Virus record (IMG/VR): IMGVR_UViG_3300030379_000158
DNA length: 64,000 nt
Direction: 5' to 3' (one strand)
From: a virus
Lineage: Duplodnaviria > Heunggongvirae > Uroviricota > Caudoviricetes
Under the pieces are notes generated by a model, which saw only the letters and a program-made list of their open reading frames with translations, was not told the origin of the DNA and searched no databases. The translations under genes were made by a program, and so were the position numbers. Below are positions 1 to 64,000 of the stretch, in pieces (within the stretch, counting starts at the first letter, position 1; each line of letters starts with the position of its first letter).

Positions 1-1
1 T

Positions 2-1771
2 AGCGTCCATCACACAGACCGTATGTTGTTAGCACAGTATCGCGCGTCGTTGAAAAGCGCCATTCAGCGCAAGGCTAATATCTCTCAGGCCATCTCCCGC
101 TATGAGAAATTATTGAACCGTACTCAGAAGGCCGCGACGGATATCAAACGCCTGCGCCCGCTGGTGGAGGATGCAATAAATAAAGGCATTCTGGATGTTG
201 ATCCTGACCTGGTTAACCATGCGAGTGAGTTCCTTGTTATCGGCGATCGCTCATGGCGTGTAGGCCAATACTACGATTGTGCCGGTGATATCGTTCGCAT
301 TAAGTCGCTGGACTTCGACAGCCAGCGCGCAGACGTGGAGATCATCTTTACCTTCAAAGGCACCAAATCGGGTAACTGGGATGTGAAGACGCTGGATAAA
401 CAGGTGGATGTAACTCCCGATGAAGATGCTGTTATGCAGAAAATCAGTGGTGGCGTCTCCATCGCCGGGATTAACGACATCATTTCCTGTGACGATTTCT
501 ACCGTTTCCAGCAGCGCGGCATGATCAAAATAACTGACTCGTACGGCGTTCAGACTACAGAGTCAGGCTATAGCATTGATTTTGTTGGTACCTATACGGA
601 CCCACTGAAGCATGCGGTTTACCCGGATCGCCGTGACGGCGCGCTGAAGTCGTCAATTGCAAAATGGGTGCTTGGTATGATGTCGGAAGGGAATAACCGC
701 CAGATCCGTTCGGCAGAAACATTCCTGGTTGAATTGTTTGGCTCCAATTATGGCGATGTAATCGCGTCATACGGAGATACGCTATCCCCTGAAGCAATTC
801 AGGAGAAAATAGCGGATGCGATCGCCAGAATGCCGGAAAAAACAAGCCAGGGGGCTACTCGTAACGGGGATTCTGAACTTGAAGTCACCAATGCCATTTT
901 CGGTACCAATGAGTTCCGGGGGTCAGATTATGAGATCACCACAGCACAGTTTGGCACCATTGGCATTTACAGCAATAAAGCCGAGATCAAGCAGGCAATG
1001 GACGCAGCAAGCGCGCGCATCGCAGCAGAACGGGAAGCCAATCTGAATCATGCAGTCGCCGCGCTGACTCAATCGTGGGTAACAGCAATCAGGGAGGCCG
1101 CCACCACAGGGAAAATCACACCTGCAATAGCGGATGTCGTAAACGACGGCTCTAAATTTATGGATGCCTATCAAATGGATGCGGTGAAGTTGCCATCAGC
1201 CTATGGTCAACTCAGCTATCGCATGACCTACAACCTGGTATCAATGTTTTCCGACCTTGCCATCCTTGGGCTGGTGGATCTTAACGAGGTTACGCCGGAA
1301 TTGCTCAGCATGCGCAAGAATCATGTGGAGATATTGCAGAGAATTAACACGGTTCTTGCCGGGCGCACCGATGAAGAGAAACAGGCCGACGCTGATCGGA
1401 TAAACCTAGCCCTTGGCAACATCACGGAGGAAGAGATTGCCGCCAGAAACGAGAAACAAGAAGAGTTATCATCAATACAGGGTGATGCCACCAGCATAGC
1501 TCAGTCTCTTGGTCTGAATTATCGCGTATCCACCGCCGACCTGAAGATGATGTACGCACCAAAATTCGCCGCTGGCGAGGTATTTGGGCTTCAGGAAGCC
1601 TCAGGCATGAAAGGCGTTCTTTTCCGTGCGAAAGACGCAATCAAGGCGAAATTCGGCGCTCGCTGGCTGCCAGCGAAGGCGAAGAACAGCGATTTCCCGG
1701 GTAACTGGTGGATTATCGAGACAAAACACAACGTGGCGGACGTTCTGGCCGTCATCCAACAATACGCATAA
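2..1771 (+). CDS. DarB-like antirestriction protein, C-terminal part; reading frame is open to the window start so the gene is 5'-truncated by the window edge
   Basis: Frame of track ORF 23..1771 has no stop back to position 2; sits upstream of ulx/lxc/mod/res as darB does in P1. Positional inference; no motif verified. Confidence 0.4.
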   Translation, partial: SVHHTDRMLLAQYRASLKSAIQRKANISQAISRYEKLLNRTQKAATDIKRLRPLVEDAINKGILDVDPDLVNHASEFLVIGDRSWRVGQYYDCAGDIVRIKSLDFDSQRADVEIIFTFKGTKSGNWDVKTLDKQVDVTPDEDAVMQKISGGVSIAGINDIISCDDFYRFQQRGMIKITDSYGVQTTESGYSIDFVGTYTDPLKHAVYPDRRDGALKSSIAKWVLGMMSEGNNRQIRSAETFLVELFGSNYGDVIASYGDTLSPEAIQEKIADAIARMPEKTSQGATRNGDSELEVTNAIFGTNEFRGSDYEITTAQFGTIGIYSNKAEIKQAMDAASARIAAEREANLNHAVAALTQSWVTAIREAATTGKITPAIADVVNDGSKFMDAYQMDAVKLPSAYGQLSYRMTYNLVSMFSDLAILGLVDLNEVTPELLSMRKNHVEILQRINTVLAGRTDEEKQADADRINLALGNITEEEIAARNEKQEELSSIQGDATSIAQSLGLNYRVSTADLKMMYAPKFAAGEVFGLQEASGMKGVLFRAKDAIKAKFGARWLPAKAKNSDFPGNWWIIETKHNVADVLAVIQQYA

Positions 1772-1804
1772 CAGGAGCGCCCGGTTCGCCGGGCGTCGCA
1801 TAAT

Positions 1805-2245
1805 ATGGCCACACTATCTGATACAATAAAACCGAATAAAACATATCTTGAGGCGGTACTCCGTACAGCGTTGTTAGGAAAGACAGAAGACGAATACGTT
1901 GATTTCTTCCTGTCAGGGCTACGCGGGCGATTACTGAAAAATCCCCGCCTGTACCGCAGCTATGGTCCATACTGGCCGGAAATTAAAAAATTATTACTGG
2001 AGCGCGGTTATGGTAATTTCGGTCGTCTCGTTGACCGTGACGTTCGCAAAATTTACCGTTATGACCGCCCGGCGCTGACGCTCATAGCCGCGACGCTCTA
2101 CAGCCAGGAGCGTTTTGATAATGGTCAGATATACTCAGCCTGGCATTTACTGCCAGTACCTGAAGAGGTTGACGACCAGGACTATGAGTTTGAGTCTTAC
2201 GATTTGGAAGTTGAAGCCTTAGCACAGGCTGGAGAGAAAACTTGA
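1805..2245 (+). CDS. Ulx-like hypothetical protein (146 aa)
   Basis: Track ORF; position between darB-like ORF and lxc-like ORF; 4-bp overlap with next ORF suggests translational coupling. Confidence 0.5.
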   Translation: MATLSDTIKPNKTYLEAVLRTALLGKTEDEYVDFFLSGLRGRLLKNPRLYRSYGPYWPEIKKLLLERGYGNFGRLVDRDVRKIYRYDRPALTLIAATLYSQERFDNGQIYSAWHLLPVPEEVDDQDYEFESYDLEVEALAQAGEKT

Positions 2246-2490
2246 AAAAGCGATACTACACAGTAAAGCATGGGACGCTACGAGCATTACAAGAGTTTGC
2301 TGATAAGCATAACGTTGAGGTGCGCAGGGAGGGGGGAAGTAAAGCTCTGCGCATGTACCGTCCGGACGGGAAATGGCGTACGGTCGTCGATTTCAAAACT
2401 AACAGCGTTCCCCAGGGCGTCCGCGATCGGGCATTCGAAGAATGGGAGCAGATCATCATAGATAATGCATTGCTTCTCAATGCGGATTAA
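2242..2490 (+). CDS. Lxc-like small protein (82 aa), possible modulator of C1 repression
   Basis: Track ORF directly upstream of mod, same position and size as P1 lxc. Confidence 0.45.
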   Translation: MKKRYYTVKHGTLRALQEFADKHNVEVRREGGSKALRMYRPDGKWRTVVDFKTNSVPQGVRDRAFEEWEQIIIDNALLLNAD

Positions 2491-2634
2491 ACTTCCCCAA
2501 ATAATGGCTGTTTGCTCGCCGAGCATCGCTCAAAGAAACACGATTATTCAAACATATAGATAGTGATAGTGCCCTCGTATAAGTGTGACAACTTCTGGCT
2601 CTAGTGGGCTGGGGAGGCGGCGCTTTGTTGCTAA

Positions 2635-4590
2635 ATGATCTGGTTTAAAATGGATATGAAAAAAGAAACGATTTTTTCCGAAGTAGAAACGGCTAACAGC
2701 AAGCAACTGGCTGTGTTGAAAGCTAATTTCCCTCAGTGTTTTGATAAAAACGGAGCCTTCATTCAAGAAAAATTGCTTGAGATTATTAGGGCATCGGAAG
2801 TTGAACTCTCTAAAGAATCATACAGCTTGAACTGGCTGGGTAAATCTTATGCCCGTTTGTTGGCCAATCTACCACCGAAAACGTTGTTGGCAGAAGATAA
2901 AACTCATAACCAACAAGAAGAGAACAAGAACAGTCAACACCTGTTAATCAAAGGGGATAATCTCGAAGTATTGAAGCATATGGTTAATGCTTACGCTGAA
3001 AAGGTGAAGATGATTTACATTGACCCACCATACAATACAGGTAAGGATGGGTTCGTTTATAATGATGATCGCAAATTTACACCTGAGCAGCTTTCTGAAC
3101 TAGCAGGCATCGACCTCGATGAGGCTAAACGCATATTAGAATTTACCACCAAGGGGTCAAGCAGTCATAGTGCATGGCTGACATTCATTTACCCACGCCT
3201 TTATATTGCTCGTGAATTAATGAGAGAAGACGGGACTATTTTTATTTCTATTGACCATAATGAGTTCAGTCAATTAAAACTAGTTTGCGACGAGATCTTT
3301 GGTGAGCAAAACCATGTTGGGGATCTAGTATGGAAAAATGCAACTGATAACAACCCTTCAAATATCGCTGTAGAGCATGAATATATTATTGTTTACACAA
3401 AAAACAAAGAGCAGCTTATAAGTGAGTGGAAATCTAATATCTCCGATGTAAAAAACTTACTTGTCAACATAGGTGAAGAATTTGCATCAAAATACACTGG
3501 CAATGAACTTCAGGAAAAATATACCCAGTGGTTTCGTGAACACAGATCTGAATTATGGCCTCTTGACCGATACAAATATATAGACAAAGACGGCATCTAT
3601 ACTGGTAGTCAGAGCGTCCACAACCCCGGAAAAGAGGGTTACAGATATGATATTATACATCCAAAAACTAAGAAGCCATGCAAACAACCTCTTATGGGAT
3701 ATCGTTTTCCATTAGATACAATGGATAGGCTTCTGTCTGAAGAAAAGATCATCTTCGGTGATGATGAAAACAAAATTATAGAACTAAAAGTTTATGCTAA
3801 GGATTACAAACAGAAATTAAGCTCCGTTATCCATCTTGATGGGCGTGTTGCAACGAACGAACTTAAAGAGCTGTTCCCAGAAATGACTCAACCATTCACA
3901 AATGCTAAAACTATAAAATTAGTAGAAGATTTAATATCTTTTGCATGTGATGGAGAGGGTATTGTTTTGGATTTTTTTGCTGGGTCAGGAACTACAGCGC
4001 ATACAGTTTTTAATTTGAATAACAAAAATAAAACGTCGTATCAGTTTATTACAGTTCAACTAGATGAACCTACAAAAGATAAATCTGATGCCATGAAGCA
4101 TGGCTATAATACAATATTTGACTTAACAAAGGAGCGTTTAATTAGGGCGTCTAAAAAAAATAGGGATCAGGGGTTTAAGGTATATCAACTAATGCCAGAT
4201 TTTCGCGCTAAAGACGAATCAGAACTTACACTGTCTAATCATACATTCTTTGATGATGTTGTCTTGACGCCTGAACAATATGACACTCTATTAACTACAT
4301 GGTGCCTGTATGATGGCAGTTTGCTAACAACACCTATTGAAGATGTTGATCTTGGTGGCTACAAAGCACATTTGTGCGATGGTCGTCTGTATTTGATTGC
4401 ACCTAATTTTACTAGCGAAGCATTGAAAGCGTTACTTCAAAAGGTGGATTCAGACAAAGACTTTGCTCCAAACAAAGTCGTGTTTTATGGCAGCAACTTT
4501 GAAAGCGCAAAGCAAATGGAACTCAATGAAGCACTAAAAAGTTATGCTAATAAAAAATCTATTGAGTTAGATTTGGTGGTGAGGAACTAA
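2635..4590 (+). CDS. mod: Type III restriction-modification methyltransferase (Mod, EcoP1I-like); likely true start is the in-frame ATG at 2650 (646 aa)
   Basis: N6-adenine methyltransferase motif IV (IYIDPPYNTGKD) and motif I (FFAGSGTT) in track protein; immediately followed by res. Confidence 0.85.
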   Translation: MIWFKMDMKKETIFSEVETANSKQLAVLKANFPQCFDKNGAFIQEKLLEIIRASEVELSKESYSLNWLGKSYARLLANLPPKTLLAEDKTHNQQEENKNSQHLLIKGDNLEVLKHMVNAYAEKVKMIYIDPPYNTGKDGFVYNDDRKFTPEQLSELAGIDLDEAKRILEFTTKGSSSHSAWLTFIYPRLYIARELMREDGTIFISIDHNEFSQLKLVCDEIFGEQNHVGDLVWKNATDNNPSNIAVEHEYIIVYTKNKEQLISEWKSNISDVKNLLVNIGEEFASKYTGNELQEKYTQWFREHRSELWPLDRYKYIDKDGIYTGSQSVHNPGKEGYRYDIIHPKTKKPCKQPLMGYRFPLDTMDRLLSEEKIIFGDDENKIIELKVYAKDYKQKLSSVIHLDGRVATNELKELFPEMTQPFTNAKTIKLVEDLISFACDGEGIVLDFFAGSGTTAHTVFNLNNKNKTSYQFITVQLDEPTKDKSDAMKHGYNTIFDLTKERLIRASKKNRDQGFKVYQLMPDFRAKDESELTLSNHTFFDDVVLTPEQYDTLLTTWCLYDGSLLTTPIEDVDLGGYKAHLCDGRLYLIAPNFTSEALKALLQKVDSDKDFAPNKVVFYGSNFESAKQMELNEALKSYANKKSIELDLVVRN

Positions 4591-4592
4591 TC

Positions 4593-7505
4593 ATGTCAAA
4601 AGGGTTCACTCTCGAAAAGAACTTGCCGCATCAGAAAGCAGGAGTCGATGCGGTGATGAATGTTTTTGTTTCCGCAACACCTCACCTGACGGATAATGTT
4701 GCTGTTCGCCTTTTAGCTAATCCTGAACTGAAGCTGTCTGAACAACAATACTACAACAATATAAAAAATGTTCAGGCGTTCAATGGTATTGCGCACTCAA
4801 AAGATAATCACAATGCTAAAAGCAACATCATTGATGTTTCTATGGAGACAGGTACAGGCAAGACGTACACCTATATCAAAACTATTTTTGACCTGAATAA
4901 ATCATTTGGTATTAACAAGTTTATCATCATTGTTCCGACTCTATCTATCAAGGCCGGAACCGTTAACTTTTTAAAAAGTGATGCTTTAAAAGAACACTTC
5001 CGGGATGATTACAAGCGTGAGCTGAGAACTTACGTTGTTGAAAGTCAGAAAAACGCTGGCAAAAATACAAAATCGTATATGCCTCAGGCTATACATGATT
5101 TTGTTGAAGCAAGTAACTTCAATAAAAAATATATACACGTTCTTGTTATTAACTCAGGAATGATCAACTCTAAGTCTTTAACGGATACTTACGATACTGG
5201 CTTGCTTGATAATCAGTTTAATACTCCAGTTGACGCGCTCAGAGCTGTAAAACCATTTATCATCATTGACGAACCACATAGATTTCCTACTGGTAAAAAA
5301 ACATGGGAAAACATAGAGAAATTTAACGCACAATATATTATCCGCTATGGCGCAACCTTTAGCGAAGGCTATAAGAACCTGGTTTATCGTCTTACAGCCG
5401 TGGACGCATTTAACGATGATCTCGTTAAAGGTATTGATGCATATATTGAGGATATAGTCGGCGATGGTAACGCAAACCTCAAATTCGTCAAATCTGACGG
5501 AAAGGAAGCTACATTTGAACTGAATGAAAACAACAACAAAAAATCGTTTAAGTTAGCTAAAGGTGAATCACTGTCTAAGACGCATAGTGCGATCCATGAT
5601 TTAACTCTTGATGCTTTAAACAAGAGCACAGCAGTGTTGAGTAATGGTATTGAGTTGAAGATTGGTAGCTCAATAAATCCCTATTCTTACGATCAGACAC
5701 TCGCTGATAACATGATGCGTAAGGCTGTCAAAGAACACTTTAAGTTAGAAAAAGAACTTCTGACACAAAGGCCACGCATAAAGCCTCTTACTCTTTTCTT
5801 TATTGACGATATTGAAGGCTATCGTGACGGTAATGATATTTCCGGAAGCCTGAAGACCAAATTCGAAGAATACGTTCTGGCAGAAGCTAATGAACTGTTA
5901 AAAACAGAGCAAGATGCGTTTTATAAAAACTATCTTGAAAAAACAGTCACAAATATATCTTCCGTTCATGGTGGTTATTTCTCAAAAGATAACAGTGATA
6001 AGGATGATAAAATCGAGCAGGAAATCAACGAAATCCTTCATGACAAAGAGCTTTTGCTGTCTTTAGATAATCCCCGTCGGTTTATTTTCTCAAAATGGAC
6101 GTTGCGTGAGGGGTGGGATAATCCTAATGTTTTTCAGATCTGTAAGCTCCGTTCGAGCGGTAGTACCACATCTAAGCTTCAAGAGGTAGGGCGCGGTTTG
6201 CGTCTTCCTGTGAATGAATACATGTGTCGAGTGAAAGACCGCAATTTTACCCTTAAATATTATGTTGATTTTACAGAAAAGGATTTTGTTGACTCACTTG
6301 TTAAAGAGGTCAACGAGAGTTCTTTCAAAGAAAGGGTTCCAAGTAAGTTTACTCAAGAGCTTAAGGAACAAATCATGGCTCAGTATCCTGAGCTTTCATC
6401 CAGAGCACTAATGAATGAACTTTTCAATGATGAAATCATTGATGACAATGATAATTTCAAAGATTCAGATGCCTATAGCCGCTTAAAATCCAAATATCCA
6501 GCAGCATTCCCTATAGGAGTGAAACCTGGTAAAATCAAAAAAGCTACTGATGGAAAAAGACGCACTAAAATGCGTGTTGGTAAGTTCAGTGAGCTGAAAG
6601 AACTATGGGATTTGATCAATCAAAAAGCGGTGATTGAGTACAAAATAAACAGTGAAAGTGAATTTTTATCCATTTTCAAGTCATTCATGCTCGAAGAAAC
6701 AGAACGATTTACCAAATCAGGCGTTCATACTCGCATTGATAAAATTTACATCCACAATGATATGGCAATGTCGAAAAGCATTGTCAGTGATGACGATGAC
6801 TTTGCTAAGCTGAACACAATGAGCTATCGAGAGTTTCTCGATAACTTATCACAGACTATTTTTGTTAAACACGGTACTTTACATAAAGTTTTTTGTGATA
6901 TAAAAGACACTATTAATATCACTGAATACCTTAATATTCAAACAATCAGAAAAATTAAATCTGGTTTTAGTAAGTATTTGTTGAACAATTCGTTTAATAA
7001 ATTCAGCCTCGGATATAATTTGATTTCGGGTTCAATTCATCCTACAAAGTTCACAAATGCTGATGGTAATCCTCTAGGCGAGGTATTATCAAGTGATCTT
7101 GGTGTATTGCAGGATAATGCAAAAGCACCATTAGATACTTATCTTTTTGAAGAAGTTTTTTATGATTCAGAGCTTGAAAGGCGTAATATAACAGATAGAG
7201 AGATCCAGTCTGTTGTTGTTTTTTCAAAGATACCGAAGAATTCTATTAAGATCCCGGTAGCTGGTGGATACACTTACTCACCCGATTTTGCTTATGTTGT
7301 AAAAACAGCGGAAGGTGATTATCTTAATTTTATCATTGAAACAAAAAACGTAGATAGTAAGGATAGTTTACGGCTTGAAGAAAAACGGAAAATTGAACAT
7401 GCCCAAGCGCTTTTCAATCAAATAAGTCAGTCTGTTAAAGTTGAATTCAGAACGCAGTTTGCTAATGATGATATTTATCAGTTAATCAAGAGCGCATTAC
7501 CATAA
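4593..7505 (+). CDS. res: Type III restriction enzyme Res subunit (970 aa), helicase plus endonuclease
   Basis: Walker A-like TGTGKT and DEPH box in N-terminal half; starts 3 bp after mod stop; size matches EcoP1I Res. Confidence 0.85.
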   Translation: MSKGFTLEKNLPHQKAGVDAVMNVFVSATPHLTDNVAVRLLANPELKLSEQQYYNNIKNVQAFNGIAHSKDNHNAKSNIIDVSMETGTGKTYTYIKTIFDLNKSFGINKFIIIVPTLSIKAGTVNFLKSDALKEHFRDDYKRELRTYVVESQKNAGKNTKSYMPQAIHDFVEASNFNKKYIHVLVINSGMINSKSLTDTYDTGLLDNQFNTPVDALRAVKPFIIIDEPHRFPTGKKTWENIEKFNAQYIIRYGATFSEGYKNLVYRLTAVDAFNDDLVKGIDAYIEDIVGDGNANLKFVKSDGKEATFELNENNNKKSFKLAKGESLSKTHSAIHDLTLDALNKSTAVLSNGIELKIGSSINPYSYDQTLADNMMRKAVKEHFKLEKELLTQRPRIKPLTLFFIDDIEGYRDGNDISGSLKTKFEEYVLAEANELLKTEQDAFYKNYLEKTVTNISSVHGGYFSKDNSDKDDKIEQEINEILHDKELLLSLDNPRRFIFSKWTLREGWDNPNVFQICKLRSSGSTTSKLQEVGRGLRLPVNEYMCRVKDRNFTLKYYVDFTEKDFVDSLVKEVNESSFKERVPSKFTQELKEQIMAQYPELSSRALMNELFNDEIIDDNDNFKDSDAYSRLKSKYPAAFPIGVKPGKIKKATDGKRRTKMRVGKFSELKELWDLINQKAVIEYKINSESEFLSIFKSFMLEETERFTKSGVHTRIDKIYIHNDMAMSKSIVSDDDDFAKLNTMSYREFLDNLSQTIFVKHGTLHKVFCDIKDTINITEYLNIQTIRKIKSGFSKYLLNNSFNKFSLGYNLISGSIHPTKFTNADGNPLGEVLSSDLGVLQDNAKAPLDTYLFEEVFYDSELERRNITDREIQSVVVFSKIPKNSIKIPVAGGYTYSPDFAYVVKTAEGDYLNFIIETKNVDSKDSLRLEEKRKIEHAQALFNQISQSVKVEFRTQFANDDIYQLIKSALP

Positions 7506-7515
7506 TGCTAGTTTA

Positions 7516-7540
7516 AAAGGAGGTGAAAACCTCCTTTTTT
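7516..7540. terminator. Rho-independent terminator hairpin between convergent res and mat-like genes
   Basis: AGGAGGT-GAAA-ACCTCCT stem-loop followed by T6 on plus strand, A-run on the other side (bidirectional). Confidence 0.6.
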
Positions 7541-7579
7541 GACATCCTACACGACCTGAAAGAAGTGGCGTTTAGGCCG

Positions 7580-8221
7580 TTAAAAATAGTTCCCCTCTCC
7601 AGTTAAGATTCCATGAGGAACTCTTTTTTCTGCAAGTCTCTGTGTGCCCCGAATTATGTTAATGAGAGGGCTTAGTAACGATGGTTCCTGGTGTGCCTCA
7701 ACTTCTCCAGCCATTGCCCTGATGTAGTCGGCGCTGGCAACGTTGTTGTATTCCGTCGCAAAGCAACATAGTAACGTCAGAACATGCTCTGTCGTTATTT
7801 CGCTCCAGTTGATGTTGAAAAATTCATCGCCTTTTTTATCGTGTTCGGAATCGAAGATGCTTTGGTGGAGGATGTATTTGCCGGATTCCTTGCGCGGTAA
7901 CTTGATTGCTTTCTGGCGTTCCAGCTCCTTATAAATCTGCATTGCCTCAATTAGTACCGGCCTGCCGTTCATGAAGGGATCGCGCAACCTTACACGCTGG
8001 CCAACTCGACCAGTAATAAAGCTGTTTTCCTCTTCCACCAGCACGATAAAACCCTTTTCCTCTTTTTCTCGCAATTCGCGCAGCAGCTGGAGTTCCATAT
8101 CGCGGCGGCGTTCAGGGTAGCTGGTCCGCTCAGCCATTATCAGCTCGTTATTGATCCATGCAGCAGTCATTGACGCCGGTTTGCCGACGCTCATCGAAAC
8201 AACGCATATTTTCTTATCCAT
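7580..8221 (-). CDS. Mat-like hypothetical protein; start placed at internal ATG (MDKKICVV...) with GGGGG Shine-Dalgarno, 213 aa
   Basis: Track ORF 7580..8368; internal ATG at 8219-8221 has a proper RBS whereas the upstream extension is hydrophobic junk; position matches P1 mat. Confidence 0.4.
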   Translation of the reverse strand: MDKKICVVSMSVGKPASMTAAWINNELIMAERTSYPERRRDMELQLLRELREKEEKGFIVLVEEENSFITGRVGQRVRLRDPFMNGRPVLIEAMQIYKELERQKAIKLPRKESGKYILHQSIFDSEHDKKGDEFFNINWSEITTEHVLTLLCCFATEYNNVASADYIRAMAGEVEAHQEPSLLSPLINIIRGTQRLAEKRVPHGILTGEGNYF

Positions 8222-8410
8222 AGCGCCCCCTACAAAAAAGAAAAGCCACCAGCGGCGGCTTAGCAATACAACTGAAGGTAGCGCCCGGTACTCAGACTGT
8301 GCCGTCCATGGAATATTTGAAAAGGGATCCATCCGTACCGGGCGTGTGATGATTCTGACTGAAGTCACTTGTCAGTTGTCAATCATTTATCATTAAAAAT
8401 AATATATTTA

Positions 8411-8971
8411 TTAGTGCATGATGTTTGCCATCTCATAGGCGTCAGCCAGTAACTCCATCTCTGACTTGTTCAGCAGGGTGAATTCTTTCTTGCCTCCAAC
8501 CACACCATCGGCATGAACAGGGACCAGCCAGGGGTATTTTGCTCTTACTTCAGCCGGTGCTGCATGCTGGTGGTGCCATCTACAAAGTGGCAATTGCTTT
8601 TTATGACAACCCGGCGCGGTACGACCGGCGATATGGTGCAGAGACACCTCATTAGATATTACTCCATGCATATAGCAGGCAATGCAGGGGAGAGTGCCAA
8701 GAGCATTGGCGATGCGCCGTTCCTCCGCCGTTGGTGTTCTCCCCTTCAAGCCACGAGATTTTATTTTTACCGCGCTTTTCCGCGTTTTGCTGGCTGGTGG
8801 GCGCTCTTTCTGTTTAGCGATACGGCGGTCGATAGTATCCCGCATTTTCTGATATTGAGATTCTCGCCAGACCGGATCAGCCAACTTCTCCCGTTGCCGA
8901 GCGATCGCTCGTTCTCTGGCTGCCTTCTGCCACTTGCGGCACTGTTCAATTTTTTGTTCGATTGTTTTCAT
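8411..8971 (-). CDS. ref: Ref-like HNH endonuclease (recombination enhancement function), 186 aa
   Basis: HNH-type motif (HHIAGRTAPGCHKKQLPLCRWHHQ) in track protein; 186 aa and position next to cre as in P1; C1 operator-like site just upstream (about 8401-8420). Confidence 0.65.
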   Translation of the reverse strand: MKTIEQKIEQCRKWQKAARERAIARQREKLADPVWRESQYQKMRDTIDRRIAKQKERPPASKTRKSAVKIKSRGLKGRTPTAEERRIANALGTLPCIACYMHGVISNEVSLHHIAGRTAPGCHKKQLPLCRWHHQHAAPAEVRAKYPWLVPVHADGVVGGKKEFTLLNKSEMELLADAYEMANIMH

Positions 8972-9218
8972 ATGGTCAAAAAAAAGGCGGCCTAATGGCC
9001 GCCTATGATGTCAAGGAGTGAAGTAATGGCAACGTCTTCGTAGTTGGCAAAAACTGCGACTCAATTATAGCAACCAATTAGAGCAATTAAAGTTGTTTAT
9101 TTATCGCGAATCACATTTTTTCACTTCAGTACCTGTGTGCTATACTCCTTCTTGATTGATTGGATGCGGAATACAAACCCGTTCTTTTGTGCAGCCTGGC
9201 TCCTTGCCAGGCTTTTTT

Positions 9219-9530
9219 TTATTTCATCATGGAAGCTGTTAACGCTTTGGACCTTGCTGAACTGATTGAGAGGGCTTTGTCAACGTGCCCCAAAAATTCG
9301 CCAAACTCAGACATCACTTTAGCAAAACCGCGCCGTGCTTCTTCCTCGGTGGCATTCATCACGAAATGTTCAGCACCACGCATACTTTTGACAGGGAACG
9401 CAACGGATATTGAATCAATATCAGGCATTCTATCGCTCAGCTTTACAGTGACAATGACGACTGGCGACTGAATATTAGTGCTTACAGACAGCACTACATA
9501 TTTTCCGTCGATGTTGAAATCCTTTCTCAT
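9219..9530 (-). CDS. Cra-like small protein (103 aa) downstream of cre
   Basis: Track ORF, same strand and immediately downstream of cre; positional inference. Confidence 0.4.
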   Translation of the reverse strand: MRKDFNIDGKYVVLSVSTNIQSPVVIVTVKLSDRMPDIDSISVAFPVKSMRGAEHFVMNATEEEARRGFAKVMSEFGEFLGHVDKALSISSARSKALTASMMK

Positions 9531-9580
9531 ATGTCACCATAAATATCAAAGAATTAGAGCAATCATTTACGCGTTAATGG

Positions 9581-10612
9581 CTAATCGCCATCTTCCAGCA
9601 GGCGCACCATTGCCCCTGTTTCACTATCCAGGTTACGGATATAGTTCATGACAATATTTACGTTGGTCCAGCCACCAGCTTGCATGATCTCCGGTATTGA
9701 AACTCCGGCACGGGCCATATCTCGCGCGGCTCCGACACGGGCACTGTGTCCAGACCAGGCCAGGTACCTCTGGCCAGAGTCATCCTTAGCCCCGTAAATC
9801 AATCGGTGAGTTGCTTCAAAAATCCCTTCCAGGGCGCGAGTTGATAGCTGGCTGGTGGGTGATGGCGAGGCAACACCATTTTTTCTGACCCGGCAAAACA
9901 AGTAGTTATTCGGATCATCAGCCACACCAGAGACAGAAATCCATCGCTCGACCAGTTTAGTTACCCCCAGGCTAAGTGCCTTCTCTACACCTGCGGTGCT
10001 AACCAGCGTTTTCGTTCTGCCAATATGGATTAACATTCTCCCACCGTCAGTACGTGAGATATCTTTAACCCTGATCCTGGCAATTTCGGCTATACGTAAC
10101 AGGGTGTTATAAGCAATCCCCAGAAATGCCAGATTACGTATATCCTGGCAGCGATCGCTATTTTCCATGAGTGAACGAACCTGGTCGAAATCAGTGCGTT
10201 CGAACGCTAGTGCCTGTTTTGCACGTTCACCGGCATCAACGTTTTCTTTTCGGATCCGCCGCATAACCAGTGAAACAGCATTGCTGTCACTTAGTCGCGG
10301 CAGCCCGGACCGACGATGAAGCATGTTTAGCTGGCCCAAATGTTGCTGGATAGTTTTTACTGCCAGACCGCGCGCCTGAAGATATAGAAGATAATCGCGA
10401 ACATCTTCAGGTTCTGCGGGAAACCATTTCCGGTTATTCAACTTGCACCATGCCGCCCATGACCGGCAAACGGACAGAAGCATTTTCCAGGTATGCTCAG
10501 AAAACGCCTGGCGATCCCTGAACATGTCCATCAGGTTCTTGCGAACCTCATCACTCGTTGCATCGACCGGCAATGCAGGCAAATTTTGGTGTACGGTCAG
10601 TAAATTGGACAT
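9581..10612 (-). CDS. cre: Cre tyrosine recombinase (343 aa)
   Basis: Track protein begins MSNLLTVHQNLPALPVDATSDEVRKNLMDMFRDRQAFSEHTWKMLLSVCRSWAAWCKLNNRKWFPAEPEDVRDYLLYLQARGLAVKTIQQHLGQLNMLHRRSGLPR and ends ...MVRLLEDGD, which I recognise as Cre; loxP lies about 420 bp upstream. Confidence 0.95.
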   Translation of the reverse strand: MSNLLTVHQNLPALPVDATSDEVRKNLMDMFRDRQAFSEHTWKMLLSVCRSWAAWCKLNNRKWFPAEPEDVRDYLLYLQARGLAVKTIQQHLGQLNMLHRRSGLPRLSDSNAVSLVMRRIRKENVDAGERAKQALAFERTDFDQVRSLMENSDRCQDIRNLAFLGIAYNTLLRIAEIARIRVKDISRTDGGRMLIHIGRTKTLVSTAGVEKALSLGVTKLVERWISVSGVADDPNNYLFCRVRKNGVASPSPTSQLSTRALEGIFEATHRLIYGAKDDSGQRYLAWSGHSARVGAARDMARAGVSIPEIMQAGGWTNVNIVMNYIRNLDSETGAMVRLLEDGD

Positions 10613-11030
10613 TTGACACTCAGATAATGGTTTTAAGTAAAGTGTACAGGATCGGCTCTGCCTTTACCTGTTTATGGTTCTCGTCATAGAAACGCCAACG
10701 ACCGCGACTGCGTTCTATCTTTTCTTCACCGCGCGATAATGACAGTTGACAACTATCACGATCAAACCCTTTTGCCCGCCAGTAACCACGATTTTTCTCA
10801 AGCTCAAGATGAGTGGACACTTTAGCAGCTGAATATCCCATTTTTCACCTCTGATTGATTGGTGGTGCTAAGTGCGCTACGCGAAATCTGGAGCACTAAC
10901 ACTGCCAACATTTCGCAGATTTTACGTAGCGCAACCTTGATCAAATGATCAAGTGATCACTATTTGACCTGGTAAGGTATTGAACTGTATGGATTTACAG
11001 GTAAATTGATCATGTTCAATAACCCTTAAG

Positions 11031-11064
11031 ATAACTTCGTATAATGTATGCTATACGAAGTTAT
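11031..11064 (+). other. loxP site (ATAACTTCGTATA-ATGTATGC-TATACGAAGTTAT)
   Basis: Exact 34-bp loxP sequence read directly from the window; Dam GATC cluster lies in the cre promoter region to its left. Confidence 0.95.
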
Positions 11065-11109
11065 CAGGTCCGAAGAGGAGTTTACGTCCAGCTGCGCACA
11101 AAAATCAAG

Positions 11110-11126
11110 AATTATTAGAGCAATAA
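11110..11126 (-). promoter_or_regulatory. C1 operator-like site (ATTGCTCTAATAAATTT type) upstream of coi/c1
   Basis: TTATTAGAGCAATAAATT read on plus strand. Confidence 0.6.
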
Positions 11127-11190
11127 ATTTTGAGATAAAAATCCCACTCCACCAGCTAAAAACTGGATTGTTTTTCATAGTTGTTTGACA

Positions 11191-11207
11191 ATTGCTCTAA
11201 TAAATTA
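11191..11207 (+). promoter_or_regulatory. C1 operator-like site upstream of coi/c1
   Basis: ATTGCTCTAATAAATTA preceded by TTGACA. Confidence 0.65.
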
Positions 11208-11445
11208 TAGTTTTGCCGCCGTTACGTAATACGACTTTGGATTCACTATTTAATGTGTCTTCAGCGTTGTAGAGCGGCTCAGAAGGAAATGAGCAAACAG
11301 GGAAACCTTATACAACGGCATTACAGCTATGCATTGCTCATCTTACACACAGCGCAATGTTGTTAGATTACCCCAGCATGGATCATGGGTGAAACAGTAG
11401 GTCAGAGCTTCAGGCTCTGTGTTGTCAATACAGTGAGGCATAATT

Positions 11446-11655
11446 ATGGCTTTCATTCAACCAACCATCGACGACGTTAGACATTGCTCTAACGCTTTAT
11501 CTGTAGACCCTGCCGAAACCGACGCTGCCCGCGCCATTGCTGAACACTACTCAAAGATATCCAATCAGGAGTACCGCATCACCCAAGACGACTTGGATGA
11601 CCTCACTGACACAATCGAATATCTCATGGCAACTAACCAGTTAGACTCACAATAA
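11446..11655 (+). CDS. coi: Coi (C1 inactivator), 69 aa
   Basis: 69-aa ORF immediately upstream of c1, downstream of operators; matches P1 immC layout. Confidence 0.7.
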   Translation: MAFIQPTIDDVRHCSNALSVDPAETDAARAIAEHYSKISNQEYRITQDDLDDLTDTIEYLMATNQLDSQ

Positions 11656-11765
11656 ATGCACTAATAAATCTATTATTTTTGTTTGATCCCTCTATAATAT
11701 AGGTCAGTAATGACCGGTTTTCTCAGCCGGGCGTTATTGACCATGTCAATTCTGGAGGAGGATCA

Positions 11766-12617
11766 ATGATAAATTATGTCTACGGCGAACAACTGTACCA
11801 GGAGTTCGTCAGCTTCAGGGATCTCTTTCTAAAAAAAGCTGTTGCACGCGCCCAACACGTTGATACAGCCAGCGACGGTCGTCCTGTACGCCCGGTTGTC
11901 GTTCTACCGTTCAAAGAAACTGACAGCATTCAGGCTGAAATTGATAAATGGACTTTAATGGCGCGGGAACTGGAACAGTACCCAGACCTCAATATCCCAA
12001 AGACTATTTTATATCCAGTGCCTAACATCCTTCGCGGTGTGCGTAAGGTTACAACTTATCAGACAGAAGCTGTGAACAGCGTCAACATGACCGCTGGCCG
12101 CATTATTCATCTGATTGATAAGGACATTCGCATCCAAAAAAGCGCGGGGATCAATGAGCACAGTGCGAAATACATAGAGAACCTGGAAGCAACAAAAGAG
12201 CTAATGAAGCAGTACCCGGAGGATGAAAAATTCCGTATGCGCGTACACGGCTTTAGCGAAACAATGCTGCGCGTCCACTACATTTCCAGTAGCCCTAACT
12301 ACAATGATGGTAAATCAGTTAGTTACCATGTGCCACTGTGTGGCGTGTTTATCTGCGATGAAACTCTCCGTGATGGAATTATCATCAACGGTGAATTCGA
12401 AAAAGCAAAATTTAGCCTTTATGACTCCATAGAACCGATCATCTGCGACCGCTGGCCGCAAGCAAAAATATATCGCCTGGCAGATATTGAAAATGTAAAA
12501 AAACAAATTGCCATCACTCGCGAAGAGAAAAAGGTTAAGTCAGCCGCATCAGTTACGCGCAGCCGTAAAACCAAGAAGGGGCAGCCAGTAAACGACAACC
12601 CCGAAAGCGCGCAATAA
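11766..12617 (+). CDS. c1: C1 repressor of lysis, 283 aa
   Basis: 283-aa ORF at the immC position next to loxP/cre; many copies of its operator motif are scattered through the window. Confidence 0.85.
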   Translation: MINYVYGEQLYQEFVSFRDLFLKKAVARAQHVDTASDGRPVRPVVVLPFKETDSIQAEIDKWTLMARELEQYPDLNIPKTILYPVPNILRGVRKVTTYQTEAVNSVNMTAGRIIHLIDKDIRIQKSAGINEHSAKYIENLEATKELMKQYPEDEKFRMRVHGFSETMLRVHYISSSPNYNDGKSVSYHVPLCGVFICDETLRDGIIINGEFEKAKFSLYDSIEPIICDRWPQAKIYRLADIENVKKQIAITREEKKVKSAASVTRSRKTKKGQPVNDNPESAQ

Positions 12618-12622
12618 ATTAT

Positions 12623-12648
12623 GCCCGGCATCAACCGGGCATTCTTCC
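12623..12648. terminator. Hairpin between convergent c1 and ant-like gene
   Basis: GCCCGG-CATCAA-CCGGGC stem-loop with weak T tract. Confidence 0.4.
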
Positions 12649-12649
12649 A

Positions 12650-13768
12650 TTATTCAGCCGCCACCGGTTTTAACAAGCCAGCATCGAGCAGTTTACGCGT
12701 CAACCACTGCTGGCCTTTACCCGTTAATTGAGGCGTCAACCGTATCTGGTAGCCATCTTCATCATCCAGCACCACTTCTTTCACCGTGAAATACCCCGCG
12801 TTGATGTACTGCTGGAACGGCACATTTTTACGTCCACCGGACGCTATCAGGATGCCGTTCTCCCGTAACCAGACAAACAGCGCGTTTTGTTTAAGTCCAA
12901 CAACCTTTGCAAAATTCCCAATCAGGATCCCTTTAGCTACTGATACCCGGTCGGCAAAATCGACTTTAGGAGCGGCGGCCACCAGCTGCTGATTTAGCTG
13001 GTGGGCTTTCTGTTCCAGAAGTTGCTTTTGTTCAGCCAGTTCGGCAGCCAGGCGTAGGGCTTCAGGAAGCGTCTGGGGGATTGCGATCGGTTGCTGTTCT
13101 TTTTGTCGGAAGTAGCTGTCTTCCAGTTTTTCAAAGAATGCCCATGCCTGATCGGTTTCGAGCATTTTAGCGTGGCGGGCTGCGCCGCGTTCTGTCCAGA
13201 GGGTGAGTGAGCGAACATTGCGAGCAATTTTTACAGAGTAGTTTAAAGCTACTCTGTGCTTCAACTCGCGCAATGATTCTCCTTCAACTTTGAAAAAGTG
13301 CTTCCCTTCAACAAAGCGTACTTTGTTCTCATGATGATTTTGGCGAATACGGATTGTTTCTGTCCCATACCCTCTAGCAAGAGTCTCGGTTGTCACTACA
13401 CGCACTCCCTGCCATTCCAGAACGGGAATTTCATCAGACTGATTCTGAACAACCACCAGCTCCGATTCTTGAACTGAAGGTGCATGAATTTTTTCTGATT
13501 TAACGTTAGTTGCTTTCATTCTGTGTGCCTCCTTGCGTGCTTCGGCTGCGGCGGTTGCGTAATTCAGATGACCCTGTTCGAGCAGGTATTCGCGGATATC
13601 AGACAACAGGATACGGTGAACCGCGTTCTTGTCCTTTCTCCGGTAAAGTTGTTTGGTGATCATGAAGTAATTGGCAATAACGCCTGGTATATCCCTGGTA
13701 CTGATACAGGCAGTGTGCTGTTCAATTGCCTCGATCATCTCTTCACGGGTGACTAATGACGTTCTCAT
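12650..13768 (-). CDS. Antirepressor-like protein, Ant1-like N-terminus, central ORF6N/Bro-N-like segment, KilA-C-type C-terminus (372 aa)
   Basis: N-terminal about 90 aa and C-terminal about 120 aa (PQTLPEALRLAAELAEQK...KVDFADRVSVA.GILIGNFAKVVGLKQNALF...GKGQQWLTRKLLDAGLLKPVA) closely parallel the Ant1 ORF at 61862..62905; middle segment differs. Confidence 0.7.
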   Translation of the reverse strand: MRTSLVTREEMIEAIEQHTACISTRDIPGVIANYFMITKQLYRRKDKNAVHRILLSDIREYLLEQGHLNYATAAAEARKEAHRMKATNVKSEKIHAPSVQESELVVVQNQSDEIPVLEWQGVRVVTTETLARGYGTETIRIRQNHHENKVRFVEGKHFFKVEGESLRELKHRVALNYSVKIARNVRSLTLWTERGAARHAKMLETDQAWAFFEKLEDSYFRQKEQQPIAIPQTLPEALRLAAELAEQKQLLEQKAHQLNQQLVAAAPKVDFADRVSVAKGILIGNFAKVVGLKQNALFVWLRENGILIASGGRKNVPFQQYINAGYFTVKEVVLDDEDGYQIRLTPQLTGKGQQWLTRKLLDAGLLKPVAAE

Positions 13769-13986
13769 AGTCCCTCCTGAGCAGAAGCGTTAACAGGGAG
13801 GCACCAGTAACTGAGAGAATTGCGTGAATCAGTGGAAAAACGGGCAGAGAAAATACATGGGGCGTCAGGAAGCTGAGAGCGGGCCTCATCTTCTGTCGGT
13901 GCAATAACGAAGTGATAGTGACGTTTTTGGCAGGAGTAAAAGCGCCAGATAAATTCAGGATGAGTTGGGGTAGGGATAGTAGCCAT
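13765..13986 (-). CDS. Icd/Ash-like small protein (73 aa), start at internal ATG with AGGAGG RBS
   Basis: C-terminal 73 aa of track ORF 13765..14214 parallel the Icd ORF at 62902..63123 (EFIWRFYSC..HYHFVIA.TEDEARSQLPD.PCIF.ARFST.SRNSLSYW); ATG at 13984-13986 with AGGAGG upstream. Confidence 0.6.
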   Translation of the reverse strand: MATIPTPTHPEFIWRFYSCQKRHYHFVIAPTEDEARSQLPDAPCIFSARFSTDSRNSLSYWCLPVNASAQEGL

Positions 13987-14307
13987 ATTGGCAGCCTCCT
14001 TAGACGTTGGTATGTAACCACCGCAGAAGAGACCAATCTTGCTGGCGGTGGACTGTACGGAGTTGGCCTTACTGGCGTCCAAGGTAACCAGCCTACCCGA
14101 AGGTAGCCCCATACAGCCCACCATTGTAGAGGTGTGCGTGTACGCCGATACAAAAAAAAGACGCGAGCGGCGTCTGTATCGCCTTAGACTTAAGCGGGAG
14201 GCCAATCCCGGCACCCGTTTTAATGAGGTGCCTGATAAGCATAAACCGAAAATGCCTCAAGGCGCAAGAGGTCAGGCTCAATGTAACATCGGTAGTTAAA
14301 AAACACA

Positions 14308-14324
14308 ATTTATTAGAGCAAATA
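14308..14324 (-). promoter_or_regulatory. C1 operator-like site just downstream of pacB and upstream of the icd/ant-like module
   Basis: AATTTATTAGAGCAAAT on plus strand. Confidence 0.6.
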
Positions 14325-14328
14325 TTCA

Positions 14329-15810
14329 TTAATTAAGCCATGCCAGAGCTTCATCAACCTGCGCTTCGTCTTCGACGCTAAGCACTTCATCCTGGGGAAC
14401 ATAATCAGCCAGCATAGCGAAACAATATGTATCCCAATGGTCTGGTGAGTGCAGGTTGAGTTTTTTCTTCATATCCTCCTTACTCATCACCTTCCATTGA
14501 CCTGCGGAGTTAATCCCTACAGGGATTTTCGACGCTTCCTCAATAGTTTCATTACCCTTATCCAGTCTCATACGACCAGATTTTACGGCCTCTGCGGCTT
14601 GAACGTTGGCATAAGCACGTTTATCAAAGTACAGGCTCTTATCTTCACGGCTATGCATCTTTTTACCCCAGCGTATACGCTGTACGGTAATACCATAATA
14701 CTCGTACATCAGATCCGCCGTTGCTTTACCCAGGCCATCGCCGTCTATCGCTATGGTGATATTGGGGAATCGCTCAGGATTACATTCTGCGAAAATTTTG
14801 GCGGCAAGCTGCGTTTCTGTAACGTCTGTGTATTCCAGCATTCGATAGTTGATTACACGGCGTTTATTTCGCTGGCCGGACACCATCATGATATTGATAA
14901 CGGACTTATCCCGTCCCGTACCACCAGCAACGTCCACACATGCAAGCCAGCCCCATCCTTTTGCAATCTTGACTTTCCGCCGCGTTGCACGTTCAACCTC
15001 ATCACGCCCAAGAAGGAAGCCATCCTGTGATTTAGGGAATAGGCCGCGTACCTTAATCATGTACATAGGGTTATCACGCCCGCCGTACTCCGCCAGCTTC
15101 ATTTTGATAAATGCTGGCGTTACCAACGGTGATTCCTCACTGTTAAGCGTGATCGCCGTATAAACGCCATCAGGGTTACCAGGACGCTTGGCCAGTTTAT
15201 GGTGTGTATCGTAGAAATAGCCGCTTGGGCGTGTAGGCTGTGACAGCAATAAGATGCGGTTATCCTGTCCGGTAAGAGCACCGGTGATGATACCGAAAGC
15301 TCTATCACTGACACCGGAGGCTTCATCGATAATATACAGAAGATGATCTGCGTGTTCACCGGCGAGAGCTTCTTCACTTCCCAGACGAAAGCCCTTCGGT
15401 ACTACAGTCCATACACCTTTACCAGTAACCTCATAGAAAGCGGTTTCTGTCAGAACAAAATAATCAGCAAGCCATGGAAAACGGCTGGTGGCAGTAGCCC
15501 AGTTTATCTTGATGTACTTGAATATACCGGTCATTACCTGCTGAATTTTGTTCGCAACGATAATGGCGCGGGCACCGGGATACATGATTATGAACAACAT
15601 GATCATGATAGAAGTCATGTCTGATTTCCCGGTACCGTGACCAGACGAAACAGATGTCTTGCTACCCTGTTCCTGCACAGACTCAATAATCAGATCCTGC
15701 TGCCAGGTAGGTGTTTTGCCGAACAAAACATCAGCGGCAGCAATCCAGTCATAACGATATAGCGCCACCAGCTCGCGCCAACGTGGATCCGTTACGCAAC
15801 TTCTGGCCAT
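14329..15810 (-). CDS. pacB: PacB, terminase large subunit (493 aa)
   Basis: Walker A-like SSGHGTGKS; size and position after pacA match P1 PacB. Confidence 0.8.
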
Positions 15811-17003
15811 TAATCATCATCCCCGTATAGCTTGCGGGTAACTTCTTCGTCTTCCTCCTCGTCTTCGTCCAGGTCTTGTTCCAGCCATGGGTCGTTTGAT
15901 ACACCTTCAGTATCAACATCTCCATAACCGCCTGTATCAACGATATCGGCGATTTCTTCCCTACGCTGCTCAATCCACAATGCGGCATCGGCGCGGCGGT
16001 TGGCGGCCCGTTCTCGCGCAACTTTGTCCAGATCTTCAAGAGAAGGGCCACCGACGGCTGTTTGCCTTTCCTCATCATCGGTATTGGTCTTAGGAGCACG
16101 CAGATCGGCTTTGATTTGCTCCAGCATCAGGGGCGGAACTTTCCCACCATGCGCCTCGATGAATTCAGCTGCTTCCAGCACTGACCAGTTATTTTCACGC
16201 TTTCGTTCGTATGCCAGCTTAACAATGCCAGCTTGCCCCATAGACAAAGCGTGCTTTTCCGCCTCCCGGCTTTCTTTTCGATAGTTATTCCGGATGCTGT
16301 AAATGGTGTTGATCAGACTGCTTATCTGCGCGGAACAGCTGTTTAGCATGCTCGCGATACGGTATTCAGGCGGAGTACCTCCATCATCGTCTTTTTGCTG
16401 ATCGCGCATTTCCTGCACCAGGCGAATACACGTATCCCTGGCGTTCTCCAGCATAAGGAGATGAGAAAGAGACTTTTCAAGAAGAGTGGTTTCCAGAACA
16501 TCGGCCCCGGACCGACGCAACATAGCGCGCGCGGCCTTCCGCGCTTCAACGCTATCTATCAGGTAATCGCCAGCTTCGAATTCAAAGCGTTCACCATCAT
16601 CATCCAGGGTGTCGCGTTCCAGACGATCACGTAAGGTCCGGTGGGCGCGGGTGATCACGTCATGATCATCTGAACGATCATTTATGCGCTTATTTTGGCG
16701 CTTCGCATTCTCGACTGCGGCACTGACAACGGCATTAACTCTCTGTTTTTCCGCTATTTCAGCCGCAATATGATCACCTGCATGTTGATCATTAGAGTGA
16801 TCAATGATCATGCCTTTTAGTGGCTTCCTGACTGGCTTATTTGGCTTGCGGCTGTCCGCAGTCCTGGTGTCTTCTTTGAAGGCACGGAGATAACGACGTG
16901 CGGTATTAGGGTTAAGATTAAACTCGGCGGCATACTGTGCGATGGTGTAACCACCATCTCGCGCCAGGCGAGCAAAATTCTTCTTGTGATCGTCCCAGGT
17001 CAC
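15810..17003 (-). CDS. pacA: PacA, terminase small subunit (397 aa), contains pac site
   Basis: 397-aa ORF overlapping pacB start by 1 nt; internal clusters of TGATCA/G hexamers. Confidence 0.8.
16620..16812. other. pac packaging site: two clusters of Dam-methylatable TGATCA/G hexamers
   Basis: Four hexamers around 16624-16681 and four around 16771-16810, inside pacA, as described for P1 pac. Confidence 0.6.
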
Positions 17004-17088
17004 TTATGCTTCCTTTCGTAAAAACTCTTTTTGACGCGAGGGTAACGAAAGTCACATGTCAAAAGGCCCGGAACGGGCAAGCAATCAA

Positions 17089-17541
17089 TCAGATACGTGC
17101 GGATGTGGCATTACCGTAATGACGGTGCTGACGGGCCACCTTATTGAAAAGTTGACGCGCCATTACCCAAGGCTGGTGCTCCCGGCGTTCCTTTTCGTCC
17201 TGCGTCATATAGAGTTCGTTCTGGAGTTTTTCATCAAACCGGCGCGGAGCGCGGCTGCGGCGAAAGAATTCAGGATTCAGAGAGTGGATCTGAAATCTAC
17301 GTGGGCGTGTACTGTCATCAATCAAAACAGACGAATACTTAGACACAGCGATAGCCTTTAAGCGCAGATAAACATCGCGCTTATCGACATCCAGATGCGG
17401 GTATTCCTTTTCAAGAATTGCTGCGAGTTCTTTCGCTGATAGAAGAGATTTAGTGCGGATCATGTAATCCGCAATCTCGTACGATGTTATTCGTGAGTGA
17501 TTTATTTCCATGAAGTGGCGTCCCTGCCAGTTAAGTAACAT
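17089..17541 (-). CDS. lpa: Lpa-like late promoter activator (150 aa)
   Basis: 150-aa ORF directly upstream of pacA with a C1 operator-like site at its 5' side. Confidence 0.65.
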   Translation of the reverse strand: MLLNWQGRHFMEINHSRITSYEIADYMIRTKSLLSAKELAAILEKEYPHLDVDKRDVYLRLKAIAVSKYSSVLIDDSTRPRRFQIHSLNPEFFRRSRAPRRFDEKLQNELYMTQDEKERREHQPWVMARQLFNKVARQHRHYGNATSARI

Positions 17542-17613
17542 CCTGTCACCTACTGATTAGCCCATGTCAACTAATCAACGTCGAATATAATACCATCGAT
17601 TAAAGAAATAGCA

Positions 17614-17630
17614 ATGCATTAGAGCAATTT
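17614..17630 (-). promoter_or_regulatory. C1 operator-like site upstream of lpa
   Basis: GCATTAGAGCAATTTC. Confidence 0.5.
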
Positions 17631-18673
17631 CATCTAACGCTCGACGAATGACTTGTGATAGCGCCGACTCCAAGCGCGTAATCAAAGAACAATCGTTGAT
17701 GCATCGCCAGCCTACCGTGCGTCTTCTCCCAATTATCGCGGTCACGCTCAATATCACGCTGGCATGACTGGCACAGAGGAATAGCATAAATGTCATGCGC
17801 GCATAATCGACTATGACGAACGATATAAGGCGTAATGTGAGCGCCAGCTCCCGCAGCTCCACAGCCACAGCATGGACGGGAAGCCACAAAATCCATGTAC
17901 TCGGGCAATTTTAGCGATTGAAGTTTTGGTATTTTGAAATGCGCCATGCTAGGGTCGGAGTCAACATCCACAGGGCATACTTTTGCACGCATCGGCGCGG
18001 CGCGTTCTTCCATCATCTGAACATATGCTGTAGCGCGATCGTCATACGGGCGAATATCCGCCTCTTTCAGAGGTCCACTATCCTGCGGAGTAGCCTTCAT
18101 CTTATTTATTGATATGCGGCAGACTTCTTCCGGCATCAGGTGCATCATGTTGCGCATGAAAGCCCACCAGCACAGCTCCTGAATACTTAAATCATGGCTA
18201 TTTGAAAGGCCCATTTCCTGACGGGCGACATCCAGTATCCAGTTAACGCGATTATTGTGCAGCGTTTCTTTCAGCTCATTAAAACCACGCATCCGGTAAT
18301 GGTTATCGTGATGCCAGCACAACAACACCGCGCTATTGTCTCGTTCAGCGTGGACAATATGGTTGTCACACCAACTACGATCTGCGGCCTGGCATTGACC
18401 CTCTTTCCTACGCAACCACGCAACCAGCGCGTCAATTCCACCAATACGGCGAAACAGTTCATCGCTGTTAAAAAACGGCTGCAACGCCTCATTTGTTGCC
18501 ATGGTTTGCTCGGTAACAACGAGGCCGTCTTCCATGTGCTCGATTAACTCACGCGGCACCGGCTCCATAATAAATTTACGGCCAGCCTCCACCAGCTTTC
18601 TGACCTCCTGATCCACTTTGAACGTGGCGAGGCCAAGCTCTTTCTGTACAAAGGGAGTAATTACGGCTTTCAC
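17630..18673 (-). CDS. PdcB-like hypothetical protein (347 aa)
   Basis: Track ORF between doc and lpa; Cys-rich C-terminus; positional call. Confidence 0.45.
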
Positions 18674-18700
18674 ATCACACCTTTAATCACTGATTGGGCT

Positions 18701-18901
18701 TTATCTGCTGCCCGGCATTCTCTGTTTAAGCACAGCCATTTCCTGACGGCATAACACAGCAATAGCGGTCCTGGCACCAATTTGCCTACCAACCAGGTAT
18801 TGCTTTACCTCGCGGCGACTCACGCCATCAAGAAGCATCTTTAACGCTTCACGGGACAACTTGTTGTATTTACGTGCCATTAATCTACTCCGCAGAACCA
18901 T
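18701..18901 (-). CDS. PdcA-like small protein (66 aa)
   Basis: Track ORF just downstream of doc; positional call. Confidence 0.3.
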
Positions 18902-19265
18902 ACAATCTACGTAACGTGTCGGCGACAGAAGATACAGATATCTCGCCAGTCGCAGCGCCTACGGTAAGGTCTGCCAGTTCAGGTGAATCAAATACCTGCA
19001 CCCCGTTACGGCGTAGAAATAGCAGCGCACTGTTTAGCGCGGTACGCTTATTGGCATCATTGAATATATGCCCTCTCGCTGTAGCCACCAGGTAGGTGGC
19101 GGAGACTTCGAAAAGGTCGGTGATCTCTTCGTAGGCAACTCTGGCCTGAACTCTCCCGATAATGGCCTCTGCCCTACCCGGATCTGACATTCCCGGCAGG
19201 CCGCCGTAGCGGCTTATATTCGCATCATGAAGCGCAATAAGTTCTTCCGGTGATATATGCCTCAT
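18885..19265 (-). CDS. doc: Doc toxin (Fic-fold kinase), 126 aa
   Basis: 126-aa ORF overlapping phd stop by 1 nt; sequence recognised as Doc. Confidence 0.85.
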
Positions 19266-19486
19266 TATCGGTTAACCAGTTCCTTGTTGGTGGAGTCCAG
19301 AGTGTCAAACAGGGATGCAAATTCAGCATCCAGCGCCGCTTTTTTGTAGGCTTCGAAAGTAGCCTTGCTGACAATTACTGCTGGCTCACGGCCTCTGCGG
19401 GTGATTTCAACCTCTTCCCCGGCTTCAACATTGTTGAGCACTTCAGAAAGGTTGCCGCGCGCGGTACGGAAGTTAATGGATTGCAT
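19265..19486 (-). CDS. phd: Phd antitoxin, about 73 aa (start at MQSINF...)
   Basis: Track ORF 19265..19492; Phd-like sequence; palindromic TGTGTACACA in promoter region at about 19515-19535. Confidence 0.8.
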
Positions 19487-19558
19487 AAACACCTCGTGTA
19501 CTCGTTATGTGTACACAATTATAAACTTCACAGGCATAAAGCACCAGCACTTTGCAGC

Positions 19559-19948
19559 TTAAATCACCGGACAATCATCAAACTCCCCACTTCGGGCATC
19601 ATTGATGACATGAGTGATCACACCAAAAACAGCATTACTGCCCGTGCATCCATCGTCATCTACTGGTAACGCCTCTTTCTTCCCGGTGCTTAAATCCTCC
19701 AGGTGCTGGCGCGGATACTTCCTGTATCTCTTTATGCGATATTCACCCTCCATAGCGCACACAAGCAGAGAACCATCAACCGGAGTAAGCGAGGAATCAA
19801 CCACCAGCAAAGCACCCTGCAATATTCCCTCACGGTGATGGCTATCAGCTGCCCGCATGAAGTAGGTTGCTGATGGATGCCTGATTAGTTGCTGATCAAG
19901 AGAAATTCGGCTTTCAACATAATCCGCCGCAGGAGAAGGGAAGCCCAT
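19559..19948 (-). CDS. humD: HumD (UmuD-like S24 peptidase), 129 aa
   Basis: UmuD/LexA-like fold recognised; LexA box immediately upstream. Confidence 0.75.
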   Translation of the reverse strand: MGFPSPAADYVESRISLDQQLIRHPSATYFMRAADSHHREGILQGALLVVDSSLTPVDGSLLVCAMEGEYRIKRYRKYPRQHLEDLSTGKKEALPVDDDGCTGSNAVFGVITHVINDARSGEFDDCPVI

Positions 19949-19967
19949 AGCGTTTCCACCTCAATAA

Positions 19968-19987
19968 TACTGTTCATTTATACAGTA
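19968..19987. promoter_or_regulatory. LexA (SOS) box TACTGTTCATTTATACAGTA between divergent humD and the 20123 gene
   Basis: CTGT-N8-ACAG with AT-rich spacer, about 20 bp from humD start codon. Confidence 0.65.
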
Positions 19988-20122
19988 TACATTAAAGAGA
20001 CACCTTTGGTGCAAACGCGTTACGTACATCAACCACCGCTGATGATTTTGTGCGCTTTGCTACTATTCATCACCAACGGATCAGCGTAACCTCGTTGCCA
20101 ATCAGTTAATAAGGAATTAGCT

Positions 20123-20707
20123 ATGCCTAATCGCATTCCTCTCGATCCTGTATTGCCCAAAAATTTTGACTGCACTCCTAACGAGAAACGCTTTAAAGCT
20201 CAGCTGGACGCCTAGTGGGACCATCCATATGGGGTTACACAACCTGACGGGAAAATTGTAGTTTATTGTCTGAATGGTGGGGCGTGGGACCGTCCATCCG
20301 TGCTTTGTTTGGCAGATAACTATGATGAAGCCTGTGAACTTGCCGAAAGACAGCAGGCAAGCTGGGTAAAAACACGGTCTGAACCGACATTCATGTTTTC
20401 AAAAGAACCGCCATTTATACTGGCGAGGATGTCGCAGCGACCGGATCATCAACAAGAAATTGTTGCTGAATTTTCCTCAAGGGATGAGATGAATCTCTTC
20501 TCATTAAAGCAGGAAGAAAGGGATCGCGTCGAAGTGTCTCCAACTCTCGACCACAACCGGATGAACCTGGCCCAGCTCGCCTGGTACAGCAAAGAATTAG
20601 AGATGTCTATTGCCCGGCTTGAAAACGAAAAAGCCGCTATCCAAGTCCAGCACGAAGTAGTTCTGAACCGGATTAGAGAAATGCAAAACGATAACAGGGG
20701 ATTTTGA
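20123..20707 (+). pseudogene. LexA-linked gene interrupted by an in-frame amber codon (TAG at 20213-20215); downstream part is track ORF 20300..20707
   Basis: ATG at 20123 with AAGGA RBS; 30 codons, TAG, then the frame continues without further stops into the 135-aa track ORF. Confidence 0.45.
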
Positions 20708-21064
20708 ATGGCTAAAATCGAGTACCATCGCGATCGCAGTAATTACCTGGAAATATACGATCATGAATCTCTTAACGATATCAACGATGCGTTATATGAA
20801 TACTGTGAAAAAACGAGCATCACAGATGCACCTGATGCATTTGTCGAGCTGCCGGTATATCTCCGCGACATCTATGCAATACGAACACCGCCCGTATCGG
20901 TGATTCACATTGGCTATGTCCGCCTGTCCATCGAAGAAGATGAAGATCGTTATATCGTGCGCCACTATACATTGGACAGAAAAGAACTTCCTAATGAATG
21001 GAACATGAGTAATTTCTACAACGGTGAATATGGCTTAAAATCCGCTAATAATTTACGGTCATAA
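20708..21064 (+). CDS. Hypothetical protein (118 aa), translationally coupled to preceding ORF (TGAATG)
   Basis: Track ORF; stop/start overlap. Confidence 0.5.
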   Translation: MAKIEYHRDRSNYLEIYDHESLNDINDALYEYCEKTSITDAPDAFVELPVYLRDIYAIRTPPVSVIHIGYVRLSIEEDEDRYIVRHYTLDRKELPNEWNMSNFYNGEYGLKSANNLRS

Positions 21065-21926
21065 TCTATACAGGCATGTATAACAACAACGAGCCTATTA
21101 GCTGTCAACAACGTTATTTCCTCAAATAAGAAAAAGCAGAAAACAAATTGTTTAAGGTCACAAATTGTGGCCTTGATGGAGGAGGGAGGCTTATTGGCTA
21201 TGGCTAAAAATCAAATTAGACACTTCATGTTGCTGTAGCTCATCAAGATCCGAGGCCACAAAACCTTTTCCGAAAAACTTCACAAGTAACTCACTAGCCG
21301 CATCATTGTCACCTATTACACGAAAGTCATACGGCAACGTCGCAAGTTGACGATGTAATCCTGCTGAGAAAGTCGAATCTAACAGCGCCCAGAATTCCCA
21401 CCGCAGGATAATACTCGCCTCTTAATACTGTATATATGTTGTTACGATATGTTTTTCTGTCTCTAAAAAAAGATGTTAATAGAATGCTAACCATTGAAGG
21501 GGATAAAAATATACAATTCCAACAAACGTTATTTTTAACAATTTTTTTCTTTGCGTTGACTTTCCCGGACACCTTGTCTGACCGAAGGTGCGCGAAAGCC
21601 ACTTTTTCCTTCCTGAGTTATCCACAAAGTTATGCACTTGCAAGAGGGCCATTTTCTACATATTGTGGTGGCTAACAGATGAAATGAATGTAGATTAATT
21701 GAAGATAAGGAGAAAATTTGAGATGCAATCATGACGTTAATAGATAGGGTCTGCATTACAGACCCCACCCGCATCAAGGAATTAGCCGTTCCCTGATGTT
21801 TTTCCGAAAACATGTGCCGTAAGCTCACGTTAACGACTTTCATTCACCGAATCCAACTATATAGGGGTTGGGTTTCTACGTCAACGTGAGCAAGTGCACC
21901 TTTACATTTGACAAGGAACCACCTGA

Positions 21927-22064
21927 ATGAACGCTTTTTTTCAGTTCCTGAGTGCATTTTTAGATGCGCCTATTATTAGCCAGATTCTGGCTATTATCCT
22001 CATCATCGTTTTGATTTTGCTTTTAAGGTCAGTAAAAAATGGAATTATGCACTGGCTTACTTAA
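21927..22064 (+). CDS. Small hydrophobic peptide (45 aa; MNAFFQFLSAFLDAPIISQILAIILIIVLILLLRSVKNGIMHWLT), possible membrane toxin or leader peptide
   Basis: ATG with AAGGAA upstream; single predicted transmembrane stretch; lies in an about 1-kb AT-rich region without large ORFs. Confidence 0.3.
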   Translation: MNAFFQFLSAFLDAPIISQILAIILIIVLILLLRSVKNGIMHWLT

Positions 22065-22139
22065 TGTTTCAGTGAAACATTAAAATCTCCTTGATGTGGA
22101 AACAATCATTTTCTGTATGTGCTGGTGGGCACCTGTAGT

Positions 22140-22502
22140 TCAGCTTTCGTTGGCATTTAACTTCGTCTTTGCTTTCTCCACCAGCAACTTCCAGATGCCT
22201 ATTTCATTAGCAGCCGCCTTGATGGCGGCATAAAAAGCATCTTGCTGATCGTAACGCTGGATCTGTTTTTTCAGTTTTGCCTCCACCAATTTAATTTCAT
22301 TACGTGCTTTCTGAAGCCGCATCACCGCCCGGTTACGTCTGTTCTTGTATAGCGTGTTAATCTCTGACAATTGCTTTAATTTACCAGCCTGACTGCGGAT
22401 TATCGCCTCCCTGGCTTCTGCCGTGCGTCTCATCTTATCTCTTAAGAGTTCACCGTTTTCGATAATTCTTTCAAGGTGTTTGATGTGATCTGCAACTCTC
22501 AT
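22140..22502 (-). CDS. Hypothetical coiled-coil protein (120 aa)
   Basis: Track ORF. Confidence 0.5.
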   Translation of the reverse strand: MRVADHIKHLERIIENGELLRDKMRRTAEAREAIIRSQAGKLKQLSEINTLYKNRRNRAVMRLQKARNEIKLVEAKLKKQIQRYDQQDAFYAAIKAAANEIGIWKLLVEKAKTKLNANES

Positions 22503-23380
22503 ACTTCACCCTCGCTTGTATCACCAGCGTCCACCAACGACAATAAAGCCCTAGCCATCTTATGAACCAACAGTGCATCAATAATGCCAAGCGTATGCCC
22601 CGGCTTAATGTTTAATGCTGCCTCAAGATGACACCTTTCCAGACCGCTTTTCTCGGCTTGTTTATGATGATATGGCGTAATAACGTCGCCCAAAACACGG
22701 CTAATTCTTTCTCGTAATTGCTGGGTGCCAGCACACTTGATCGCTGTATCGTGGAGACGGTTAACCAGTTCGCGATAAACATGCGGCTTAATGCGGATAC
22801 GTTCACCGGTGACGCCCTTTCCTGGCGCAGGCACCGAACTATCCGGAATATCCGGATAGTTGCCAGCCAGTCTACGCAAAACAGCCTTAATTGCATCAAT
22901 ACGGTCATCATCAACTTTTTCTACAATATTGGAATTTAAATACTTCGAAGCCTTGCTATGCCAATCGCTGGTTTTAGGGTCTTGTCCATCCATCAAACGC
23001 CAAGCTTCAGCGATTAACTCATAGCCAGTAACAGTGGCTTCCTGCGCATCACCAATCAGTTGTGTGATCTCTCTTTCAAGCATGCTTAGAGCGTTAGGCA
23101 TTGGTTTTTCTTCCGGTACTACTGGAACGGGGGGAGCGGCGTAGACCTCAATAATTCCATTATCAATAGGCCATTCTCCATCCTTGAGGTAGTCACTTGT
23201 GCCGTCAACTTGCTGTTCTGCAATGTGGAATGCACCTATTGGTTTTGCGTCCAGCGATGCCAGAGCAATTCGTGCCAGTTCTTCCGCTTCTTCTGCTGGC
23301 AGTACAACGTTGCTACCAGGTCCGTATGTTTCGCGCCACTGCTTGATTGTCAGTAGTCGCTCTTTGGTAATAGTGGTCAT
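22499..23380 (-). CDS. Hypothetical protein (293 aa)
   Basis: Track ORF, 4-bp overlaps with both neighbours. Confidence 0.55.
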   Translation of the reverse strand: MTTITKERLLTIKQWRETYGPGSNVVLPAEEAEELARIALASLDAKPIGAFHIAEQQVDGTSDYLKDGEWPIDNGIIEVYAAPPVPVVPEEKPMPNALSMLEREITQLIGDAQEATVTGYELIAEAWRLMDGQDPKTSDWHSKASKYLNSNIVEKVDDDRIDAIKAVLRRLAGNYPDIPDSSVPAPGKGVTGERIRIKPHVYRELVNRLHDTAIKCAGTQQLRERISRVLGDVITPYHHKQAEKSGLERCHLEAALNIKPGHTLGIIDALLVHKMARALLSLVDAGDTSEGEV

Positions 23381-23892
23381 GCCGCGTTTCCTTCTTTCTT
23401 ATTAACAATTACACCGTCATATATTTCATTAAGGTGCCCTCTCAACTCCATGCGCCTTAATGCAGATAACATGTAATCGCATTCAACCTGCTTATTTCCA
23501 GTAAATGGCTTATCGTCAGGATTACCCCAACAGCAATTACCCTTGGGCCACCCATGTACTTTCCGTACTCTTCCGTTAACAACGTGAAGTAATCCCCAGC
23601 CAGGTGGTAAATCCTCAATTGAAATAATTCCCGGCTCACTAATAAAGAATCGCCAGTCGCCCATTCCAAGAGACGGATTTTTACGAAAACGCTTTTTTCT
23701 ATCTGCCAACAAGTCAGCACGAGAACACTTCGCCTCTATCAGGCATGATGCTGAATTTCTGAATCCCATAGCATCTGGCTGTTCTCCGGTACTGGTTACA
23801 GCTATAAAGCGGTCATGAAAACAAACCTTGAACCCGTTGCGCTTAAGGAACTTGTACGCAATCTGACAGAGTTCGCGGTGTGTTAACGCCAT
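23377..23892 (-). CDS. Hypothetical protein, possible PD-(D/E)xK-type nuclease (171 aa)
   Basis: D...IEAK-type motif (CLIEAKCSRADL); weak call. Confidence 0.4.
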   Translation of the reverse strand: MALTHRELCQIAYKFLKRNGFKVCFHDRFIAVTSTGEQPDAMGFRNSASCLIEAKCSRADLLADRKKRFRKNPSLGMGDWRFFISEPGIISIEDLPPGWGLLHVVNGRVRKVHGWPKGNCCWGNPDDKPFTGNKQVECDYMLSALRRMELRGHLNEIYDGVIVNKKEGNAA

Positions 23893-23893
23893 A

Positions 23894-24583
23894 TCACTCT
23901 CCTTTGATGCGAATGCCAGCGTCAGACATCATATGCAGATACTCAACTGCATCCTGAACCCATTGACCGCCAATCCCGTAATAGCGATGCGTAATGATGT
24001 CGATAGTTACTAACGCGTCTTGTTCGATTAACTTCCGCAGAAACTCTTCCAGGTCACCAGTGCAGTGCTTGATGACAGGAGTTTTCCCAGGATGGCGAAC
24101 AACAAGAAACTGATTTCCGACTTCACGGACTTCGTTGCTTTCCAGTTCTGCTATGCGCTTACTTCCATCCGCGATTACTCCCTCGTAATATTCACGCTGC
24201 TCGTTGAGTTTTGATTTTGCTGTTTCAAGCTCAACGCGCAGCTTCCCTACCGTTAGCGCAATATCCTCGTTCTCCTGGTCGCGGCGTTTGATGTATTGCT
24301 GGTTTCTTTCCCGTTCATCCAGTAGTGCCAGCACGGTAGCTGGACTGGCTGCTGCGATGAATTCAGCATTGGCCTGCTGTTCCATTTGGAAATCTTCATC
24401 GAAACCGCTTTCTGGATGCGCTCCTTCAATTCTGCAAATGGGAATATATCCAGCAACTTCACGATGAATTAGCGCATCATCACCATCAAATCGGCTCTCT
24501 CCATATTCGAGCGACCATACACCACACGTTGCTTTTTCTGCCTTTTCACGCAGTGCCTGATAGTCAATTTTCATACTCGCCAT
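23894..24583 (-). CDS. Hypothetical coiled-coil protein (229 aa)
   Basis: Track ORF. Confidence 0.5.
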   Translation of the reverse strand: MASMKIDYQALREKAEKATCGVWSLEYGESRFDGDDALIHREVAGYIPICRIEGAHPESGFDEDFQMEQQANAEFIAAASPATVLALLDERERNQQYIKRRDQENEDIALTVGKLRVELETAKSKLNEQREYYEGVIADGSKRIAELESNEVREVGNQFLVVRHPGKTPVIKHCTGDLEEFLRKLIEQDALVTIDIITHRYYGIGGQWVQDAVEYLHMMSDAGIRIKGE

Positions 24584-25215
24584 CCTTCACAGTTGTAATC
24601 ACGACATCCTTCAAAATCATATGGGCTGTACTGCCAGGTAATTTTTCCGCAATGCGGACAATTCCAGCGCACCTTACCGCTTCGCGACTTTTTTCTTCTG
24701 TTTTGTTTTTTCAACCAGTCAGGTATGACCAAACCTGCGCCCTGAACCATTGTTCTGCGGTTAAAATTATTGATATTGAACGTCCGGCGCTTTGCTACAT
24801 CGGCAATGGAAAATGGCAACCAAACTATTCCTGGCTCGTTTTTGTTAGCGACGCTAAAGATGGTTGCTTTACTGAAGTCATCTGTTGGCAATCCACCGTG
24901 TTGAAGCCAGTAAACATCGTTGCCGTTCCAGCTACCTTTTTTGTAGGCCACATACGCAGTGCAATCTGACTCAATCAGGCTTTCTGTGGGGATGTACTGG
25001 CAATCAACGTGCCACAGAGCCATTGCATCCACGCTATCAGCGCAAACAGGCTGATCGATATCTCGTCCACAATTCCAGGCTTTTTGGGCTTCTTCCAGCG
25101 TGTAAACATGAGCGCGATCGATATCAGAACTGTAACCATTGCCGTTATGGCAATGGAATGAGGCGTTATTACCCACAGTTTCACGCAAGCACATCATGTA
25201 AAAGCGGTTATTCAC
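24571..25215 (-). CDS. Hypothetical Cys-rich protein (214 aa)
   Basis: C-terminal CPHCG...C..C motif suggests zinc binding. Confidence 0.5.
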   Translation of the reverse strand: MNNRFYMMCLRETVGNNASFHCHNGNGYSSDIDRAHVYTLEEAQKAWNCGRDIDQPVCADSVDAMALWHVDCQYIPTESLIESDCTAYVAYKKGSWNGNDVYWLQHGGLPTDDFSKATIFSVANKNEPGIVWLPFSIADVAKRRTFNINNFNRRTMVQGAGLVIPDWLKKQNRRKKSRSGKVRWNCPHCGKITWQYSPYDFEGCRDYNCEGWRV

Positions 25216-25492
25216 TGGTTGCCTCCGCTTCCCACGTTTTCAGACTTTCACCACAGAACGGGCAAAATGAAACTCGAATAGGCGATTTAGAAAATTCACC
25301 AGACCGCAGCATGATCAGGTCTTGTGAATGAATTAATTCATGGTTATAGATTTTGTATTTCAGCAGACCTTTTCGCGTCGTGTATTCAGCGTCATGCTCC
25401 AGGGATTGTGCCAACGCCGCGCACGGTTCTATCTTGTTGCCATTAATTTGGCATTTTGACTCACTCACTGGTTGCCCCCTGAATACGCTCAA
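25208..25492 (-). CDS. Hypothetical small protein (94 aa) with CxxC pair
   Basis: Track ORF overlapping neighbours. Confidence 0.4.
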   Translation of the reverse strand: MSVFRGQPVSESKCQINGNKIEPCAALAQSLEHDAEYTTRKGLLKYKIYNHELIHSQDLIMLRSGEFSKSPIRVSFCPFCGESLKTWEAEATSE

Positions 25493-26042
25493 ACTCTATT
25501 ACCCACACCCAAGGATTAGCGTTCCAACTATCTTCGCCATAAATTGATTTCCATAGGCTAGGGAAACCTGGGTAATGCTTATCGCCAATGAGGGTCGATT
25601 CTGTTGGTGCGCCCTCAGCCCTTGCATCGCATTCGCTGATATCGTTCAACCGCTCAACGCGAACGTTGGTAATTTCCAGAAGAATGCGCGATGCCCAGCG
25701 CGGCATGTGAATTGATGGCGTCCACTTTTCTGATACTGGTTTATTACAAACCTCGACCGGAACCCGGTGCGTTTGTTCTGTCCAGGAGTTACGCACGCTT
25801 GCGCGATAAACCAGCGTTGCGACGTCCGTCGCTTTGCCATGTACCCGGTAGGTTTCGCGAACCCAAATACGATCGCCCGGTTGACCATATGGACAATGCT
25901 TGGCAAGCAACTCTGCGGCCACTGCCCGTCCATAGAATTTTTCTTCAACAATCCTGCGAGTCTGTGTTTTATTCCCGCCAAGAATTGCCCGGACCATCTC
26001 ATCGTTAAAAATCATGCCGCGCTCTTTCACTTCGCCTTTCAT
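25461..26042 (-). CDS. Hypothetical protein (193 aa)
   Basis: Track ORF. Confidence 0.5.
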   Translation of the reverse strand: MKGEVKERGMIFNDEMVRAILGGNKTQTRRIVEEKFYGRAVAAELLAKHCPYGQPGDRIWVRETYRVHGKATDVATLVYRASVRNSWTEQTHRVPVEVCNKPVSEKWTPSIHMPRWASRILLEITNVRVERLNDISECDARAEGAPTESTLIGDKHYPGFPSLWKSIYGEDSWNANPWVWVIEFERIQGATSE

Positions 26043-26051
26043 GCATCCCCC

Positions 26052-26138
26052 TTACCCATGAGCGACGATGCCGCCAAAAGTGATAGAGAACTGCCAGAAA
26101 TAGATCGCGGCCATAATGATTTTGAATGCCGTGTTCAT
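26052..26138 (-). CDS. Tiny hydrophobic peptide (28 aa, MNTAFKIIMAAIYFWQFSITFGGIVAHG)
   Basis: ATG preceded by AGGAG at 8-nt spacing and by the CCAATCAATCA motif; not in ORF track (below size cut-off). Confidence 0.3.
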   Translation of the reverse strand: MNTAFKIIMAAIYFWQFSITFGGIVAHG

Positions 26139-26221
26139 ATTTTCAGCTCCTGTGATTGATTGGATACATGCCGCGCCTTGCGGCATGTTTTTATTTTCAC
26201 TTTCTCTGTTTTAAAAATCAA

Positions 26222-26238
26222 TATTTATTAGAGCAATT
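26222..26238 (-). promoter_or_regulatory. C1 operator-like site
   Basis: ATATTTATTAGAGCAATTA. Confidence 0.55.
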
Positions 26239-26743
26239 ATTGTTGATGAAGAAGCGCGTTTTCATACTCCCTGACCATTAACGTAAGCACGCCGTGCCTC
26301 CTGAAAACACGCGCCACTTCAATCTTATCTTCCAGCGCGAACGCGATTTTACTTAGACCAATTTTCTTAAGGAGATCAATCTTTGCTGGGCCGTCATTTC
26401 TGTCATCGGTGGCAGGACGCATAGATAGCAAAGGCTCAGCCCCATTTGTTACGTGCTTACGCAACCAAGCTCGTGTTTTATCCCTGGCTATCTCACTGCG
26501 CCCGGTTACAAACCAGAGCGTGTAAATGCTGGACAACTGGCGCACCATATCAATAACTGGAGTGATGGGAGCATCAGTGTCACAGGCAAGGTTAAACTCG
26601 TTCCAGTGCTCTGTTAATGCACCTTTGCCAGGTGGTGGAAGTAAATGCAGCCTGTCTTCCGTTGCCTCTGATATTGTTCCATCAATATCAACTATGACGA
26701 TATACGGACGTTCCTGGTGTGCGTGTTTATTGAAAATACTCAA
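26237..26743 (-). CDS. HAD-superfamily phosphatase-like protein (168 aa), TTG start
   Basis: N-terminal VIVDIDGT motif typical of HAD phosphatases; GAGGAGG RBS before TTG. Confidence 0.55.
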   Translation of the reverse strand: MSIFNKHAHQERPYIVIVDIDGTISEATEDRLHLLPPPGKGALTEHWNEFNLACDTDAPITPVIDMVRQLSSIYTLWFVTGRSEIARDKTRAWLRKHVTNGAEPLLSMRPATDDRNDGPAKIDLLKKIGLSKIAFALEDKIEVARVFRRHGVLTLMVREYENALLHQQ

Positions 26744-26815
26744 ATGCCCTCCTCATTGGACGAAAAAAATGCTGGTGGGCGCACTCCACCAGCATTAAAA
26801 GTGACACTGTAACTG

Positions 26816-28078
26816 TCAGCGAACGTAAATAGTGCCGCCGTTCTCTTTTTCCCATGCATCGCTACGTGCATAGCAAACATCGAGAAGTCTTCTTGCCGCT
26901 GTTTCCTCTAAACCCAATTCGACAACCAACTGCTCATGACGGCGGGTAACCACATCAAACAGGGTATGCAGCCCTTTAGCTGCCAGATCATCAATAAATT
27001 CCGGTTCGAACGGCAGCTCTGCCTCTGCCAACATAACCTCTTGCGCCCACTCAACTCGACGGACCAGTTCCGGGCGGCGGCTTTCCATCTCTTTACAGAT
27101 CAATTCATGGAAGAACTCTACCCAACCTTCCGGCTGGAACTCGCGGAAAATGGCCAACGGCTGGAAGTTTGGCATCAACCATTCGTTGATCCGGATATCA
27201 ATGGCATAGCCCATGTCGCAGCAGAACTGATAAGCAAAGTCCAGCTTAGAAACGATATAAGGACGCTCGTTATTGAACTCTTTAGGCGATGAGATCCCAT
27301 AAGCCAGGAGGCGCGGGAAGAAGGAGATTTGCCCTAACGTCGGATGAAGTTTGCTTGCAGGGAAACGGCGCTCAGTAATGCCATACATTTCCTTCTTGAG
27401 CGTCGCAAATTTGGCATTCTCATTAACCAGCGCGGTAACCTCTGCTTTTTTATTAGCAAATGCCACGCGCGCCTCGCTTGCATCTTTAATAGTTTTTTTG
27501 AGCTGTTGGTTAAGGTCGGCAACCTGCTTACGCAGTTCCTGTCGCTCGCTTTTAGCTTTGTTATAGCGTTTCTCAAGGTTAAAAGGATCAAGTTTCATGA
27601 TCTCTTTATATTGAGATTTTAGCGTTGAAATCTGTGAGTTCCGCAGTTCAACCATCGCGGTCATTTCATTGAGTTTTGTTTCCAGCTCAATGCTTATACG
27701 TTCGGCATTATCAGCACGCTGGTTGGCGTCATGCGTCGCATCGTCGATCGCGTCCTGTTGCTGGCGTTTCAAATGTTCAATTTCCAGCTGAAGCTCTTCA
27801 ATTTCTTTACCCTTCAGACCGAGATCCAACTGCATATTTTCAGCTGCATCTACCAGGGAGTTATGGCTATCAGCTTCTGCGTTATAAACATCAATAAGCT
27901 GTGCGTGAAGCATCTCCGCTGACTGAACCGCATTATCAAAAAAACGCGCTGTGAGGTCATCACAACTAACGCGGCGTTGCGCGGCCCGGATGTTCTGGAT
28001 AATGGCCGGGATACCGGCATTCAGGACGTCAGGGATAGATACATTTTCGATTGATTGGTTTTGTGCTGAAGTGCTCAT
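26816..28078 (-). CDS. Hypothetical protein with N-terminal coiled coil (420 aa)
   Basis: Track ORF; paired C1 operator-like sites upstream. Confidence 0.55.
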   Translation of the reverse strand: MSTSAQNQSIENVSIPDVLNAGIPAIIQNIRAAQRRVSCDDLTARFFDNAVQSAEMLHAQLIDVYNAEADSHNSLVDAAENMQLDLGLKGKEIEELQLEIEHLKRQQQDAIDDATHDANQRADNAERISIELETKLNEMTAMVELRNSQISTLKSQYKEIMKLDPFNLEKRYNKAKSERQELRKQVADLNQQLKKTIKDASEARVAFANKKAEVTALVNENAKFATLKKEMYGITERRFPASKLHPTLGQISFFPRLLAYGISSPKEFNNERPYIVSKLDFAYQFCCDMGYAIDIRINEWLMPNFQPLAIFREFQPEGWVEFFHELICKEMESRRPELVRRVEWAQEVMLAEAELPFEPEFIDDLAAKGLHTLFDVVTRRHEQLVVELGLEETAARRLLDVCYARSDAWEKENGGTIYVR

Positions 28079-28312
28079 TTCAAAGTTCCGTATTAGCTTG
28101 TGCTTCGGTCATTTTTCCTAAGTATGAAGGAGGAAGGACGACGCAATTTGTATCCAGTCCCTCACCTATGGCAGCCTGTAAAATTCTGGCTAAGGTGAGT
28201 CTCTTATTGCGATACCTGGTGATGACATGCCTGATACCGCCGGTCGGCGTAACAAAGGCGATCAGCCAGTAGTGATATTTCCGTCGGAATGGCCACATAG
28301 TGCACCTTATAG

Positions 28313-28329
28313 ATTGCTCTAATAAAAAA
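28313..28329 (+). promoter_or_regulatory. C1 operator-like site (left member of inverted pair)
   Basis: ATTGCTCTAATAAAAAA. Confidence 0.55.
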
Positions 28330-28363
28330 CGTGATGAGTGTACATCACGTTTTAAAAATATGG

Positions 28364-28380
28364 AATTATTAGAGCAATAT
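28364..28380 (-). promoter_or_regulatory. C1 operator-like site (right member of inverted pair)
   Basis: AATTATTAGAGCAATATT. Confidence 0.55.
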
Positions 28381-29081
28381 TATTCTGATTCTTGCTCAAA
28401 AAACGAGCTAATAAGGGGAAGCCAATCCTCTGACACTTCGCGAGGTCGCGGTTTGCCGTGGAAAAAGATTATTCGGCAGTCTTTTGGTAATGCCCCATTC
28501 CCCCTGGAGTAACGCGCGCTCGCATATTTCGAACCAGGTTCCACAACATCGGCCTTGTAACTTACAAACCATCCCGGATACAGATCCTGAAATGCTGGTG
28601 TATCATCACCCATAACCTTCCGCAAAAACCCCTGATCACCCCAGCATTCAGTAGTAACACAACGAGCAACCCAACCTTCCGGATCTTGCCAGAATGCACT
28701 CCAGATATGCGCTTTTACACTATTTGGTATCCACAGGGCACCGCTACCACGATATTGTGGATGGTAAAAATCCCTAAGCATGGTGAAGCTGGTTGGTGGA
28801 TTCTCAAGGATTGGGCGTATATCACCGGCAATAACCGTGTCCAAATCCAGATAGAACAGATCATCGGTTATATCCGGTCGGAACAACTCGATTTTCGCCC
28901 ACCAGCCACGGCACTTTTGCCACTGGTTGATCAATGGGATAACTTTGACGCCAGGTACATGTAAACGCTTCAGGTCTGTCAGGCAAATAATTTCATAGCC
29001 TTTTGGCAGTTGATTAACCAGCCACTGCACATCGGAAGCGTTATAGTCACCACCAGAGCGAAGAACTAAAGCAATCTTCAT
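28380..29081 (-). CDS. Putative glycosyltransferase-like protein with DxD motif (233 aa)
   Basis: YLDLDTV motif; fold assignment not verified. Confidence 0.4.
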
Positions 29082-29770
29082 GCTGCACCATCACCTTTCA
29101 CTTTCATCAATGTCAGGTTTCCGCAAAATACGGCACCAGTATCGATATAATGCTGATTCCAGAATGTCTTCGGGCTTTTCACCAGAGTGTGACCAAAGAT
29201 AAAACGATCTGCGCCCGAAATTTCGCCACCAATATCATCCATCGAATCACTGATACGCTCGCGCGCCCAGACAACGTTGAAAAGCGGCACCTCCTTACCG
29301 AATTGATATTCATTATCCGGATAGTCGGCATGGGCTATAACGATAGTTTCTTGCCCGGTGTTCAACTCAATGATATAGGGCAGTCGTCTTACCAACTCCA
29401 CCAGCGCCCTGGCTAATATTTCCTGATCAGCGTCCAGCATGAAGAACCATTGACCGCCATTCATTAGCCAGTTATTCACGTTGCCATCAGGACTTAACGC
29501 ATCAATCATCAGCCGCTCATGGTTGCCCATAACCGCTCTGAACCATGGCATCTGCAATAGCTCCAGGCATTTAACATTTTCGGTGCCGCGATCGATAAGG
29601 TCGCCGACCGATATCAGTAAATCCTGCGCAGGGTCAAAATCCACACGATGGAGTTCGGACATCAGTCTGGTGTAGCAACCATGCAGATCACCAACAACCC
29701 AGATATTCCTGTATTTGGTACCGTCGATACGGTGATAAATTGTGGGTGCCATCATGTATTCTTCAGCCAT
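29078..29770 (-). CDS. Ser/Thr protein phosphatase, lambda-PPase-like metallophosphatase (230 aa)
   Basis: GDLHG, GDLIDRG and GNHE motifs; matches the position of P1 ppp. Confidence 0.75.
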
Positions 29771-30378
29771 TCTTTAAGAGTCATCTGCGGAATACCTCCC
29801 ATTTTCCCGCATGAAACAACGTCAATCTGTTCACGCGCAGACTGGAATAACAAAGGCAGGTGACTTAGATTTTTTGGCGTGCCGCCGGAGTGAACGCGTG
29901 GTTCTTGCGTAGCGTCAACGCCCACCAGGGCTACATGTTTGAATCCGATATGGAAAGCCAGGTTCAGAGCACCATATGCACTATTGCCACTGGCAATTTC
30001 ATTCTCATCTTCACAAAGGCCGAAATGTGCGGACCAGCGCCACGCCCACCACTCGGGAGAATTCGTATTTTTTGGCTCGATGCCGCGTTCAGCCACACGA
30101 CGGAAGCACAGAACGCCGTCTCTGACTTCACGTTCTTTAACATCGGGTAGTGCCATGCAATAACAAACACCACGGCGACGGCGGCCACGACCAACGCGCC
30201 GCATATTGTCTGGGGATGGATCAAGGGTGAAAAAATAAGAAGCGCGGTTAAGCCAGTCGATAGCCCCATTGACCGCTATAATCGGCACTCCGCGCGGCGC
30301 AACAAAGTTTGCGGCGCTTGGGCCACTGCCGACGATAATAACGCGATCACTGCCTCTAAATTTATTCTTGGGAAACAT
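29752..30378 (-). CDS. DUF115/MptE-like (motility-accessory-factor-like) protein, paralog A (208 aa)
   Basis: N-terminal VGSGPS...IAVN motif; similar to upstream neighbour. Confidence 0.45.
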
Positions 30379-54016: not shown

Positions 54017-54045
54017 GAAAGTCAACAAGTGACTTTCAATAAAAT
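54017..54045 (+). promoter_or_regulatory. Candidate late promoter: 21-bp palindrome GAAAGTCAACAAGTGACTTTC followed by TAAAAT -10-like hexamer
   Basis: Perfect 8-bp arms with 5-bp spacer centred about 22 bp upstream of the likely start of the head-gene transcript. Confidence 0.3.
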
Positions 54046-54075
54046 CTCTTCCGAAAAGGGATTCACACAAGTGCC

Positions 54076-55803
54076 TTGTGTTTAAGGAAGAGTAAATTGA
54101 GTAACTTACGCGAATACCAGAATCGTATTGCAGATATCGCAAAACGCTCTAAAGCTGTGCTTGGCTGGGCAAGCACTGCGCAGTTCGGTACTGATAACCA
54201 ATTCATTAAAGATGATGCCGCGCGTGCCGCATCTATCCTTGAAGCTGCACGTAAAGACCCGGTTTTTGCGGGTATCTCTGATAATGCCACCGCTCAAATC
54301 GCTACAGCGTGGGCAAGTGCACTGGCTGACTACGCCGCAGCACATAAATCTATGCCGCGTCCGGAAATTCTGGCCTCCTGCCACCAGACGCTGGAAAACT
54401 GCCTGATTGAGTCCACCCGCAATAGCATGGATGCCACTAATAAAGCGATGCTGGAATCCGTCGCAGCAGAGATGATGAGCGTTTCTGACGGTGTTATGCG
54501 TCTGCCTTTATTCCTCGCGATGATCCTGCCTGTTCAGTTGGGGGCAGCTACCGCTGATGCGTGTACCTTCATTCCGGTTACGCGTGACCAGTCCGACATC
54601 TATGAAGTCTTTAACGTGGCAGGTTCCTCTTTTGGTTCTTATGCTGCTGGTGATGTTCTGGACATGCAATCCGTCGGTGTGTACAGCCAGTTACGCCGCC
54701 GCTATGTGCTGGTGGCAAGCTCCGATGGCACCAGCAAAACCGCAACCTTCAAGATGGAAGACTTCGAAGGCCAGAATGTACCAATCCGAAAAGGTCGCAC
54801 TAATATCTACGTTAACCGTATTAAGTCTGTTGTTGATAACGGTTCCGGCAGCCTACTTCACTCGTTTACTAATGCTGCTGGTGAGCAAATCACTGTTACC
54901 TGCTCTCTGAACTACAACATTGGTCAGATTGCCCTGTCGTTCTCCAAAGCGCCGGATAAAGGCACTGAGATCGCAATTGAGACGGAAATCAATATTGAAG
55001 CCGCTCCTGAGCTGATCCCGCTGATCAACCACGAAATGAAGAAATACACCCTGTTCCCAAGCCAGTTCGTTATCGCGGCTGAGCACACGGTACAGGCGGC
55101 GTATGAAGCACAGCGTGAATTTGGTCTGGACCTGGGTTCCCTACAGTTCCGCACCCTGAAGGAATACCTGTCTCATGAACAGGATATGCTGCGTCTTCGC
55201 ATCATGATCTGGCGTACTCTTGCGACCGACACCTTTGACATCGCTCTGCCGGTTAACCAGTCCTTTGATGTATGGGCAACCATCATTCGTGGCAAATTCC
55301 AGACTGTATATCGCGACATTATTGAGCGCGTTAAATCTTCTGGTGCGATGGGGATGTTTGCTGGTGCTGATGCAGCATCTTTCTTCAAACAGTTGCCGAA
55401 GGATTTCTTCCAGCCAGCCGAAGACTATATCCAGACTCCGTATGTTCACTACATCGGTACCCTGTTCGGTAACGTGAAAGTGTACGAAGTACCTGCTGGT
55501 ATTTGTAAGAACTTAACGACAGAGAACATTCAGTTCAGCTCGATGGATGTGCTGTGCTACGTCCGTGATGAAAATCCGGGTAAAGCAGGCTTCGTGACTG
55601 GTGATGCTGTCCCGGCCATCCCGTTCCAGCATCCGACCACTCCGGCGCTGGTCAACCGTACCACGCTGTGGGGTTCGGCTATCAACGATATGCACCCACG
55701 CAACGGCGCTGATTACTTCACTCGTGTAACGCTGACAATGGCCAAAAAAGGCGGGCTTAACTTCATTAGCGGCGACACGATTGATGCCGGTGACTCTGAG
55801 TAA
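54076..55803 (+). CDS. Gene-23-like virion protein, putative major head protein precursor; likely TTG start at 54097 after AAGGAAG
   Basis: Large ORF immediately after parS as gene 23 in P1; size about 62 kDa. Confidence 0.45.
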   Translation: MCLRKSKLSNLREYQNRIADIAKRSKAVLGWASTAQFGTDNQFIKDDAARAASILEAARKDPVFAGISDNATAQIATAWASALADYAAAHKSMPRPEILASCHQTLENCLIESTRNSMDATNKAMLESVAAEMMSVSDGVMRLPLFLAMILPVQLGAATADACTFIPVTRDQSDIYEVFNVAGSSFGSYAAGDVLDMQSVGVYSQLRRRYVLVASSDGTSKTATFKMEDFEGQNVPIRKGRTNIYVNRIKSVVDNGSGSLLHSFTNAAGEQITVTCSLNYNIGQIALSFSKAPDKGTEIAIETEINIEAAPELIPLINHEMKKYTLFPSQFVIAAEHTVQAAYEAQREFGLDLGSLQFRTLKEYLSHEQDMLRLRIMIWRTLATDTFDIALPVNQSFDVWATIIRGKFQTVYRDIIERVKSSGAMGMFAGADAASFFKQLPKDFFQPAEDYIQTPYVHYIGTLFGNVKVYEVPAGICKNLTTENIQFSSMDVLCYVRDENPGKAGFVTGDAVPAIPFQHPTTPALVNRTTLWGSAINDMHPRNGADYFTRVTLTMAKKGGLNFISGDTIDAGDSE

Positions 55804-55863
55804 TCAGGGGTAGTTCTCCGTTTAACATAGCGCCCCCGTGCGGGGCGCATAACAGGGAAAGTT

Positions 55864-57453
55864 ATGTCTCAATATTCAATTCAACAGTCATTAGGTAATG
55901 CATCCGGCGTCGCGGTTAGCCCGATCAATGCCGATGCGACGTTATCTACCGGTGTTGCATTAAATAGCAGCTTATGGGCTGGTATTGGCGTATTTGCGCG
56001 TGGCAAGCCGTTTACTGTTCTTGCGGTTACTGAGTCCAATTACGAAGATGTTCTCGGCGAACCGCTGAAGCCGTCTTCCGGCTCACAGTTCGAACCAATT
56101 CGCCATGTATACGAAGCTATTCAGCAAACGTCTGGTTATGTTGTTCGCGCTGTTCCGGATGATGCGAAGTTCCCGATTATTATGTTCGATGAATCAGGCG
56201 AACCGGCTTACAGTGCGTTGCCATACGGTTCTGAAATTGAACTTGATAGTGGCGAAGCCTTTGCTATCTACGTTGATGATGGTGATCCGTGTATTTCACC
56301 TACCCGTGAGTTAACCATCGAAACGGCAACAGCGGACAGCGCGGGTAATGAACGCTTCCTCTTAAAACTGACCCAGACGACTTCGCTCGGCGTGGTAACG
56401 ACCCTGGAGACACACACTGTGTCTTTGGCGGAAGAAGCGAAAGATGACATGGGCCGCTTGTGTTATCTGCCTACGGCTCTGGAAGCCCGTTCTAAATATC
56501 TGCGCGCGGTTGTTAATGAAGAGCTGATTTCGACAGCGAAAGTAACAAACAAAAAATCGTTGGCGTTCACTGGCGGTACCAACGGCGATCAGTCGAAAAT
56601 CTCAACCGCTGCGTACCTGCGTGCGGTTAAAGTGCTGAATAATGCGCCGTACATGTACACCGCTGTTCTTGGCCTGGGCTGCTATGACAATGCGGCTATC
56701 ACCGCATTAGGTAAAATCTGTGCAGATCGCCTGATTGATGGCTTCTTTGATGTCAAACCGACATTGACGTACACGGAAGCGATCTCTGCTGTTGAAGATA
56801 CCGGTTTACTTGGTACCGATTATGTAAGCTGTGCTGTCTATCACTACCCGTTCTCCTGCAAAGACAAATGGACCCAATCCCGTGTGGTCTTTGGTCTGTC
56901 TGGCGTGGCGTATGCGGCGAAAGCTCGTGGCGTCAAGAAAAACTCTGATGTCGGCGGTTGGCATTACTCACCGGCTGGTGAAGAACGTGCCGTCATTGCT
57001 CGTGCGTCAATTCAACCGCTGTATCCGGAAGATACCCCGGACGAAGAAGCAATGGTCAAGGGCCGTCTCAATAAAGTATCTGTTGGCACCTCTGGCCAGA
57101 TGATCATCGACGATGCTTTAACTTGCTGCACGCAGGATAACTATCTGCACTTCCAGCACGTCCCATCCCTGATGAATGCAATCAGCCGTTTCTTTGTCCA
57201 GTTAGCCCGACAGATGAAGCATAGCCCGGACGGTATTACTGCGGCTGGCCTGACTAAAGGGATGACCAAACTTTTAGATCGCTTTGTCGCCTCCGGCGCT
57301 CTGGTGGCTCCTCGTGATCCTGATGCTGACGGTACAGAACCGTATGTGCTGAAAGTTACGCAGGCGGAATTCGATAAATGGGAAGTAGTCTGGGCCTGCT
57401 GCCCGACTGGCGTAGCCCGTCGTATCCAGGGCGTACCGCTGCTTATTAAGTAA
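55864..57453 (+). CDS. Hypothetical virion/morphogenesis protein (529 aa)
   Basis: Track ORF in same operon. Confidence 0.5.
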   Translation: MSQYSIQQSLGNASGVAVSPINADATLSTGVALNSSLWAGIGVFARGKPFTVLAVTESNYEDVLGEPLKPSSGSQFEPIRHVYEAIQQTSGYVVRAVPDDAKFPIIMFDESGEPAYSALPYGSEIELDSGEAFAIYVDDGDPCISPTRELTIETATADSAGNERFLLKLTQTTSLGVVTTLETHTVSLAEEAKDDMGRLCYLPTALEARSKYLRAVVNEELISTAKVTNKKSLAFTGGTNGDQSKISTAAYLRAVKVLNNAPYMYTAVLGLGCYDNAAITALGKICADRLIDGFFDVKPTLTYTEAISAVEDTGLLGTDYVSCAVYHYPFSCKDKWTQSRVVFGLSGVAYAAKARGVKKNSDVGGWHYSPAGEERAVIARASIQPLYPEDTPDEEAMVKGRLNKVSVGTSGQMIIDDALTCCTQDNYLHFQHVPSLMNAISRFFVQLARQMKHSPDGITAAGLTKGMTKLLDRFVASGALVAPRDPDADGTEPYVLKVTQAEFDKWEVVWACCPTGVARRIQGVPLLIK

Positions 57454-57462
57454 GGGAATACA

Positions 57463-58278
57463 ATGAGCAAAAACTTTTTTCAATCCGGGGCATTTTTGGG
57501 GAATGGACTGTCTCGTTTCGCTTTGAACTCTGATCCTGTGCAGCTGATGGAGTCTGCCCGAGCAAGCGCTGAACCGCCAACAGATCCGGTTATTAATAAT
57601 AATCCGGAACCGGCGGCACAGACTAACGATAACGTTCCATCTGCCCAGGCTCCTGAGCAAATCCTGGAAGGGAAAGACGGTAAAGAATGGACCGTCGAAC
57701 AGGCGCACCAGATGATTCTGGAAGCTGCAAATCGAAGTGCTATGCAAAATGCGTTGAGTGATGCGGCCGACGCCGTTTTCGCCTGGGCTGATAGCGGTGA
57801 TCTGACTTTCGACTCCCTTGATGGTTTCGTTCAGGCTATCGCTGGTATCTCTGATGACGACGACTCCGAAGTTACAGAAGAACAGGACGATGCCTATAAC
57901 GAAGCATGGGCAAATGTTGCTGACTTCCTCGCAGCATGCGGTGTAGATGATGACCTGATCGAAGCACTGGCTGACGATGAAGACGACGACGCAGCTGCTG
58001 ATGTTGGTGCCTCTATCGCTGGTTTAGATAGCGACGACCGCGACGAACTGGAAGCGGCGTTTGTTGTTGCTGGCACTTCTGATGAAATGCTGACTGAAGC
58101 ATTTAAGAAGGTTGTTCGTAACGGTGAGATCAAACTCATCCGTAAACGCCTGCGTAAAAAACGTCTGACTGCGGCTCAAAAATCGGCGCTGAAAAAAGCG
58201 CGTCGAAAAGCCCAGACCGGCGCGGCAAAACTTGCCCGCAAAAAGTCAATGAAACTGCGCCGTAAGCGCCTTGGCTAA
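57463..58278 (+). CDS. Hypothetical acidic protein with basic C-terminal tail (271 aa)
   Basis: Track ORF. Confidence 0.5.
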   Translation: MSKNFFQSGAFLGNGLSRFALNSDPVQLMESARASAEPPTDPVINNNPEPAAQTNDNVPSAQAPEQILEGKDGKEWTVEQAHQMILEAANRSAMQNALSDAADAVFAWADSGDLTFDSLDGFVQAIAGISDDDDSEVTEEQDDAYNEAWANVADFLAACGVDDDLIEALADDEDDDAAADVGASIAGLDSDDRDELEAAFVVAGTSDEMLTEAFKKVVRNGEIKLIRKRLRKKRLTAAQKSALKKARRKAQTGAAKLARKKSMKLRRKRLG

Positions 58279-58313
58279 AGGAGGAGGCCGGAGAACTCCG
58301 GCCTTTAACTTGA

Positions 58314-58895
58314 ATGGCACCTATTCCTTATGGGGTTTACAGCCAGGCTGACGGTGTATCGCCATATCTGAAAGTTACTTTAACGAACTCTCAGTACCAG
58401 GTTACCGGATATATCAGCCAGGGAGCGGCAATGAACATGGCCCAGAATTGGGAAGCGCCGTTTACCGGTATGTCCATGGGATCTGTTGCTGGTGCCTTCA
58501 GTGGTTTTGCGCAGGTTGGTACTGAAACAACGTCGGTTGCCCGTTGGAACAGCTTAATGGTTTGGGAAGGGGGAACACCGCCGACTTTCACGCTGCCAGT
58601 AACTTTCATCGCTTTGTTTGACCCATTCACGGAGGTTTCAGGAGCTATCGCCGCATTGTCAGCGATGATTAGCCCGGAACTTAAAGATGCCAGTATTGGT
58701 GGTCGAATCCCGGAGCGTGTGACGCTAAACATTGGTCGCCGGATCAACATCATTGATGTCGCTATCCAGGACATAAGTTTCGATCTCGATGCGCCCAGGG
58801 ACAGCAATGGACATTTCCTGAAAAACACCGTCAACCTCCAGTTGACCGGTTCTTCGATATATAACAGCTCCGATATTGTTCGGGCGTTCCAGTAA
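58314..58895 (+). CDS. Hypothetical protein (193 aa)
   Basis: Track ORF. Confidence 0.5.
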   Translation: MAPIPYGVYSQADGVSPYLKVTLTNSQYQVTGYISQGAAMNMAQNWEAPFTGMSMGSVAGAFSGFAQVGTETTSVARWNSLMVWEGGTPPTFTLPVTFIALFDPFTEVSGAIAALSAMISPELKDASIGGRIPERVTLNIGRRINIIDVAIQDISFDLDAPRDSNGHFLKNTVNLQLTGSSIYNSSDIVRAFQ

Positions 58896-58906
58896 AAGGA
58901 TTTTAT

Positions 58907-59416
58907 ATGGGGCACAATAACACTAAGGGAAACCGTAAATTTATTAAGGGCCGCTATACTGCCAACGCGGCCAAAGGCGAACGACTGGTATCTTCTGAAT
59001 TCCAGCTCACTTTTGCAGGCCATGAAGATATCAGCGTACTGGTTCGCACGTCGCAAATTCCTGAAATGACCCGCGAGGATGTGGAGGACTATGGTCCGAA
59101 TGGTGTGAAGTTCAACCAGCACGGTCCAATTCGAAACTCTGGGGAAATCCAGGTCCAGTGCGTGGAGACTATCGAAGGCGATATTCTTCAGTTCATTAAA
59201 GATCGCATTGCGGCGAAGGACTATGTTGATATCACGATGGCTGCTACCCCTGAATCCAAATCTTCCGGGGTTAACGCTGTGACAAAAGCTGCTACAACAA
59301 TTGAAATGTTGGACTGCAAAATCTACAGTGATGCAATCGACTTTAGTACCGAAGATGTGACTGCCGCTGTGCGCCCGTCACTTCGTATCGTCTACAACTG
59401 GATTGAGTGGGATTAA
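58907..59416 (+). CDS. Hypothetical protein (169 aa)
   Basis: Track ORF with terminator downstream. Confidence 0.5.
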   Translation: MGHNNTKGNRKFIKGRYTANAAKGERLVSSEFQLTFAGHEDISVLVRTSQIPEMTREDVEDYGPNGVKFNQHGPIRNSGEIQVQCVETIEGDILQFIKDRIAAKDYVDITMAATPESKSSGVNAVTKAATTIEMLDCKIYSDAIDFSTEDVTAAVRPSLRIVYNWIEWD

Positions 59417-59435
59417 GAGTCATCCCTTGTATTTT

Positions 59436-59458
59436 AAAGCTCCTTCGGGAGCTTTTTT
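59436..59458 (+). terminator. Rho-independent terminator ending the rightward structural operon
   Basis: AAAGCTCC-TTCG-GGAGCTTTTTTAT. Confidence 0.7.
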
Positions 59459-59532
59459 ATTTGGAGAGGAAAGGGTGCATTGAGGATACCTGACACACGA
59501 AGAGTGGCGAGGATCTCTCCCCGCCAGGTCTC

Positions 59533-59688
59533 TTACCTTTCAGATTCGTAGGCTGTGAAGACAGTGACCTCCGTCTGGCCGGTTCGGATTCGTACCTCGC
59601 AGAGGTCTTTCCTCGTTACCAGTGCCGTCACAATGACGGTTAAACAGATGACGATCAGAGCGATTAATATCGCTTTTTGCTGCTTCAT
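59533..59688 (-). CDS. hok: Hok/Gef-family type I toxin (51 aa, MKQQKAILIALIVICLTVIVTALVTRKDLCEVRIRTGQTEVTVFTAYESER)
   Basis: Not in ORF track (under 60 aa); strong resemblance to Hok including transmembrane segment and C-terminal YES motif; overlapped by a mok-like frame. Confidence 0.75.
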   Translation of the reverse strand: MKQQKAILIALIVICLTVIVTALVTRKDLCEVRIRTGQTEVTVFTAYESER

Positions 59689-59746
59689 AGCCTGCTTCTC
59701 CTTGACCTTTTGGTCGGTAAGAGGCTAATCTACGTATGCTAAGCAT
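59540..59746 (-). CDS. Mok-like overlapping reading frame of the hok locus (68 aa)
   Basis: Track ORF 59540..59746 overlaps hok in another frame and starts upstream, as mok does in hok/sok loci. Confidence 0.5.
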   Translation of the reverse strand: MLSIRRLASYRPKGQGEAGYEAAKSDINRSDRHLFNRHCDGTGNEERPLRGTNPNRPDGGHCLHSLRI

Positions 59747-60005
59747 AGATATTGCCTCAGATTAATGTTAAGCGTCTTGCAGGACGCGTAATGTTATCTG
59801 GGGCTTTCTTCTATCTGCTTTTCGGGTAATGCCTGAAGCAGATAGCCTCAAGCACCCGCAATGATTGTATCAATGTCTGGCTTTTTTTCTATAGAAATCA
59901 CCGGGAAGGGTGAATATCCACATCAGAAGAAATGTTGCAGCAAACATGATCCCTAATGGCCAGACCGCGCCAAAGAAAATCCATACTGAAAACGCCAGGT
60001 GACTC

Positions 60006-60022
60006 CAGATTAGAGCAATCTA
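60006..60022 (-). promoter_or_regulatory. C1 operator-like site adjacent to repL 3' end
   Basis: CAGATTAGAGCAATCTA. Confidence 0.45.
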
Positions 60023-60868
60023 TCACCCTCTGAATCCCGCCGGTATACCCCATTGTTCGTTATCTTTATTTTTGGCTAAAACCGCATTAAGAGCTTCGTT
60101 TACCATCATGCAATGCGGCAGATTATCGAAGTTTGATACCCCGCCAATATCAGGAGAACGCTTGTTCTTCAGGTAAGCATATTTCCGCGCTGCCGCCTCT
60201 ACTTTCTGCTTGAACTCATGTTTTTGAGCGCGTTTTTTGGATAACCGCAGATTGTCAGCCTTTGCTTTTGCCTCAGCGATCCATGAAGTCAATTTTTTGA
60301 GTCTGCTCGTTCCGGCACCGCCGGAAACTGATCTTTTTGTTTTTTTAACTTGTGACTTCTTATTCTTTATTGCCACGTCATCCTGACAGGGGGAGGGGGT
60401 ATCATTTTGACATGGGGGTGTGGATAAAAAATTAAATAAAGCCAATGTCTTAGCGAGAACAGCTTTAACCTTGGTTGCCGCTGAAGAGATCTTTAATTTG
60501 CTTTCAATCAGCGCATTTTTGGCTTGTTGTGCGAAGGCCAAAAAGGATGGTGTAAACCGGTACAGGTTAGCGCGACGTTCACGGTGATCGCCGATAACAA
60601 TCTCTACAGACAGGATTCCTTTGTTTACAGCTTCACGGAATGCACGAACGACGGTTGATTGGCTATAACCAGTTTCTGCCGCGATCAGGCGGTGAGGCTT
60701 GTGAATGAAGTATTCACTGGTTGTTGCCGCTAGATTTGCACATTGCGACAGGATATGCCCGGCGCTACGGGATAGACCGGAGTGTGTTACAAAGCAGGCC
60801 AATTCATAGCCAGAAAAAGTAAAATCGCTCATCGTTATACAGCTCAGGAAAGTGACTTTAGCCAGCAT
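60023..60868 (-). CDS. repL: RepL lytic replication initiator (281 aa)
   Basis: 281-aa ORF downstream of kilA in immI-kilA-repL order. Confidence 0.75.
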   Translation of the reverse strand: MLAKVTFLSCITMSDFTFSGYELACFVTHSGLSRSAGHILSQCANLAATTSEYFIHKPHRLIAAETGYSQSTVVRAFREAVNKGILSVEIVIGDHRERRANLYRFTPSFLAFAQQAKNALIESKLKISSAATKVKAVLAKTLALFNFLSTPPCQNDTPSPCQDDVAIKNKKSQVKKTKRSVSGGAGTSRLKKLTSWIAEAKAKADNLRLSKKRAQKHEFKQKVEAAARKYAYLKNKRSPDIGGVSNFDNLPHCMMVNEALNAVLAKNKDNEQWGIPAGFRG

Positions 60869-60897
60869 TACAATGCTGGTGGTTCTTACTACGTCTG

Positions 60898-61698
60898 TTA
60901 GCGCGTTGCCGCGACAGGTACCAGCACACCAGCATCAAGCAATCGCTTCATCAGCCACTGCTGACCTTTGCCGGTTATACGAGTCGTGAAAGAAATCCTG
61001 CTTCCATTGCTTGTATCGATCACGGTTTCTTTAAGGGTGAAATACCCACGGGATATGTATTCTTGTTTGGGGACGTTCCTGCGTTCACCGGTTGCGATCA
61101 GAATTCCGTTATCACGCAACCAGGTGAAGAGATAGTTTTGGCCCAGACCGAGCACTTTGGCATAGTTGCCGATTAGAACCCCGCTGGCGGTAGCAACGCG
61201 TTCGGCGAATTCGACTTTAGGTGCATCCATAAGCATTTTTTGCTCCAGCCGTTGCTTTTGCTCTGCCAGGTCGGCAGCCAAACGGAGAGCTTCAGGGAGA
61301 CTCTGCGGAATAGCAGGTTGTAATCTTCCGGCTCGATAGTCGATAAATGTCTGGTTTACCTTCAGCCGAAACGCGGGAGAAATCCAGCCTGCGTACTCCA
61401 CAGCGAGCAATTCATGGGCAAAAGTGCCGCCGCCACGGCCTTCGAACGAAACTATGCAATTCTGCATAGTTTCTTTTTCAAGCTCTTCGATGAGCTGTTT
61501 GGCTGACAGCGTTCTTAGCCATTGAGCTGGCGCTTTATGGGCACCGAGTCCGCTCGCTCTGTGTAGAGCATTAAGGTTGTAACGGCCAGCGCGGTCGGTC
61601 GTAATTTCAACACCACAAATAACAGGCAGAGTGGTTGAAGGATCGACATTTTGATGAAGGTTTGATATATTCATATCCGCATTGAATGTTTGTTGCAT
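60898..61698 (-). CDS. kilA: KilA (KilA-N plus KilA-C domains), 266 aa
   Basis: C-terminal domain shares the PQSLPEALRLAADLAEQK...GKGQQWL pattern with both Ant-like proteins. Confidence 0.75.
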   Translation of the reverse strand: MQQTFNADMNISNLHQNVDPSTTLPVICGVEITTDRAGRYNLNALHRASGLGAHKAPAQWLRTLSAKQLIEELEKETMQNCIVSFEGRGGGTFAHELLAVEYAGWISPAFRLKVNQTFIDYRAGRLQPAIPQSLPEALRLAADLAEQKQRLEQKMLMDAPKVEFAERVATASGVLIGNYAKVLGLGQNYLFTWLRDNGILIATGERRNVPKQEYISRGYFTLKETVIDTSNGSRISFTTRITGKGQQWLMKRLLDAGVLVPVAATR

Positions 61699-61768
61699 TT
61701 TTTCTCCAAATTTGCATCAACCTTCAATCACCAGCTCGAAATGGTGATTCCTTGCACTTAGAAAACGA

Positions 61769-61785
61769 AATTTATTAGAGCAAAT
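61769..61785 (-). promoter_or_regulatory. C1 operator-like site upstream of kilA-repL
   Basis: AAATTTATTAGAGCAAATTT. Confidence 0.6.
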
Positions 61786-61861
61786 TTTTCTGACTCGATC
61801 CAGATCGGGTTGGTCGATCTGCTCAGAAACCTGCCAGTTTGCTGGCAGGTTTTTTCTTTTG

Positions 61862-62905
61862 TTAACCTATTGCTACTGGTTTTAACAAACCAGCATCAAG
61901 TAGCTTGCGAGTTAACCACTGCTGGCCTTTACCCGTTAATTGGGGCGTCAGCCGTATCTGGTAGCCATTTTCATCATCCAGCACCACTTCTTTCACCGTG
62001 AAATACCCGGCGTTAATGTACTGCTGGCGCGGTACGTTTTTGCGCGCACCAAAAGCCATGAGAATGCCGTTCTGGCGCAACCATGAGAAAAGGGCGTTTT
62101 GCTTAAGTCCAACGACCTTTGCAAAGTTCCCGATCAGGATTCCATTAGCCACTGATACCCGGTCGGCAAAATCGACTTTAGGGGCTGCGGCCACCAGCTG
62201 TTGTTCCAGCTGCAATTTCTGTTCTGCCAACTCGGCAGCCAGGCGTAGGGCTTCTGGTAATGTTTGGGGGATCGATGGGGTAGGGGAGTTTGCCTGCTGC
62301 AATTCTTCCAGTTTGTCGATCAGCGAACGGCGGACCGCTTTCGATTCGCGCGCGGCGACTCGCAGGGCTTGTTTGTAGGTCATGGTTATGACAACCATAG
62401 GCGTACCGCCACCTGGCGGCACGGTTGCACTTTTTGTGTAACCGTCCTCACCTTCTAATTCGTCGAGTATTTTTTCGATGAATTTGTTGTTCCGAACCTC
62501 TGGTTCCCCACATAACTTACGCGCTTCATTGACCATCTTTAACAGTGTCAGGCTGTCGATTGTGTCTCCGGTGGTGGGGATGACATTCACGGCTGGTGCT
62601 GGCGTTGCTGAAGCAACAGGTGCTGGTTTTTTAACATTCAAATTATTACTGGTCATTCTATGTGCCTCCTTTCTCATTTCTGCTGCCACCGTTGCGTAAC
62701 GTAGACGTCCTTGTTCAATCAAATAATCCCTGATCTCGGCTATCAGTAGCCTGTTGATCACAGCCTTATCTGTTCGGGTATAAAAACGCCTGGTTATCAT
62801 GAAATAGTTGGCAATTGCGCCGGGGATCTCCCGTGTCGGTATACAGGCAGTATGCAGGGCGATCGCTTCGGCTATGTCATTACGGGTGACGAGAGGTTTT
62901 TTCAT
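61862..62905 (-). CDS. ant1: Ant1 antirepressor (347 aa; Ant2 would arise from an in-frame internal start)
   Basis: Follows icd with 4-bp overlap; KilA-C-type C-terminus. Confidence 0.75.
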   Translation of the reverse strand: MKKPLVTRNDIAEAIALHTACIPTREIPGAIANYFMITRRFYTRTDKAVINRLLIAEIRDYLIEQGRLRYATVAAEMRKEAHRMTSNNLNVKKPAPVASATPAPAVNVIPTTGDTIDSLTLLKMVNEARKLCGEPEVRNNKFIEKILDELEGEDGYTKSATVPPGGGTPMVVITMTYKQALRVAARESKAVRRSLIDKLEELQQANSPTPSIPQTLPEALRLAAELAEQKLQLEQQLVAAAPKVDFADRVSVANGILIGNFAKVVGLKQNALFSWLRQNGILMAFGARKNVPRQQYINAGYFTVKEVVLDDENGYQIRLTPQLTGKGQQWLTRKLLDAGLLKPVAIG

Positions 62906-63123
62906 AAACCCCCCTGAACGTCGGCAGAGAAGGGGAGGCTCCAGTAACTAAGTGAATTGCGCGAGTTAGTTGAAAAACGGGCAGTAAAAATGCAGGGGCC
63001 ATCAGGCAATTGAGAGCGTGCTTCGTCTTCAGTTGCTGCGATAACGAAGTGATAGTGGTGTTTTTTACAGGAATAGAAACGCCAGATGAATTCTGGGCGT
63101 GCGCAAGGATTGGCATTAACCAT
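62902..63123 (-). CDS. icd: Icd (interference with cell division), 73 aa
   Basis: 73-aa Ash-family-like ORF preceding ant1; c4-type leader upstream. Confidence 0.7.
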   Translation of the reverse strand: MVNANPCARPEFIWRFYSCKKHHYHFVIAATEDEARSQLPDGPCIFTARFSTNSRNSLSYWSLPFSADVQGGL

Positions 63124-63264
63124 AGTTACGGCCTCACAATCAGGTTTAACAACCTGCTACCCGCTGCTAAACAGGTGGCAGGACGTGACGGGGTTAGCAG
63201 ACTGGCGATTGTGAAACCAGCAGGCCGAAGCCTCCCCATCACGCCCCACCATAATTTGGGCGTA

Positions 63265-63345
63265 ACGCGGTTTTACGGACACAAAAATACCGCAATATCG
63301 GATATCTGCGGCTGTCCGCACAATCATTCAGGCTGCTAAACCCGG
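63265..63345 (-). ncRNA. Approximate location of c4-type antisense RNA within the immI leader
   Basis: Repeated GCTGCTAAAC and complementary GTTAGCAG elements between the operator at 63438 and icd start; boundaries not determined. Confidence 0.3.
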
Positions 63346-63437
63346 TCGCAGAATTTGCTACGACGGCGGAACTATAAGCCTGAACGATTAAAAGGTCAAT
63401 ATGATGCGAAAAGATAGCATTCGTGACTTAAAAATAC

Positions 63438-63454
63438 AAATTTATTAGAGCATT
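63438..63454 (-). promoter_or_regulatory. C1 operator-like site controlling the immI (c4-icd-ant) promoter
   Basis: AAATTTATTAGAGCATTATC. Confidence 0.6.
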
Positions 63455-63685
63455 ATCTGCTTAATAAATACACAATTGGATCTAATAACCTCTTTTTTTT
63501 AAAGGCGAAAATATGTACCCTAAATGGGTTATAAGGCAGGTGAGGTTATAATGAGAAAACTATTACTATCGTTATTATTTATGGCTGGGACTGTTAATGC
63601 AGCATCAAGCGTAAAGGAGATTTGTACCGATTATACGAAATACCTTTGGCAAGTTTACGCCTTTGCGATCAATGACTATTAATCC

Positions 63686-63871
63686 ATGCGTAGGAGTGGA
63701 TTTATGCTGATTCGTTTGTTTTTAGTGCTTTCCTTTTTAACATTTAATGTTTTTGCTGATGAAGTTGACTTTTCGAAGGTAGATTGTAATTCAGTGGAAA
63801 CAAGAAAAGCTCTTATTGAAGAATATAACGAAATATTATCGTCATATGGGGTAATGACTCCAACTTATTGA
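63686..63871 (+). pseudogene. Small secreted-protein gene (signal peptide MLIRLFLVLSFLTFNVFA) truncated at its 3' end by IS1
   Basis: Last five codons and stop of the ORF lie inside the IS1 terminal repeat. Confidence 0.45.
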
Positions 63872-64000
63872 TAGTGTTTTATGTTCAGATAATGCCCGAT
63901 GACTTTGTCATGCTGCTCCACCGATTTTGAGAACGACAGCGACTTCCGTCCCAGCCGTGCCAGGTGCTGCCTCAGATTCAGGTTATGCCGCTCAATTCGC
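63850..64000 (-). mobile_element. IS1 end (partial; element continues beyond window)
   Basis: GGTAATGACTCCAACTTATTGATAGTGTTTTATGTTCAGATAATGCCCGATGAC... matches the IS1 terminal inverted repeat and adjacent sequence almost exactly. Confidence 0.9.

What the first reader, a model, noticed from the sequence alone, without database searches (positions are those of the whole stretch)
12650..14330. Second icd/ant-like module next to c1, paralogous to the canonical immI locus in the same window
The window holds the canonical immI set (icd 62902..63123, ant1 61862..62905, kilA) and, separately, a 73-aa Icd/Ash-like ORF plus a 372-aa Ant-like ORF between pacB and c1. The two Icd-like proteins and the N- and C-terminal thirds of the two Ant-like proteins are clearly related, but the second Ant has a different central segment (ORF6N/Bro-N-like). 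A C1 operator-like site lies about 320 nt upstream of the second icd-like start, the same spacing as in immI, yet the leader lacks the GCTGCTAAAC repeats of the c4 system. This may be a second antirepressor circuit with different regulatory specificity.
Basis: partly seen in the sequence, partly recalled or inferred. Interest (0 to 1): 0.6.

Follow-up and report, generated by a model that had tools for sequence, protein, structure and literature searches.

The report
Second antisense-gated antirepressor cassette in P1-like prophage
Between the packaging gene pacB and the repressor gene c1, this P1/P7-like plasmid prophage carries a complete second copy of the phage's "immunity I" switch (small antisense RNA, icd-like gene, antirepressor gene) whose RNA recognition sequences differ from those of the resident copy; about half of natural P1-like plasmids in E. 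coli have such a cassette, so it is real and probably functional but belongs to a known kind.

Summary
A 1.7 kb insertion (about 12632-14328, minus strand) lies between c1 and pacB, which are about 24 bp apart in P1, P7 and SJ46. It carries a C1 operator-like site, a 73-aa Icd-like ORF and a 372-aa Ant-like ORF. The Ant-like protein has P1-type N- and C-terminal parts and an ORF6N centre.

That is true only of the P7-type repeat sequence. Rfam finds a C4 antisense RNA (14041-14128, 75.9 bits) preceded by an isrK-type leader (14154-14231, 60.8 bits).

The two recognition elements of this C4-like RNA (a', b') match their own targets. These are a1/b1 in the isrK-like leader and a2/b2 over the icd-like ribosome-binding site. 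Across 14 alleles collected from related loci, RNA and targets change together, and the cognate pairing is the best in 14 of 14. The two systems in this window are predicted not to cross-react.

Both ORFs are intact and under purifying selection. The cassette occurs in 279 of 5426 complete E. coli genomes, against 541 that carry pacB.

It is a second, orthogonal immI-type operon. The insertion itself is already mentioned in the literature (RCS47, pTZ20_1P), so it is a new member of a known kind.

The parts
14306..14322 (-). C1 operator-like site TTTGCTCTAATAAATTG. It lies inside the insertion, directly after the pacB stop codon.
   Evidence: Matches the consensus at 15 of 17 positions. The window has 14 such sites against 0.32 expected. 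It aligns with Op51/Oc4 of P1 and P7.
14280..14308 (-). Candidate C1-controlled promoter (-35 TTGTGT 14303-14308, 17-nt spacer, -10 TACATT 14280-14285). Its -35 overlaps the operator. It is the positional equivalent of P1 P2c4 (P51a).
   Evidence: Column-for-column alignment with the annotated P1 promoter. Inference only: the consensus scan did not call it.
14238..14267 (-). Candidate operator-independent promoter (-35 TTGCGC 14262-14267, 18-nt spacer, -10 TATGCT 14238-14243). It is the positional equivalent of P1 P1c4 (P51b) and of the TTGACT/TATATT promoter before the isrK-like RNA of Stx phage P13374.
   Evidence: Alignment A3. The Rfam isrK match starts 7 nt after the -10. Inference.
14154..14231 (-). 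isrK-type leader RNA. It has a 5' hairpin (14211-14231), target a1 UUGGCCU (14199-14205) in the loop of hairpin CGGG...CCCG (14195-14210), target b1 GUCUAAGG (14182-14189), and an intrinsic terminator hairpin plus U8 (14152-14175).
   Evidence: Rfam RF01394 scores 60.8 bits against a threshold of 50, and RF03163 c4-a1b1 gives a weak match at 20.5 bits. Terminator from the scan. Motif coordinates.
14041..14128 (-). C4-family antisense RNA gene. The b' recognition loop is UUACCUUGGACG (14076-14087) and the a' single-stranded segment is AGGCCAA (14063-14069).
   Evidence: Rfam RF01695 scores 75.9 bits against a threshold of 45 and my own model scores 93.7 bits. The MFE fold equals the family structure at -41.6 kcal/mol, z=-3.5. 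Across 15 distinct sequences, 12 of 27 pairs show compensatory changes.
13995..14036 (-). Downstream targets. a2 is UUGGUCU (14030-14036). b2 is CGUCUAAGG (13998-14006), which overlaps the icd-like Shine-Dalgarno AAGGAGG (13995-14001). The ATG is at 13984-13986.
   Evidence: Direct complementarity and coordinates. Cognate duplex energy -22.2 kcal/mol.
13765..13986 (-). icd-like gene, 73 aa. Its stop codon overlaps the ant-like start codon (ATGA).
   Evidence: 81% identity to the canonical Icd. NCBIfam phage_ICD_like E=2.6e-13. Intact in 73 of 76 related loci, dN/dS 0-0.3.
12650..13768 (-). ant-like gene, 372 aa. It has a P1-type N-terminal part, an internal Ant2-like start (SD AAGGAGG 13528-13534, ATG 13517-13519, codon 84), an ORF6N domain (aa 116-202, about 13163-13423) and a KilAC/ANT domain (aa 260-361, about 12686-12991).
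   Evidence: The P1 ant2 start is at codon 84. dN/dS is 0.16-0.41, and the ORF is 370-372 aa in 58 of 76 loci.
12621..12642 (-). G+C-rich hairpin between the ant-like stop and the convergent c1 stop. It is a probable bidirectional terminator and replaces the P1 spacer.
61862..63454 (-). Resident canonical immI, given for comparison: Op51 63438-63454, a1b1 63325-63377, c4 63171-63256 (P7-type specificity), icd 62902-63123, ant1 61862-62905.
   Evidence: Identical to P7 in c4 and all four targets.

Best explanation
The 1.7 kb segment is a complete second immI-type operon with its own antisense specificity.

Gene order. Reading the minus strand: C1 operator with two promoters, an isrK-type leader carrying decoy targets a1 and b1 and ending in an intrinsic terminator, a C4-family antisense RNA, targets a2 and b2 over the ribosome-binding site, icd-like, then a translationally coupled ant-like gene with nested Ant1- and Ant2-like starts.

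Proposed mechanism, inferred by homology with P1/P7 immI. In the lysogen C1 shuts off the operator-overlapping promoter. The weaker downstream promoter still supplies the leader and, by read-through of the terminator, the C4-like RNA. Loop b' and segment a' of that RNA pair with b2 and a2 on any read-through mRNA and occlude the icd-like Shine-Dalgarno. Translation of icd-like is blocked, and with it the coupled ant-like gene. When C1 is absent (fresh infection or induction), or when the C4-like RNA is missing or titrated by the a1/b1 leader RNA, Icd-like and Ant-like are made. Ant-like then antagonises a repressor, most likely C1, because it keeps P1-type Ant N- and C-terminal parts and sits under a C1 operator.

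Consequence. The a'/b' sequences are orthogonal to the resident P7-type c4. The phage therefore carries two independent locks. It should escape the immI immunity of P1 or P7 lysogens, which lack the second c4, while itself silencing incoming phages that carry either cassette.

Shown here: the anatomy, family membership of both RNAs, complementarity, covariation, orthogonality by predicted energy, intact selected ORFs, and prevalence.

Inferred: the promoters, RNA processing, repression in vivo, and the protein target.
For: RNA families. Rfam finds C4 (75.9 bits) and isrK (60.8 bits) in the leader. The same pair occurs in RCS47, pXJW9B263-2 and Stx phage P13374, and in 7 of 7 enterobacterial chromosomal loci.

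Complementary targets. b' CCUUGGAC matches b1 and b2 (GUCUAAGG). a' AGGCCAA matches a1 UUGGCCU and a2 UUGGUCU. b2 overlaps the SD.

Covariation. There are 14 (b', a') alleles in 81 c4 genes, and all four targets change in step. In the energy matrix the cognate pairing is best in 14 of 14 rows. The diagonal mean is -20.3 kcal/mol and the off-diagonal mean is -7.9. The two window systems score -22.2 and -19.7 on their own targets, against -8.0 and -3.1 across.

C4 structure. 91% of cells pair, 12 of 27 pairs carry double changes, and 0 of 500 shuffles reach the observed values. The MFE fold equals the family fold.

Operator and promoters. The operator and both P1-annotated promoters are positionally conserved.

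Coding features. The ATGA stop/start overlap and the Ant2-like SD+ATG at codon 84 match P1. ORFs are intact, with dN/dS 0.16-0.41 for ant and 0-0.3 for icd.

Prevalence. The cassette is in 279 complete E. coli genomes against 541 with pacB, and in 290 PLSDB plasmids.

Experimental precedent for the leader. In Gifsy-1, IsrK supplied in trans switches on translation of the downstream antirepressor AnrP, and IsrK is complementary to the downstream stable RNA STnc1160 (PMC4825925).
Against: No expression or binding data exist for this cassette.

Both promoters are weak matches. The consensus scan found no minus-strand promoter in the leader.

The a2 pairing is only 7 bp and includes a G-U.

The central domain (ORF6N) and the leader are lambdoid-like (73-79% to Stx phage P13374), so the protein target might not be C1.

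The MFE fold of the full leader pairs a1:a' and b1:b' in cis. The canonical immI leader does not do this, so the regulatory logic could differ from P1. The authors of the IsrK paper favour a structure-switch activation model.

Unconstrained RNAduplex sometimes preferred other upstream sites for b'.
Confidence: 0.78

Rival explanations
1. The RNA gate is the same, but the Ant-like protein does not act on C1. Its ORF6N centre and lambdoid-type leader would mark it as an antirepressor, or DNA-binding Roi/AntB-like factor, directed at repressors of co-resident lambdoid prophages, or at another host or phage function.
For: The ORF6N segment (13100-13400) and the leader (13954-14230) are 73-79% identical to Stx phage P13374, where they flank Rha/AntB-type genes. 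The central segment is unrelated to that of Ant1. Relatives are annotated 'Roi' in JL22 and 673R5.
Against: The N-terminal 84 aa and the C-terminal roughly 140 aa are P1-Ant-like, 70% and 81% identical at the DNA level to the resident ant1. The Ant2-like start is conserved. The cassette has a C1 operator and sits next to c1. Both Ant proteins match phrog_63 over their full length.
Confidence: 0.2
2. Regulation follows the published IsrK model rather than the P1 c4 model. The long transcript would be intrinsically inactive for translation because the leader pairs in cis with the C4-like region. The short IsrK-like RNA would act in trans as an activator. The C4-like element would be mainly a structural part of the mRNA, not a diffusible repressor.
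For: The isrK match is above threshold and includes the terminator. The MFE fold of the leader pairs a1:a' and b1:b' in cis. Gifsy-1 genetics support this model (PMC4825925).
Against: The a2 and b2 targets covary with a' and b' in all 14 alleles, and b2 always covers the SD. That is expected only if the C4-like RNA pairs with the downstream sites. The C4 fold is conserved with compensatory changes. The two models are not mutually exclusive, since IsrK could act as a decoy for C4.
Confidence: 0.2
3. The cassette is a decaying, non-functional remnant of a recombination between a P1-like phage and a lambdoid prophage.
For: Its composition is mosaic. Some relatives carry truncated ant genes or IS insertions: phi456, L028, L068 and a few short ORFs.
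Against: Both ORFs are intact here and in most of 76 loci, with dN/dS well below 1. The RNA and all four targets are kept complementary through at least five allele changes at this very site. The cassette is present in about half of the E. coli genomes that carry pacB.
Confidence: 0.03

Closest known systems
immI operon of phages P1 and P7 (Op51 - a1 b1 - c4 - a2 b2 - icd - ant1/ant2)
   Same: The order of all elements is the same. Shared features are a C1 operator about 320 nt before icd, two promoters at aligned positions, a C4-family RNA with an a' segment and a b' loop, b2 over the icd SD, the ATGA coupling of icd to ant, the nested Ant2 start at codon 84, and the KilAC C-terminus.
   Different: The location is between pacB and c1, not between sim and kilA. 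The a'/b' and target sequences are unrelated to those of P1 or P7, and no cross-pairing is predicted. The C4 scaffold and leader are of the isrK/lambdoid subtype. The Ant centre is an ORF6N domain.
Gifsy-1 isrK-orf45-anrP locus of Salmonella (IsrK sRNA, STnc1160, antirepressor AnrP; PMC4825925)
   Same: There is an isrK-family leader with an intrinsic terminator, followed by a stable structured RNA region and a translationally coupled small ORF plus antirepressor. Complementarity between the leader and the downstream RNA is shared.
   Different: Here the promoter region carries a P1 C1 operator. The small ORF is Icd-like and lies downstream of the C4-like RNA rather than overlapping it. No antQ gene is nearby. 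Whether the published orf45 and STnc1160 correspond to a C4-family RNA was not checked on the Salmonella sequence itself.
isrK-C4 modules of Stx-converting and other lambdoid prophages (for example P13374, TL-2011c, phi191)
   Same: These are the closest DNA relatives of the leader, the C4-like RNA and the ORF6N segment, at 73-79% identity. They have the same a1/b1-C4-a2/b2 layout, and the first codons (MATIP) are the same.
   Different: The downstream gene there is Rha-type, with separate AntB/ORF6N genes. They have no C1 operator and a different specificity (a' GUAGCAA, b' CCUUGAUUG).
The ant insertion between pacB and c1 reported for RCS47 and pTZ20_1P (PMC6906374), and the second c4-icd region of D6-like pYU39_89 (PMC6799933)
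   Same: The insertion site and gene content are the same. The idea of a second c4/icd region in this phage family is already recorded.
   Different: RCS47 carries another specificity allele (b' CCUUUGAC, a' GUCUCAA) and is 88% identical in DNA. Those papers give no RNA or target analysis.

Membership tests
P1/P7 immI (c4-icd-ant) operon | C1 operator overlapping a promoter upstream of the leader | tested here: met
   The operator matches at 15 of 17 positions at 14306-14322 and aligns with Op51. The -35 TTGTGT overlaps it. Promoter activity was not tested.
P1/P7 immI (c4-icd-ant) operon | C4-family antisense RNA encoded in the leader on the same strand as icd and ant | tested here: met
   RF01695 scores 75.9 bits against a threshold of 45. 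The fold and covariation support it.
P1/P7 immI (c4-icd-ant) operon | Targets a1/b1 upstream and a2/b2 downstream are complementary to a'/b', with b2 covering the icd ribosome-binding site | tested here: met
   The cognate pairing is best in 14 of 14 alleles.
P1/P7 immI (c4-icd-ant) operon | An icd gene translationally coupled to ant, and nested in-frame Ant1 and Ant2 starts | tested here: met
   There is an ATGA overlap at 13765-13768. An SD plus ATG sits at codon 84, as in P1 ant2. This rests on sequence only.
P1/P7 immI (c4-icd-ant) operon | Genomic position between sim and kilA-repL | tested here: not met
   It lies between pacB and c1. The canonical locus is present separately at 61862-63454.
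P1/P7 immI (c4-icd-ant) operon | The Ant protein binds and inactivates C1, and c4 represses ant in vivo through translational block and Rho-dependent termination | not testable with these tools
   Requires genetics and biochemistry.
IsrK sRNA family (Rfam RF01394) | Covariance-model score above the gathering threshold, with three hairpins and a terminal intrinsic terminator | tested here: met
   60.8 bits against a threshold of 50. Terminator hairpin plus U8.
IsrK sRNA family (Rfam RF01394) | The short RNA acts in trans to activate translation of the downstream antirepressor | not testable with these tools
   Known only for Gifsy-1 (PMC4825925).
KilAC/ANT antirepressors (Pfam PF03374) with ORF6N (PF10543) | Both domains score above the Pfam thresholds | tested here: met
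   ANT E=4e-31 and ORF6N E=2e-19. phrog_63 'anti-repressor Ant' matches over the full length, E=5e-131.

The most novel reading that the evidence does not exclude
P1-family phage-plasmids may use a combinatorial two-site antisense 'address' (an a' segment plus a b' loop) as a diversifying immunity code.

Many mutually orthogonal alleles exist; 14 were seen here. The a' and b' halves are reassorted by recombination. Genomes stack two or three cassettes at different hot spots: canonical immI, pacB-c1, the res-mod region and others. Each extra cassette would let a phage break the immunity of lysogens that lack its c4 while protecting its own lysogen.

A corollary is that the IsrK sRNA family would be the a1/b1 decoy, an anti-antisense RNA, for a C4-family RNA. 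That would unify the Gifsy-1 IsrK mechanism with P1 immI.
Probability: 0.45. Interest if true: 0.65.

Novelty: new member of a known kind. Interest (0 to 1): 0.45.

Why it matters
P1 and P7 are the textbook case of heteroimmunity set by a few bases of an antisense RNA. This finding indicates that the reference phages carry only one such RNA-gated cassette. Roughly half of natural P1-like plasmids in E. coli, important carriers of resistance genes, carry a second RNA-gated antirepressor cassette with an unrelated specificity, and the specificities are diverse and reassorted.

If the cassette is functional, it determines which P1-like elements can superinfect, induce or exclude one another. That bears on the spread of phage-plasmids.

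It also gives a ready set of natural, apparently orthogonal RNA/target pairs. And it offers a simple re-reading of the IsrK sRNA as the decoy partner of a C4-type RNA.

Genome annotation currently hides all this. PGAP labels the RNA gene as an 'ash family protein' pseudogene.

Tried and rejected
- My first covariance model (R1) had the outer stem mis-specified by one column. I discarded it and rebuilt it as R2.
- The sigma-70 consensus scan found no minus-strand promoter in the leader. The promoter assignments therefore rest only on alignment to the annotated P1 promoters.
- Unconstrained RNAduplex of b' against 140 nt of upstream sequence sometimes chose sites other than b1. For the specificity matrix I used fixed a2 and b2 segments.
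- The genome-contig scan with the isrK 5'-hairpin pattern returned 27 loci. Twenty were non-enterobacterial, and I judged them chance matches for an 18-mer in 596 Gb. I used only the 7 enterobacterial loci.
- A relaxed Pfam search of the Ant1 central segment gave nothing credible, so I could not show the two central segments to be distant homologues.
- I rejected the idea that the 149-aa extended ORF (GTG 14214) is the real gene. It overlaps the C4 and isrK RNAs, and the conserved SD+ATG at 13986 matches canonical icd.
- Literature searches found no functional study of this cassette.
Full report
**What the window is**

The window is a P1/P7-like plasmid prophage read in the opposite orientation to the P1 reference. 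The relevant genes are cre 9581-10612(-), coi 11446-11655(+), c1 11766-12617(+), pacB 14329-15810(-) and pacA 15810-17003(-).

In P1 the convergent c1 and pacB stop codons are about 24 bp apart. The same holds in SJ46. Aligning the junctions shows that here about 26 bp of that spacer is replaced by about 1.7 kb, roughly 12632-14328.

Megablast against phage records finds the full c1-pacB interval only in vB_EcoM-673R5 (99.7%), JL22 and RCS47. P1, P7, SJ46 and phiW39 match the flanks but not the insert.

**Checking the observation**

- The 372-aa ORF (12650-13768, minus) is 56% identical to the resident Ant1. The N- and C-terminal parts are conserved and the centre is gapped and dissimilar.
- The central segments alone are unrelated (E=0.35).
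- Pfam finds ORF6N (aa 116-202) plus KilAC/ANT in the new protein, only ANT in Ant1, and KilA-N plus ANT in KilA.
- The 73-aa ORF (13765-13986) is 81% identical to Icd and matches NCBIfam phage_ICD_like.
- A C1 operator-like 17-mer (15 of 17 positions) lies at 14306-14322, 320 nt before the icd-like ATG. Op51 lies 315 nt before canonical icd.
- The P7-type repeat GTTTAGCAGC is absent from the second leader.

An Rfam scan of the whole window finds two C4 antisense RNAs. One is the canonical copy at 63171-63256 (69.6 bits), with its c4-a1b1 element at 63325-63377. The other is a stronger match at 14041-14128 (75.9 bits) inside the 'empty' leader. That second C4 is preceded by an isrK match at 14154-14231 (60.8 bits).

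A permissive scan also gives a weak c4-a1b1 match (20.5 bits) over the same leader. The isrK-type element therefore appears to be the counterpart of the P1 a1/b1 element, with an added terminator.

On its own the C4-like RNA folds into the family structure (-41.6 kcal/mol, z=-3.5). A 12-nt hairpin loop forms b' and an 8-nt single-stranded segment forms a'.

Reading the sequence:
- b' CCUUGGAC is complementary to GUCUAAGG, which occurs upstream (b1, 14182-14189) and downstream (b2, 13998-14006). The downstream copy overlaps the icd-like Shine-Dalgarno AAGGAGG.
- a' AGGCCAA is complementary to UUGGCCU (a1, 14199-14205, in a hairpin loop) and to UUGGUCU (a2, 14030-14036, with one G-U).

This is exactly the P1 layout a1-b1-c4-a2-b2-icd, built from different sequences.

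**Is the pairing more than chance?**

I collected 79 related loci from IMG/VR with the Ant-like protein. To these I added RCS47, an IncY plasmid, Stx phage P13374, P1 and P7. I built a C4 covariance model and found 81 C4 genes. They fall into 15 distinct sequences and 14 (b', a') alleles on two scaffolds, a P1-type and an isrK/lambdoid-type.

In every allele all four targets change in step with a' and b'. Examples:
- RCS47: a' GUCUCAA with UUGAGAC twice, and b' CCUUUGAC with GUCAAAGG twice.
- P13374: a' GUAGCAA with UUGCUAC twice, and b' CCUUGAUUG with CAAUCAAGG and CAAUCGAGG.

In a matrix of summed duplex energies (a' against the a2 segment, plus the b' loop against the b2 segment), the cognate target is the best in 14 of 14 rows. 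The diagonal mean is -20.3 kcal/mol and the off-diagonal mean is -7.9.

For the two systems of this window:

| c4 RNA | own targets (kcal/mol) | other system's targets (kcal/mol) |
|---|---|---|
| module 2 | -22.2 | -8.0 |
| resident immI | -19.7 | -3.1 |

The C4 helices themselves show compensatory changes at 12 of 27 pairs, 91% of cells pair, and no shuffle or slid register comes close.

The resident immI c4 and its targets are identical to P7, not P1.

**Architecture upstream of the RNAs**

In the six-way leader alignment, the operator and both promoters annotated in P1 have positional counterparts:
- P2c4/P51a, which overlaps the operator, corresponds to TTGTGT-17-TACATT, whose -35 overlaps the operator.
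- P1c4/P51b, further downstream, corresponds to TTGCGC-18-TATGCT, which ends 7 nt before the isrK match.

The Stx phage has TTGACT-17-TATATT at the second position. These are weak matches, and the generic promoter scan did not call them, so they are inference.

An intrinsic terminator (hairpin plus U8, 14152-14175) ends the isrK-like element.

**Coding features**

The icd-like stop and the ant-like start overlap (ATGA). An SD plus ATG at codon 84 reproduces the P1 Ant2 start.

Among 76 related loci the icd-like ORF is intact in 73, and the ant-like ORF is 370-372 aa in 58. Pairwise dN/dS is 0.16-0.41 for ant and 0-0.3 for icd. The cassette is therefore maintained by selection.

**Origin**

The cassette is a mosaic:

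| Window segment | Content | Closest relative | DNA identity |
|---|---|---|---|
| 13954-14230 | leader and C4 | Stx phage P13374 | 79% |
| 13516-13959 | icd and Ant N-terminus | resident immI | 70% |
| 13100-13400 | ORF6N segment | Stx phage P13374 | 73% |
| 12660-13081 | KilAC end | resident ant1 | 81% |

The operator region resembles the kilA operator.

In 7 of 7 enterobacterial chromosomal loci retrieved with the isrK 5' hairpin, Rfam isrK is followed within tens of bases by Rfam C4. Each locus has its own covarying targets, and the downstream ORF is either Icd-like or Rha-type.

**Prevalence and prior knowledge**

At least 80% of the module is present in 290 PLSDB plasmids. It is also in 279 of 5426 complete E. 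coli genomes, while pacB is in 541. About half of P1-like plasmids therefore carry it.

At the pacB-c1 site alone there are at least five specificity alleles.

RCS47 annotates the gene as 'ant'. Venturini et al. [quoted passage not shown] RCS47' (PMC6906374). A second c4/icd region was noted in a D6-like plasmid (PMC6799933). None of these analyses the RNA. PGAP annotates the C4 gene as an 'ash family protein' pseudogene.

**Mechanism**

By homology with P1/P7 immI, which is established knowledge from Citron and Schuster 1990, Biere et al. 1992 and Heinrich et al. 1995 (cited from memory), the C4-like RNA should block the icd-like ribosome-binding site. That would also prevent expression of the coupled ant-like gene. 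C1 would add transcriptional control through the operator.

The isrK-type leader carries a1 and b1 and ends in a terminator, so it can be released as a short RNA. In Gifsy-1 such an RNA supplied in trans switches on the downstream antirepressor and is complementary to the downstream stable RNA (PMC4825925). This fits a decoy role against the C4-like RNA.

The MFE fold of the whole leader pairs a1:a' and b1:b' in cis. The canonical leader does not do so, so I treat this detail as uncertain.

Because the two C4 RNAs of this genome are predicted to be orthogonal, the cassette should give an additional, independent immunity specificity.

Whether Ant-like acts on C1 is inferred from three things: the P1-type termini, the C1 operator, and the location next to c1. 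The lambdoid ORF6N centre leaves another target possible.

**Verdict**

The object is a full second immI-type operon with an orthogonal C4-family RNA. It is a new, uncharacterised member of a known kind. It is common in nature and its presence is already recorded, so interest is moderate.

Noticed in passing
window 63112-63454 (-): The resident canonical immI has P7-type, not P1-type, c4 recognition sequences and targets. They are identical to P7 in the alignment.
   Followed up: yes
L017, L020, L024 (equivalent to window ~2488-7579); L037, L079 (~8419-8980); L084 (~36822-36880); L064: ORF6N-type icd-ant cassettes with a P1-scaffold c4 sit at other hot spots of P1-like genomes in IMG/VR: the res-mod region, near ref/c8, and a third site. 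One isrK-type cassette (L064) occupies the canonical position before kilA-repL. Single contigs can carry two or three cassettes.
   Followed up: partly
alignment A2 (c4 genes of 81 places): The a' and b' specificity halves look reassorted. Several b' alleles occur with each of two a' alleles on both scaffolds. For example, L081 combines the P1 b' with the P7 a'.
   Followed up: partly
L090, L093, L094, L103, L105, L115, L116: In all seven enterobacterial loci found with the isrK 5' hairpin, Rfam isrK is immediately followed by Rfam C4. This suggests that IsrK is generally the a1/b1 leader of a C4-type RNA.
   Followed up: partly
L089 805-918 (= window ~14041-14128): RefSeq/PGAP annotates the C4-like RNA gene as an incomplete 'ash family protein' CDS and gives no ncRNA feature.
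   Followed up: yes
L068 2141-2228 and 3707-3794; L028: L068 shows a tandem duplication of c4-icd with a truncated ant. In L028 about 1.3 kb is inserted between c4 and ant. Both are examples of rearranged cassettes.
   Followed up: no
window 47782-47898 (+), 59683-59857 (-), 39799-41456 (-): Other Rfam hits in the window: an ALIL pseudoknot (frameshift element of an IS3-family insertion sequence), the sok antitoxin RNA next to repL, and three tRNA genes.
   Followed up: no
window 11400-12617 and 14329-16000: The c1-coi and pacAB flanks are about 98% identical to SJ46 and phiW39 but only about 88% identical to P1 and P7. The backbone therefore belongs to the SJ46-like lineage.
   Followed up: no
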